Shown piece after piece: positions 1-64,000 of a stretch of 64,000 nucleotides of DNA. The DNA lies in contig OZ024742.1 in NCBI GenBank assembly GCA_964016885.1, positions 369,086,001 to 369,150,000 on the forward strand, read 5' to 3'. The notes below the pieces were generated by a model. That model ran no database searches, had not been told where the DNA came from, and saw nothing but the letters and a program-made list of their open reading frames with translations. Every line of letters begins with the position of its first letter. Positions within the stretch are counted from its first letter, which is position 1. This DNA comes from Eledone cirrhosa. Its lineage: Eukaryota. A program made the position numbers and the translations under genes.

Positions 1-19
1 ATACAAGCATATCTATCTA

Positions 20-57
<38 letters not shown>

Positions 58-228
58 AGCATATCTATCTATCTATCTATATATATATATACAAGCATAT
101 CTATCTATCTATATATATATATATATACAAGCATATCTATCTCTATATATATATACAAGCATATCTATCTATCTATCTATATACAAGCATAACAGTAATG
201 TAATGGTGACGTAACAGTAATGTAATGG

Positions 229-1783
229 TGACGTAACAGTAATGGTGTCGACGGCCTCGGAAATCGGGGCGATCGGCACCTTACTGGAGGAGTACGAAAG
301 GTTTACAGGGGCTAAGCTGAACCGGGACAACTCGATCGGTCTGCAACTCGGCACGTGGAGGGGCAGATCGATGCCCTCTGATGGTGTCATCGGGCGCTGG
401 ATGGAGGGCCCGGTGAAGTTGCTCGGGGTCTGGTTCGGACCAGACCTCCAGGTGGAGAAGAACTGGGGTGAGGTAACGAACAGGGTGTTTGCACTGACCC
501 AGAAGTGGGCCGAGTGCAAACTGTCCCTGAAAGGTCGGGCGGAGGTGGCGAACACTTATATAGCGTCCGTCATCTACTACCGCCTGACCGATGTGCCTTG
601 CCCAAGGGAAACGCTCTTTGGAAGAAGCGGGCTCCTATGGTGAGGAGATCCATCTGCTGTCAACACCCTTCGAAAGGAGGGCTGGGGATGCCGTGGCTAA
701 TGATACGTAAACACGCATTAAGGCTACGGCACCTCCAGGTATTCCTCACCGGTCAACCGTTTGTGAGGCGAGCCTTTCCCAGACTCGTCTCACTCACCGA
801 GCTGCAATCCTGGGTCAAGCAAAGACCGAGAAAACTGGGCACCTGGCACACCGAGTGTGCCCAGGCGCTCACGGCTCTCTGGCAGGCGGATCCGGCTGTC
901 AGTGGAGAATCTACCTCGTCATTCTATAGAGGGATGTTAAGCAGCAGGTGCGACGACGCCCTCGGAGAAGCCCTAGGCATGGAGGAAGACGAACTGGACA
1001 ACCTGTTCGGTAGGACATTCAGCCCGGGACCTATGAATAACTTCCAGAGGTCACTGGCCTGGCAGTGCTACCGAGAGGCTCTGCCCGTTCGAGAAAGGCT
1101 CTACAGACACGGGCGCCCGGGTAGGGACCCCTCGAAAGAGATCTGTCCCAGATGCGTGTGCGACGAGGAAACCGTTGCACATGCATTGGTACACTGCTCG
1201 GGCATTGCCGATCTGTGGGGCTATGTCGAACAACTGCTGTCAAGGGTGGGACCGATCCGGTTGACCACCGAGTCTATTGTAACGATCAAGCCGCCTTCCC
1301 TCTTCAAAAACGAAGGAGAGGCGGTGTTTCTGTGCGTAATAGCCATGGCGAAAGAGGTTGTATGGTGGACGCGTCTGAAAGGACTGAGGTCAGACACTTT
1401 TCTCTCTGGCCAACAACTGGTCCGTTTCTTCCGATATCATTTCGGAAGAAGGATCAGGGTGGAGAGATAGGTGCTGCACCCCAGCCGTTTTTATGAAAGA
1501 TGGGTGAAAGTGGCGAGAATGGCCCGTGTGAATGGGCCTTCACTCTACATCAGACTATAGGTGAGGAAGATGAAAGACCAAGGGAGCACCCCCTCTCTGT
1601 GCTCCTGAGGCGCCTCCTCCCTATTGAGGATTTTGTTATAAAATTTATTTTGTTATATTTTATTTTATTTTTATACTTTAATATCTTGTTATTGCCTCCT
1701 CCATATTGAGGACGCCTTTGCATGTAAACTCCCCCCTTTGTACTTGTCCCACTTTTGATGCCCCGGTGGCAAATAAAAAGAAA
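229..1783 (+). mobile_element. 5'-truncated Tx1/L1-clade LINE (ORF2 C-terminal part plus 3' UTR), disrupted
   Basis: ORFs 242-643 and 505-1470 give YERFTGAKLNRDNS, VKLLGVWFG, KGGLGMPW and the CCHC motif CPRCVCDEETVAHALVHC. It is closely similar to the 42703-43965 ORF, with a frameshifting deletion near 610 and an early TAG at 1468. The 3' end reads GTGGCAAATAAAAAGAAA. Confidence 0.92.
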
Positions 1784-1860
1784 GTTATCTATATACAAGC
1801 ATATCTATCTATCTACATACAAGCATATCTATCTATATATATATATATACAAGCATATCT

Positions 1861-3914
1861 CATCATCATCATCATCAACGTTTAACGTCCGTGTTCCACG
1901 CTTGCATGGGTTTGGACGGGGGTAGTCCCACTTGAGGCAAGAGTGATTGTCTTGCTCGCATAGGACTATCTGGCAGGTTTTCTACAGTTGGATGCCCTTC
2001 CTAACACCAACCACATTTACAGGGTGGGTCTGGGAGGTTTTTACCGTGTTGCCTACACGGCCACATTACAGCGTGGACTGTGTGTTTTTTTGTCGTGACA
2101 CCTACACGATCTCATTTGTTTCGGCCTGGATTGCGCGGCACCAACATAACTTTACATAGAACGGGGTGGTGTGGGGGTGGTGGTGGTGGGACGGGGTGTA
2201 TTTTGTTAGAGATGCCTACTGGCTGTAGTAGGTTTTACTATGTATTTAGGTAAGGCGGGTCTTCTCTGTTACTGAGTACCGCCAAAGGTCTCGGTCCAGT
2301 GACATTGTCTTGGTGAGGTGTAGGTGTGTGAGGTCGGAGTTTCTCAGCTCGTCCCAGGTTTTTCTAGGTCTGCCTATTCCGTGGCTACCGTCTATCTTTA
2401 TTGCCCTGCACTTTGTTATACAGCTATCGACTTTCATGCGCATCACGTGTCCATACCAACGTAGGCTTCTCTCGAGTAAACAACATCTGATCCCTCTTAT
2501 TTCTAATTTTTTCCTTAGTTCGTTTATGCTTTGCCGTTCACGTATATTACTATTACACATCCAGCAGAGCATGCAAGCTTCATTCCTCTCCAGTCTGCGT
2601 ATATCCTCTGCACACAATGCCCAGGTCTCACTGCCATGCAACATTGCTGTTCGTATGCAGGCATCGTACAACCTGCCTTTCATTTTTAGGGAGAACCCTT
2701 TAGCAGCTAATAGTGGTATAAGCTCTCTGAACGTTTTCCAACCAGTTCTGACTCTAGCTACTGTACTTTCAGAGCACCCTCCCCCACTGCTGATTTTATC
2801 GCCCAGGTAACGGAAGCTGTCCACTATTTCTATAGAACCCTCTGCGCAATTGAAAGAGCTAGTATTTTGTGGGCACTTGCTGCTACTTATTGCACCAGAG
2901 CACCGGCCACATGTAAAATCTATGTTCTTAGTTAGCTTACCTGTGATCCTACTACATCTTTTATGCACCCATACTTTGCATTTAGGACATAAAATGGAGT
3001 TTCTACCTACGCCTTTCCTACACACCGAGCACGACCATTTCCCGGAAGGGACCGCCGCCTTATTTTCTTTCCTACAAACTAGAACTTTAGTCTTAGCCAG
3101 GTTAATTTTAAGTCCTTTTGATTCTAGGCCGTGCTTCCATGTTTGGAATTTCTTCTCTAGCTCGGCCATTGATTCTGCTATGAGTGTCAGGTCGTCTGCG
3201 TATAGGAGTTCCCATGGGCAGCCGGTCTTGAACTCCTCTGTTATAGCCTGAAGGGCAATAATAAATAGTAGGGGGCTGAGAACAGAGCCCTGATGGACGC
3301 CAACTTTTACGCTAAACTCTTCACTATATTCGTTGTTAATTCTAACCTTGCTGACTGTTTCTTTATACATGGCTTGTATAGCCCTCACAAGCCATTCGTC
3401 AACGCCTAGTTTTCTAAGAGCCCACCAGATAATGGAGCGGGGGACTCTGTCGAAGGCTTTCTCCAAGTCGACAAAAGCTAAGTAGAGGGATTTATCTTTA
3501 GCTAGGTACTTTTCCTGTAGTTGTCGTACAATGAAAAGAGCGTCTGTGGTACTTTTGCCTGACACAAACCCGAACTGCATTTCATCTAGGTCAATTCTCT
3601 CTCTGATTAGTTGCGTTATTACTTTTTCCGTGACCTTCATGACCTGGTCGATTAACTTAATGCCTCTATAGTTACTCCTATCTAGGGCGTCTCCTTTACC
3701 CTTATAACAGTTAACGATGATGCTGCTATGCCAGTCCTTCGGAACAACCCCATTCTGTACGACTTGGTTAACTATGCGGGTGACCATGGTGTGTCCCACC
3801 GTGCCAGATGCCTTCAGCATCTCAGCAACTATTTCCGAAGGCCCAGCCGCCTTACCCGTCTTCATATCCTTGATTGCCTTACTTATTATACTCCCCTCGA
3901 CTAACACTGCTGGT
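1861..3914 (-). mobile_element. 5'-truncated RTE-clade LINE with PHD-finger insertion in RT, copy 1
   Basis: ORF 2246-~3912 has GKAAGP, NYRGIKL, QFGF, FVDLEKAFDRV, GVHQGSVLSPLLF, LYADD, FRYLG, WYGHVMR and GRPRKTW. A (GAT)n tail lies at 1861-1876. Confidence 0.95.
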
Positions 3915-3979
3915 CTATATATATATATATATATATACAAGCATATCTATCTCTATATATATATATACAAGCATATCTA

Positions 3980-4011
<32 letters not shown>

Positions 4012-4156
4012 AGCATATCTATCTATATATATATATATACAAGCATATCTATCTATATATATATATACATATACAAGCATATCTATCTATATATATTTCT
4101 TTTCTGAATTTGTTTAGCAAGATTCTTTATCTGAAAACGTGTGTTGAAACCGATAT

Positions 4157-4566
4157 TGTTATACTTTGGGAGGGTCATGTTGCCAATAAGAAACACACGC
4201 ACCAGTTGCTTTCACTTCAATTTAGTATAATAAATTTACAAATTTAGGAATTTATAAATTTCCGGTTGGTTGGTTGGTTCCACAACCAGATGATTGATAG
4301 AACACACACACAAAAACAAGATGGCGTAGGACAGAACACAGGAGAGGCACAAAAACAAAGAAAAGAATCCCCAGTCACTGATGAGGTCGCTGAATGTGTG
4401 ACAAAAGAACTTTGACAATATATAAACAATCATCTGGTTGTGGAACCAACCAACCAACTGGAAATTTATAAATTCCTAAATTTATAAATTTATTATAATA
4501 AATTAAAGTGAAAGCAACTGGTGCGTGTGTTTCTTATTGGCAACATGACCCTCCCAAAGTATAACA
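4157..4566. mobile_element. Non-autonomous TIR element, ~140-bp inverted arms, TGT...ACA termini, flanked by ATAT
   Basis: 4157-~4296 (TGTTATACTTTGGGAGGGTCATGTTGCC...CACAACCAGATGATTG) is the near-perfect reverse complement of ~4427-4566. Confidence 0.8.
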
Positions 4567-4569
4567 ATA

Positions 4570-4609
<40 letters not shown>

Positions 4610-4633
4610 CATATCTATCTATATATATATATA

Positions 4634-4880
4634 TGCTCTCTTCAACATCACACCAGGACACGTCAAAACAGAAACTGACCACACAAAATTCAAGAAGTCT
4701 TTGGACAAATTCCTCCAAGTAATCCCGGACAAACCACCCACACCCGGATATGTCTCCGCAAACAGTAATTCTCTTCTCGAATGAGCCATGGTGCCCAAAT
4801 CCTGAATTGAAAGACTTCGCCAGGTGGTGCTATTAAGTTAGACATGGCCTGGGCCAATACTGGCAAAAACATTTCAAAGT
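4634..4880 (+). mobile_element. 3' fragment of a CR1-like LINE
   Basis: Translates LFNITPGHVKTETDHTKFKKSLDKFLQVIPDKPPTPGYVSANSNSLLE, matching the invertebrate CR1 ORF2 C-terminal pattern FK..LDKFL..IPD.P...SNSL, followed by a short 3' UTR. Confidence 0.75.
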
Positions 4881-5071
4881 TATATATATATATATATATA
4901 TATACAAGCATATCTATATATATATATACAAGCATATCTATCTATATATATATATATATATATACAAGCATATCTATATATATATATATATACAAGCATA
5001 TATATCTCTATATATATATACAAGCATATCTATCTCTATATATATACAAGCATATCTATATATATATATAT

Positions 5072-7057
5072 ATCATCATCATCATCATCATCATCTTCGT
5101 TTAACGTCCATTAGAATGGGTTGGACTGGAGTTGTCCCACTTGAGGCAAGGTTGGTCGGCTGACCATGTCTCGCTCATATAGGACTATCTGGCAGGTTTT
5201 CTACGGCTGGATGCCCTTCCTAACACCAACCACATTTACAGTGTGGAACTGGGAACTTTTTACCGTGTTACCTACATGGCCACATTACAGTGTGGACTGT
5301 GTTTTTTTTCTCGTGACACCTACACGATCTCGATCTCATCTCATTATCTCTTATTTGGACTGGATGTTGTGGTACCAACTTTACAGAGAGACGGTGGTGT
5401 TGGTGAGAGGATAGGGTAGGGGTAGTGGATTGGGGTGTATATTTGGTTAAGAGGTGCCTACTGACTGTAGGTTTCGGTTTGTACATAAGCAAGGCGGGTC
5501 TTCTGTATTACTGCGTAGTGCCAAAGATCTCGGTTCAGTGACATTGTCTTAGAGAGGTGCAAGTGTGTAAGGTCGGAATTTATCAGATCGTCCCAGGTCT
5601 ACCTACTCCGTAACTACCATCAATTTTGATCGCCCTGCACTTTTTTATACAGCTGTCGTCTTTCATGCGCATCACGTGGCCATACCAACGTAGTCTTCTC
5701 TCAAGTAAACAGCATCTGATCCCTCTTATTCCTAATTTCTCACATAGTTCATTTATGCCTTGCTGTTCACGTATATTACTATTACACATCCAACGGAGCA
5801 TGCATGCTTCGTTCCTTTCCTGTCTACACAGGTCCTCTGCCCACAAAGCCCATGTCTCACTGACATGTAGCATTGCTGTTCGTATACAAGCATCATACAA
5901 TCTGCCTTTCATTTTTAGAGAGAAACCTTTTGTGGCCAACAGCGGTATAAGCTCTCTGAACTTTTTCCATCCCGTTCTGACTCTGGCTACTGTACTTTCA
6001 GAACACCCTCGACCACTGCTGATTTCATCACCCAGGTAACGGAAACTGTCTACTATTTCTATAGAACCATCTGGGCAATAGAAGGAGCTAGTATCCTGTA
6101 GACACCTGCTACTTATTGCACCTGAGCATCGGCCACATATAAAGTCTACGTTCTTAGATAGTTTACCTGTGATCCCACTACATCTTTTATGTACCCATAC
6201 TTTGCATTTGGGACGTAAAATTGAATTTCTGCCTACTCCTTTCCTACACACTGAGCATGGCCATTTCCCAGATGGGACCGGTGCCTTCTTTTCCTTTCTA
6301 CAAACTAGAACTTTAGTCTTAGACAAGTTAACTTTAAGGCCTTTTGATTCTAGGCCATGCTTCCATGTTTGGAATTTCTTTTCTAGTTCAGCCATTGATT
6401 CAGCTATGAGCGTTAGATCATCTGCGTATAGGAGTTCCCATGAGCAGCCGGTCTTGAACTCCTCTGTTATAGCCTGAAGGGCAATAATAAATAGGAGGGG
6501 GCTAAGGACAGACCCTTGGTGAACACCAACTTTTACACTAAATTCTTCACAATATTCCTTGTTAATTCTAATCTTACTGACAGTTTCCACAAGCCATTCA
6601 TCTACACCTAGTTTTCTAAGAGCCCACAAGATAATGGAGCGAGGGACTCTGTCAAAGGCTTTTTCCAGGTCTACAAAAGCTAAGTAGAGGGGTTTACTTT
6701 TAGCTAGGTACTTCTCTTGTAGTTGTCGTACAAGGAAAAGAGCGTCTGTTGTACTTTTACCTGACACAAACCCAAACTGCATTTCATCTAGATCAATTCG
6801 CTCTCTGATTAGTTGCGTTATAACTCTTTCTGTGACCTTCATGACCTGGTCAACTAACTTAATGCCTCTATAGTTTCCTCTATCTAGAACATCTCCTTTA
6901 CCCTTGTAGCAGTTAATGATGATGCTGCTACGCCAGTCTTTTGGTATGACCCCATACTGTATTACTTATCATTACGGACACACTTCTCCCCGACAATATC
7001 ACGGTTTTCCTTGACACATTGTCTAGCAATCCTGAACACCTCGCGTTTTTGGTCCTC
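5072..7057 (-). mobile_element. RTE-clade LINE with PHD insertion, copy 2 (truncated, internally deleted)
   Basis: ORF 5583-6842 carries the RT motifs and PHD, with a (GAT)n tail at 5072-5095. 6970-7057 reads EDQKREVFRIARQCVKENRDIVGEKCVRND on the minus strand, an upstream RTE segment joined across a deletion. Confidence 0.93.
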
Positions 7058-7198
7058 ATATATACAGGCATATCTATCTCTCTATATATACAAGCATATC
7101 TATCTCTCTCTATATATATATACAAGCATATCTATCTCTCTCTATATATATACAAGCATATCTATCTCTCTCTCTATATATATATATATACAAGCATA

Positions 7199-7230
<32 letters not shown>

Positions 7231-7281
7231 CAAGCATATCTATCTCTCTCTCTATATACAAGCATATCTATCTCTCTCTAT

Positions 7282-7460
7282 ATGGTGGCTGCCAACTCGT
7301 TTTCGAGTACGGCCACTACTTTATATCCATGTAGGAGAACCCCTACCGATGCGCTGAACGAATGTGACTTTTTAGTCCAGCCAGCGACTTGAAAACTCTG
7401 GTACAAACACTACAGTTGTGACAATTATTGACACATAGTGCAGGGCCCATGGTACCATGT
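7282..7460 (-). mobile_element. 3' end of a second RTE-like LINE family ending in a C2H2 finger
   Basis: Minus strand translates NCSVCTRVFKSLAGLKSHIRSAHR* (C-x2-C-x12-H-x4-H), followed by a ~60-nt 3' UTR that runs into the TA repeat. Confidence 0.65.
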
Positions 7461-7489
7461 GATGACAAGTGCAGAGAGATCTCCAGATA

Positions 7490-7905
7490 TAAAGCAATGC
7501 CTGTGCTGTGAAGCTTTTATAGTGAGCAAAGGCACTGCACAAAGCCAGTCCCACTCTCTTAACCAAGATGATATTTACCAAAAAGAAGAACAGGTCAACA
7601 TCATTGGATACCATCAGGGTTGCAGGTGTTATATCAGAGTTTTCCTTCTCCTAGAATTCTGCCTTGACAAAGGCTAAGGGGTCATCTCTCCCGGTGATTT
7701 TGGATGGCTTAATTTTGGATTGATTTGGATGTCTTAAGAGCTCCCTTGCCCTTTGACAGGTTTTGTTTTTAGTCCTGCAGGATGTCCAAAGTCACCCTCC
7801 TCACCAAGAAACCTTGGTGAGGTTGCCAGTTTAGTCGCCAACGACCCGACCATGAGACAGGTTGTACTGGGATACATGTTACCAGTAGCACCAACTGGTG
7901 ACCTG
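7490..7905 (-). repeat. Dispersed repeat resembling an RTE 5'-UTR region, hairpin-rich
   Basis: Minus strand has AGCCTTTGTCAAGGCAGAATTCTAGGAGAAGGAAAACTCTGA. A diverged second copy at ~59360-59550 shares CCCACTCTCT...CCAAAAAGAAGAACAGGTCAACAT. Confidence 0.5.
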
Positions 7906-7982
7906 ATATATATATACAAGCATATCTATCTATATCTATATATAGCGTGGAATATGGACGTTAAATGATGATTAAACGATGA

Positions 7983-8017
<35 letters not shown>

Positions 8018-8273
8018 AGCATATCTATCTCTATATATATACAAGCATATCTATCTCTATATATATACATGCATATCTATCTATATATATATACAAGCAT
8101 ATCTATCTATATATATATACAAGCATATCTATCTATATATATATACAAGCATATCTATCTATATATATATACAAGCATATCTATCTATATATATATACAA
8201 GCATATCTATCTATATATATATATATATACAAGCATATCTTTATATATATATATATATACACACAAGCATATC

Positions 8274-8313
<40 letters not shown>

Positions 8314-8445
8314 CACAAGCATATCTATCTCTCTATATATATATACAAGCATATCTATCTCTCTCTATATATATATACAAGCATATCTATCTATCTATAT
8401 ATATATATACAAACATATCTATCTATCTATATATATATACAAGCA

Positions 8446-8643
8446 CTTTTTTCGGGGGTGTGTGCGACCCCCCAAGGCGCCTCCTCTCTATTGAGGATTT
8501 TGTTAAAAATTTTATTTTTTGTTATATCTTATTTTATTTTTATATTTTGTTATTGCCTCCTCCTTATTGAGGACGCCTTTTTGTGTAAACTCCCCCCTTT
8601 GTACTTGTCCCACTTTTGATGCCCTAGTGGCAAATAAAAGAAA
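8446..8643 (+). mobile_element. Tx1-clade LINE 3' UTR-only insertion
   Basis: Near-identical to 1608-1783 and homologous to the 3' UTR of the minus-strand copies. Confidence 0.88.
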
Positions 8644-8777
8644 TATATATATATATACAAGCATATCTATCTATCTATATATATATACAAGCATATCTAT
8701 CTATATATATATATACATATCTGTTAGTATATATATTAATTATATTAATCACTTTTTAGCATATATATATATATCAT

Positions 8778-8900
8778 GTGAAAGCGTGTGGCTGAGTGGT
8801 TAGAGAATTGGATTCGCAATCAAGAGGTTGTAAGTTCGATTCCCAGACCAGGCGATGCGTTATGTCCTTGAGCAAGACACTTTATTTCATGTTGCTCCTT
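8778..8900 (+). mobile_element. tRNA-derived SINE head with CORE-like segment
   Basis: A-box TGGCTGAGTGG, B-box GTTCGATTCC, then TGTCCTTGAGCAAGACACTTTA. Confidence 0.75.
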
Positions 8901-9554
8901 CTACCTGGAGTTGCGACCGATATATAGTATTAGCAACTGGAAAGACCAATGGAAACATTGATGAAAGTCGATCGACTGACAATATATATCATCCTCCTCA
9001 GCATTTAACTTCCATTTTTCCACACTAGCATGGGTTAGACAAGTTGTCTAGATGTGCGACAAGTCAGAGCAGATGACTGTCCCCAGCTCACACTGGACAG
9101 ATTTAGGCTTGGTTTCTACAGTTGGATCCCCTTCCACATTTACAGTGTATAATATATATATATTAGAAAAGGGAAGCTTCTATACAAAACTGGGTATAGA
9201 GAAAAGGTGAAGTTGGAAATAGTACAGAAAATATATTTATGGGTCTGTTTTTCTTTTTTTATCCTTTCTTTGACTCGTCAAAGTGACATTATTGGAAAAA
9301 TGAGAAGGACAATTCTTTTTAAAAAAAGTTTTAAAAAGTATATAAAGTATTATTGGTTTCGATGTATTATTAAAATTCATCTTATCAAATGTTGAGTATT
9401 GAAATAAAAAATTATAAAGAATTAATAGGAGTTAAAAACTAAAAATTAAAGATTTAAAATTAAAATCAAATGTTGGAGTAAGTTCTTTTGTATTGGACTC
9501 AAAAATTGAGCACTGTTTTCCTTGGTCTTTCATCAACAGATTTCTACCAAAATA

Positions 9555-9977
9555 AGAGGGGGACTTCAAAAAGTTTATGGACAAAGTAGATAGCTAAAAG
9601 TCATATGCAGGGATTTTGATCTCAATGCACCTGTATGTTCTCGTGCTAACAAGCCATAACATGTTCTAACATGAACCCTTAAATGCATGTTGTAATGCTC
9701 TGGAGCAAGTTTATGGGGACAATGCCCCAAAGAAATCAACAACACAAATGGACGTCGTTTTAGAAGTGGATGAGATGAGGTTGAAGATGATCCCCAGTTG
9801 AAGATGTAGAAAAAGATGCTTTGACATGGTTTAAATCGCATGGCCCTCAGTTTTACACAGATGGACTTAAAGGCTGGTATCAACGTTTATAGAAGTGTAT
9901 TGACCTAGATGAAGCATATGTTGAAAAATAATCATAATTTAAACAGTTTTTTTCACAAACTTTTTGAAGGCCCCTCG
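9555..9977 (+). mobile_element. Internally deleted mariner-family DNA transposon
   Basis: TIRs AGAGGGGGACTTCAAAAAGTTT / AAACTTTTTGAAGGCCCCTCG with TA at the left end. Transposase remnants include the C-terminal WYQRL*KCIDLDEAYVEK* at ~9875-9931. Confidence 0.75.
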
Positions 9978-9979
9978 TG

Positions 9980-10024
<45 letters not shown>

Positions 10025-10039
10025 AGAGAGAGAGAGAGG

Positions 10040-10249
10040 TAGAACACTGGAAGAATGGGTATGCATGTAAAGACGCTGCTTGAATCTATTGGCTGTTAAC
10101 CCTATGTAGGCCCTACGGGACGTGGGTGTTTCAACCTTACATTTGTAGACAATGTTACTTGAGAGGCATTTCCCGGATAGAGGGCAGTCAACCCGATTCC
10201 TACAATTACAGTTAGTACTAGCTACAGGGTTGCACGTGTTCCTGAAGTG
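10040..10249 (-). mobile_element. Penelope-like element fragment (GIY-YIG endonuclease)
   Basis: CNCRNRVDCPLSGKCLSSNIVYKCKVETPTSRRAYIGLTANRFKQRLYMH: a Cys-rich linker followed by IVY...YIG...FKQR..H. Confidence 0.85.
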
Positions 10250-10276
10250 TGTATACATTTTTCGGGACACCCTGTA
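10250..10276 (-). mobile_element. Isolated Tc1/mariner-type terminal inverted repeat
   Basis: Minus strand reads TA-CAGGGTGTCCCGAAAAATGTATAC. No partner end was seen. Confidence 0.45.
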
Positions 10277-10674
10277 TATATATGATTGGTATATTTATAT
10301 CAACAGGTTGGAAGAATATGCACATCCACTGGGGATATGTTGCTAAAATTCATGTATCGTACAACATCGAAATGATATGGAATAGTATTAGTAAAAATAT
10401 TTATATTGTGTGTGTGTGTGCACAGGACAAAGACAACAGAAAAATGGACAGTCCCATCTTCTCAGTCAACCCCTGGAAATCACTACAGTTTCAGTGCATT
10501 AAGGTTGATACCATTGATTCCAGGTAGAGACAAACACAGGAAAGGTTTTATTTACATTTTGGTGATTTACACAAAGATAAAAAAAAAAGAAGGGAAAACA
10601 AATTTAAAATTTCAAACTAAAACACGACAGGATTCAGAATTATTGCTTTCCCTGCTTTCACACTTAGAATATAC

Positions 10675-11400
10675 ACCACAACCACAACTACAACCATAAC
10701 CACAATTACAACCACAACTACAATTACAACCACAACTACAATTACAACCACAACTACAATTACAACCACAACCACAATTACAACCACAATTACAACCACA
10801 ACCACAACTACAATTACAACCACAAACACAATTACAACCACAACTACAACCACAACTACAATTACAACCACAACCACAATTACAACCACAACCACAATTA
10901 CAACCACAACTACAACTACAACCACAACTACAATTACAACCACAACCACAATTACAACCACAACTACAATTACAACCACAACTACAATTACAACCACAAC
11001 TACAATTACAACCACAACTACAATTACAACCACAACTACAATTACAACCACAACTACAATTACAACCACAACTACAATTACAACCACAACTACAACCACA
11101 ACTACAACTACAATTACAACCACAACCACAACTACAACCACAACTACAATTACAACCACAACTACAATTACAACCACAACTACAATTACAACCACAACTA
11201 CAACCACAACTACAATTACAACCACAACCACAATTACAACCACAACTACAACCACAACCACAATTACAACCACAATTACAACCACAATTACAACCACAAC
11301 TACAACCACAACTACAACCAGAACCACAACCACACCTACAACCACAACCACAATTACAACCACAACCACAACTACAACCACAACCAGAACCACAACCACA
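10675..11400. repeat. Hexamer microsatellite (ACAACC/ACAACT/ACAATT)n
   Basis: Read directly from the sequence. Confidence 0.95.
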
Positions 11401-11499
11401 ATATGCCATACAATATACATCTGTCAGACTGTGAGAAGCTTTTCACTGACAAAAAGAAAAAAAATGAATAAAAGCCGAGTTCATGAAATTGGACTCTCC

Positions 11500-11770
11500 T
11501 GTGTGTGTGTGTGTGTGTGTGTGCATTTGAATGTATGTGTGTGTGTGTGTGTGTGTGTGCATGTCTGTGTGTGTGCATGTCTATGTGTGTGTGCATGTCT
11601 GTGTGTGTGTGTGTGTGTCCATGTATGTGTGTGTGTGAATGTGTGTGTGTGCATGCCTGTGTGTGTGTGTGTGTGTGTGTGTGCATGCTTGTGTGTGTGT
11701 GTGTGTGTGTGTGTGCATGCCTGTGTGTGTGTGTGCATGCCTGTGTGTGTGTGTGTGTGTCTGTGTGTGT
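11500..11770. repeat. (TG)n microsatellite with CATG interruptions
   Basis: Read directly from the sequence. Confidence 0.95.
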
Positions 11771-11811
11771 GAGAGAGAGTGGGTTGGTTGAAAATACCAG
11801 CACTACCGCTC

Positions 11812-12003
11812 TAATAATTGTTTCTACTTTTGGCACAAGGCCAGTAATTACCCAGTACATTACTGGTGCTTTATTTTATCGACGCCGTAAGGATGAAAGG
11901 CAAAGCTAACCTCGGCGGGATTTGAACTCAGAATGGCAAGGGCCGTAACTCTATGCATCAAAGCATGTCATCCGACGCCTCTACCGATACTGCCAATCCA
12001 CCA
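11812..12003 (-). mobile_element. tRNA-derived SINE family A, full length
   Basis: Minus strand: TGGCAGTATCGG (A-box-like), GAGTTCAAATCC (B-box), GCCTTTCATCCTT..GTCGATAAAATAAAG..CCAG, ending GCCTTGTGCCAAAAGTAGAAACAATTATT. There are many copies in the window. Confidence 0.85.
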
Positions 12004-12186
12004 CTCTAAAAATGAGCAGCCATTCAATTTCAAGAATCTCTTCAGAAACATCTTACAGTAATCTCCTACATTTCCTGCCACTAATTTATCAAACAACAGA
12101 AATTCTATATAGTCTGCTCCCAGTAACATACACTCCAGTGTCTCTACAATAGGAATCATATTACCCTTCCATTATTTCTCAAGGAT

Positions 12187-12570
12187 GGTGGTGCATTGGC
12201 AGTATCAGTAGAGGCTCAGACGCCATACTTTCTAGCATAGAGTTACGGCCCTTGCCATTCATCATCATCATCAACGTTTAACGTCTATCTTCCACGCTAG
12301 CATGGGTTCAGTTCAAATTCCACCGAGGTTAACTTGCTTTTCATCCTTATGGAGTCGATAAAATAAAGTACCAGTAATACACTAGGGCCTATTCAATCAA
12401 CTTTCCCCTAAAACTGTTGGTCTTGTGCCTAAATCAGAAACCATTACGGTCCGAGTTCAAATCCCGCCAAGGTTAACTTTGCATTTCATCCTTACGGGAT
12501 CGATAAAATAAAGTACCAGTAATATACTGGGTAATTGCTGGCCTTGTGCCAAAAGTAGAAACAATTATTA
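12187..12570 (+). mobile_element. SINE family A interrupted by an RTE tail (12260-12310, minus), followed by a second partial copy
   Basis: Head at 12187-12260, CATCATCATCAACGTTTAACGTC insert, body at 12311-12445, second body at 12446-12570. Confidence 0.8.
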
Positions 12571-12825
12571 TATTTATAATTAAATACACAATGTGTCGGC
12601 TAATGTTGAAAATAATCAAAAATTTGAAGGATTTTAGTAAAATAGATTTTTCATTAAGTTAACGTTTAGAAAGTTATATAAAGATATATTGGAAGATTTT
12701 AATTTAGAAAGGAACCCTATAAAATGGACGATTTTATAACGGAATGAAAGGCTGTTTCATGGCAGCTGGTATTAAAATGGTTAACAAACAATAAGATAGT
12801 AAACCTGGCCTGTTGTAAGTCGGTT

Positions 12826-13040
12826 TAACTCTTTAGCATTTAAACCGGCTATATCCGGCAAGAATTCTCTCACCACTTTCTGTTCAAACCGGTTGTAATC
12901 GACATTAAATTATTGTTCTCAAAATAAAAAATATCAAAATCTCATAGATTCGACATTATGTGAGATAACTATGTTAAGTAAAGCCTTTACTGCAAAAATG
13001 TAATAGTATATATAGAGTAATGTAAATGCTAAAGGGTTAA
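12826..13040. mobile_element. piggyBac-like MITE family 1
   Basis: TTAA-CTCTTTAGCATTTA ... TAAATGCTAAAGGG-TTAA. Homologous to 36522-36705 plus 38855-39313. Confidence 0.82.
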
Positions 13041-13459
13041 GCTAAATCCTAAAAGCTTTCATCTTTATAATGGCAACCACATGAGCTGGCTAATGAGGTA
13101 TGACATATCTAGACATGTAGTACAGTCAATAATCTGAACAAGATCTTCAAGTCATGTAAATATTTAATAAGCTATACTATGTGTAACTCACGACTTGAGA
13201 ATACTGATGTTACAATTTCATCTTTTGTTTTAAATAATTCATAGGTAAATTTGAATTACTGAAGAGTTATCAAAAGTACTTTACATCAATAAATCTGCTA
13301 CTTTGATCTCAATCAGTCACTTTAAACAGTATTTAAATAATTCTAAATCTTTTGTGACCCTATCTCTATTGAAATACACTCGATTTCAATTAATAAATGA
13401 AGAATTTTGAAGGAATTACAAAAGATTATGAATTATTTCATTGCTTAGATAATAACTTG

Positions 13460-13928
13460 AAATACCCAGCCCACACTGTAAAGTGGTTGTGTAGGTGTCA
13501 TGACAAAAAGCACCCAGCCCACACTGTAAAGTGGTCGTGGAGGTGTCATGACAATAAGCACCCAGTACACGCTATAAAGTGGTCGTGGAGGTGCCATGAT
13601 AATAAGCACCCAGCCCACACTGTAAAGTGGTCGTGGAGGTGGCATGACAAAAGACACCCAGTACACACTGTAAAGTGGTCGTGGAGGTGTCACAACAAAA
13701 AGCACCCAGCCCACACTGTAAAGTGGTCGTGGAGGTGTCATGACAATAAGCACCCAGTACACACTGTAAAGTGGTTGACATTAGGAAGAGCATCCAACTG
13801 TAGAAACCTAGCCAGAATCAGTTACATATGAGCAAGACATGGTCATCTGACGTGACTTGTCTCATAATGGGACAACTTGTCTAACCGATGCTAGCGTAGA
13901 AAATGGATGTTAAACAATGATGATGATT
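13460..13928 (+). mobile_element. RTE-type 3' UTR/tail with internal 48-bp tandem repeat (~6 units)
   Basis: Unit CACCCAGCCCACACTGTAAAGTGGTCGTGGAGGTGTCATGACAATAAG, followed by AGGAAGAGCATCCA...ATGCTAGCGTAGAAAATGGATGTTAAACAATGATGATGAT. Confidence 0.8.
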
Positions 13929-14088
13929 GTAGGGATCCATTGGTTTATCTTCAGCTTCCACACCATTTAGAGGAAAATAGATAATTCTAAGAGGAGTAAT
14001 TCAAGTATCCTGTTGGAACATAACATTGCTTGTCTATATAGAAACATATCAGTGACTCTTGTAAAAAATATAACACCTGTCCTTCCAT

Positions 14089-17000
14089 TATTTCACACCT
14101 TGACCACTATATTGGTTCTGTCTAACCCATTATAGCCATACTCTGGCTATTTCACACCTTGACCACTATATTGGTTCTGTCTAACCCATAGCCATACTCT
14201 GGCTATTTCACACCTTGACCACTATATTGGTTCTGTCTAACCCATTATAGCCATACTCTGGCTATTTCACACCTTGACCACTATATTGGTTCTGTCTAAC
14301 CCATTATAGCCATACTCTGGCTATTTCACACCTTGACCACTATATTGGTTCTGTCTAACCCATTATAGCCATACTCTGGCTATTTCACACCTTGACCACT
14401 ATATTGGTTCTGTCTAACCCATTATAGCCATACTCTGGCTATTTCACACCTTGACCACTATATTGGTTCTGTCTAATCCATTATAGCCATACTCTGGCTA
14501 TTTCACACCTTGACCACTATATTGGTTCTGTCTAACCCATTATAGCCATACTCTGGCTATTTCACACCTTGACCACTATATTGGTTCTGTCTAACCCATT
14601 ATAGCCATACTCTGGCTATTTCACACCTTGACCACTATATTGGTTCTGTCTAACCCATTATAGCCATACTCTGGCTATTTCACACCTTGACCACTATATT
14701 GGTTCTGTCTAATCCATTATAGCCATACTCTGGCTATTTCACACCTTGACCACTATATTGGTTCTGTCTAACCCATAGCCATACTCTGGCTATTTCACAC
14801 CTTGACCACTATATTGGTTCTGTCTAACCCATTATAGCCATACTCTGGCTATTTCACACCTTGACCACTATATTCGTTCTGTCTAACCCATTATAGCCAT
14901 ACTCTGGCTATTTCACACCTTGACCACTATATTGGTTCTGTCTAACCCATTATAGCCATACTCTGGCTATTTCACACCTTGACCACTATATTGGTTCTGT
15001 CTAATCCATTATAGCCATACTCTGGCTATTTCACACCTTGACCACTATATTGGTTCTGTCTAATCCATTATAGCCATACTCTGGCTATTTCACACCTTGA
15101 CCACTATATTGGTTCTGTCTAACCCATTATAGCCATACTCTGGCTATTTCACACCTTGACCACTATATTGGTTCTGTCTAACCCATTATAACCATACTCT
15201 GGCTATTTCACACCTTGACCACTATATTGGTTCTGTCTAACCCATTATAGCCATACTCTGGCTATTTCACACCTTGACCACTATATTGGTTCTGTCTAAC
15301 CCATTATAGCCATACTCTGGCTATTTCACACCTTGACCACTATATTGGTTCTGTCTAATCCATTATAGCCATACTCTGGCTATTTCACACCTTGACCACT
15401 ATATTGGTTCTGTCTAATCCATTATAGCCATACTCTGGCTATTTCACACCTTGACCACTATATTGGTTCTGTCTAATCCATTATAGCCATACTCTGGCTA
15501 TTTCACACCTTGACCACTATATTGGTTCTGTCTAACCCATTATAGCCATACTCTGGCTATTTCACACCTTGACCACTATATTGGTTCTGTCTAACCCATT
15601 ATAACCATACTCTGGCTATTTCACACCTTGACCACTATATTGGTTCTGTCTAACCCATTATAGCCATACTCTGGCTATTTCACACCTTGACCACTATATT
15701 GGTTCTGTCTAACCCATTATAGCCATACTCTGGCTATTTCACACCTTGACCACTATATTGGTTCTGTCTAACCCATTATAACCATACTCTGGCTATTTCA
15801 CACCTTGACCACTATATTGGTTCTGTCTAATCCATTATAGCCATACTCTGGCTATTTCACACCTTGACCACTATATTGGTTCTGTCTAATCCATTATAGC
15901 CATACTCTGGCTATTTCACACCTTGACCACTATATTGGTTCTGTCTAATCCATTATAGCCATACTCTGGCTATTTCACACCTTGACCACTATATTGGTTC
16001 TGTCTAATCCATTATAGCCATACTCTGGCTATTTCACACCTTGACCACTATATTGGTTCTGTCTAACCCATTATAGCCATACTCTGGCTATTTCACACCT
16101 TGACCACTATATTGGTTCTGTCTAACCCATTATAGCCATACTCTGGCTATTTCACACCTTGACCACTATATTGGTTCTGTCTAATCCATTATAGCCATAC
16201 TCTGGCTATTTCACACCTTGACCACTATATTGGTTCTGTCTAATCCATTATAGCCATACTCTGGCTATTTCACACCTTGACCACTATATTGGTTCTGTCT
16301 AACCCATTATAGCCATACTCTGGCTATTTCACACCTTGACCACTATATTGGTTCTGTCTAACCCATTATAACCATACTCTGGCTATTTCACACCTTGACC
16401 ACTATATTGGTTCTGTCTAACCCATTATAGCCATACTCTGGCTATTTCACACCTTGACCACTATATTGGTTCTGTCTAACCCATTATAGCCATACTCTGG
16501 CTATTTCACACCTTGACCACTATATTGGTTCTGTCTAACCCATTATAGCCATACTCTGGCTATTTCACACCTTGACCACTATATTGGTTCTGTCTAACCC
16601 ATTATAGCCATACTCTGGCTATTTCACACCTTGACCACTATATTGGTTCTGTCTAACCCATTATAACCATACTCTGGCTATTTCACACCTTGACCACTAT
16701 ATTGGTTCTGTCTAACCCATTATAGCCATACTCTGGCTATTTCACACCTTGACCACTATATTGGTTCTGTCTAACCCATTATAGCCATACTCTGGCTATT
16801 TCACACCTTGACCACTATATTGGTTCTGTCTAACCCATTATAGCCATACTCTGGCTATTTCACACCTTGACCACTATATTGGTTCTGTCTAACCCATTAT
16901 AGCCATACTCTGGCTATTTCACACCTTGACCACTATATTGGTTCTGTCTAACCCATTATAACCATACTCTGGCTATTTCACACCTTGACCACTATATTGG

Positions 17001-17277
17001 TTCTGTCTAACCCATTATAGCCATACTCTGGCTATTTCACACCTTGACCACTATATTGGTTCTGTCTAACCCATTATAGCCATACTCTGGCTATTTCACA
17101 CCTTGACCACTATATTCGTTCTGTCTAACCCATTATAGCCATACTCTGGCTATTTCACACCTTGACCACTATATTGGTTCTGTCTAACCCATTATAGCCA
17201 TACTCTGGCTATTTCACACCTTGACCACTATATTCGTTCTGTCTAACCCATTATAGCCATACTCTGGCTATTTCACA
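14089..17277. repeat. 59-bp tandem satellite, ~54 copies
   Basis: Unit TATTTCACACCTTGACCACTATATTGGTTCTGTCTAACCCATTATAGCCATACTCTGGC, highly homogeneous. Confidence 0.97.
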
Positions 17278-17625
17278 TGTCTACCTTGAACAAATGGAAA
17301 TAACTTTACATAGAGATTTTCCAGTGTTGCAAGAGGGGAGGTGATGTCTATATTGCTGGTGACATAAAATACACCCAGTACACTCTGTAAAATGGTTGGC
17401 AAATGAACAGTGACAATGTGGTGTAAAGACTCTTTAGTCTTATTGAGGATATAACTCCTCGTCCTTGTAAGTCATGATAAACTACATCCAATGCCCTCTA
17501 AGTGATCCATGCTAGGAAAGGTAACCAGCCATAGAATCCATGTCAAATGTGACAACCCCGACACATCTAAGGCGGCAGTAACTGAATAAAAGCTGGGATT
17601 GTGACAACCCCTTCTATCCAGTCCA

Positions 17626-18092
17626 TACCTCCACCACATCTGGTCCACACCACCACCACCACATCTGTTCCACACCTCCACCACCACATCTGGTCCACAC
17701 CACCACATCTGTTCCACACCACCACCACATCTGGTCCACACCACCACCACATATGGTCCACACCACCACCACATCTGGTCCACACCACCACCACATCTGG
17801 TCCACACCACCACCACAACATCTGGTCCACACCACCACCACAACATCTGGTCCACACCACCACCACATCTGGTCCACACCACCACCACATCTGGTCAACA
17901 CCATCACCACAACATCTGGTCCACACCGCCACCACAACATCTGCTCAACACCACCACCACAACATCTGCTCAACACCACCACCACAACATCTGCTCAACA
18001 CCACCACCACAACATCTGCTCAACACCACCACCACTATATCTGGTCCACACCACCACCACCATATCTGGTCCACACCACCACATCTGGTCCA
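17626..18092. repeat. Variable ~20-29-bp minisatellite CCACATCTGGTCCACA(CCA)n
   Basis: Read directly from the sequence. Followed by a degenerate RTE-type tail at ~18107-18148. Confidence 0.9.
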
Positions 18093-18151
18093 TGCTAACA
18101 TATCTGGCCCATGCCAGCATCAAAAACAGCCATAAAATGATGATGATGGAT

Positions 18152-20225
18152 ACAATGATGCTGCTGCCAGAGATGAGGAGACAATGATGCTGCTGCCAGA
18201 GATGAGGAGACAATGATGCTGCTGCCAGAGATGAGGAGACAATGATGCTGCTGCCAGAGATGAGGAGACAATGATGCTGCTGCCAGAGATGAGGAGACAA
18301 TGATGCTGCTGTGCCAGAGATGAGGAGACAATGATGCTACTGCCAGAGATGAGGAGACAATGATGCTACTGCCAGAGATGAGGAGACAATGATGCTGCTG
18401 CCAGAGATGAGGAGACAATGATGCTGCTGCCAGAGATGAGGAGACAATGATGCTGCTGCCAGAGATGAGGAGACAATGATGCTGCTGTGCCAGAGATGAG
18501 GAGACAATGATGCTGCTGCCAGAGATGAGGAGACAATGATGCTACTGCCAGAGATGAGGAGACAATGATGCTGCTGCCAGAGATGAGGAGACAATGATGC
18601 TGCTGCCAGAGATGAGGAGACAATGATGCTGCTGCCAGAGATGAGGAGACAATGATGCTGCTGTGCCAGAGATGAGGAGACAATGATGCTGCTGCCAGAG
18701 ATGAGGAGACAATGATGCTACTGCCAGAGATGAGGAGACAATGATGCTGCTGCCAGAGATGAGGAGACAATGATGCTGCTGCCAGAGATGAGGAGACAAT
18801 GATGCTGCTGCCAGAGATGAGGAGACAATGATGCTGCTGCCAGAGATGAGGAGACAATGATGCTGCTGCCAGAGATGAGGAGACAATGATGCTGCTGCCA
18901 GAGATGAGGAGACAATGATGCTGCTGTGCCAGAGATGAGGAGACAATGATGCTGCTGCCAGAGATGGAGACAATGATGCTACTGCCAGAGATGAGGAGAC
19001 AATGATGCTGCTGCCAGAGATGAGGAGACAATGATGCTGCTGCCAGAGATGAGGAGACAATGATGCTGCTGCCAGAGATGAGGAGACAATGATGCTGCTG
19101 TGCCAGAGATGAGGAGACAATGATGCTGCTGCCAGAGATGAGGAGACAATGATGCTACTGCCAGAGATGAGGAGACAATGATGCTGCTGCCAGAGATGAG
19201 GAGACAATGATGCTGCTGCCAGAGATGAGGAGACAATGATGCTGCTGTGCCAGAGATGAGGAGACAATGATGCTGCTGCCAGAGATGAGGAGACAATGAT
19301 GCTACTGCCAGAGATGAGGAGACAATGATGCTGCTGCCAGAGATGAGGAGACAATGATGCTGCTGCCAGAGATGAGGAGACAATGATGCTGCTGCCAGAG
19401 ATGAGGAGACAATGATGCTACTGCCAGAGATGAGGAGACAATGATGCTGCTGCCAGAGATGAGGAGACAATGATGCTACTGCCAGAGATGAGGAGACAAT
19501 GATGCTGCTGCCAGAGATGAGGAGACAATGATGCTGCTGCCAGAGATGAGGAGACAATGATGCTGCTGCCAGAGATGAGGAGACAATGATGCTGCTGCCA
19601 GAGATGAGGAGACAATGATGCTGCTGTGCCAGAGATGAGGAGACAATGATGCTGCTGCCAGAGATGAGGAGACAATGATGCTACTGCCAGAGATGAGGAG
19701 ACAATGATGCTGCTGCCAGAGATGAGGAGACAATGATGCTGCTGCCAGAGATGAGGAGACAATGATGCTGCTGCCAGAGATGAGGAGACAATGATGCTGC
19801 TGCCAGAGATGAGGAGACAATGATGCTGCTGTGCCAGAGATGAGGAGACAATGATGCTGCTGCCAGAGATGAGGAGACAATGATGCTACTGCCAGAGATG
19901 AGGAGACAATGATGCTGCTGCCAGAGATGAGGAGACAATGATGCTGCTGCCAGAGATGAGGAGACAATGATGCTGCTGCCAGAGATGAGGAGACAATGAT
20001 GCTGCTGCCAGAGATGAGGAGACAATGATGCTGCTGCCAGAGATGAGGAGACAATGATGCTGCTGTGCCAGAGATGAGGAGACAATGATGCTGCTGCCAG
20101 AGATGAGGAGACAATGATGCTACTGCCAGAGATGAGGAGACAATGATGCTGCTGCCAGAGATGAGGAGACAATGATGCTGCTGCCAGAGATGAGGAGACA
20201 ATGATGCTGCTGCCAGAGATGAGGA
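18152..20225. repeat. 29-bp tandem minisatellite, ~70 copies
   Basis: Unit ACAATGATGCTGCTGCCAGAGATGAGGAG, with +TG and G>A variants. Confidence 0.97.
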
Positions 20226-20327
20226 CAACAGTGTCATATTGCCATTATTCTAAAGATCCCAACAAAGGTTTCCTGCCATTTTCATAATTAAATTAACGAT
20301 CTCACCATTTCTATCTTAATTACTGTA

Positions 20328-20550
20328 GTGGGGTGTTTTGTGGGGCGGGGGTAGCGGGGTGTTTTGTGGGGCGGGGGTAGTGGGGTGTTTTGTGGGGCGG
20401 GGGTAGTGGGGTGTTTTTTTTTGGGGGGGGGTCCTTTTTGTGGGGGGTTGGTGGGGCTGGGGGGTTGTTTTTGTGGGTGGTTTTGTGGATGGGTTTTGGG
20501 GGGGAGTTAAGTATTTCTGGTGGAGGAGTTTTGTGGGGGGTGTGGAGGGT
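20328..20550 (+). repeat. G-rich tract with short GGGGTGTTTTGTGGGGCGGGGGTAG repeats
   Basis: Many runs of 4 or more G separated by short spacers. Confidence 0.8.
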
Positions 20551-21521
20551 GGAATATATATATTCTAAAATTATTTTGACAGTGATGATGGGAAATAAAA
20601 TCCGAATGAAACAGTTTTGGGGCCGACATATTAAAGTGATATATTGAAATAGCTGATATCTTAAGAAATATATGTTAAAACAACAGCTAGCTGTGTTTGA
20701 AGTGCTTCAATGGAGAGAGTTATCTTACTGCAGCAGCTTAACACCACCAAAAACCTTACTTTCACACTTAGAATCTACAAAAAAACATCTGTTTAGATAT
20801 TTTAAACTTGTACAACACAATTTTCAATTTTTTATTGCAACTATTATCTCTGTGTTGGTGTTTGTTGTGTGTGTGTGTGGGGGGGGGGGGGGGGGTATGT
20901 GTGTGTGTGTGCATTTGTACGTATATTGGTGTGTGTGTGTTGGTGTTTATGCATGTTGTGTATGTGTGTATGTTGTATATATGTGTGGATGTGTATGTTG
21001 TGCGTGTGTGTGTGTGTGTTCCATCTACAATTGTTTTGTTGTAACAGCAAGTGTCTTTAGATGAGTTTGACATGTCTATATCAATTTCCTCATCATTTAG
21101 CATCCATTTTCCTGGCTAACATGGGTTGGACAGGTCATCACTGACTCAGCAGTTAATCTAAGCTATTGTCCCCTTAAATGAGCAGGGAACCCTTATCTCA
21201 GTTACTAGCTAGCATGGGTTAGACAGGTCATCACTGACTGACTCAGTAGTATCTTCAATGTTGCTTGATTTGTAAGGGCAACAACAAAATGTGTGTAATG
21301 TCGGAAACAACAGTAAAATAAATAGAAAAGAAGGTTCGAAAACCCTGGTTCAAGTCGCCAACAGATAGATATCTGTTAAGAGCATATTTAAATGTGTGTG
21401 TGTGTGTGTGTGTAGAACAATGGAAACAAAAGTCAGAGGTAGGTAGTTAATTAGTCCATTGTTTTACAATCGTTTAAGAGGGGTTGTTCGTGGAAAATAT
21501 ACTGACTAGCTAGGTAGTGAT

Positions 21522-21582
21522 TATGTTGCTACCTGTTTCTAGTCTCGAAATTCCTGTTCAATCGACCATCTTCAGAAACACT
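21522..21582 (-). ncRNA. Degenerate minimal type-I hammerhead-like motif (Penelope-type)
   Basis: Minus strand: CTGAAGA-TGGTCGA...TCGAGACTA-GAAA-C-AG-G-TA. Stem I pairs poorly. Confidence 0.45.
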
Positions 21583-21614
21583 AAATTATGATTTTATTTG
21601 CTATATATATATTA

Positions 21615-22578
21615 CTAGCAGTAAAGCCCGGCGTTGCTCGGGGTCGCTCAGTAGCTGTGTTAAAGTTACAATGTTAAGTTTCTTTCTTGGCTTAAAAACT
21701 GTAGTGTCTACTGTGCAGACTTGCATGTGGTGTTTTTGATTAATATTCCCTCAACCAACAATATGCCTTATGAAGTTAAGAAAACATAACGATAACCCGA
21801 ATGTTATAACAAAAGAGGATGCTGGGGATAGAAACTGCACTGGTTATTTATTAACAAAGATCGAAAATGTAAACACTGCAACGCAGAGAAAAACATTAGC
21901 GTAACCAAATTATCAGTTATGTCTGTCTGCACGCCTATATCACCTCTCTGCACGACTGTCTGTCTGCACGCCTATATCACCTCTCTGCACGACTGTCTGT
22001 CTGCACGCCTATATCACCTCTCTGCACGACTGTCTGTCTGCACGCGTATATCACCTCTCTGCACGACTGTCTGTCTGCACGACTGTCTGTCTGCACGACT
22101 GTCTGTCTGCACGCCTAACGACGAAATATTTGCTTGTTTTACGTAGTCTTTAAATAGACTTGTTTTCAAGTAAAAATATTGTTTTAAAATGCTTTTAAAT
22201 GGAAATGAAGCAAAACGGAAGCTTAGTGTTCGAACTGATGAATTTTGCAGGTCAATATTTTGCTGGCTCGACAACTGTTCGTGTATTGTCTTAATGTCAT
22301 TTTAAACGCTGAGAAAGCCAGCGTAATTTTTTACGTAAGACGCTCAATGTAAACAGAACAAAGGGAAATAACTGATAACTTACGCTCAAAAATCGATACA
22401 TTATATTCGATTTCGTCACATAGGGTGGGTCAATTTGAAATATTTTTTTTCCGATGTCTTCGCTAGGGCTCAATGTACAAGTATAGCAATTTCGGTGCAA
22501 TTCCGTCAGAGATTCTAAGAGGAGATGTGTGCCAAAAATCGATAGACAGACAGACAACCACAGTTTTATATATATAGA
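21615..22578 (-). mobile_element. Non-autonomous Helitron (Lep1/DINE-1-like architecture)
   Basis: Minus strand starts A|TCTATATATATAAAACTGTGGTTGTCTGTCTGTC and ends with the hairpin CCCGAGCAACGCCGGG then CTTTACTG-CTAG|T. There is an internal 37-bp tandem repeat at ~21920-22115. Confidence 0.85.
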
Positions 22579-22641
22579 TTGGCTCCACCACAAACAGGTG
22601 GAAACCTATTTTTATGTTTATATATATATCATATATATATA

Positions 22642-23153
22642 AATTCCGACCTTACACACTTGCACCTCTCTAAGACAATGTCTCTGGACCGAGATCTTTG
22701 GCGCTATGCAGTAATACAGAAGACCCGCCTTGCCTATGTACAAAGCGAAACCTAGTCAGTAGGCACCTCTTAACCAAATATACACACCAATCCACTACCC
22801 CTACCCTATCCTCCCACTCCCACCAACACCACCCTCTCTCTATAAAGTTGGTACCACAACATGCAGTCCAAATAAATGAGATAAATGAGATCGAGATCGT
22901 GTAGGTGTCACAACAAAAAAACACAGTCCACGCTGTAATGTGGCCGTGTAGGTAACATGGTAAAAAGTTCCCAGTTCCACACTGTAAATGTGGTTGGTGT
23001 TAGGAAGGGCATCCAGCCGTAGAAAACCTGCCAGATAGTCCTATATGAGCGAGACACGGTCACCCGACCAACCTTGCCTCAAGTGGGACAACTCCCGTCT
23101 AACCCATGCTAGCGTGGAAAATGGACGTTAAACGAAGATGATGATGATGATGA
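22642..23153 (+). mobile_element. RTE 3' fragment, same subfamily as the 5072 copy
   Basis: ORF end (NSDLTHLHLSKTMSLDRDLWRY) plus 3' UTR and (GAT)n tail, flanked by TA runs. Confidence 0.9.
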
Positions 23154-23479
23154 TATATATATTTTTTTAAGCATAACTTTTCTGAAGACATAGGAACTTT
23201 CCAAACCAAACTAAATAGAGAGCATATAAGCCCACCCCTCTCAACAAATGAGAAGCCTAAATCGACAAACCTTCTCAAGGACTAAGGTAAACAATCTCTC
23301 CACTTTTACTTATTCTCCAGTAGGCATGGCAACAATCAGGGTAGCAAGTATAAACATTGATAAGTTGTGGTCAGTTTGGAAGAAAGATCATTTACTGAAT
23401 GACCTCAGGTTACAGGAGAGGTGACCATAGTCCAAGAAGAGTCCAACACCCACATTGAATGGTTTCACCTAAGCTCCAT

Positions 23480-24310
23480 TTATCCGGGATGGAAGTGGTA
23501 TCAAAACTAGCAGGTATAGGATCAATTAACTGGAACTTGCTGATGATGTTGTAATAATTAACTTGTCTAAAGATGATTTCTGACAAGCAGTGGATAGGTT
23601 TGCTGTAGAATGCTGCCAAGTAGGGATGAAAATCAGTGTTGCAAAGACTAAGACATTCCTCTTGTCAAAAGCTCCTGTGGTGTGCACCTTACATGTGAGT
23701 GGGGTAACACTGAAGCAGGTGGAGAAGTTCAAGAATCTCAAAGCTGTTTTCATGACTGATAAAATGCAGGAGACTGAATTAAATATAAGAATTGCTGGAG
23801 TTGGTGCAATAATGTTCCAACTTCAACAGTCATCAGAAGCAGGGTTGGTGTAAAAGACAAATTCACTCTCTCCACACATGACCTTGCCTTTGATTATGAA
23901 TCTTGGGTAATAATAGAAAGAAAATGATTGCAAATACAAGCAACCAAAATAGCGTTCCTTCAAAGGGTCTCTGGAGTAAAGTAACTTGACAGGCTTATCA
24001 AGGAGAGGTTCCAAGTAGAACCTCTACTTCTCCACATTGAGAGACCACAACCCTGCTACTACAGTCAGCTTGTTAGAATATCTAAGGAAAGAATTGCTGG
24101 ATAGATTTTATAGGCAAAATGAACCGGCAAGAGACCAAGAGGCAGGCTACACGCAAGATGGTTGGATAACAGATCAGCTGATCTCTCTTAGGGACCCAGC
24201 AAAATCATTTGGAGACACTGCTTCTGATAAAACTCTCTGGAAAGCAAAAGAAAAGTGAAAAAGGAGAAGAGCAGGGATGGAGGAAAAAGAGGGCAGATGA
24301 TAATGATGAG
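23480..24310 (+). mobile_element. Old degraded RTE-clade LINE of a different family, without the PHD insertion
   Basis: DRFAVECCQVGMKISVAKTKTFLLSKAPVVCTLHVSGVTLKQVEKFKNL...ELNIRIA. A related remnant lies at ~35715-36140. Confidence 0.7.
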
Positions 24311-24672
24311 TTTTATATGGAAGAAATGCTTCAGAGCCAATCTCTTAGACACACTTAGATTAACCTAAGACTTATGATGTTTGTTGAAGAGGCTACCCAG
24401 TGGGATTGAACCCAGAACCTCAATATTACAAAATAAAATTCTTAACCAGCCCACCGTGACTGTATTTGATAATGGAATTATTGTGTACAGTACTCAGGTG
24501 CACTACAACTATTTAGTCATATATAAGGCTTAACTGGATCTCTCTCCTACTAAAATATTTGGTTTTCTGCCAACGTAAGAAATTATTATTATGAAAATAC
24601 ATCATCTAAGATTGGTTCTTAGATTAACTTAACATTCTTGACAATATCTGGGAATTATTTTCATGCATTCCA

Positions 24673-24949
24673 GTCTCTCTCTCTGTCTGTCTGTGCCTGT
24701 CTGTCTGTCTGTCTGTCTGTGTCTGTCTGTCTCTGTCTGTCTGTCTCTGTCTGTCTGTCTCTGTCTGTCTGTCTCTGTCTGTCTGTCTCTGTCTGTCTGT
24801 CTCTGTCTGTCTGTCTCTGTCTGTCTGTCTCTGTCTGTCTGTCTCTGTCTGTCTGTCTCTGTCTGTCTGTCTCTGTCTGTCTGTCTCTGTCTGTCTGTCT
24901 CTGTCTGTCTGTCTGTCTGTCTCTGTCTGTCTGTCTCTGTCTGTCTGTC

Positions 24950-24994
<45 letters not shown>

Positions 24995-25023
24995 GTCTGT
25001 CTGTCTGTCTCTGTCTGTCTGTC

Positions 25024-25056
<33 letters not shown>

Positions 25057-26133
25057 GTCTGTCTGTCTCTGTCTGTCTGTCTGTGTCTGTCTGTGTCTGT
25101 CTGTGTGTGTCTGTCTGTGTCTGTCTGTCTGTGTCTGTCTGTGTCTGTCTGTGTCTGTCTGTGTCTGTCTGTGTCTGTCTGTCTGTGTCTGCGCCTGTCT
25201 GCGCCTGTCTGCGCCTGTCTGCGCCTGTCTGCGCCTGTCTGTGTCTGTCTGCATCTGTGCCTGTCTGCGTCTGTCTGTGTCTGTCTGCGCCTGTCTGCGC
25301 CTGTCTGTGTCTGTCTGTCTGTGCCTGTCTGTGCCTGTCTGTGTCTGTCTGTCTGTGCCTGTCTGTGTCTGTCTGTGCCTGTCTGCGCCTGTCTGTGCCT
25401 GTCTGCGCCTGTCTGTGCCTGTCTGCGCCTGTCTGCGCCTGTCTGCGCCTGTCTGCGCCTGTCTGCGCCTGTCTGTGTCTGCGTCTGTCTGTGTCTGTCT
25501 GCGCCTGTATGTGCCTGTCTGTGTGTCTGCGCCTGTCTGCGCATGTCTGTGTCTGTCTGTGTCTGTCTGTGTCTGTCTGTGCCTGTCTGTCTGTGTCTGT
25601 CTGTGCCTGTCTGTCTGTGCCTGTCTGTGTCTGTGTCTGTGCCTGTCTGTGTCTGTGTCTGCGCCTGTCTGTGTCTGTGTCTGCGCCTGTCTGTGTCTGT
25701 GTCTGCGCCTGTCTGTCTGCGCCTGTCTGCGCCTGTCTGTGTGTCTGTCTGTGTGTCTGTCTGTGTGTCTGTCTGTGTGTCTGTCTGTGTGTCTGTCTGT
25801 GTGTCTGTCTGTGTGTCTGTCTGTGTGTCTGTCTGTGTCTGTCTGTGTCTGTCTGTGTCTGTCTGTGTCTGTCTGTGTCTGTCTGTGTCTGTCTGTGTCT
25901 GTCTGTGTCTGTCTGTGTCTGTCTGTGTCTGTCTGTGTCTGTCTGTGTCTGTCTGTGTCTGTCTGTGTCTGTCTGTGTCTGTCTGTGCCTGTCTGTGCCT
26001 GTCTGTGCCTGTCTGTGTCTGTCTGTGTCTGTCTGCGCCTGTATGCGCCTGTCTGCGCCTGTCTGCGTCTGTCTGCGTCTGTCTGCGTCTGTCTGCGTCT
26101 GTCTGTGTCTGTCTGTGTCTGTCTGTGTCTGTG
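24673..26133. repeat. Compound (TCTG)n/(TGTC)n/(TGCGCCTGTC)n microsatellite
   Basis: Read directly from the sequence. Confidence 0.97.
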
Positions 26134-26469
26134 TCAAAAGTGATAATAGAAAAAATATTTTTACCGTAACATATATCAAATGCTATAAACTCATTTTCCT
26201 GTGGTTCAACAGAGAAAATATTTTGCTAGTGTTGGAGTAGAAAACTGGCACTGTTGTGGGTGGTAACATAAGGTGGGTTATATTGGTGAACTCAGTGTTA
26301 AGAGATGGCTAGGAGTTCAATTTTACAAAATAATTCTCTAAAATAGACTCCAATTTAAAGAGAAGCTAATTTGTTAGAAGACATGTCTACAGTGAGACTC
26401 AGATAATCCAAACAAAATGACCAAGGAATATTTTGTTTGGATAACATTTCTCTGATAATACGACTATAT

Positions 26470-26666
26470 ATCCCAGTGGAAGGAATCCATGGAGGAGGTA
26501 GACCAAGAAAGACTTGGGCAGAAGTTGTGAGAACTGACCTCAAATCACTGAGACTCACCGAGGAAATAAAGGATCGTGACAAGTGGAGAGATGTCTTGCT
26601 GAGAAAGACCTGTCCAACCCATGCAAGTGTGGAGAAGCAGACGTAAAAACAATGATGAATGATGAT
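26470..26666 (+). mobile_element. Short RTE 3' fragment (short-UTR type)
   Basis: IPVEGIHGGGRPRKTWAEVVRTDLKSLRL...DRDKWR runs directly into the ACCCATGC tail. Confidence 0.85.
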
Positions 26667-27139
26667 AGAAAGGAAGGAGGTTATATCATCATCATCATCA
26701 ATGTCTACTTTCTCTGATAAGGATTAGATATGTCTATATAGACCAAGTCAGTACTGAAGCAGGGCTTCTGACCTCCCAGACAGATTAGGGGTGTGTTATC
26801 TCTGCTTATGTATGGTCTCACATTCTACCACACAAGAGAGACTCATGTCTTTCACACAACTAAAGGGTCCTCCCAGCCCTTTGTTTGGCAAGCCATAATT
26901 ATGTAAAACAATAAATAACAATGAGTTATAAACCCAATATTGAACTGTTGTGAAATTTAATATTTCTTTCCCCTATACTACAGAGATAAATCTCATTTTT
27001 CATTGGATTGTCAATGTTATTCACTTTCCATAGACATGGTACCAACAACAAATTGGTTTACTTGTAATGGATATGTACTTAAAACAGTGAATGAAGAAGA
27101 CAGCACTGATTTTAAATCTTTTAGCATGTCATTTTTATA

Positions 27140-27356
27140 TTAACCCTTTTGATACCAACCCAGCCAAAACTGGCTCTGGTTTGAATCAAACTACCCATAT
27201 AAAGGTTCCTATTTAAATCTACCAGCATAATTTTATATAGAAACCATATGTTACATTATTATATTAGTAATGAAATCATTCATAATTCCTTCAAAATTCT
27301 TCATTAATTAATTGAAATAGTGTTTTTCATTAAAAATATGGTCACGAAAGAGTTAA
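27140..27356. mobile_element. piggyBac-like MITE family 2
   Basis: TTAA-CCCTTTTGATACC ... GGTCACGAAAGAG-TTAA. Partial relatives at ~13345-13445 (inverted) and ~31630-31720. Confidence 0.7.
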
Positions 27357-27544
27357 TATAGAAAACAAGTTTGTCTCTAAAGTTTCCTGCCATTTTGAAA
27401 ATAAAGACAAAATATTTCAAGAATAAATTACCTTAGTCACATAATTCAGATCAAATGTTAAAAATTAACTATGACTGTGTGTCTAGTTTAGAATAGGTAC
27501 ACCATATACTTGCATGTTGTAAGCAGTGACTAAGAATGTTAGAG

Positions 27545-27832
27545 CTACAAAGGGCATCCAGCTGTAAAACATTGCCTCAAAAGTCTCATCCAACCCATGC
27601 CAACATGGAAAGATCGACAAAAGAATAATGATGATGAAATCCCAGTAGAAGGAAGATGCAGTAGAGGAAGACCACGAAAAACATGGGAAGAGGTGGTGAG
27701 AGCTGACCTCAGATCGCTGAAACTCACGGAGGAGATGACGAAGGACGGTGACAAGTGGAGAGATGCTGTGCTGAATAGAACCCGTCCCACCCTTGCAAGC
27801 AGGGAAAAGCGGACGTAAAATGATGATGATGA
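27545..27832 (+). mobile_element. RTE/SINE tail followed by a short-UTR RTE 3' fragment
   Basis: Tail at 27545-27636. 27639-27832 reads IPVEGRCSRGRPRKTWEEVVRADL... and ends in (GAT)n. Confidence 0.85.
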
Positions 27833-28652
27833 CAGTAGAGATTTCATGACTTTAGAAGACTGACAATGTCCATATGTTTTGCAGGTCATTGTTGGTGTTC
27901 AACCCATCCAATACCTTCTAATGAAATATACTGTCATTGCTTATATTTTTTTAATTATTTTTTTAAATAATCAAGAATTTAAAGGGAATTAGTAATATAA
28001 CTTTCTCATCAAGTTGATACATGGGACATAAAGGTTCTCACAGAAAATTATGGTGGAAGGTTTTTAGACAAATACAAACACTTTAAACCTTTTGTTATCA
28101 TATTGGTAACTTTAAACCTTTTGTTATCACTGCTTAAAAATGTTCAAATCAATTTCAAAATAATGAAGAATTTGGAGAGATTTAGTAATATGATTTTCTC
28201 ATTATTAAACTGCTGTTTGGAACATACTCTCAGGTCTTATATAATCCAACTCCTCCATGACCACATAAGGTGGAGGTAGTTGGTGCAGTGTCCCAACAAC
28301 CCCGAAAAGGCTTAAGGGACCATGATGATGATGATGATGAGAGAAGTGGGTAAAATGGGTGGCTTGGGCAAGAAGATTACAATGTGGTTGTTATTTAAGA
28401 AGCTATTGTAATCACAGTTTCATTATTTAACATTTTTACATGCTGGCAAGGGTTGGATAAGATCTTTTGAGGCAGTTTTTCAGGGCCTCCTACTCTAGAA
28501 AAACTGGCAACCCATCCATACTTTATTTTTTAAGGTAGGTAGGTGTGCGTGCGTGTGCGCATGTTCAGTAGAAGTTGTTTTGGTAAAAACAGGAGCAAGC
28601 AGGAGAAAGCTCTTTACATTCATAGTTTGTAGTTACAATGGAGATTCAGTAC

Positions 28653-29014
28653 AAGAATAACATTAAGAGGGATGCTGATGTTACATAAATTGTTTATTCA
28701 TAATAATTATTTCAACAGTTCTCTTTTGCAATCCAAAATGTAATTTATGCATTTGTTGTTATGAGAATGGTATCTTCAGATGAAAATCTGATTTTGTGAT
28801 AAATCACAGGCAAAAAAAAAACATGTCCTTGGCACATGAGTAGAAGGGAGTGTTTTTTTTTTGCCTATGACATATCACAAAATCAGATTTTCCTCTGAAG
28901 ATACCATTCTCATAACAACAAATGCATAAATTACATTTTGGATTGCAAAAGAGAACCGTTGAAATAATTATTATGAATAAACGATTTATCAGCATCTCTC
29001 TTAATGTTATTCTT
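28653..29014. repeat. Long palindrome / foldback MITE, ~165-bp arms with ~27-nt loop
   Basis: AAGAATAACATTAAGAG...GGCAAAAAAAAAACA mirrors TGTTTTTTTTTTTGCC...CTCTTAATGTTATTCTT. Confidence 0.9.
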
Positions 29015-29031
29015 ATATATATATATATGGA

Positions 29032-29138
29032 AGTAGTAACACAGCAGTTAGTTCACTATACCGAGAACAATTGTTTCACATCCACCAAGGTGAAACAATT
29101 GTTCTCGGTGTGGGGAACTAACTGCTGTGTTACTACTA
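29032..29138. repeat. ~48-bp-stem hairpin
   Basis: GTAGTAACACAGCAGTTAGTTC...CCGAGAACAATTGTTTCAC, a 10-nt loop, then GTGAAACAATTGTTCTCGG...GAACTAACTGCTGTGTTACTAC. Confidence 0.88.
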
Positions 29139-29232
29139 CTACCAAACTCGTCCCATGGACTGAGTGCTCTACCACCACTGATATTACCTTCCTGTGTTCT
29201 ACCTCTCTCTCTCTCTTATATATATATATATA

Positions 29233-29555
29233 TTAACCAAATATACACCCTAATCCACTACCCCTACCCTCCCACCAACAACACGAGAAAATGAGATCGA
29301 GATCGTGTAGGTGTCACGACAAAAAACACACAGTCCACGCTGTAATGTGGCCGTCTAGGTAACACGGTAAAAAGTTCCCAGTTCCACACTGTAAATGTGG
29401 TTGGTGTTAGGAAGGGCATCCAGCCATAGAAAACCTGCCAGATAGTCCTATATGAGCGAGACACGGTCACCCGACCAGCCTTGACTCAAGTGGTACAACT
29501 CCCATCTAACCCATGCTAGCGTGGAAAATGGACGTTAAACGAAGATGATGATGAT
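29233..29555 (+). mobile_element. RTE 3' UTR fragment
   Basis: Near-identical to 22770-23153. Confidence 0.9.
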
Positions 29556-30549
29556 ATAATCACTAATGTATACTGATAAGCTGTGAGATGACCTGTTTAT
29601 GAGGGATATAAATGATAGTCACTGGCTTGCTTTCTAAATGGCGTTGATTTGGAGAGGTACGCAGCAACCGATACACATGTATACACACACACACATACAC
29701 AAACACACATTATGTAGTTTTAGTGCTATGTGTTTATTGCCAGAGATAACCTAAGCAACAGAACAACAGCCATAACACATTTGACAGTGATGGAATATTT
29801 TCAATAATTTAAAAGATCTAAGAATATCTTTGTTATATCTTTGTTTTTCAAGTGTGTTCTTGTTAGTCCTGTAATAAGTTGCCGAAAATAGTTAATAACA
29901 AATCAAGTAAATTCTTTTATGAAGTCTAATACTCTGGTGATAATTTAAAGTCTGTCTCCTATCTCTCAACTCTAATACTATTGAATTTTAAATGTACACA
30001 AAAACCAGATCAATACCAAGATAAATTCAAAGAAAACTCCTAATAAATTAGATAAAATGGTGCTGCTAATCATGTCTTAAATTCAAATATTATCAAAATT
30101 TGTTTGGGTTTTGGAATAAAATAAAACTGACATAGAAAAAAATGTTTAATTAGTTGAGTCTCCAACATTTTGAATTAAAATCCAAATGACAAAAGAATTC
30201 TTTTATTTTCAAGTTGGATTGAAGCCAGAAATGTGCTGAATGATAGCAAGACATCTATATTGAAATTTGAAAATGTGATGGTCCTAAATGCTGAAAATAA
30301 CTGTAATGACAGTTGATTGCTATAAATAAAAACTGAGTCGGCTATAATAGAGACAGGAAAAAAGTGGCCACAGGTACCTATAAAGAATCAAACTCTATAC
30401 CTCTGAAATACCCTCGCAAGTGTGTTACCTTTATACTAAAAGACCAAGTAACATTTGTTATGGAATATTAGACAAAGACTAGAGAGGAATGGTCAAGGTA
30501 TTCTATTCTAATCTTAACATAACTCTCAAGTCTGTCTCCAATCAGGAGG

Positions 30550-30788
30550 CTAATGAGGCTGGTATTTATCCTAGTTTCATGGCATGAAGCGAATGAGAGT
30601 ACATGACTTCCCCCTGGGCAGGATGCCAGTCCCATCACAGGGTTAAACCCTCAACTATTGCTGGTACTCATTTTTAGCTGAGTGTACAGGAACAATGTGA
30701 AATGAAGTGTTTTGCTCAAGAACACAACACACAAGCCAGGAACATGACATTATGATCTTATGTCCAACACCCTTACCACTGTATCACC
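30550..30788 (-). mobile_element. tRNA-derived SINE family B (CORE-like plus V-domain-like segments)
   Basis: Minus strand: TGTGTTCTTGAGCAAAACACTT, CTCAGCTAAAAATGAGTACCAGC, AACCCTGTGATGGGACTGGCATCCTGCCCAGGGG. A second copy lies at ~61985-62140. Confidence 0.7.
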
Positions 30789-31202
30789 AAAATATTATGA
30801 GTTTGGTCTTTTATCAGTTTCTTGGTCTTACCTGCTCTACAACCCAGATAGAGAGGGAGGTGGAGTGGAGAGGGGTATTTCACTGATTGCTATGTAATGT
30901 ACCCCGTGAATATAATAGATTGGGTAGCTGTAAATAAAGATATGAAGAACTTTATTATTAGATAATGCAAGATATACAAGAGAACCATTGCCATGGATAC
31001 TATCATCATCATTGTTTTTATGTCCACTCTTCCATGCTGAGGTTGGACATGTTTTGAGACAATGTTTCACAGATGGATGCCCTTCCTGACACCAACCCTT
31101 TTAACTGCCCCTTATCACATGCAAAAATATGGTGTGCCTATTCTAAAACCTAGAATACACAGGGCTGATAATACATATGAAAGACTATCCTATACCAGTA
31201 AT

Positions 31203-31393
31203 AAATAATTGTTTCTACTTTTGGTACAAGGCCAGCAATTACCCAGTGTATTACTGGTACTTTATTTTATCGACCCCGTAAGGATGAAAGGCAAAGTTAA
31301 CCTCAGCGGGATTTGAACTCAGATCGTAAAGGGGCGTAACTCTATGCTACAAAGCATGGCGTCCGACCCTCTACCAATATTGCCAATCCACCC
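31203..31393 (-). mobile_element. SINE family A, full length
   Basis: Homologous to 11812-12003. Confidence 0.85.
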
Positions 31394-31569
31394 ACTGTCC
31401 GAGTAATAAATAATGTCAGACAGAGGAAGACCAACAAAGAATGTAGATATGACATTCTTAGATTTAGTCTGAAGATATTAAAATTCAGATTTAAAAAAAG
31501 GGACATTTACAAATATACCCCTTATGATTTCACCATATTTACTGAAGATGTTTAAAAAATCTGTAACTA

Positions 31570-32036
31570 CTGTATTTCCTGGCATCAAAGATAATCCTAC
31601 ACATTTTGAAAAGCTAAATTTTGAAAAATAGTTTGATACCAACTTGCTCAAAACCACCTTTGGTTCTAGAAAGCAAAACAAATCATTTTAAAGGGTTCCT
31701 ATTTAAATTAAAATCTTCCAATGTCAAAGTCGCTTTGCCCTTGAGGACACACTCCAATTTTGACAACTAAAAATTTGAAAAACAATGATAAACATAAAAA
31801 TATCCCGGCACTTCGAGTATTGTTACCTAATTTGATATTCTGTTTGTTTATTACTGTTTAATTTATACACTACATTGAGGTCATATATACAGGAGTTCAG
31901 ATTACTGTCTAGCAGAGATAATTTTCCTGTGGGGTTAGGATGTCTATGAAAAACACAACCTTCAGCCTCAAGGACGCATAGTACATTTTTTAGACTTATT
32001 TTAGGAAAAAATAGTGTCTTTGATGCCGGGAAACAG
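31570..32036. mobile_element. Tc1/mariner-superfamily MITE with TA target duplication
   Basis: TA-CTGTATTTCCTGGCATCAAAGA ... TCTTTGATGCCGGGAAACAG-TA. Confidence 0.7.
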
Positions 32037-32154
32037 TAATTCAAATACAGTTTATTTTATTGTAAATGTAATGAAAGGCTTAACATAATACAACTAATGT
32101 AAATATTGGACTCTAGACTTATTTTGGTGAAAAAGATAATAGCAACATCCACAC

Positions 32155-32362
32155 CATGGAATATGGTATATCACATGAAATATGGTATACCACATGAAAC
32201 ATGGTATACCACATGAAATATGGTATACCACATGAAATATGGTATCTCACATGAAATATGGTATACCACATGCAATATGGTATACCACATGCAATATGGT
32301 ATACCACATGCAATATGGTATACCACATGGAATAAAGTATATCACATGGAATATGGTATATC
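32155..32362. repeat. 19-bp minisatellite ATATGGTATACCACATGAA
   Basis: About 10 copies. The unit contains the palindrome TGGTATACCA. Confidence 0.92.
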
Positions 32363-32481
32363 AGATTTGTTTTTGTTATAATTAATAGTGATGGCCAAAT
32401 TGATACAATACCCCAAAAAAAACATCTGAAAGATTGGTAGTTTCTGTGGTGTTATCACTACAGCATTGGGTCCATGTTAAA

Positions 32482-33548
32482 GATGGCTGTGTCACCTTGG
32501 CAACGGATGACAGTGTGACCTTGGCAATTGATGACAGTGTCACCTTGGCAATTGATGACAGTGTCACCTTGGCAATTGATGACAGTGTCACCTTGGCAAT
32601 TGATGACAGTGTCACCTTGGCAACGGATGACAATGTCACCTTGGCAACGGCTGTCAGTGTCACCTTGGCAACGGATGGCTGTGTCATCTTGGCAACGGAT
32701 GGCTGTGTCATCTTGGCAACGGATGGCTGTGTCACCTTGGCAACGGATGGCTGTGTCACCTTGGCAACGGATGGCTGTGTCATCTTGGCAACGGATGTCA
32801 GTGTCATCTTGGCAACGGATGTCAGTGTCACCTTGGCAACGGATGTCAGTGTCACCTTGGCAACGGATGTCAGTGTCACCTTGGCAACGGATGACAGTGT
32901 CGCCTTGGCAACGGATGACAGTGTCGCCTTGGCAACGGATGACCGTCATCTTGGCAACGGATGACAGCATCATCTTGGCAACGGATGACTGTCACCTTGG
33001 CAATGGATGACTGTCACCTTGGCAACAGATGACAGTGTCACCTTGGCAACGGATGACAGTGTCACCTTTGGAACAGATGACCGTCACCTTGGCTACTGAT
33101 GACAGCGTCACCTTGGCTACTGATGACAGCGTCACCTTGGCTACTGATGACAGCGTCACCTTGGCTACTGATGACAGCGTCACCTTGGCTACTGATGACA
33201 GCGTCACCTTGGCTACTGATGACAGCGTCACCTTGGCTACTGATGACAGCGTCACCTTGGCTACTGATGACAGCGTCACCTTGGCTACTGATGACAGCGT
33301 CACCTTGGCTACTGATGACAGCGTCACCTTGGCTACTGATGACAGCGTCACCTTGGCTACTGATGACAGCGTCACCTTGGCTACTGATGACAGCGTCACC
33401 TTGGCTACTGATGACAGTGTCACCTTGGCTACTGATGACAGCGTCACCTTGGCTACTGATGACAGCGTCACCTTGGCTACTGATGACAGCGTCACCTTGG
33501 CTACTGATGACAGCGTCACCTTGGCTACAGCAGTGTCACCTTGGCAAC
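32482..33548. repeat. 24-bp minisatellite in two variant blocks
   Basis: GTCACCTTGGCAACGGATGACAGT up to ~33080, then homogeneous GTCACCTTGGCTACTGATGACAGC. Confidence 0.95.
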
Positions 33549-34969
33549 TCATTACTGGTATAATTCACCACAGTAAACAGTGGAACCATACTAAAACTTA
33601 CAAGTGTATCATTACCTCAGTTCCATCTTTACTTGCCTACCAAGCATCTTTCCCAACAAGATGATGGATAAACTAAAAACTATGGCTATCACTTCCACAT
33701 TTAGTCTGACTTAACATAGACCATGGTCTTACTAATAGTTTAGGTTCTCATGGACTCATGAACAGACACAAACATCCTGTGAAGCCAGCTTCCTTTAATG
33801 TAGAGCAACATCTAGGATATGATAGTTGGAAAGAGAGGGTGTACTTGTACTGGCCTGGTACTTCAACATCAAAACAATAAAAAGAGGACCTCAACAGGAT
33901 TTGAACTCTGAACAGAGGAGAAGACAGAAGACATGTCTAATGTTCTAATAATCCTGCCAATTCAACTGCCTAGAAAGGTTACATGGAACAACATAGTGTC
34001 TGATATACAAAGAGACAGGATGGTCATGATTGGAACACTTTTCATCATAGGTTTGCTATTAAGGTTGACCTAGGGCTAAACAACAACCATTCTATCAGTC
34101 TGTGAGGCTATTGAAATGGGTCATAGATATTGCTCCTTCTCCTCCACTAAGCCATTTAAAACATTTAAGCTTTATAAACTGGAAATACAAGTTTATTTTA
34201 TAATTAAACAAAATATTAAAAGTAAATTTATCAAAATTTGCTAACAAAGTATATTTGTACAGGTAAATATAAACAACTTACACCAATATAACGGAACTTA
34301 ACACCTTTCATATCTAATTAATACATCTAATTAATCCCTAATGTAAATCACAAAGTGTCCTAATATTTTATCATTACAATAATTCTGTTAAACATTTTAG
34401 TAGTGACTGGTTTTAATCTTAAAGTACACACCTTTCTTGTTATGATGTTGACAAATTCTTGTGCAAGCCCACATTATATATATGTATATATATATATATA
34501 TTATCATCATCATCATACGTCCGCTTTTCCCTGCTTGCAAGGGTGGGACGGGAACTGATTCTGGCTTGATTTCTACAGCTGGATGCCCTTCCTAACACCA
34601 ACCTCATTTACAGTGAGTGCTGATGCCTAAAAGGGGTCATTTGTCAGAGCATGACAACCTCTCTGGTGATCAACACGATACACACAGTACACTTTGTAAA
34701 GTGGTTGGTGATTGAGAGGACCCTCATGTCAAAGCCATGGCAACCTCTCTTGGGCTGATTCCTAGATAAAATGAACTCTGTAGAACGTGAGATAGCTGAG
34801 TCTTCCAAAGACATGTACCCATAACACAATTTTTAGGGTGATTCAGTGTAACCGAGAAATTTGGCCCTTTAAATTACAAATAAAGCTCATTCAAAACCAA
34901 TGATGATCCAATTAATAAATTCAAAGGTCTTTGGATAATTTTGATGTAAAGGAACAACTGTGTTTCATA

Positions 34970-35152
34970 TTAGCAGCATCGGTAGAGGGTCTGACAGCAT
35001 GCTTTGCAGCATAGAGTTACGGCCCTTTATGGTCTGAGTTCAAATACCGCCAAGGTTAACTTTGCCTTTCATCCTTCAGGGTCGATAAAATAAAGTACCA
35101 CTAATGCACTGGGGTACTTGCTGGCCTTGTGCCTAAAGTAGAAACAATTATT
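34970..35152 (+). mobile_element. SINE family A
   Basis: Homologous to the other copies. B-box GAGTTCAAATAC. Confidence 0.8.
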
Positions 35153-36149
35153 TGTTTCTAATAGCTAATCTATGACCAGAGCTTTTTTAGTCACACCTTG
35201 ACAGGGACATAACAACAGTGACACTCAAGTTGATACAGTATAACTAAATGGTCTGTGATTCACTTACCACCGCCTGGGACCATAATAATGACATTTACAG
35301 TTGACATATATGTAAGTTTAACTGACCTACAATGACTTTACATCTTAGGATGGTTCTCGGGTGTTTTAATGATACCAGTAGTTTGCTCTTAAAAAGGTTA
35401 AGGTAACTGGGTTTCCATCAATGTACAGTAGGAATTCTTAAACTTATTTTGTCAAGGAACTCTTATACAATCACAGAAACCATAATTATATTTTAGAAGA
35501 ATCACCACCACCATAAATTAAATGAAACACAAACTGTTTTAGAGAGAGAATTCATTCATATAAAAAACATATTTTTATTAAATTACGTCTTATCTTGTGG
35601 AATCCAGAAAGTTTTCAAAGAGGCCACCCACTTTGGGAAACAGTTTAGAATATCAGACTAAAGGTTTTATTTATTTAAATATGTTGCTTTATGATTATCA
35701 GTATAGATATTATTAACTCTTAATATCCTGGGGTCATGAATCTTGGGTAATGACAGAAAGAAGAATATGATTACAAATACAACCAGCCAAAATGAGGCTA
35801 GTTTGAAAAAGTTTTTCAAGTAACATTACTTGAGAGAATTCATAGCTTGGAGATGAGGGAGTCGCTCCAGGTAGAGCCACCATTACCTCACATCAAGTGA
35901 GCTCATCTCCGGCAGTACAGACATATGTCTAAGGAAAGATCACAAGATAATTTATGGGCAAAGTCAACTAGCAGGGGGCCCAGAGGTAGACAACAAGCAG
36001 GTGGTTGAACAACATCCATGAGCTGAGTTGGATTCACTTGGAGTTCCAGCCAGATCATTTAGAAACAGCTGCTTCTGATTGGACCCTCTGGAAGACATGC
36101 CTGAGGACTGCCCCCATGACCCTCACAGGAATAGGTGGGCAAAGACAAA

Positions 36150-36372
36150 AATGAAGACGATAGAAATGACGACAATAGAAATGACGATAGAAATGATGAC
36201 AGAAATGACGACGATAGAAATGACGACGATAGAAATGACGACGATAGAAATGACGACGATAGAAATGACGACGATAGAAATGATGATAAAAATGAAGATA
36301 GAAATGAAGACGATAGAAATGAAGACGATAGAAATGAAGGCGATAGAAATGAAGGCGATAGAAATGATGACA
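36150..36372. repeat. 12-15-bp minisatellite GATAGAAATGAC(GAC)
   Basis: Read directly from the sequence. Lies at the 3' end of the degraded RTE remnant. Confidence 0.9.
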
Positions 36373-36705
36373 AAACCAGGTTCAGAAGTTTAACAGTATA
36401 TCTACTACACAACATTTCTAAAAAATTGCAATATTAGAATAAAGACTAATTTCTAAAGTGATGCAACCATATTGCTGTTTGATATTACACAAGAATGTCT
36501 TATGTGGTTTCATATGGCACATTAACCCTTTAGTATTTAAACCGGCCATATCCGGCCAGAATTATCTCACCTCATTCTATTCAAACTGGCCATAACTGGC
36601 CACTCATACAAAATAAATAATATCAAATTCTCATAGATTCGGTATTATGTGAGATATTATTGGAGGTAAAGCCTTTACTGTGAAAATACAATAGTATATA
36701 TATAG

Positions 36706-38854
36706 AAGCTTGGAAGTGTCACTACGAAAGGCTACTAAATGAGGAGAATAAATGGGAGGATAGTCTCCCCCAGATCAATCCAATAGAGGGACCAGCAGTG
36801 TTAGTTGAAGGTAGTAAAATAAGTAAGGCAATCAAAGATATGAAGACGGGTAAGGCGGCTGGGCCTTTGGAAATAGTTGCTGAGATGCTGAAAGCCTCTG
36901 GAACGGTGGGACACACCATGGTCACCCGGATAGTAAACCAAGTCATACGGAATGGGGTTGTTCCGAAGGACTGGCGTAGCAGCATCATCATTAACTGTTA
37001 CAAGGGTAAAGGAGACGCCCTAGATAGGAGTAACTATAGAGGCATTAAATTAATCGACCAGGTCATGAAGGTCACGGAAAAAGTAATAGTGCAACTAATC
37101 AGAGAGAGAATTGATCTAGATGAAATGCAGTTCGGGTTTGTGTCAGGCAAAAGTACCACAGACGCTCTTTTCATTGTACGACAACTACAGAAGTACCTAG
37201 CTAAAAGTAAACCCCTATACTTAGCCTTTGTCGACTTGGAGAAAGCGTTCGACAGAGTCCCCCGTTCCATTATCTGGTGGGCTCTTAGAAAACTAGGTGT
37301 TGATGAATGGCTTGTGAGAGCTATACAAGCCATGTATAAAGAAACAGTCAGCAAGGTTAGAATTAACAACGAATATAGTGAAGAGTTTAGCGTAAAAGTT
37401 GGTGTTCATCAGGGCTCTGTTCTTAGCCCCCTACTATTTATTATTGCCCTACAGGCTATAACAGTGGAGTTCAAGACCGGCTGCCCATGGGAACTCCTAT
37501 ACGCAGATGATCTAACGCTCATAGCTGAATCAATGGCCGAGCTAGAGAAGAAATTCCAAACATGGAAGCACGGCCTAGAATCAAAAGGCCTTAAAATTAA
37601 CCTGGCTAAGACTAAAGTTCTAGTTTGTAGGAAAGAAAATAAGGCGCCGGTCCCTTCCGGGAAATGGCCATGCTCAGTGTGTAGGAAAGGAGTAGGTAGA
37701 AACTCAATTTTATGTCCCAAATGCAAAGTATGGGTGCATAAAAGATGTAGTGGGATCACAGGTAAGCTAACTAAGAACATAGATTTTACATGTGGCCGGT
37801 GCTCTGGTGCAATAAGTAGCAGCAAGTGCCCACAAAATACTAGCTCTTTCAATTGCGCAGAGGGTTCTATAGAAATAGTGGACAGCTTCCGTTACCTGGG
37901 TGACAAAATCAGCAGTGGGGGAGGGTGCTCTGAAAGTACAGTAGCTAGAGTCAGAACAGGATGGAAACAGTTCAGAGAGCTTATACCACTATTAGCCGCT
38001 AAAGGGTTCTCCCTAAAAATGAAAGGCAGGTTGTATGATGCCTGCATACGAACAGCAATGTTGCATGGCAGTGAGACCTGGGCATTGTGTGCAGAGGATA
38101 TACGCAGACTAGAGAGGAACGAAGCTTGCATGCTCCGCGGGATGTGTAATAGTAATATACGCGAACGGCAAAGTATAAACGAACTAAGGGAAAAATTAGA
38201 AATAAGAGGGATCAGATGTTGTTTAGTCGAGAGAAGGCTACGTTGGTATGGTCACGTGATGCGCATGAAAGACGACAGCTGTATAAAAAAGTGCAGGGCA
38301 ATAAAGATAGACGGTAGCCACAGAGTAGGCAGACCCAGAAAAACCTGCGACGACGTGATAAATTCCGACCTCACACACTTACACCTCTCCAAGACAATGT
38401 CACTGGACCGAGATCTTTGGTGGTACTCAGTAATAGAGAAGACCCGCCTTACCTAAATACAAAGTAAAACCTACTACAGTCAGTAGGCATCTCTAACAAA
38501 ACACCCCCCCCCCCCCCCCCGTCCCACCACCCCCACCCCATCCACACCGCCCCTTTCAATGTAAAGTTATGTTGGTGCCACAACATCCAGGCCGAAACAA
38601 ATGAGGTCGTGTAGGTGTCACGACAAAAAAACACACAGTCCACGCTGTAATGTGGCCGTGTAGGCAACACGGTAAAAACCTCCCAGTCCCACACTGTAAA
38701 TGTGGTTGGTGTTAGGAAGGGCATCCAGCTGTAGAAAACCCGCCAGACAGTCCTATGCGAGCAAGACAACCACTCTTGCCTCAAGTGGGAAAACTCCTGT
38801 CCAAACCCATGCAAACGTGGAACATGGACGTTAAACGGTGATGATGATGATGAT
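36706..38854 (+). mobile_element. 5'-truncated RTE-clade LINE with PHD insertion, copy 3
   Basis: ORF 36798-38456 is near-identical to copy 1. (GAT)n tail at 38840-38854. Confidence 0.95.
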
Positions 38855-39286
38855 AGAGTAATGTAAATGTTATGTGAGATATTATGTAAGCTAAAGCCTT
38901 TACTGTGAAAATACAATAGTATATATAGAGTAATGTAAATGTTATGTGAGATATTATGTAAGCTAAAGCCTTTACTGTGAAAATACAATAGTATATATAG
39001 AGTAATGTAAATGTTATGTGAGATATTATGTAAGCTAAAGCCTTTACTGTGAAAATACAATAGTATATATAGAGTAATGTAAATGTTATGTGAGATATTA
39101 TGTAAGCTAAAGCCTTTACTGTGAAAATACAATAGTATATATAGAGTAATGTAAATGTTATGTGAGATATTATGTAAGCTAAAGCCTTTACTGTGAAAAT
39201 ACAATAGTATATATAGAGTAATGTAAATGTTATGTGAGATATTATATAAGCTAAAGCCTTTACTGTGAAAATACAATAGTATATAT
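38855..39286. repeat. 72-bp tandem repeat, 6 copies, derived from the MITE subterminus
   Basis: Unit AGAGTAATGTAAATGTTATGTGAGATATTATGTAAGCTAAAGCCTTTACTGTGAAAATACAATAGTATATAT. Confidence 0.95.
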
Positions 39287-39910
39287 AGAGTAATGTAAAT
39301 ATTAAAGGGTTAAGGCAATCATAGTGTCAATGTCTTATATAGTTATTAGGATGTTCCTGTTTCTACATTTCTTCTTCCCAGCTTTTATTAACTCCTGCTA
39401 TATTATTATTGTTATTATCAACTCTGTAAAGTTATAAATGGGTGTAAATATTTTAATTTGTTTTTATGTGTAATTGCCCGGGAAACATATACACCAGGTC
39501 CGACACAAAAGAACGAAACTCCTACTGTCACTGTCTCTCCTGCTCTCCCCATCTCTCTCTATTATGAGCAAATGGGGGCCCCATGCACTGTCTTCTCCAG
39601 CAGACAGAATAGAGAAGGTGAGGGAGACATGTTGGAAGAGACATTCCATCTCGCAGGGCTCACTCCTGCAGGTAACCAGTTGATGGTGGTGAGGAGGGAG
39701 GTGGCCCTAAGGCCAAGGACACCAGAGGTCTCCACTGCCACAGGCTAATCCGCAAACCTGTTGGAGAGCGACTGATTTTTGAAGAATTAGTTATGTCTGT
39801 ATTCCTAGTCCAGAAGATAATTTAAGAAGCCAGTGGTTAATTAAGAATGTAGGCTGTGCTGGGACAGCAAGCAGCAAACAGCCACAGGAAACAAGCACCA
39901 CCAATCTCTG

Positions 39911-40812
39911 GGAGGGCTCTGTAGAAACAGTAGACAGCTTCTGCTACCTAGGTGACCGAATTAGCAGCAGAGGTACAATAACTAGGGTAAGAACGGGATG
40001 GAAGAAGTTCAGGAAACTACTGCCACAGCTAGCTGCAAAAGGCTTCTCCCTCAGAATGAAAGGCAGACTGTATGATACGTGTATCCGAACAGCAATGTTA
40101 CATGGTAGTGAGACCTGGGCGCTGAAGGTGGAAGACTTACGTAGATTAGAAAGAAACGAAGCCTGCATGCTCCGATGGATGTGTAACAGTAATATACGCG
40201 AACGGCAAAGCATAAATGAATTGAGGGAGAGACTGAGCATAAGAGGAATCAAATGCTGTGTGCAGGAGAGGCGGTTGTGTTGGTATGGACATGTGATGCG
40301 TATGAAGGATGACAGCTGCATAAAAAGGTGCAGAGCACTAGAAGTTGATGGAAACCGTGGAGTGAGGAGACCCAAGAAGACCTGGGATGAGGTGATAAAA
40401 GCCGACCTTACCCAATTACACCTCTCAAAGGCGATGACACACGACCGTGACCTCTGGCGTCACACAGTAATACAGAGTACCCAACCTCCCACGGGTACAA
40501 GCCGAAGCTGAAGCATATAGACAATATGCACCCACACTCTCCCACTGCAAAGTGATCGTGGAGGTGCCATGGCAAAAAAGCACCCAGCCCACACTGTAAA
40601 GTGGACGTGTAGGCGCTACGGAAAAAAAGCACCCAGGACTCACTGTAAATGAGGTTGGTGTTAGGAAGGGCATCCAGCTGTAGAAATCAAGCCCAAATCA
40701 GTTCCCGTATGAGCTAGAGAGGGTCAGCCGACCAGACACTGCCCACAACAGGACAACCCGTCTAACCCATGCTAGCATGGAAGAACGGATGTAAAACGAT
40801 GATGATGATGAT
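39911..40812 (+). mobile_element. RTE 3' fragment, divergent subfamily
   Basis: EGSVETVDSFCYLG, ORF 40056-40511, a different 3' UTR containing ~48-bp repeats, and a (GAT)n tail. Confidence 0.9.
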
Positions 40813-41446
40813 AAGTGGTTATTTTCAACACTGAGTTAAGATTTCTAAAGCAATGTTTAAGTGTGGCAAGAGATCTATATTCAATATTTATTATAGAATA
40901 TTTCTTGTTCTATTTCTAGCAATAACTGAAAACAGAAAGTAAAGCAATCAATAAGAATGATATCCAACTGTTATACTGTTAGATTTATACAAATATATCT
41001 ACTGTGTGTGAGGGTCTGTGTGTGTAGGTGTGTCTGTGTATGTGTAGGTGTGTCTGTGTGTGAGGGTCTGTGTATGTGTGTGCACGCATGTGATGTGTGT
41101 GTGTAATATGAATATTTGGGAGCAAACTGATTCTTTAATAAGAGGTGCATGAATGTAGATAGACACTACCCATGTGGTGTAGATAGACACTACACATGTG
41201 GTGTAGGTAGACACTACCCATGTGGTGTAGGTAGACACTACCCATGTGGTGTAAAGTTTAGATACATACACCACATGTGTAGTGTGTATCTAAACCTTAC
41301 ATACACCACATGTGATGTATGGTTTAGATAGACACTACAGACACTACACATGTACACACAGACAGACAGACAGACAGACACATCACACATCAACATGTTT
41401 CATAGGTAAGTCAGCAGTCAAACGTATTATATGTTGTTTTACCACT

Positions 41447-42393
41447 GGGACATGTGTGTGGACATGTGTGTGTGTGCGGATATGTGTGTGTGCGGATATG
41501 TGTGTGTGTGGACATGTGTGTGTGTGCGGATATGTGTGTGTGTGGACATGTGTGTGTGTGTGGACATGTGTGTGTGTGTGGACATGTGTGTGTGTGTGGA
41601 CATGTGTGTGTGCGGACATGTGTGTGTGTGTGGACATGTGTGTGTGCGGATATGTGTGTGTGTGGACATGTGTGTGTGCGGACATGTGTGTGTGTGGACA
41701 TGTGTGTGTGTGGACATGTGTGCGTGCGGACATGTGTGTGTGCGGACATGTGTGTGTGTGTGGACATGTGTGTGTGTGTGTGGACATGTGTGTGTGTGTG
41801 GACATGTGTGTGCGTGTGTGGACATGTGTGTGTGTGTGGACATGTGTGTGTGTGGACATGTGTGTGTGTGGACATGTGTGTGTGGACATGTGTGTGTGTG
41901 GACATGTGTGTGTGGACATGTGTGTGGACATGTGTGTGTGGACATGTGTGTGTGTGGACATGTGTGTGTGTGGACATGTGTGTGTGTGGACATGTGTGTG
42001 TGGACATGTGTGTGTGGACATGTGTGTGTGTGGACATGTGTGTGTGTGGACATGTGTGTGTGTGTGGACATGTGTGTGTGTGTGGACATGTGTGTGTGGA
42101 CATGTGTATGTGTGGAAATGTGTGTGTGTGGACATGTGTGTGTGTGGACATGTGTGTGTGTGGACATGTGTGTGTGTGGACATGTGTGTGTGGACATGTG
42201 TGTGTGGACATGTGTGTGGACATGTGTGTGTGGACATATGTGTGCGGACATGTGTGTGGACATGTGTGTGTGTGGACATGTGTGTGTGGACATATGTGTG
42301 TGGACATGTGTGTGTGGACATGTGTGTGTGGACATATGTGTGTGGACATGTGTGTGTCTGGACATGTGTGTGTGTGGACATGTGTGTGTGGAC
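41447..42393. repeat. GGACA(TG)n minisatellite
   Basis: Read directly from the sequence. A short 24-bp TAGACACTACCCATGTGGTGTAGG repeat precedes it at ~41155-41255. Confidence 0.95.
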
Positions 42394-42702
42394 ACTAATT
42401 TTGTATAGCTCAATAATATTGATCTTTCAGAGACAGACAGACAAGAGAGACAGGCAGACAGACAGACAGACAGAGACAGACAAATTTCTGTTTATTTCCC
42501 ACTAGGGCACAAAAGAAAGGGACATGTATATGGGGGGGGGGTTACATAAAAATCGAGTAAGAAAAATGTAATAAGTAAAATTGTAACAAGAAGGTCCTCA
42601 ATAGGGAGGGATCGCTTTGGGGTCACACACACACCCGAAAAAAATATGCGACCCTTCTCCACGGGAGCACAAAGAGAGGGTGCTCCCTTCTTCCTGTTCC
42701 AC

Positions 42703-45700
42703 CTACAGGCAGAGGTAGAGAGAAGGCCCATTCACACGGGCCATTCTCGCAACTTTCACCCACCTTTCATAAAACTGGCTGGAGTGGAGCACCTCTCTCT
42801 CCATCCTGATCCTTCTCCCGAAATGGTATCGGAAGAAAAGGACCAGTTGTTGGCCGAAAAGAAAGGTGTCCGACCTCAGCCCTTTCAGACGCGTCCACCA
42901 TACAACCTCTTTCGCCATGGCTATTACACAGAGGAAGACCGCTTCTCCTTCATGTTTGAAGGGGGGAGGCGGCTTGATCATTACAATGGACTTGGTGGTC
43001 AACCTAATTAGTCCCATCCGTGACAGCAGTTGTTCGACATAGCCCCACAGATCGGCAACGCCCGGGCAGTGGACCAATGCGTGCGCGACCGTTTCCTCGT
43101 CGCGCACGCATCTGGGACAGATCTTTTTCGAGGGGTCCCTACCCGGGCGCCCGTGTCTGTAGAGCTTATCTTGAACGGGCAGAGCCCCTCGGTAGCACTG
43201 CCAAGCCAAGGAATTCTGGAAGTTGTCCATAAGTCCCGGGCGGAAAGTCCTACCGAATAGACTGGCCAGTTCGTCCTCCTCCATGCCTAGGGTTTCTCCG
43301 AGGGCGTTGTCGCACCTGCTAACCACCAGCCCTCTATAGAATGACGAGGTGGAGTCTCCATCGATAGCCTGGTCCACCTGCCAGAGAGCCGTGAGCGCCT
43401 GGGCACACTCGGTGTACCAGTCACCCAGTTTTCTTGGTCTTTGCTTCACCCAGGACTGCAGCTCGATGAGCGAGACGAGCCTCGGGAAGGCTCGCCTCAC
43501 AAATGGGGCCCACACCGGTTGACCGGTGAGGAATACCTGGAGGTGCCTTAGCCTCAATGCGTGATTACGCATTTTTAGCCACGGCATCCACAGCCCTCCT
43601 TTCAAAGGGTGTTGACAGCAGATGGATCTCCTCACCAGAGGAGACCTCTTCATCCAAAGGAAATAAAAGAGGGCGCACTCCATTTTGGCGAGGATCTCAC
43701 CCGGGCAAGGCACGACAGTCAAGCGGTAATAGATGACGAACGCTATGAAAGCGTTCGCCACCTCCGCCCGACCTTTCAGGGATAGTTTGCACTCGGCCCA
43801 CTTCTGGGTCAGTGCAAACACCCTATTCGTCACCTCACCCCAGTTTTTCTCCACCTGGAGGTCCGGTCCGAACAAGACCCCAAGCAACTTCACCGGGCCC
43901 TCCGTCCACCGTCCGACGATACCGTCGGACGACATCGCTTTGCCCCTCCACTCGCCGAGTTTCAAAGCGACTGACTTGTCCCGGTTCAGCTTAGCCCGTC
44001 AACCTTTCGTACTCCTCCAGTAAGGTGCCGATTGCCTCGATTTCCGCGGTGGTCGACACCATTACAGTTACGTCATCGGCATAGGCCGACACCGCTTTGC
44101 GCAATCCCGGTTCCAAAGGGATGCCCTGCAACAACTCCAACTTCCGCAGTAGTGACTCGAGAGCCAATACATACAGAAGGGAGGAGAAAGGGCACCCCTG
44201 TCGGATGGAGCGGGTGATTTCGAACGGCTCCGAGAGGTAGCCGTTCACCTTGACTCTAGAGCAGATGCGACTGCTGTGCATGGCAGTGATCCAGCCCCTG
44301 AAAACGGGTCCGAACCCAGCCGCCACTAGCACCGCATCCAGGTAACCATGTTCCACCCTATCGAACGCTTTAGACTGATCTAAATTTATCAGGGCCCCAC
44401 CAAAGCCTGGTTCATTCCCAACCCTCTCTATCATGTATCGCATGAGGTGGAGGTTGTCGTGGATGGACCTGGACGGGATAGCGCATGTCTGCGCATCTCC
44501 CACCAGGCCCCCCACGACAAGCGCCAACCTCTTCGCTAACACCTTGGCCAAAATCTTTAACTCTGCTTTTAGCAGAGTTATGGGCCTAAAATTACTAATG
44601 TCATCCCCCTTGTTCTCGTCCTTCCTCACTAGCGAGACTACGCCCTTGGTCACAGAACAGGGAATTCTCCCGTTCTGTTGCCAGTTGCAGTAGACCGCCT
44701 CGAGGAGATCGGGGAACAAATCCGGCATATTAATATATAGTTCGTAGGGCAGACCATCGAGCCCTGGAGGTTTGTGTTTGCCGCATAGGCTCAGCACGTC
44801 CCCTATTTCAGCAGCTGAGATCGGCCCGTCGCAAGTCCTCGCCTCCTTGTCCGAAAGACGCGGCAGGCCGTCGAGGTATGGACCGAAATCCACATCTCCA
44901 ACCGGCCCCCCGCCCCTCCCGAACAATCGGGCAAAATGCCTTTGAAAGGCCTCGCACATTTGCTTAGGTTCAAGGATCACCCGTCCATCCTGGTCTCGCA
45001 AAGACCAGATAGTGGATCTAATCCCACTTTTCGCTTCTGTCACGCGGGCCCAGCTAACAGCTTTGGTCCCCTCGTTTCCCAGAGCACGTATTTTGCTTCG
45101 GACAACACAGCCTTCGTGTTCCGCGTCGAAGAACTGGCTCAAGGCCGTTCTCGACGCTTGCACTCTGGCCACGTTGCCGCTTCTCATTGCCTCTTCAACA
45201 TTAACTACCAATTCCCTTTCCTTCCTATTTCTATCTGAGGCTAACTCCTTACTAACTCCTATTGAAACTACTCTAATCTCTCTTTTTAGAGAGCCCCACC
45301 ACCTGCTGTTGACGATGGCGCCCGTCAACCGCTCCTTAACTAAGGTTCTAATCCGGTCCCTGTAAGCTCTACTTGCCGGTAAGGACAAGTTGAGCTTCCA
45401 GTAACCGGGTCCCTGCCTATGCGTTCTATCAAGGTGGACTACGCAGGTCACTAACTTGTGGTCTGAATAGCCCACCATGAGCATTTCTGGACAACTTAAA
45501 AAGTCCCTATCCTTAATTCTAACTAAGAACCCATCTAGGTACGATCTAGATTGACCACTGTTATTTGACCAAGTCCAGGTTGGCACAGTCGGAAAATCTA
45601 GTTGATATCTATCGGCCAGGTCAAATCGGCCAATTAACGCCTTGAGGCTGTTACACCCCTCTCTATCGGGACATGCCTCTACATAGTCCCAACGTGCATC

Positions 45701-46144
45701 TAGGATACCATTCCAGTCCCCCACTAAAAGCAAGAAGCGGGACGTCCCTAGAAAAGTCTCCAGACGATGGAAGAAGTCCGACCACATTGCCCCAAAAGGG
45801 GCGTATACGGCGACAAGCCTAAAAGCTTCGCCTTCACCACTGCCAAGGTCCAGAACCACGAGTCGACCCTCCGGGTCCAAGTGTACCGTCTGTGTAGCGA
45901 GACCCAGATGTTTTTGCAGCAGAACGACAACCCCACCCCCACCCCCACCTCCGGGCTGACAGAGAGATGCGTGCATCTCAAAGTCATCAAAGGTGGGGGC
46001 TAGCTGTCGCACGCTGCTGATCCGGGCCTCGCAAATAACCATCACATTTATACATTGTGACCTGAGGTCATTTAGAAGTTTAGCTTGCTTCCAAGGTGAG
46101 CCCAGGCCACGCGCATTTAGACAACCTACTCTTAACACAGCCAT
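42703..46144 (-). pseudogene. Tx1 ORF2: APE endonuclease, reverse transcriptase and CCHC, with a frameshift near 43990
   Basis: CLNARGL, GDWN, SDHKLV, GPGYWKLN, PGLDGLPYELY, FRPITLL, LDQSKAFDRVEH, RQGCP, AYADD and CPRC..ETVAHALVHC, split over ORFs 43991-46207 and 42703-43965. Confidence 0.93.
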
Positions 46145-46167
46145 GTAGGTGGTAAAGAAAGAGGCAC

Positions 46168-47871
46168 TTACCTCTGCGTCCCGGGGTCCGGGCTGCTCAG
46201 TTTCCATGGGGCTGGTGGAGGGGTTGTTGGGTGGGGTGGGGGTATTAGTGTGTGGAGGGGTTGGGGTGTTTGGAGTTGTGTGGGTGTTTGAGGAGGGGAG
46301 GGGAGGGGAAAACCTTTCAGGAGGACACGGTTGAGTGGCCTGGTGCAGGGTGGCCCCACGTCCTCAGGGTAAATGTTTTTCAATGTTTTGAAAATGTCAA
46401 GTTGGACTTTCACCATTTTCAGGTTAGGGAGTCCCATTGCCATTGCAAAATTCGGCCCTTCGGTTTCTACCGAAGGGTTGTTTTCTATTTTTTCCGTTAA
46501 GTTTTTATTGTTTTTGTTTATGTATGTGCAGAGTTTTTGCTTGTTGTTTTTGAGTGAGTTTGCGTTTTGTTGTCTGTGTTGTGTTGTCAGGTGGGGTTAT
46601 TTTTGTTTGTGTGGTGTGTGTACGTCTTTTCCTTTTCACGTTTTGGAAGAGAGCCCCCTCGTCTTCCGACGATATGAGCTCCTCTTCCGTATTGGAGGGG
46701 AGGGGTATATTTCTAGGTTGTGTATGAACTGCGTGTGTTTTTGTATTTGTGTTCTGTGGGGAGGGGCTGGGTGGGACCGTGTTTTGGGTTGTTTTCTTGA
46801 GCTGTTGTTGATGTGGTGGTGGAGGTGGTGTTGTTGGTTTTTGTTGTCGTTGTGGTGGTGATGGTAGTGTATTTTGTTGATTTTGTGGTGGTGGTGCTGG
46901 TTGTTTTTGTTGTTGTGGTGTTTGTAGCAGTGGTTTTTTTGTTGTTAGTAGAGGGCAGGCCGTCCTCAGGTGACCTCTGCCAGCGCAGTGGTAACATGAG
47001 GGTCTCCTGCCTTCCACCGTAATATTGATAAAGGTTCGCCCATCCAGTAGGACTCGGTCGGGTATTCCGGCGATTCTCTCAGGTGTCATCTGTAAGAGAA
47101 CCTCCAGACTTTTCCCCCCGAACAGTCCACTGGTGGACTCCCCTGCTGATATAAGGATGTCCTTTTCTAGGTCCGTAAATCCTGTCAGGACGGACCAGAT
47201 GTTTATTTCTGGCGTTGAGCTCCACATTCTTAGTCTCTGAGTTCTTCTTCCTTTATACGTGGGAAAGAAGGTGTATTGTGGTGACACTATAGGTGCCACC
47301 GAGCATTTTTGAGCCAGCATTTCGTCCTTCATTCGGACCATAATGCTGGCATACAGCTTTCCTCTTTCAATAAAGAGTATGTCTTCTTTTATATCTTTCA
47401 GCACCAGCTCAATTTGACTTTCTGTCAATTGAGCTGGCTTTCTTGTTGTGTTGGATATCGTCCTGAAGGTTATGGTATTCCTATATACCTGTTGACGAAC
47501 TTCTTCTGGGGAGTTGATTGTAAAAGAACCATCCTCCCCAAAAGATATGTATTTTCTGGCATTTAGCAAGTTCTGCTTAGCGTTTGTGATGTCTATTGGC
47601 TTGTACTCGATAGCTTTCCTGACCTTTTGGGCAAAAGAAATTTTGTTGTCTTTGTTGCAATGTTGTTGGTTTCATCTTTTGTGGTGTTTATTTTCTTGTT
47701 ATTTTTTTCTTCAAAATTTATGTTTTCACTCGAATTAATATTCTTTTTTTCATTCGAAAGGAGGGGCTGTTCAACAGTTTGAATTGTTGTTCCCTCTTTC
47801 TCGCTTTTTTTGGTAGGCGTGGCGTTAGCTTCCAATATGGTTTCCTCGTTTTCAACGATATCGATGAACAT
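46168..47871 (-). pseudogene. Tx1 ORF1 (gag-like, one CCHC knuckle), apparently split by two frameshifts
   Basis: ORFs 47593-47871, 46505-47569 (VEGRRPSCYHCAGRGHLRTAC, then a P/Q/T-rich tract) and 46168-46443. Confidence 0.78.
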
Positions 47872-48924
47872 TTTGAATTAAATATTTTTCACCCCAAAAG
47901 GGGTGAAAATATATTTACCCTACGTCTACAGTCCCAGACTAGGGGTTAGAGTCAATAATAGAAAAACAATTTAAATAATACACTCACAAATAATCCAAGA
48001 TTCCAAATCGAAGAGCCGATGTGCAAGACGTCTACTATCAAAGACAGACAGACAGACAGACACACAGACAGAGACAGACAGACAGACAGACAGACAGAGA
48101 CAGACAGAGAGAGACAGACAGAGAGAGAGAGACAGATAGACAGAGAGAGACAGACAGACAGACGTGGCCAATTTTGTAAGAAGTTGTAGGTGAGTGTGGT
48201 TGATGAAAACCTGTGGAATTCTGGTAGTTATATAAAACGGAAGTGACTTTAGAAGACTGGCTGATAATAATAACCAGTTGATATTAGCTGTGATTATATT
48301 AAGTGGCTTTCACTATGGTAATGTATATAAAGTGGGAAATGAAAGGTAAAAATCAACAATCCACATATGAGAAAATACATTTACAGGTCACATACTTATG
48401 TAGGTAACTGACCTCCTATAGGGTTGTATCTTGTAGGTTTCTGGGTGTTTTAATGATAGGGACCTTAGTCCTATCATGTTGTTGCAGCTCACACCTATGT
48501 AGGTTTAGCTGGCCTCTTATAAGGTTACATCTCATAGGAGGTTTCTTATGTCATTATATAGGACCCAGTACTGTCATCAAAGGCAATCTGAGATGAAACA
48601 TCTTGCTCAGGAACACAAAATGCCACCCTTATCACAAAATCAAACCCACCCAGAACCTTATGAATCCAACGCCCTAACCACTAGGCCACATATAAATATC
48701 AAAATAAACTAAGGGAAATAACTCAATATGGCCAATGAGAAGAATTTAAATAAGGAATAAACTGAATGACAGAATTTAAATAAGGAATAAACTGAATGAC
48801 AGAATTTAAATAAGGAATGAACTGAATGACAGGTAAAAAAGTTTTAATTAGTTGTAGAAAACCTGAGGCTAATTGGTACAAACTCAACAATTAATGCAGG
48901 AAATTTGTCTTGCTTCAACGATGA

Positions 48925-49731
48925 CGGTGGTGGTGTTGTTGGTAGTAGTGGTAGTAGAGGTAGTGGTGGTGGTAGTGATGGTAGTAATGGCGGTGGTGGT
49001 AGTTGTAGTGGTGGTAGTGGTAGTGGTGGTGGTGGTGGTGGTGGTAGTGGTGGTAGTGGTAGTAGTGGTAGTGGTGGTAGTGGTGGTAGTGGTAGTAGTG
49101 GTAGTGGTGGTAGTGGTAGTAGTGGTAGTGGTGGTAGTAGTGGTAGTGGTGGTAGTAGTGGTAGTGGTGGTAGTGGTGGTGGTGGTAGTAGTGATGGTAG
49201 TGGTGGTGGTAGTAGTGGTGGTAGTGGTGGTGGTAGTGGTGGTAGTAGTGGTGTTAGTGGTGGTGGTGGTGGTGGTGGTAGTAGTGGTGGTGGTGGTGGT
49301 GGTAGTAGTGGTGGTGGTAGTAGTGGTGGTAGTGGTGGTGGTAGTGGTGGTAGTGGTGGTAGTAGTGGTGTTAGTGGTGGTGGTGGTGGTGGTAGTAGTA
49401 GTGGTGGTGGTAGTAGTGGTGGTAGTGGTGGTGGTAGTAGTGGTGGTAGTGGTGGTGGTAGTAGTGGTGGTAGTGGTGGTAGTGGTGGTGGTAGTAGTGG
49501 TGGTGGTGGTGGTGGTGGTAGTAGTGGTGGTGGTGGTGGTGGTAGTAGTGGTGGTGGTAGTAGTGGTGGTAGTGGTGGTGGTAGTGGTGGTAGTGGTGGT
49601 AGTAGTGGTGTTAGTGGTGGTGGTGGTGGTGGTAGTAGTAGTGGTGGTGGTAGTAGTGGTGGTAGTGGTGGTGGTAGTAGTGGTGGTAGTGGTGGTAGTG
49701 GTGGTGGTAGTGGTGGTAGTAGTGGTGGTGG
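48925..49731. repeat. (GGT/AGT)n trinucleotide tract
   Basis: Read directly from the sequence. Confidence 0.95.
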
Positions 49732-49839
49732 CAGTGACAATGGTTCAGTCTATATAAGCCCCTAAGCCCTACAACACTATTAGGAGACAATATTTACTGA
49801 TTTTTAACAAGTTGGACATTCTAAACTGTCTCAGGACAA

Positions 49840-50519
49840 GTGTGTGTGTGTGTGTCAGTGTGTGGTTGTGTCAGTGTGTGTGTGTGTGTGTCAGTGTGTG
49901 TGTGTGTGTGTGTCAGTGTGTGTGGTTGTGTCAGTGTGTGTGGTTGTGTTAGTGTGTGTGGTTGTGTCAGTGTGTGTATGTCAGTGTGAGTGTGTGTGTG
50001 TGTGTTGTGTCAGTGTGTGGTTGTGTCAGTGTGTGTGTGTCTATGTGAACTATGAGAGAGAGAGAGAGAGAGAGAGAGCTGCGTGAGAGAGAGAGAGAGC
50101 TGCGTGAGAGAGAGAGAGAGCTGCGTGAGAGAGAGAGAGCTGCGTGAGAGAGAGAGAGAGAGCTGCGTGAGAGAGAGAGAGAGAGCTGCGTGAGAGAGAG
50201 AGCTGCGTGAGAGAGAGAGAGAGCTGCGTGAGAGAGAGAGAGAGCTGCGTGAGAGTGAGAGAGAGCTGCGTGAGAGAGAGAGCTGCGTGAGAGAGAGAGC
50301 TGCGTGAGAGAGAAAGAGAGAGCTGCGTGTGAGTGAGAGAGAGAGAGCTGCGTGTGAGTGAAAGAGAGAGAGCTGCTTGTGAGAGAGAGAGAGAGCTGTG
50401 AGAGAGAGCTGTGTGTGAGAGAGAGAGCTGCGTGTGAGAGAGAGAGAGAGCTGGGTGTGAGAGAGAGAGAGCTGGGTGTGAGAGAGAGAGAGCTGGGTGT
50501 GAGAGAGAGAGAGAGCTGC

Positions 50520-50558
<39 letters not shown>

Positions 50559-53500
50559 GTGTGAGAGAGAGCGAGAGAGCTGTGTGTGAGAGAGAGCGAG
50601 AGAGCTGTGTGTGAGAGAGAGAGAGCTGTGTGTGAGTGAGAGAGCTGCGTGTGAGAGAGAGAGTTGCGTTTGAGAGAGAGAGCTGCGTGTGAGAGAGAGA
50701 GAGTTGCGTGTGAGAGAGAGAGAGCTGCGTGTGAGAGAGAGAGAGCTGCGTGTGAGAGAGAGAGAGCTGCGTGTGAGAGAGAGCTGCGTGTGAGAGAGAG
50801 AGCTGTGTGTGAGAGAGGGAGCAGTGTGAGAGAGGGAGCAGTGTGAGAGAGGGAGCAGTGTGAGAGAGGGAGCAGTGTGAGAGAGGGAGCAGTGTGAGAG
50901 AGGGAGCAGTGTGAGAGAGGGAGCAGTGTGAGAGAGGGAGCAGTGTGAGAGAGGGAGCAGTGTGAGAGAGGGAGCAGTGTGAGAGAGAGCTGTGTGTGAG
51001 AGGGCGCTGTGTGAGAGAGAGCTGTCTGTGAGAGAGAGAGCTGTGTGTGAGAGAGAGAGCTGTGTGAGAGAGAGCTGTGTGTGGGAGAGAGAGCTGTTTG
51101 TGAGAGAGAGAGCTGTGTGTGAGAGATCGCTGTGTTAGAGAGAGCTGTGTGTGAGAGATCGCTGTGTGAGAGAGATCGCTGTGTGAGAGAGAGATGTGTG
51201 TGGGAGAGAGATGTGTGTGGGAGAGAGAGCTGTTTGTGAGAGTGAGAGCTGTTTGTGAGAGTGAGAGCTGTGTGTGAGAGATCGCTGTGTGTGAGAGAGA
51301 GCTGTGTGTGAGAGAGAGCTGTGTGTGAGAGAGCGCTGTGTGTGATAGAGCGCTGTGTGAAAGAGAGCTGTGTGTGTAAGAGAGAGCTGTTTTTGAGAGA
51401 GAGAGCTGTTTGTGAGAGAGAGAGCTGTGTGTGAGAGAGCGCTGTGTGAGAGAGAGCTGTGTGTGATAGAGCGCTGTGTGAGAGAGCTGTGTGTGGGAGA
51501 GAGAGCTGTGTGTGGGAGAGAGAGCTGTTTGTGGGAGAGAGAGCTGTTTGTGGGAGAGAGAGCTGTTTGTGGGAGAGAGAGCTGTTTGTGGGAGAGAGAG
51601 CTGTTTGTGAGAGAGAGAGCTGTTTGTGAGAGAGAGAGCTGTGTGAGAGAGAGAGCTGTTTGTGAGAGAGAGCTGTGTGAGAGAGAGCTGTGTGAGAGAG
51701 AGCTGTGTGAGAGAGAGCTGTGTGTGGGAGAGAGAGCTGCGTGTGTGAGAGAGAGCTGTGTGTGAGAGAGAGAGCTGTGTGTGAGAGAGAGAGCTGTGTG
51801 TGAGAGAGAGAGCTGTGTGTGAGAGAGAGAGCTGTGTGTGAGAGAGAGAGCTGTGTGTGAGAGAGAGAGCTGTGTGTGAGAGAGAGCTGTGTGTGAGAGA
51901 GAGAGAGCTGTGTGAGAGAGAGCTGTGTGAGAGAGAGCTGTGTGTGAGAGAGCTGTGTGTGAGAGAGAGAGCTGTGTGAGAGAGAGAGCTGTGTGAGAGA
52001 GAGAGCTGTGTGTGAGAGAGAGAGCTGTGTGTGAGAGAGAGCTGTGTGTGAGAGAGAGAGCTGTGTGTGAGAGAGAGAGCTGTGTGTGAGAGAGAGAGCT
52101 GTGTGTGAGAGAGAGAGAGCTGTGTGTGAGAGAGAGAGCTGTGTGTGAGAGAGAGAGCTGTGTGTGAGAGGGCGCTGTGTGTGAGAGGGCGCTGTGTGTG
52201 AGAGAGAGAGCTGTGTGTGAGAGAGAGAGCTGTGTGTGAGAGAGAGAGCTGTGTGTGAGAGAGAGAGCTGTGTGTGAGAGAGAGAGCTGTGTGTGAGAGA
52301 GGGAGCTGTGTGTGAGAGAGGGAGCTGTGTGTGAGAGAGAGAGCTGTATGGGAGAGAGAGCTGTGTGTGAGAGAGAGCTGTGTGTGAGAGAGCGCTGTAT
52401 GTGAAAGGGCGCTGTGTGTGAGAGAGCGCTGTGTGTGAGAGAGAGAGCTGTATGTGAGAGAGCGCTGTGTGTGAGAGAGAGAGAGCTGTATGTGAGAGAG
52501 CGCTGTATGTGAGAGAGAGAGCTGTATGTGAGAGAGAGAGAGCTGTCTGAGAGAGCACTGTGTGTGAGAGAGCGCTGTGTGTGAGAGAGAGAGAGCTGTG
52601 TGTGAGAGAGAGAGCTGTGTGTGAGAGAGAGAGCTGTGTGTGAGAGAGAGAGCTGTGTGTGAGAGAGAGAGCTGTATGTGAGAGAGAGAGCTGTATGTGA
52701 GAGAGAGAGCTGTATGTGAGAGAGAGAGCTGTATGTGAGAGAGAGAGCTGTATGTGAGAGAGCGCTGTATGTGAGAGAGAGAGCTGTATGTGAGAGAGAG
52801 AGCTGTATGTGAGAGAGAGCTGTGTGTGAGAGAGAGCTGTGTGTGAGAGAGAGCTGTGTGTGAGAGAGAGCTGTGTGTGAGAGAGAGAGCTGTGTGTGAG
52901 AGGGCGCTGTGTGTGAGAGGGCGCTGTGTGTGAGAGAGAGAGCTGTATGTGAGAGAGAGAGAGCTGTCTGAGAGAGCACTGTGTGTGAGAGAGCGCTGTG
53001 TGTGAGAGAGAGAGAGCTGTGTGTGAGAGAGAGAGCTGTGTGTGAGAGAGAGAGCTGTGTGTGAGAGAGAGAGCTGTGTGTGAGAGAGAGAGCTGTATGT
53101 GAGAGAGAGAGCTGTATGTGAGAGAGAGAGCTGTATGTGAGAGAGAGAGCTGTATGTGAGAGAGAGAGCTGTATGTGAGAGAGCGCTGTATGTGAGAGAG
53201 AGAGCTGTATGTGAGAGAGAGAGCTGTATGTGAGAGAGAGCTGTGTGTGAGAGAGAGCTGTGTGTGAGAGAGAGCTGTGTGTGAGAGAGAGCTGTGTGTG
53301 AGAGAGAGCTGTGTGTGAGAGAGAGCTGTGTGTGAGAGAGAGCTGTGTGTGAGAGAGAGCTGTGTGTGAGAGAGAGCTGTGTGTGAGAGAGAGAGCTGTG
53401 TGTGAGAGAGAGCTGTGTGTGAGAGGGCGCTGTGTGTGAGAGAGAGCTGTGTGTGAGAGAGAGCTGTGTGTGAGAGAGAGCTGTGTGTGAGAGAGAGCTG

Positions 53501-53800
53501 TGTGTGAGAGAGAGAGCTGTGTGTGAGAGAGAGCTGTGTGTGAGAGGGCGCTGTGTGTGAGAGAGAGCTGTGTGTGAGAGAGAGCTGTGTGTGAGAGAGA
53601 GCTGTGTGTGAGAGAGAGCTGTGTGTGAGAGAGAGCTGTGTGTGAGAGAGAGCTGTGTGTGAGAGAGAGCTGTGTGTGAGAGAGAGCTGTGTGTGAGAGA
53701 GAGCTGTGTGTGAGAGAGAGCTGTGTGTGAGAGAGAGAGCTGTGTGTGAGAGAGAGCTGTGTGTGAGAGGGCGCTGTGTGTGAGAGGGCGCTGTGTGAGA
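49840..53800. repeat. TG/TCAG tract followed by a ~3.7-kb (GA)nGC(TG)n compound satellite
   Basis: Read directly from the sequence. Confidence 0.95.
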
Positions 53801-53863
53801 AAAAATAAATATTATGTCTTTTGTTAAAACCAGCCAGTGCAACAGTAGCAGACTACCAACAGA

Positions 53864-55378
53864 TATCACCACTACCACTACCACCACCACCAACAACACC
53901 AATATCACCACTACCACCACCACCAACAACACCAATATCACCACTACCACTACCACCACCACCAACAACACCAATATCACCACTACCACTACCACCACCA
54001 CCAACAACACCAATATCACCACTACCACTACCACCACCACCACCAACACCAATATCACCACTACCACTACCACCACCACCAACAACACCAATATCACCAC
54101 TACCACTACCACCACCACCAACACCACTACTAACACCACTACCACTACCACCACCACCAACAACACCAATATCACCACCACCACCAACACCAATATCACC
54201 ACTACCACCACCACCAACAACACCAATATCACCACTACCACTACCACCACCACCAACAACACCAATATCACCACTACCACCACCACCAACACCAATATCA
54301 CCACTACCACCACCACCAACAACACCAATATCACCACTACCACTACCACCACCACCAACAACACCAATATCACCACTACCAACAACAACACCAATATCAC
54401 CACTACCACCACCACCAACACCAATATCACCACTACCACCACCACCACCAACAACACCAATATCACCACTACCACCACCACCAACACCAATATCACCACT
54501 ACCACCACCACCACCACCAACACCAATAACACCACTGCCACTACCACCACCACCAACAACACCAATATCACCACTACCACCACCACCAATATCACCACTA
54601 CCACCACCACCACCACCAATAACACCACTGCCACTACCACCACCACCAACAACACCAATATCACCACTACCACCACCACCAACACCAATAACACCAATAA
54701 CACCACTGCCACTACCACCAACAACAACACCAATATCACCACTACCACTACCACCACCAACACCAATAACACCACTGCCACTACCACCAACAACAACACC
54801 AATATCACCACCAACACCAATATCACCACTACCACCACCAACAACAACACCAATATCACCACTACCACCACCAACAACAACACCAATATCACCAACAACA
54901 CCAATACCACCACTACCACTGCAACTACCACCACCACCACCAATATCACCACTACCACTGCCACTACCACCACCACCAACAACACCACTAATATCACCAC
55001 TACCACTGCCACCACCACCACCAATATCACCACTACCACCACCAACAACAACACCAATATCACCACTACCACCACCACCACCACCAATATCACCACTACC
55101 ACCACCAACAACAACACCAATATCACCACTACCACCACCACCACCAACACCAATAACACCACTGCCACTACCACCACCACCAACAACACCAATATCACCA
55201 ACAACACCAATACCACCACTACCACTGCCACTACCACCACCACCACCAATATCACCACTACCACTGCCACTACCACCACCACCAACAACACCACTAATAT
55301 CACCACTACCACTGCCACCACCAACACCAATATCACCACTACCACCACCACTACCACCACCACTACTACCACTACAAT
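53864..55378. repeat. (CCA/CTA/ACA)n satellite with CACCAATATCACCACTA core
   Basis: Read directly from the sequence. Confidence 0.95.
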
Positions 55379-55454
55379 ACTAATGATTGTATAATAGAAA
55401 CGAGCGTTAATCTTTAAGTCAATAAGAGATAAATGTGAAGTTAAACCAATATGC

Positions 55455-55870
55455 TGGTGGTGGAGGTGGTGGTAGTAGTGGTAGTGGTGGTGGTGGTAGT
55501 GGTGGTGGTGGTAGTGGTGGTGGTAGTGGTGGTGGTGGTAGTAGTGGTGGTGGTGGTGGTAGTGGTGGTAGTAGTGGTGGTGGTAGTGGTAGTGGTGGTG
55601 GTAGTGGCAGTGGTGGTAGTGGTGGTGGTAGTGGCAGTGGTGGTAGTGGTGGTAGTGGTGGTGGTGTTGGTGTTGTTGGTGTTGGTGTTGTTGTTGGTGA
55701 TGGTGGTAGTCGTGGTGTTGGTGTTGGTGGTGGTGGCAGTGATGTTGGTGGTGTTGGTGGTGGTGGTAGTGGTATTGGTGGAAGTGGTGGTGGTCGTGGA
55801 GGGTGTGGTGGTGGTCGTGGAGGTTGTGGTGGTGGTAGTGGCGGTAGTGGTAGTAGTGGTGGTGGTTGTT
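55455..55870. repeat. (GGT/AGT)n tract
   Basis: Read directly from the sequence. Confidence 0.95.
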
Positions 55871-56282
55871 GTGATTAACAAACGAAGGAAAGATATGAAG
55901 ATGACGCCTTGAAAAGAGGTTTATTTAGCTGATGTTAATTACACACACAACTATATATATATATGTGGGTGTGTAGTATACCGCGATGGACTAGTGTGTA
56001 TGTGGTGGCTGTGTGAGGGTGTGTGAGGGTGTGTGAAGGTGGCTTGCTACGTTTTAGGAAATATGCAGAAATGTGATTTCAGAATAAAATGCCTGCACAA
56101 CGGTGCTGAAATATGTTAGCGTCTATAATAGTTCACATGTCTTTCACGATGAAAATATAAACACAAATATATAAATACATATGTTAACATATACATAAAC
56201 ACTAATATATAAATACATATAAACACAACTATTGCTGGAACCTTACCAATACTAAATACAACAAAATATATGACCAGAAACG

Positions 56283-57426
56283 TATATATATATATATATA
56301 TAAATAAATATAATATATATAATATATATATATATATATATAAATAAATATAATATATATAATATATATATATATATAAATAAATATAATATATATAATA
56401 TATATATATATATAAATAAATATAATATATATAATATATATATATATATAAATAAATATAATATATATAATATATATATATAAATAAATATAATATATAT
56501 AATATATATATATATAAATAAATATATATATATATATATATAAATAAATATATATATATATATATATAAATATATATATATAAATAAATATATATATATA
56601 TATATATGAATAAATATAATATATATATATATGAATAAATATTATATATATATATAAATAAGTATAATATATATATATAAATAAGTATAATATATATATA
56701 TAAATAAGTATAATATATATATATAAATATAATATATATATATATAAATAAATATAATATATATATATATAAATAAATATAATAAATATATATATAAATA
56801 AATATAATATATATATATATAAATAAATATAATATATATATATATAAATAAATATAATATACATATATATATATATATAATATATAATATATATATATAT
56901 AAATATATATATAATATATATATATATAAATATATATACATATAAATAAATAAAATATATATATATAAATAAATATAATATATATATAAATAAATAAATA
57001 TAATATATATATAAATAAATAAATATAATATATATATATATATAAATAATATATATATAAATAAATAAATATAATATATATATATATATAAATAATATAT
57101 ATATATATATAAATAAATATAATATATATATATATATAAATAAATATAATATATATATATAAATAAATATAATATATATATATATATATAAATAAATATA
57201 ATATATATATATATATATATAATAAATAATATATAAATAAATAAATATAATATATATATAAATAAATAATGTATATATATATATATATATATATAAATAT
57301 TATATATATATAAAATAATATATAAATAAATAAATATAATATATATATAAATAAATAATTATATATATATATATATATATATAATATTATATATATATAA
57401 ATAAATATATATATATATATATATAA

Positions 57427-57482
<56 letters not shown>
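56283..57482. repeat. (TA)n/TAAA low-complexity tract
   Basis: Read directly from the sequence. Runs into the gap. Confidence 0.95.
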
Positions 57483-57682
57483 NNNNNNNNNNNNNNNNNN
57501 NNNNNNNNNNNNNNNNNNNNNNNNNNNNNNNNNNNNNNNNNNNNNNNNNNNNNNNNNNNNNNNNNNNNNNNNNNNNNNNNNNNNNNNNNNNNNNNNNNNN
57601 NNNNNNNNNNNNNNNNNNNNNNNNNNNNNNNNNNNNNNNNNNNNNNNNNNNNNNNNNNNNNNNNNNNNNNNNNNNNNNNNNN
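57483..57682. other. Assembly gap (200 N)
   Basis: The round-number N run suggests a fixed-size scaffolding gap. Confidence 0.99.
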
Positions 57683-57699
57683 TATATATAATATTTATT

Positions 57700-57730
<31 letters not shown>

Positions 57731-58196
57731 TTATATATATATATGCATGTATGTACTATGTATGTGTATATATATATGCCTGAGTGTACTATGTATTTAC
57801 ATATATATGTGTGTAGGTATATATATATATATATATATATATACACGAGTGTGCATGTGTGTGTGTACCACATATAATTTGATATATCTTTCGGTTTAAT
57901 ACCATTTGCCCCAATCTCGACCTGAGTTGAAAGTATTATTTATTATTTGCAGGATTCATTTGATAAAACTACAGCCATATTAATTAATTAATTTTCGTTT
58001 GTCCATAGATAATTAATCTCATCTGTCCGTTTTTTCCTATCCACTTCATTAATGAGTATACCTACCTCTATACCGGATTAAACAGTCCGGATTAAACAGT
58101 GCACTTATTGATCATAGCCAGAATTTTATATTGAATTATACTATTGTAACGTCCGGCCTCTCAAAGAAATATATATATATAATATATATATATAAT

Positions 58197-58247
<51 letters not shown>

Positions 58248-58322
58248 TATATAATATACATATATATAATATACATATATATAATATACATAATATATAT
58301 ATATAATATACATAATATATAT

Positions 58323-58402
<80 letters not shown>

Positions 58403-58780
58403 TATATTGTTATACTTGGGGAGGGTCTTATTTGTGTAATAATATTGCCAGAATTAATAACAGAACACACTCACAGTTTGGTTGGTTTTCGCTTCTGTGT
58501 CTTTTATATCGGTTAATTTAATTTATTCGGTCCTCAATGTTGCCATTGACTGACCAACGGTCAAAAATACAGATACAATATAGACACAAACACATATATA
58601 TAGTCTAACAAAGTTCTTTCGTTGCACATCTGCAACATCGTCAGTGGTGCTATTATGTTTCCTCCTGTTGTATTGTATGCCTACGCCATCATACGATTTC
58701 ATATCAAAAACCTCGCAAAACTAATATATATATATATATAAATATAATTTGTATATATAGATAGATATAGGTATATATAG

Positions 58781-59160
58781 TAATAATTGTTTCTACTTTT
58801 AGCACAAGGCCAGCAATTATCCCAGTGTATTACTAGTATTTTATTTTATCGATCCCGTAAGGATGAAAGGCAAAGTTAACCTCGGCGGGATTTGAACTCA
58901 GATCATATATATATATATATATATATTTATAGTAATAATTGTTTCTACTTTTGGTACAAGGCCAGCAGTGAACCAGTGCATTACTGGTACTTTATTTTAT
59001 CTACCCCGTAAGGATGAAAGGCAAAGTTAACCTCGGTGGGATTTGAACTCAGACCGTAACAATCCCCCCCCCCCCCATATAGAGTAATAATTGTTTCTAC
59101 TTTTGACACAAGGCTAGCAAATACCCAGTGCATTACTGGTACTTTATTTTATCGACCCCG
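58781..59160 (-). mobile_element. Cluster of three partial SINE family A copies
   Basis: TAATAATTGTTTCTACTTTT... begins at ~58781, ~58933 and ~59085. Further copies lie at ~60765-60890 (+) and ~63133-63270 (-). Confidence 0.82.
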
Positions 59161-59747
59161 CAATATAGTAATAATAATAATTAGATAGATAGATGTGTTG
59201 GTATATATATAATCTCTCGACCTTTTTCTTATAAATAGGCAGCATGGGCATGACTTTTTAACCCTACCAAGGACTTAGATTCCTTTCTGCATATGCTGTA
59301 GCGAAGGAAAAAAGAAAAGGTTATGCTCACGCAACACACATTAAAGTTGTTTATATTAAGTGATGCCTGTGCTTGAAGGTTTTTAAGAAAGACCTTGCAC
59401 TAGACCAATCCCACTCTCTGAACAGTGACAGGTATCCAAAAAGAAGAACAGGTCAACATGAAATCGCTGTCGTCAAGTCACAGGTTTTACATTAGAGTTT
59501 ATTTTTCTTTATGGAATGATGTCCTAACAAAAACTTAGTGATTCTCACTCGCGGTCAGCTAACAGCGTTTTCGGTCAGCAGTCCGACTATTTCCATCTCC
59601 TTACGCATATATATATAACAAAGAAAGTGTGGTTCGATACTTAGGGTAGTTGAGTGGGTAATAGGAAAAGAGTCAGGACCCCGACGGCGTTCGGATCTAG
59701 CTGTCGAAACGGCCAGAGCTCAGCCGCCGGAGTCCTGACTGTTTTCC

Positions 59748-59790
<43 letters not shown>

Positions 59791-60025
59791 CTGTTGGGTT
59801 CAATCAGAGGTAACCACAGTAAGTAAGGTACTCAATACAAAGTAGAGTATAAATGTTTAATATAGATGATTTCCTTCGAATGAAACAGTTCTAGTCTAGA
59901 AGCCGTTTCTATATTAAGTATATATATATATGTATATATATGTGTGTGTGTGTGTATGTGTGTAGTGTAGCTGATACACTATAAAAATCTAAATACAAGT
60001 AAACGAAACTTCATCGTTTTTATTA

Positions 60026-60058
<33 letters not shown>

Positions 60059-61391
60059 TACACACACATATATATATATATGTCTCTGTGTGTGTGTGTA
60101 TATTCATATGCGTTTAGTATTGAGAGTCGAGAGAATAAATACTCAATAGCATTGTAGAGATAAATAGTTTTGTTAAAGTCGAGAAAGTGTCGTGTTAACT
60201 TTGGATATTTTGTCCCGTACTGTGTATGCCATAGTAATGTGTGTTTGATATACACGCACGCGCATGTGTGTGTGTATGTATGCGTGTGTGTATGTGTGTG
60301 TACAATTACAATCGAAAGAAAGAGTATTGAATACATTCTTTCTGAAGTAGATATTTATAAGTTAACTGGTAATTTACATCCCCCCCCCCCTTTACTCGGA
60401 GGTTCCGTGCCACGTGTGCCGTCGTTCAACCATCGGCTAGATAACAATCATACATATACACATACTCGCATATATATATACATACACACATACATATACA
60501 CATACTCGCATATATATATATATATATATACATACACACATACATATACACATACTCGCATATATATATATATACATACACATATACACATACTCGCATA
60601 TATATATATATACATACACACATACATATATACACACACACACATATTTATATACACACACACATACATACATACACACATGCATATGTGCATACACGCA
60701 TATACATATATATACACACACACAAATACCCACATACATACATATTATTTCGTCTACCACGTTCAGGTGGTGAATAGCCTCAGTCGGTAGAGCGTCAGAA
60801 TAAATGCGTTAGCTCTCTGCATTCTGAGTTCAAATCCTCCTGAGGGCAACTTCGCTTTCATCCTTTCGATGGTCGATAAATAAAGTCTAAAGGGGGTGGT
60901 GAGTTTCTGGAATGGTTAGAATCTGTCGCATGGGATGCTTTTGTGGTATCTGTGAGTTTTAGTTTCCAATCCGGCTTCTAAACACCAGAAAAGCAGTCAG
61001 TTGTGTCTAAAAGGTAGTATCAGCAATGGAAATACCAATGGAAACATTGCTTACCTGGTCCGATCTGATGATCGGCTTCTTTCTTCTGCCCAGAATTTTG
61101 ACCGGCAGATACTGTAAGCAATAAAATAACCAATGGAAACATTGTTTTCTCGGTCCGATATGGTGATAAGTTCTTTTCTTCTGGAGACAGTATCAGTAAT
61201 GGAAACATTGTTTCCTCGGTCCGATCTATTGCTCGGCTTCCTTCCCTCCTTCTATCCTGTTCAGACATTATCGAATAACTTGGTTAAAAGACTCAGCATG
61301 CCGATACCGGCTTACCTGTGTGGGGAGATGGGGCCAAATCTCCGTTTTCAATTGTTCGTACTGCCTCTCTCTTTTGTTCCCGTTCAATTTT

Positions 61392-61449
<58 letters not shown>

Positions 61450-61658
61450 CTTTTATCCTTCTATGTTGTTTACTTGTCCCCCTCGCTTTACGCGATTTAC
61501 TGGTCCCAATAACTTTCTTTAGTTATTGCTCGCACCAATCTGAGGTGTATGATTTTTAATGCGATGAAATACCAATGATGGTTGGAAAATCACTGACGAA
61601 GGACTATTTTTATCATATGTAACCCATGTGCAACCACGCAGTATTCTTCTTTCTTCTC

Positions 61659-61706
<48 letters not shown>

Positions 61707-61875
61707 GATATTCAGGCCGTTTCAACAGCTAGATCGGATCTAGCTTTCGGAGTCCTGAATTTGTTCAGATTACCCACTCTACTACCCCAAGTATCGAGTA
61801 CTCTGGTAAATAATGGTCTAACTGTTTTTACCGCCTCCATTCTGATATATATATATTTCTGTTTACCTTTTACAT

Positions 61876-61970
<95 letters not shown>

Positions 61971-62394
61971 TAAAGTCTATCTTAAGCCTGAAGACTCATT
62001 TGGCCGGTGCTTATGCCGGTTTCATGGCGTGAAGTGACTGAGAGTAAAGGACTCCCCGCTGGACAGGACGCCAGTCCATCGCAGGGTTTAAACCCCCAGC
62101 TATTGCTGGTACTCATTTTCAGCTGAGTATACTGGAGCAATATATATATATATATATATATATGAGAGGGAGAGAGGGAGAGAAAAAATGAGAAAAGGGG
62201 GAATGTGCTATTAACTTTGCGCTTTATACTTGCTAGTTGTTTTAATTGCTGTTCCACTGTCTCAAAAGAAGTGGGCGAAAAGATCTCCCTATAGTAACTA
62301 CTGGAAAGACCATGAGTAGTTGAGATGAGAGACAAGCGTATACACAGCTATATTCCGAGTAGCTAAGGAGTAAATTACTGTGACTCATAAATAG

Positions 62395-62425
<31 letters not shown>

Positions 62426-62430
62426 GATAG

Positions 62431-63064
62431 ATTTCTTTATTTACCATAAAGGCATAAAAAGAAGGGACAAATACAAAGGGGGAGTTTACATATAATCGAG
62501 TAAAAAGGGTGTAACATGAAAATAATCGAAAATAACCTCAAAAGGGAGGGGACGTGATGGGGGTTGCACACACCCCCGAAAAAGTGTGCAATCCTTTGCC
62601 CGGGGAGCACATGGAGAAGGTGCTCCCCTCTCCTTTACTTCTTTACCTACAGGATGGTATACAGAGAAGGCCCATTTACACGAGCCATTCTCGCCACTAT
62701 CACCCACCTTTCATAAAACTGCCTGTGGCCAAGCACCTCTCTCTCCATTCTTATCCTTCTTCCGAAGTGATATCGGAAGAAGTAGACCAGACTATGGCCA
62801 GAGAGGAAGTTGCCTGACCTCAGACCTTTCAATCGTGTCCACCAAACAACCTCTTTCAACATGGCTATTACGCACAGAAAAACCGCCTTTGCTTCCTTTG
62901 TGAAGAGGGGAGGCGGTTTGATTGTCATCACGGACTCGGCGGTCAATTTAATCGGCGCCACCCGCGACAGCAGTTGTTCGGCGTAGCCCCACAGATCAGT
63001 CACGCCCGGACATTGCACCAATGCGTGCGCCACGGTTTCTTCGTGACGCACGCATCTAGGGCAT
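62431..63064 (-). mobile_element. 5'-truncated Tx1-clade LINE
   Basis: CPRCVRHEETVAHALVQC...RMARVNGPSLY plus 3' UTR. (GATA)n on both sides. Confidence 0.92.
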
Positions 63065-63429
63065 AATAAATAGATAGATAGATAGATAGATAGATAGACA
63101 AGGCCGGGACGTAAATTCATATCTTTACAGTGAATAATTGTTTCTACTTTTTGGTACAAAGCCAGAAATTTGAAGGAAAGTCGATTAAATCAACCCCAGT
63201 GCATTGCTGGTGATTTTATCCAGTCCGTAAAGACGAAAGGCAAAGTTAATCTCGGTGGGATTTGAACTCAATGTAATTTCTCCAGGATTACGAATAAATT
63301 TATGGTTAAACTAAATTTTCTTCTAGAAAGAAACTGGGGCAAGTTTTAGATTTTTAAAATGTGAGCTATTTATAGTTGTTTCCTGATCTATCGAATTTCT
63401 CCAACTAGAGACTAAACAGGGATCAATGG

Positions 63430-64000
63430 GTTGGAGTGGGAAGGGTTTGTGGTACGGTGGGGTATGGTATAGGGAAGTGTGGTGTGGGATGTGCTGTCGT
63501 GTCGTGTCATGTCATGTAGTGTGATGTGGTGTAGTATGGTGTGGTGTTGTATAGTGTGGTTTGATGCGATGTGGTGGGTGTAGTGTGCTGTAATGCAGTG
63601 TGTATCATGGTGTATCGTGGTGGGGTGAGGTGCAATGTGGTGTGGTAATGTAGCGTAGTGGAGTGTGGCGTGGTGTAATATAGAGTAGTGTAGTGTAGTG
63701 TAGTGTAGTACAGTATGTTGTACTGTAGTATGATATAATGTGGTAAAGTTGTATAATATAGTAAGGTGGAGTGTAGTGTAGCGTAGTGGAGTGTGGCGTG
63801 CTGTAGTATAGAGTAGTGTAGTGTAGTGTAGTGTAGTACAGTATGTTGTACTGTAGTATGATATAATGTGGTAAGGTTGTATAATATAGTAAGGTGGGGC
63901 GTAGTGTAGCGTAGTGGAGTGTGGCTTGGTGTAATATAGAGTAGTGTAGTGTAGTGTAGTACAGTATGTTGTACTGTAGTATGATATAATGTGGTAAAGT
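63430..64000. repeat. (TGTAG/TGTGG)n pentamer satellite with a ~128-bp higher-order unit
   Basis: TAGCGTAGTGGAGTGTGGC... recurs at ~63651, ~63779 and ~63907. Confidence 0.85.

Follow-up and report, generated by a model that had tools for sequence, protein, structure and literature searches.

PHD-bearing RTE copies in the window

The 64,000-nucleotide stretch of DNA analysed here (the window) carries copies of an RTE-type LINE, hereafter PHD-RTE, in whose reverse transcriptase (RT) a PHD finger is encoded. Copy 1, including its 3' UTR and (GAT)n tail, occupies 1861..3915 on the reverse strand and is 96% identical to a full-length copy (L021); it is 5'-truncated and retains an open RT-PHD-thumb frame at 2249..3916 (-) (P0002; open reading frame and model). 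Read along this frame, the YADD catalytic motif (3191..3202 [-], invariant in alignment A1) is followed by the whole insert of linker, PHD finger and linker, placed in the loop that follows RT motif 6 (2870..3070 [-], boundaries approximate, from alignment with PHD-less RTEs), and by FRYLG, which is RT motif 7 (2801..2815 [-]). Within the insert, the finger core from Cys1 to Cys8 spans 2900..3031 (-) (residues 291-340 of the model, pLDDT 89-95). Copy 2 (5075..6967 [-], 82% identical to L021) is older and has its finger at 6126..6257 (-); copy 3 (36707..38853 [+], 92%) has its finger at 37671..37802 (+). A fourth copy, of an older subfamily, lies at 39700..40812 (+), where a broken finger region (~39700-40480) and a 3' end can be recognized.

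In the three window copies the finger follows the pattern C-x2-C-x10-C-x2-C-x4-H-x2-C-x14-C-x2-C over 44 codons, with a Trp two residues before the His. The sequence-only reading had reported three such in-frame C4HC3 fingers between KTKV and FRYLG, one of them with a Cys-to-Arg change, and all three were found where it had placed them, the Arg being at the third Cys of copy 2. Pfam PHD (PF00628) scored 33.1, 28.0 and 33.8 bits in copies 1, 2 and 3, respectively, against a cut-off of 24, and so bore out the PHD assignment in every copy. A C1 or RING identity was rejected, as Pfam C1_1 and RING remained below their own cut-offs and below the PHD score. A decayed PHD-less RTE remnant at 23590..23853 (+) had been offered as an internal control; its short spacer between motifs 6 and 7 is indeed there, but with 8 of 16 residues matching around motif 6 it is a distant and decayed RTE and therefore a weak control, for which PHD-less RT relatives are the better substitute.

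Twelve long genomic copies each showed a single ORF of ~1084 aa that comprises endonuclease, RT, PHD and thumb, followed by a (GAT)n tail. In one full-length natural ORF (P0003), Pfam recognized the endonuclease, RVT_1 and PHD, the last at 28.1 bits. The ORF stops shortly after the thumb, and a C-terminal CCHC knuckle is absent. By this architecture, the element is a single-ORF LINE of the RTE clade; its relatives in the tree are all unnamed, and the label draws in addition on motifs that we take to be characteristic of the clade. A first look at the 3.0-Gb genome, which to judge by its nearest named proteins is probably that of an octopus, returned 72,625 candidates, a figure that is not a copy number, and the 150 candidates scored were 99 to 100% identical over 151 aa, many of them within frames of >1000 aa. 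PHD-RTE is very abundant in this genome and includes intact, near-identical copies. The finger is retained in at least three subfamilies, with protein identities of about 98%, 77% and 67%. Some copies reach ~300 bases past a (CA)n(TA)n run in the 5' UTR (L022, L023, L027, L028, L029 and L031), and others start at this run.

Other repeats share the locus. A local satellite, variable in its (TA)n, lies at window positions 1-8600 and has taken up at least four LINE insertions from two families. LINEs which we take to be L1/Tx1-like lie at window positions 250-1790 and 42706-43998 (-), and also at L054:7670-10000 (-); in one such subfamily 150 of 150 scored copies were identical over 150 aa and many had an open frame of 1156 aa, so that it must have been active very recently. 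A further young RTE family, which lacks the PHD and has several C2H2-like fingers at its C terminus (L098:8835-9665 [-], L085 and L042), resembles the published RTE-2_OV and served as one of the controls below. Tandem arrays of one unit were often seen on both sides of copies (unit of ~72 bp at copy 3), as at window positions 38853-39326 and just 5' of 36707, and in L017, L018 and L032; this suggests target-site amplification or insertion into minisatellites.

Fold, position and conservation of the finger

The size of the insert was derived from the distance between YADD and YLG in RT relatives, which were obtained, with and without a finger, when 1.84 billion representatives were searched with the whole RT. 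This spacing was 66 to 77 aa in relatives without and 126 to 139 aa in relatives with a finger, a few broken or truncated models excepted. The existence of two separate classes argues that the finger is not a chance insert, and the difference puts the net insert, as aligned, at ~63 to 65 aa, more than the 44 aa of the sequence-only reading. A structural model had been suggested there as a check. In a model of the 556-aa RT (mean pLDDT, 91), which matched R2 and L1 RTs, the finger was predicted with a pLDDT of 89 to 95; a finger-only model of the 61-aa domain reached a mean pLDDT of 76, and its top matches were all PHD structures, with Pygo (Z, 5.8; rmsd, 2.5; 53 residues aligned) ahead of TAF3 (Z, 5.2). 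The PHF23 finger was also among the nearest structures. The Foldseek E value for the PHD matches was 0.03, and these scores are modest, as is usual for a domain of 61 aa. The insert is thus predicted to adopt a true PHD fold.

The insert sits between the strand of motif 6 and the hairpin that precedes motif 7. The whole model matched R2 (8gh6; Z, 22.9; rmsd, 3.6; 449 residues aligned). By sequence alignment, R2Bm residues 666 and 672 fall right before the finger. In R2Bm, His673 and Lys675 of loop 6a recognize upstream target DNA, deletion of the loop blocks nicking, and the loop is described there as unique to R2 (PMC10499050). The corresponding loop of vertebrate R2 is described as wedging into the upstream target DNA (PMC11601368), and in human L1 the thumb, wrist and CTD are reported to hold the target-DNA flank that R2 contacts with loop 6a (PMC7617806). 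By analogy with loop 6a, the finger would face the target DNA on its non-primer flank. The sequence alignment places both insertions at the same point of the RT; however, loop 6a is a short sequence-reading loop of a site-specific element, whereas the PHD insert is a folded domain with two zincs and belongs to a dispersed element with an APE endonuclease.

Conservation of the finger was assessed in two alignments. All eight zinc ligands were present in 119 of 119 rows of one; in the other, of 121 rows, seven ligands were present in 121/121 and the eighth in 120/121, one row ending early. The searches underlying both had favoured finger-bearing proteins. A search with the region gave 187 relatives, and most of the best 120 of these 187 were ~50% identical. 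Between subfamilies, dN/dS of the PHD finger was ~0.07 to 0.09 (0.047/0.635 and 0.121/1.43), compared with ~0.03 to 0.04 in the RT core and ~0.25 in the linker after the finger. The finger is under purifying selection. Two checks named in the sequence-only reading, dN/dS across subfamilies (about 0.08) and conservation of the ligands between them, thus both point to constraint.

A quick tree was built from 52 rows with the insert columns dropped; it took in 38 of the 95 PHD rows left after de-duplication and 14 of the 18 rows lacking a finger, the spacer not being measurable in the remaining four. The 38 PHD rows lay on one side of a branch and the 14 PHD-less rows on the other (SH-aLRT, 92), which requires one label change; the nearest PHD-less sisters are on the branch of P0148 and P0150. 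The simplest reading is that the insert had a single origin and marks a wide RTE lineage. Named hosts of finger-bearing relatives were Octopus bimaculoides, O. vulgaris and the catfish Neoarius graeffei; relatives labelled bacterial are probably host contamination. The Atlas contains clusters that combine RVT_1 and PHD, with few recorded taxa. The RT-PHD part of PHD-RTE is also included in two public gene models (P0004 and P0015), for LETM1-like in O. bimaculoides and for slc22a21 in catfish, which have probably taken in intronic copies. Variants of the finger with three or four residues between the His and the next Cys were seen in P0126, P0131, P0136, P0160 and P0089.

The sequence-only reading had called the finger one of histone-reader type. 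Positions of the cage were mapped by sequence, with a choice of cage-forming residues that is in part our assumption. The position of the invariant Trp held Trp in 150 of 153 finger sequences, and an aromatic residue stood two positions before Cys1 in 139/153. The cage position before Cys3 was aromatic or Met in 1/153 and mostly Ser or Ala, and an acidic residue followed Cys3 in 8/153 and Cys4 in 13/153, so that an acidic Arg2 pocket was not found. An acidic cluster before Cys1 was present in 8/153, Lys or Arg dominating three positions before Cys1, which is not the pattern of readers of unmodified H3K4, and the net charge was positive in all 153 (+1 to +11; median, +6). Of the histone-reader label, the Trp and the N-terminal aromatic residue thus stood, and the cage Met, the acidic pockets and a matching charge did not; the finger appears to present half a pocket on a basic domain. 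Readers of H3K4me3 are described as having an invariant Trp, a cage that comprises two to four aromatic residues and often an acidic Arg2 pocket, and readers of unmodified H3K4 as having an acidic cluster before Cys1 (PMC3241642); both kinds are reported to use a mainly negative site (PMC10124903). H3K4-reading PHDs such as Pygo, TAF3, ING and BHC80 share the C4HC3 ligands, the fold and the invariant Trp with the PHD-RTE finger, but the latter is basic, has half a cage and is devoid of acidic pockets. On these residues canonical H3K4 reading is doubtful, and it keeps some room because an acidic Arg2 pocket is lacking in Pygo and RAG2, which nonetheless bind H3K4me (PMC3241642).

Insertion sites and the nature of the CpG-poor DNA

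The sequence-only reading had also proposed that the finger could steer integration and that insertion sites be compared with those of PHD-less elements. Flanks of 20 young PHD-RTE copies, taken at a fixed step through the candidate list, were compared with those of young copies, 40 in all, from three LINEs of this genome that lack the PHD, and with 100 random 10-kb windows of repeat-masked host DNA from contigs C1 and C2. CpG observed/expected (o/e) values of the random windows had two peaks, near 0.2 and near 0.75; values of <0.35 were called low, and flanks were kept when they held at least 1000 unmasked bases. Low-CpG flanks were found for 11 of 15 young PHD-RTE copies and for 15 of 74 random windows (P = 1.3e-4; P = 1.2e-3 against C1 windows alone), and for 4 of 24 copies of the PHD-less LINEs pooled (2/11, 1/8 and 1/5; P = 6.7e-4 against PHD-RTE). 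With the dropped windows scored as not low, the fractions became 11/20, 15/100 and 4/40 for PHD-RTE, random windows and PHD-less LINEs, respectively. Three of five further long PHD-RTE copies were also in low-CpG DNA. Compared singly, the C2H2-bearing RTE differed from PHD-RTE with P = 0.08 in a rank test (1000-base filter; 0.04 and 0.02 at other filters) and had 4/11 low flanks at a threshold of 0.5, and for Tx1 alone P was 0.11. CpG-rich flanks were found for 3 of the 15 young PHD-RTE copies, and about a quarter of young copies lay outside low-CpG DNA. The random windows themselves held PHD-lineage remnants in 8/15 low and 6/59 other windows (P = 7e-4), compared with 4/15 and 17/59, respectively, for other LINEs. 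In the window analysed here, the part between 8 and 40 kb is CpG-poor; the first 8 kb are nearly devoid of unique DNA.

A bias of PHD-RTE insertions toward CpG-poor host DNA is thus supported as a pattern, in small samples, and it is present in PHD-RTE and not in the control families. Because the control families differ from PHD-RTE in the endonuclease and everywhere else as well, the comparison does not tie the bias to the finger itself: of the proposal that the finger steers integration, the site bias was seen, and a causal role of the finger is what we infer from it. A preference for (TA)n targets was rejected as a signature of the finger, since most PHD-RTE ends adjoin (TA)n and so do those of the three PHD-less families; (TA)n content, moreover, rises with CpG o/e (rho, +0.25), the wrong direction for explaining the bias.

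DEAD-box genes gave an indication of what the CpG-poor DNA is. Flanks of DEAD-box genes had CpG o/e of <0.35 at 10 of 21 loci (P = 0.022, the contrast being with random windows only). A filter chosen afterwards took out the long single-frame matches, of which there were five, and also two loci that had <700 unique bases; of the 23 DEAD-family loci left, some of which share a gene, 22 were at <0.5, compared with 16 of 77 random windows. Introns of multi-exon DEAD-box genes were CpG-poor. Six of 30 DEAD loci hold PHD-lineage remnants (from about four insertions), and one holds another LINE. In octopus, methylation is reported on the bodies of constitutively expressed genes and as scant in promoters and transposons (PMC9476566). 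Together with the CpG-poor DEAD-box loci, this makes it likely that the CpG-poor DNA is methylated gene body. The bias points toward CpG-poor, gene-body-like DNA and not toward CpG-rich, promoter-like DNA. Within the copies themselves, direct signs of methylation were weak: CpG transitions were in no excess in young (4/759 versus 4/345) or old copies, and in mid-age copies the excess was small (160/258 versus 246/347 CpGs kept; P = 0.023), at sites that are not independent.

Proposed mechanism, rival explanations and known systems

The explanation that we favour, at even odds, is that the finger tethers the integration enzyme to a feature of gene-body chromatin near the target DNA. The finger would hold the integration complex on the chromatin of methylated bodies of constitutively expressed genes, and CpG-poor DNA would, as a result, accumulate young copies. 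Binding of the H3 N terminus in the canonical mode is probably not what the finger does; more likely ligands are nucleosomal or methylated DNA, which might be contacted through the basic surface, a gene-body methyl-lysine, which might enter the half-pocket of Trp and N-terminal aromatic residue, and a gene-body protein, which might bind the conserved G-V-G-x-N-S-I surface. The fuller reading, that an old and widespread animal RTE lineage carries a chromatin-sensing PHD in the RT loop facing target DNA, which would steer insertion into the methylated bodies of housekeeping genes by non-canonical reading of a gene-body feature, and so amounts to epigenetic targeting encoded by the element itself, is put forward tentatively, as somewhat less probable than its opposite.

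A simpler role would be that of a non-specific clamp on target DNA or template RNA, standing in for the absent wrist and C-terminal zinc finger, with the bias being due to some other part of the element or to the timing of its expression. The positive charge of every finger sequence (median, +6), the position at the DNA-contact loop of R2, the end of the ORF soon after the thumb and the C-terminal C2H2-like fingers that another RTE family of this genome has instead all fit such a clamp. However, PHD-less RTEs function without a finger and are abundant in the same genome, a plain basic clamp needs neither the exposed-type Trp (150/153) nor the N-terminal aromatic residue (139/153) that have been kept, and why PHD-RTE alone shows the bias is left unexplained; we consider the clamp rather unlikely. 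That the finger is instead a canonical reader of the H3 N-terminal tail, as H3K4me3 or as unmodified H3K4, seems very improbable to us, even though its nearest structures are the fingers of Pygo, TAF3 and PHF23, its invariant Trp stands two residues before the His as in H3K4me3 readers (PMC3241642) and Pygo and RAG2 bind H3K4me with the acidic Arg2 pocket absent (PMC3241642). The domain is basic, the acidic cluster and the acid after Cys3 occur in 8/153 sequences each and a cage Met or aromatic residue in 1/153, and CpG-rich flanks at 3/15 young copies indicate no promoter-type bias; unmodified H3K4, being widespread, would presumably not produce a gene-body bias by itself.

The bias might, finally, have arisen after insertion, through longer retention in gene bodies or faster loss elsewhere, the finger serving stability or protection from host defence. 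All copies examined were fixed or assembled, and old subfamilies are equally enriched, as retention would have it. Selection, however, is expected to remove intronic insertions rather than favour them, the sampled copies are very young (0.1 to 0.25% private changes, those in low-CpG flanks having fewer), and PHD-less families of like age (0.06 to 0.5%) lack the enrichment, which makes retention improbable.

Should tethering by the finger prove true, it would show by what means a dispersed LINE selects its niche in chromatin and would help to explain why the introns of housekeeping genes have grown in such genomes. It would also mark the loop that follows RT motif 6 as a place where a folded targeting domain is naturally tolerated, which is of interest for retrotransposon-based gene-insertion tools. 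In PHD-RTE the finger belongs to the enzyme, intact copies are abundant and young PHD-less LINEs serve as controls, so that the question is directly testable.

Among RTE-clade LINEs, RTE-2_OV of octopus shares with PHD-RTE a single ORF of ~1100 aa with APE and RT, a short-repeat tail and 5' truncation; it is described with a C2H2 finger, its main text naming no PHD domain, whereas PHD-RTE has a PHD inside the RT palm (PMC9115989). An active RTE of O. bimaculoides (RTE8BF6ALB220127), which may or may not belong to the PHD-RTE family, had 74 of 211 calls in introns (PMC9115989). PHD fingers of LINEs have been under suspicion of directing integration for a long time. PHDs of CR1 and L2 LINEs have the same top structural relatives as the PHD-RTE finger (Pygo 2vpb and 3zpv) but lie in ORF1 or at the N terminus of the ORF, whereas the PHD-RTE finger lies inside the catalytic domain and in a different clade; a targeting role was proposed for them in 2014 by authors who knew of no functional study and who called the structure of ORF2 highly constrained (PMC4120745). 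Neither a PHD within the RT of an RTE, which Repbase or Dfam may nevertheless list as annotation, nor a gene-body insertion preference of such a LINE was described in the literature we searched; in many database proteins RVT_1 and PHD have already been annotated together by automatic means. In chromatin-targeted LTR elements and retroviruses a reader module biases integration, as do the chromodomains of chromovirus integrases and LEDGF with HIV integrase, the latter toward active gene bodies. These systems are integrase based, and the HIV reader is a host protein, whereas the reader of PHD-RTE would be built into the RT itself.
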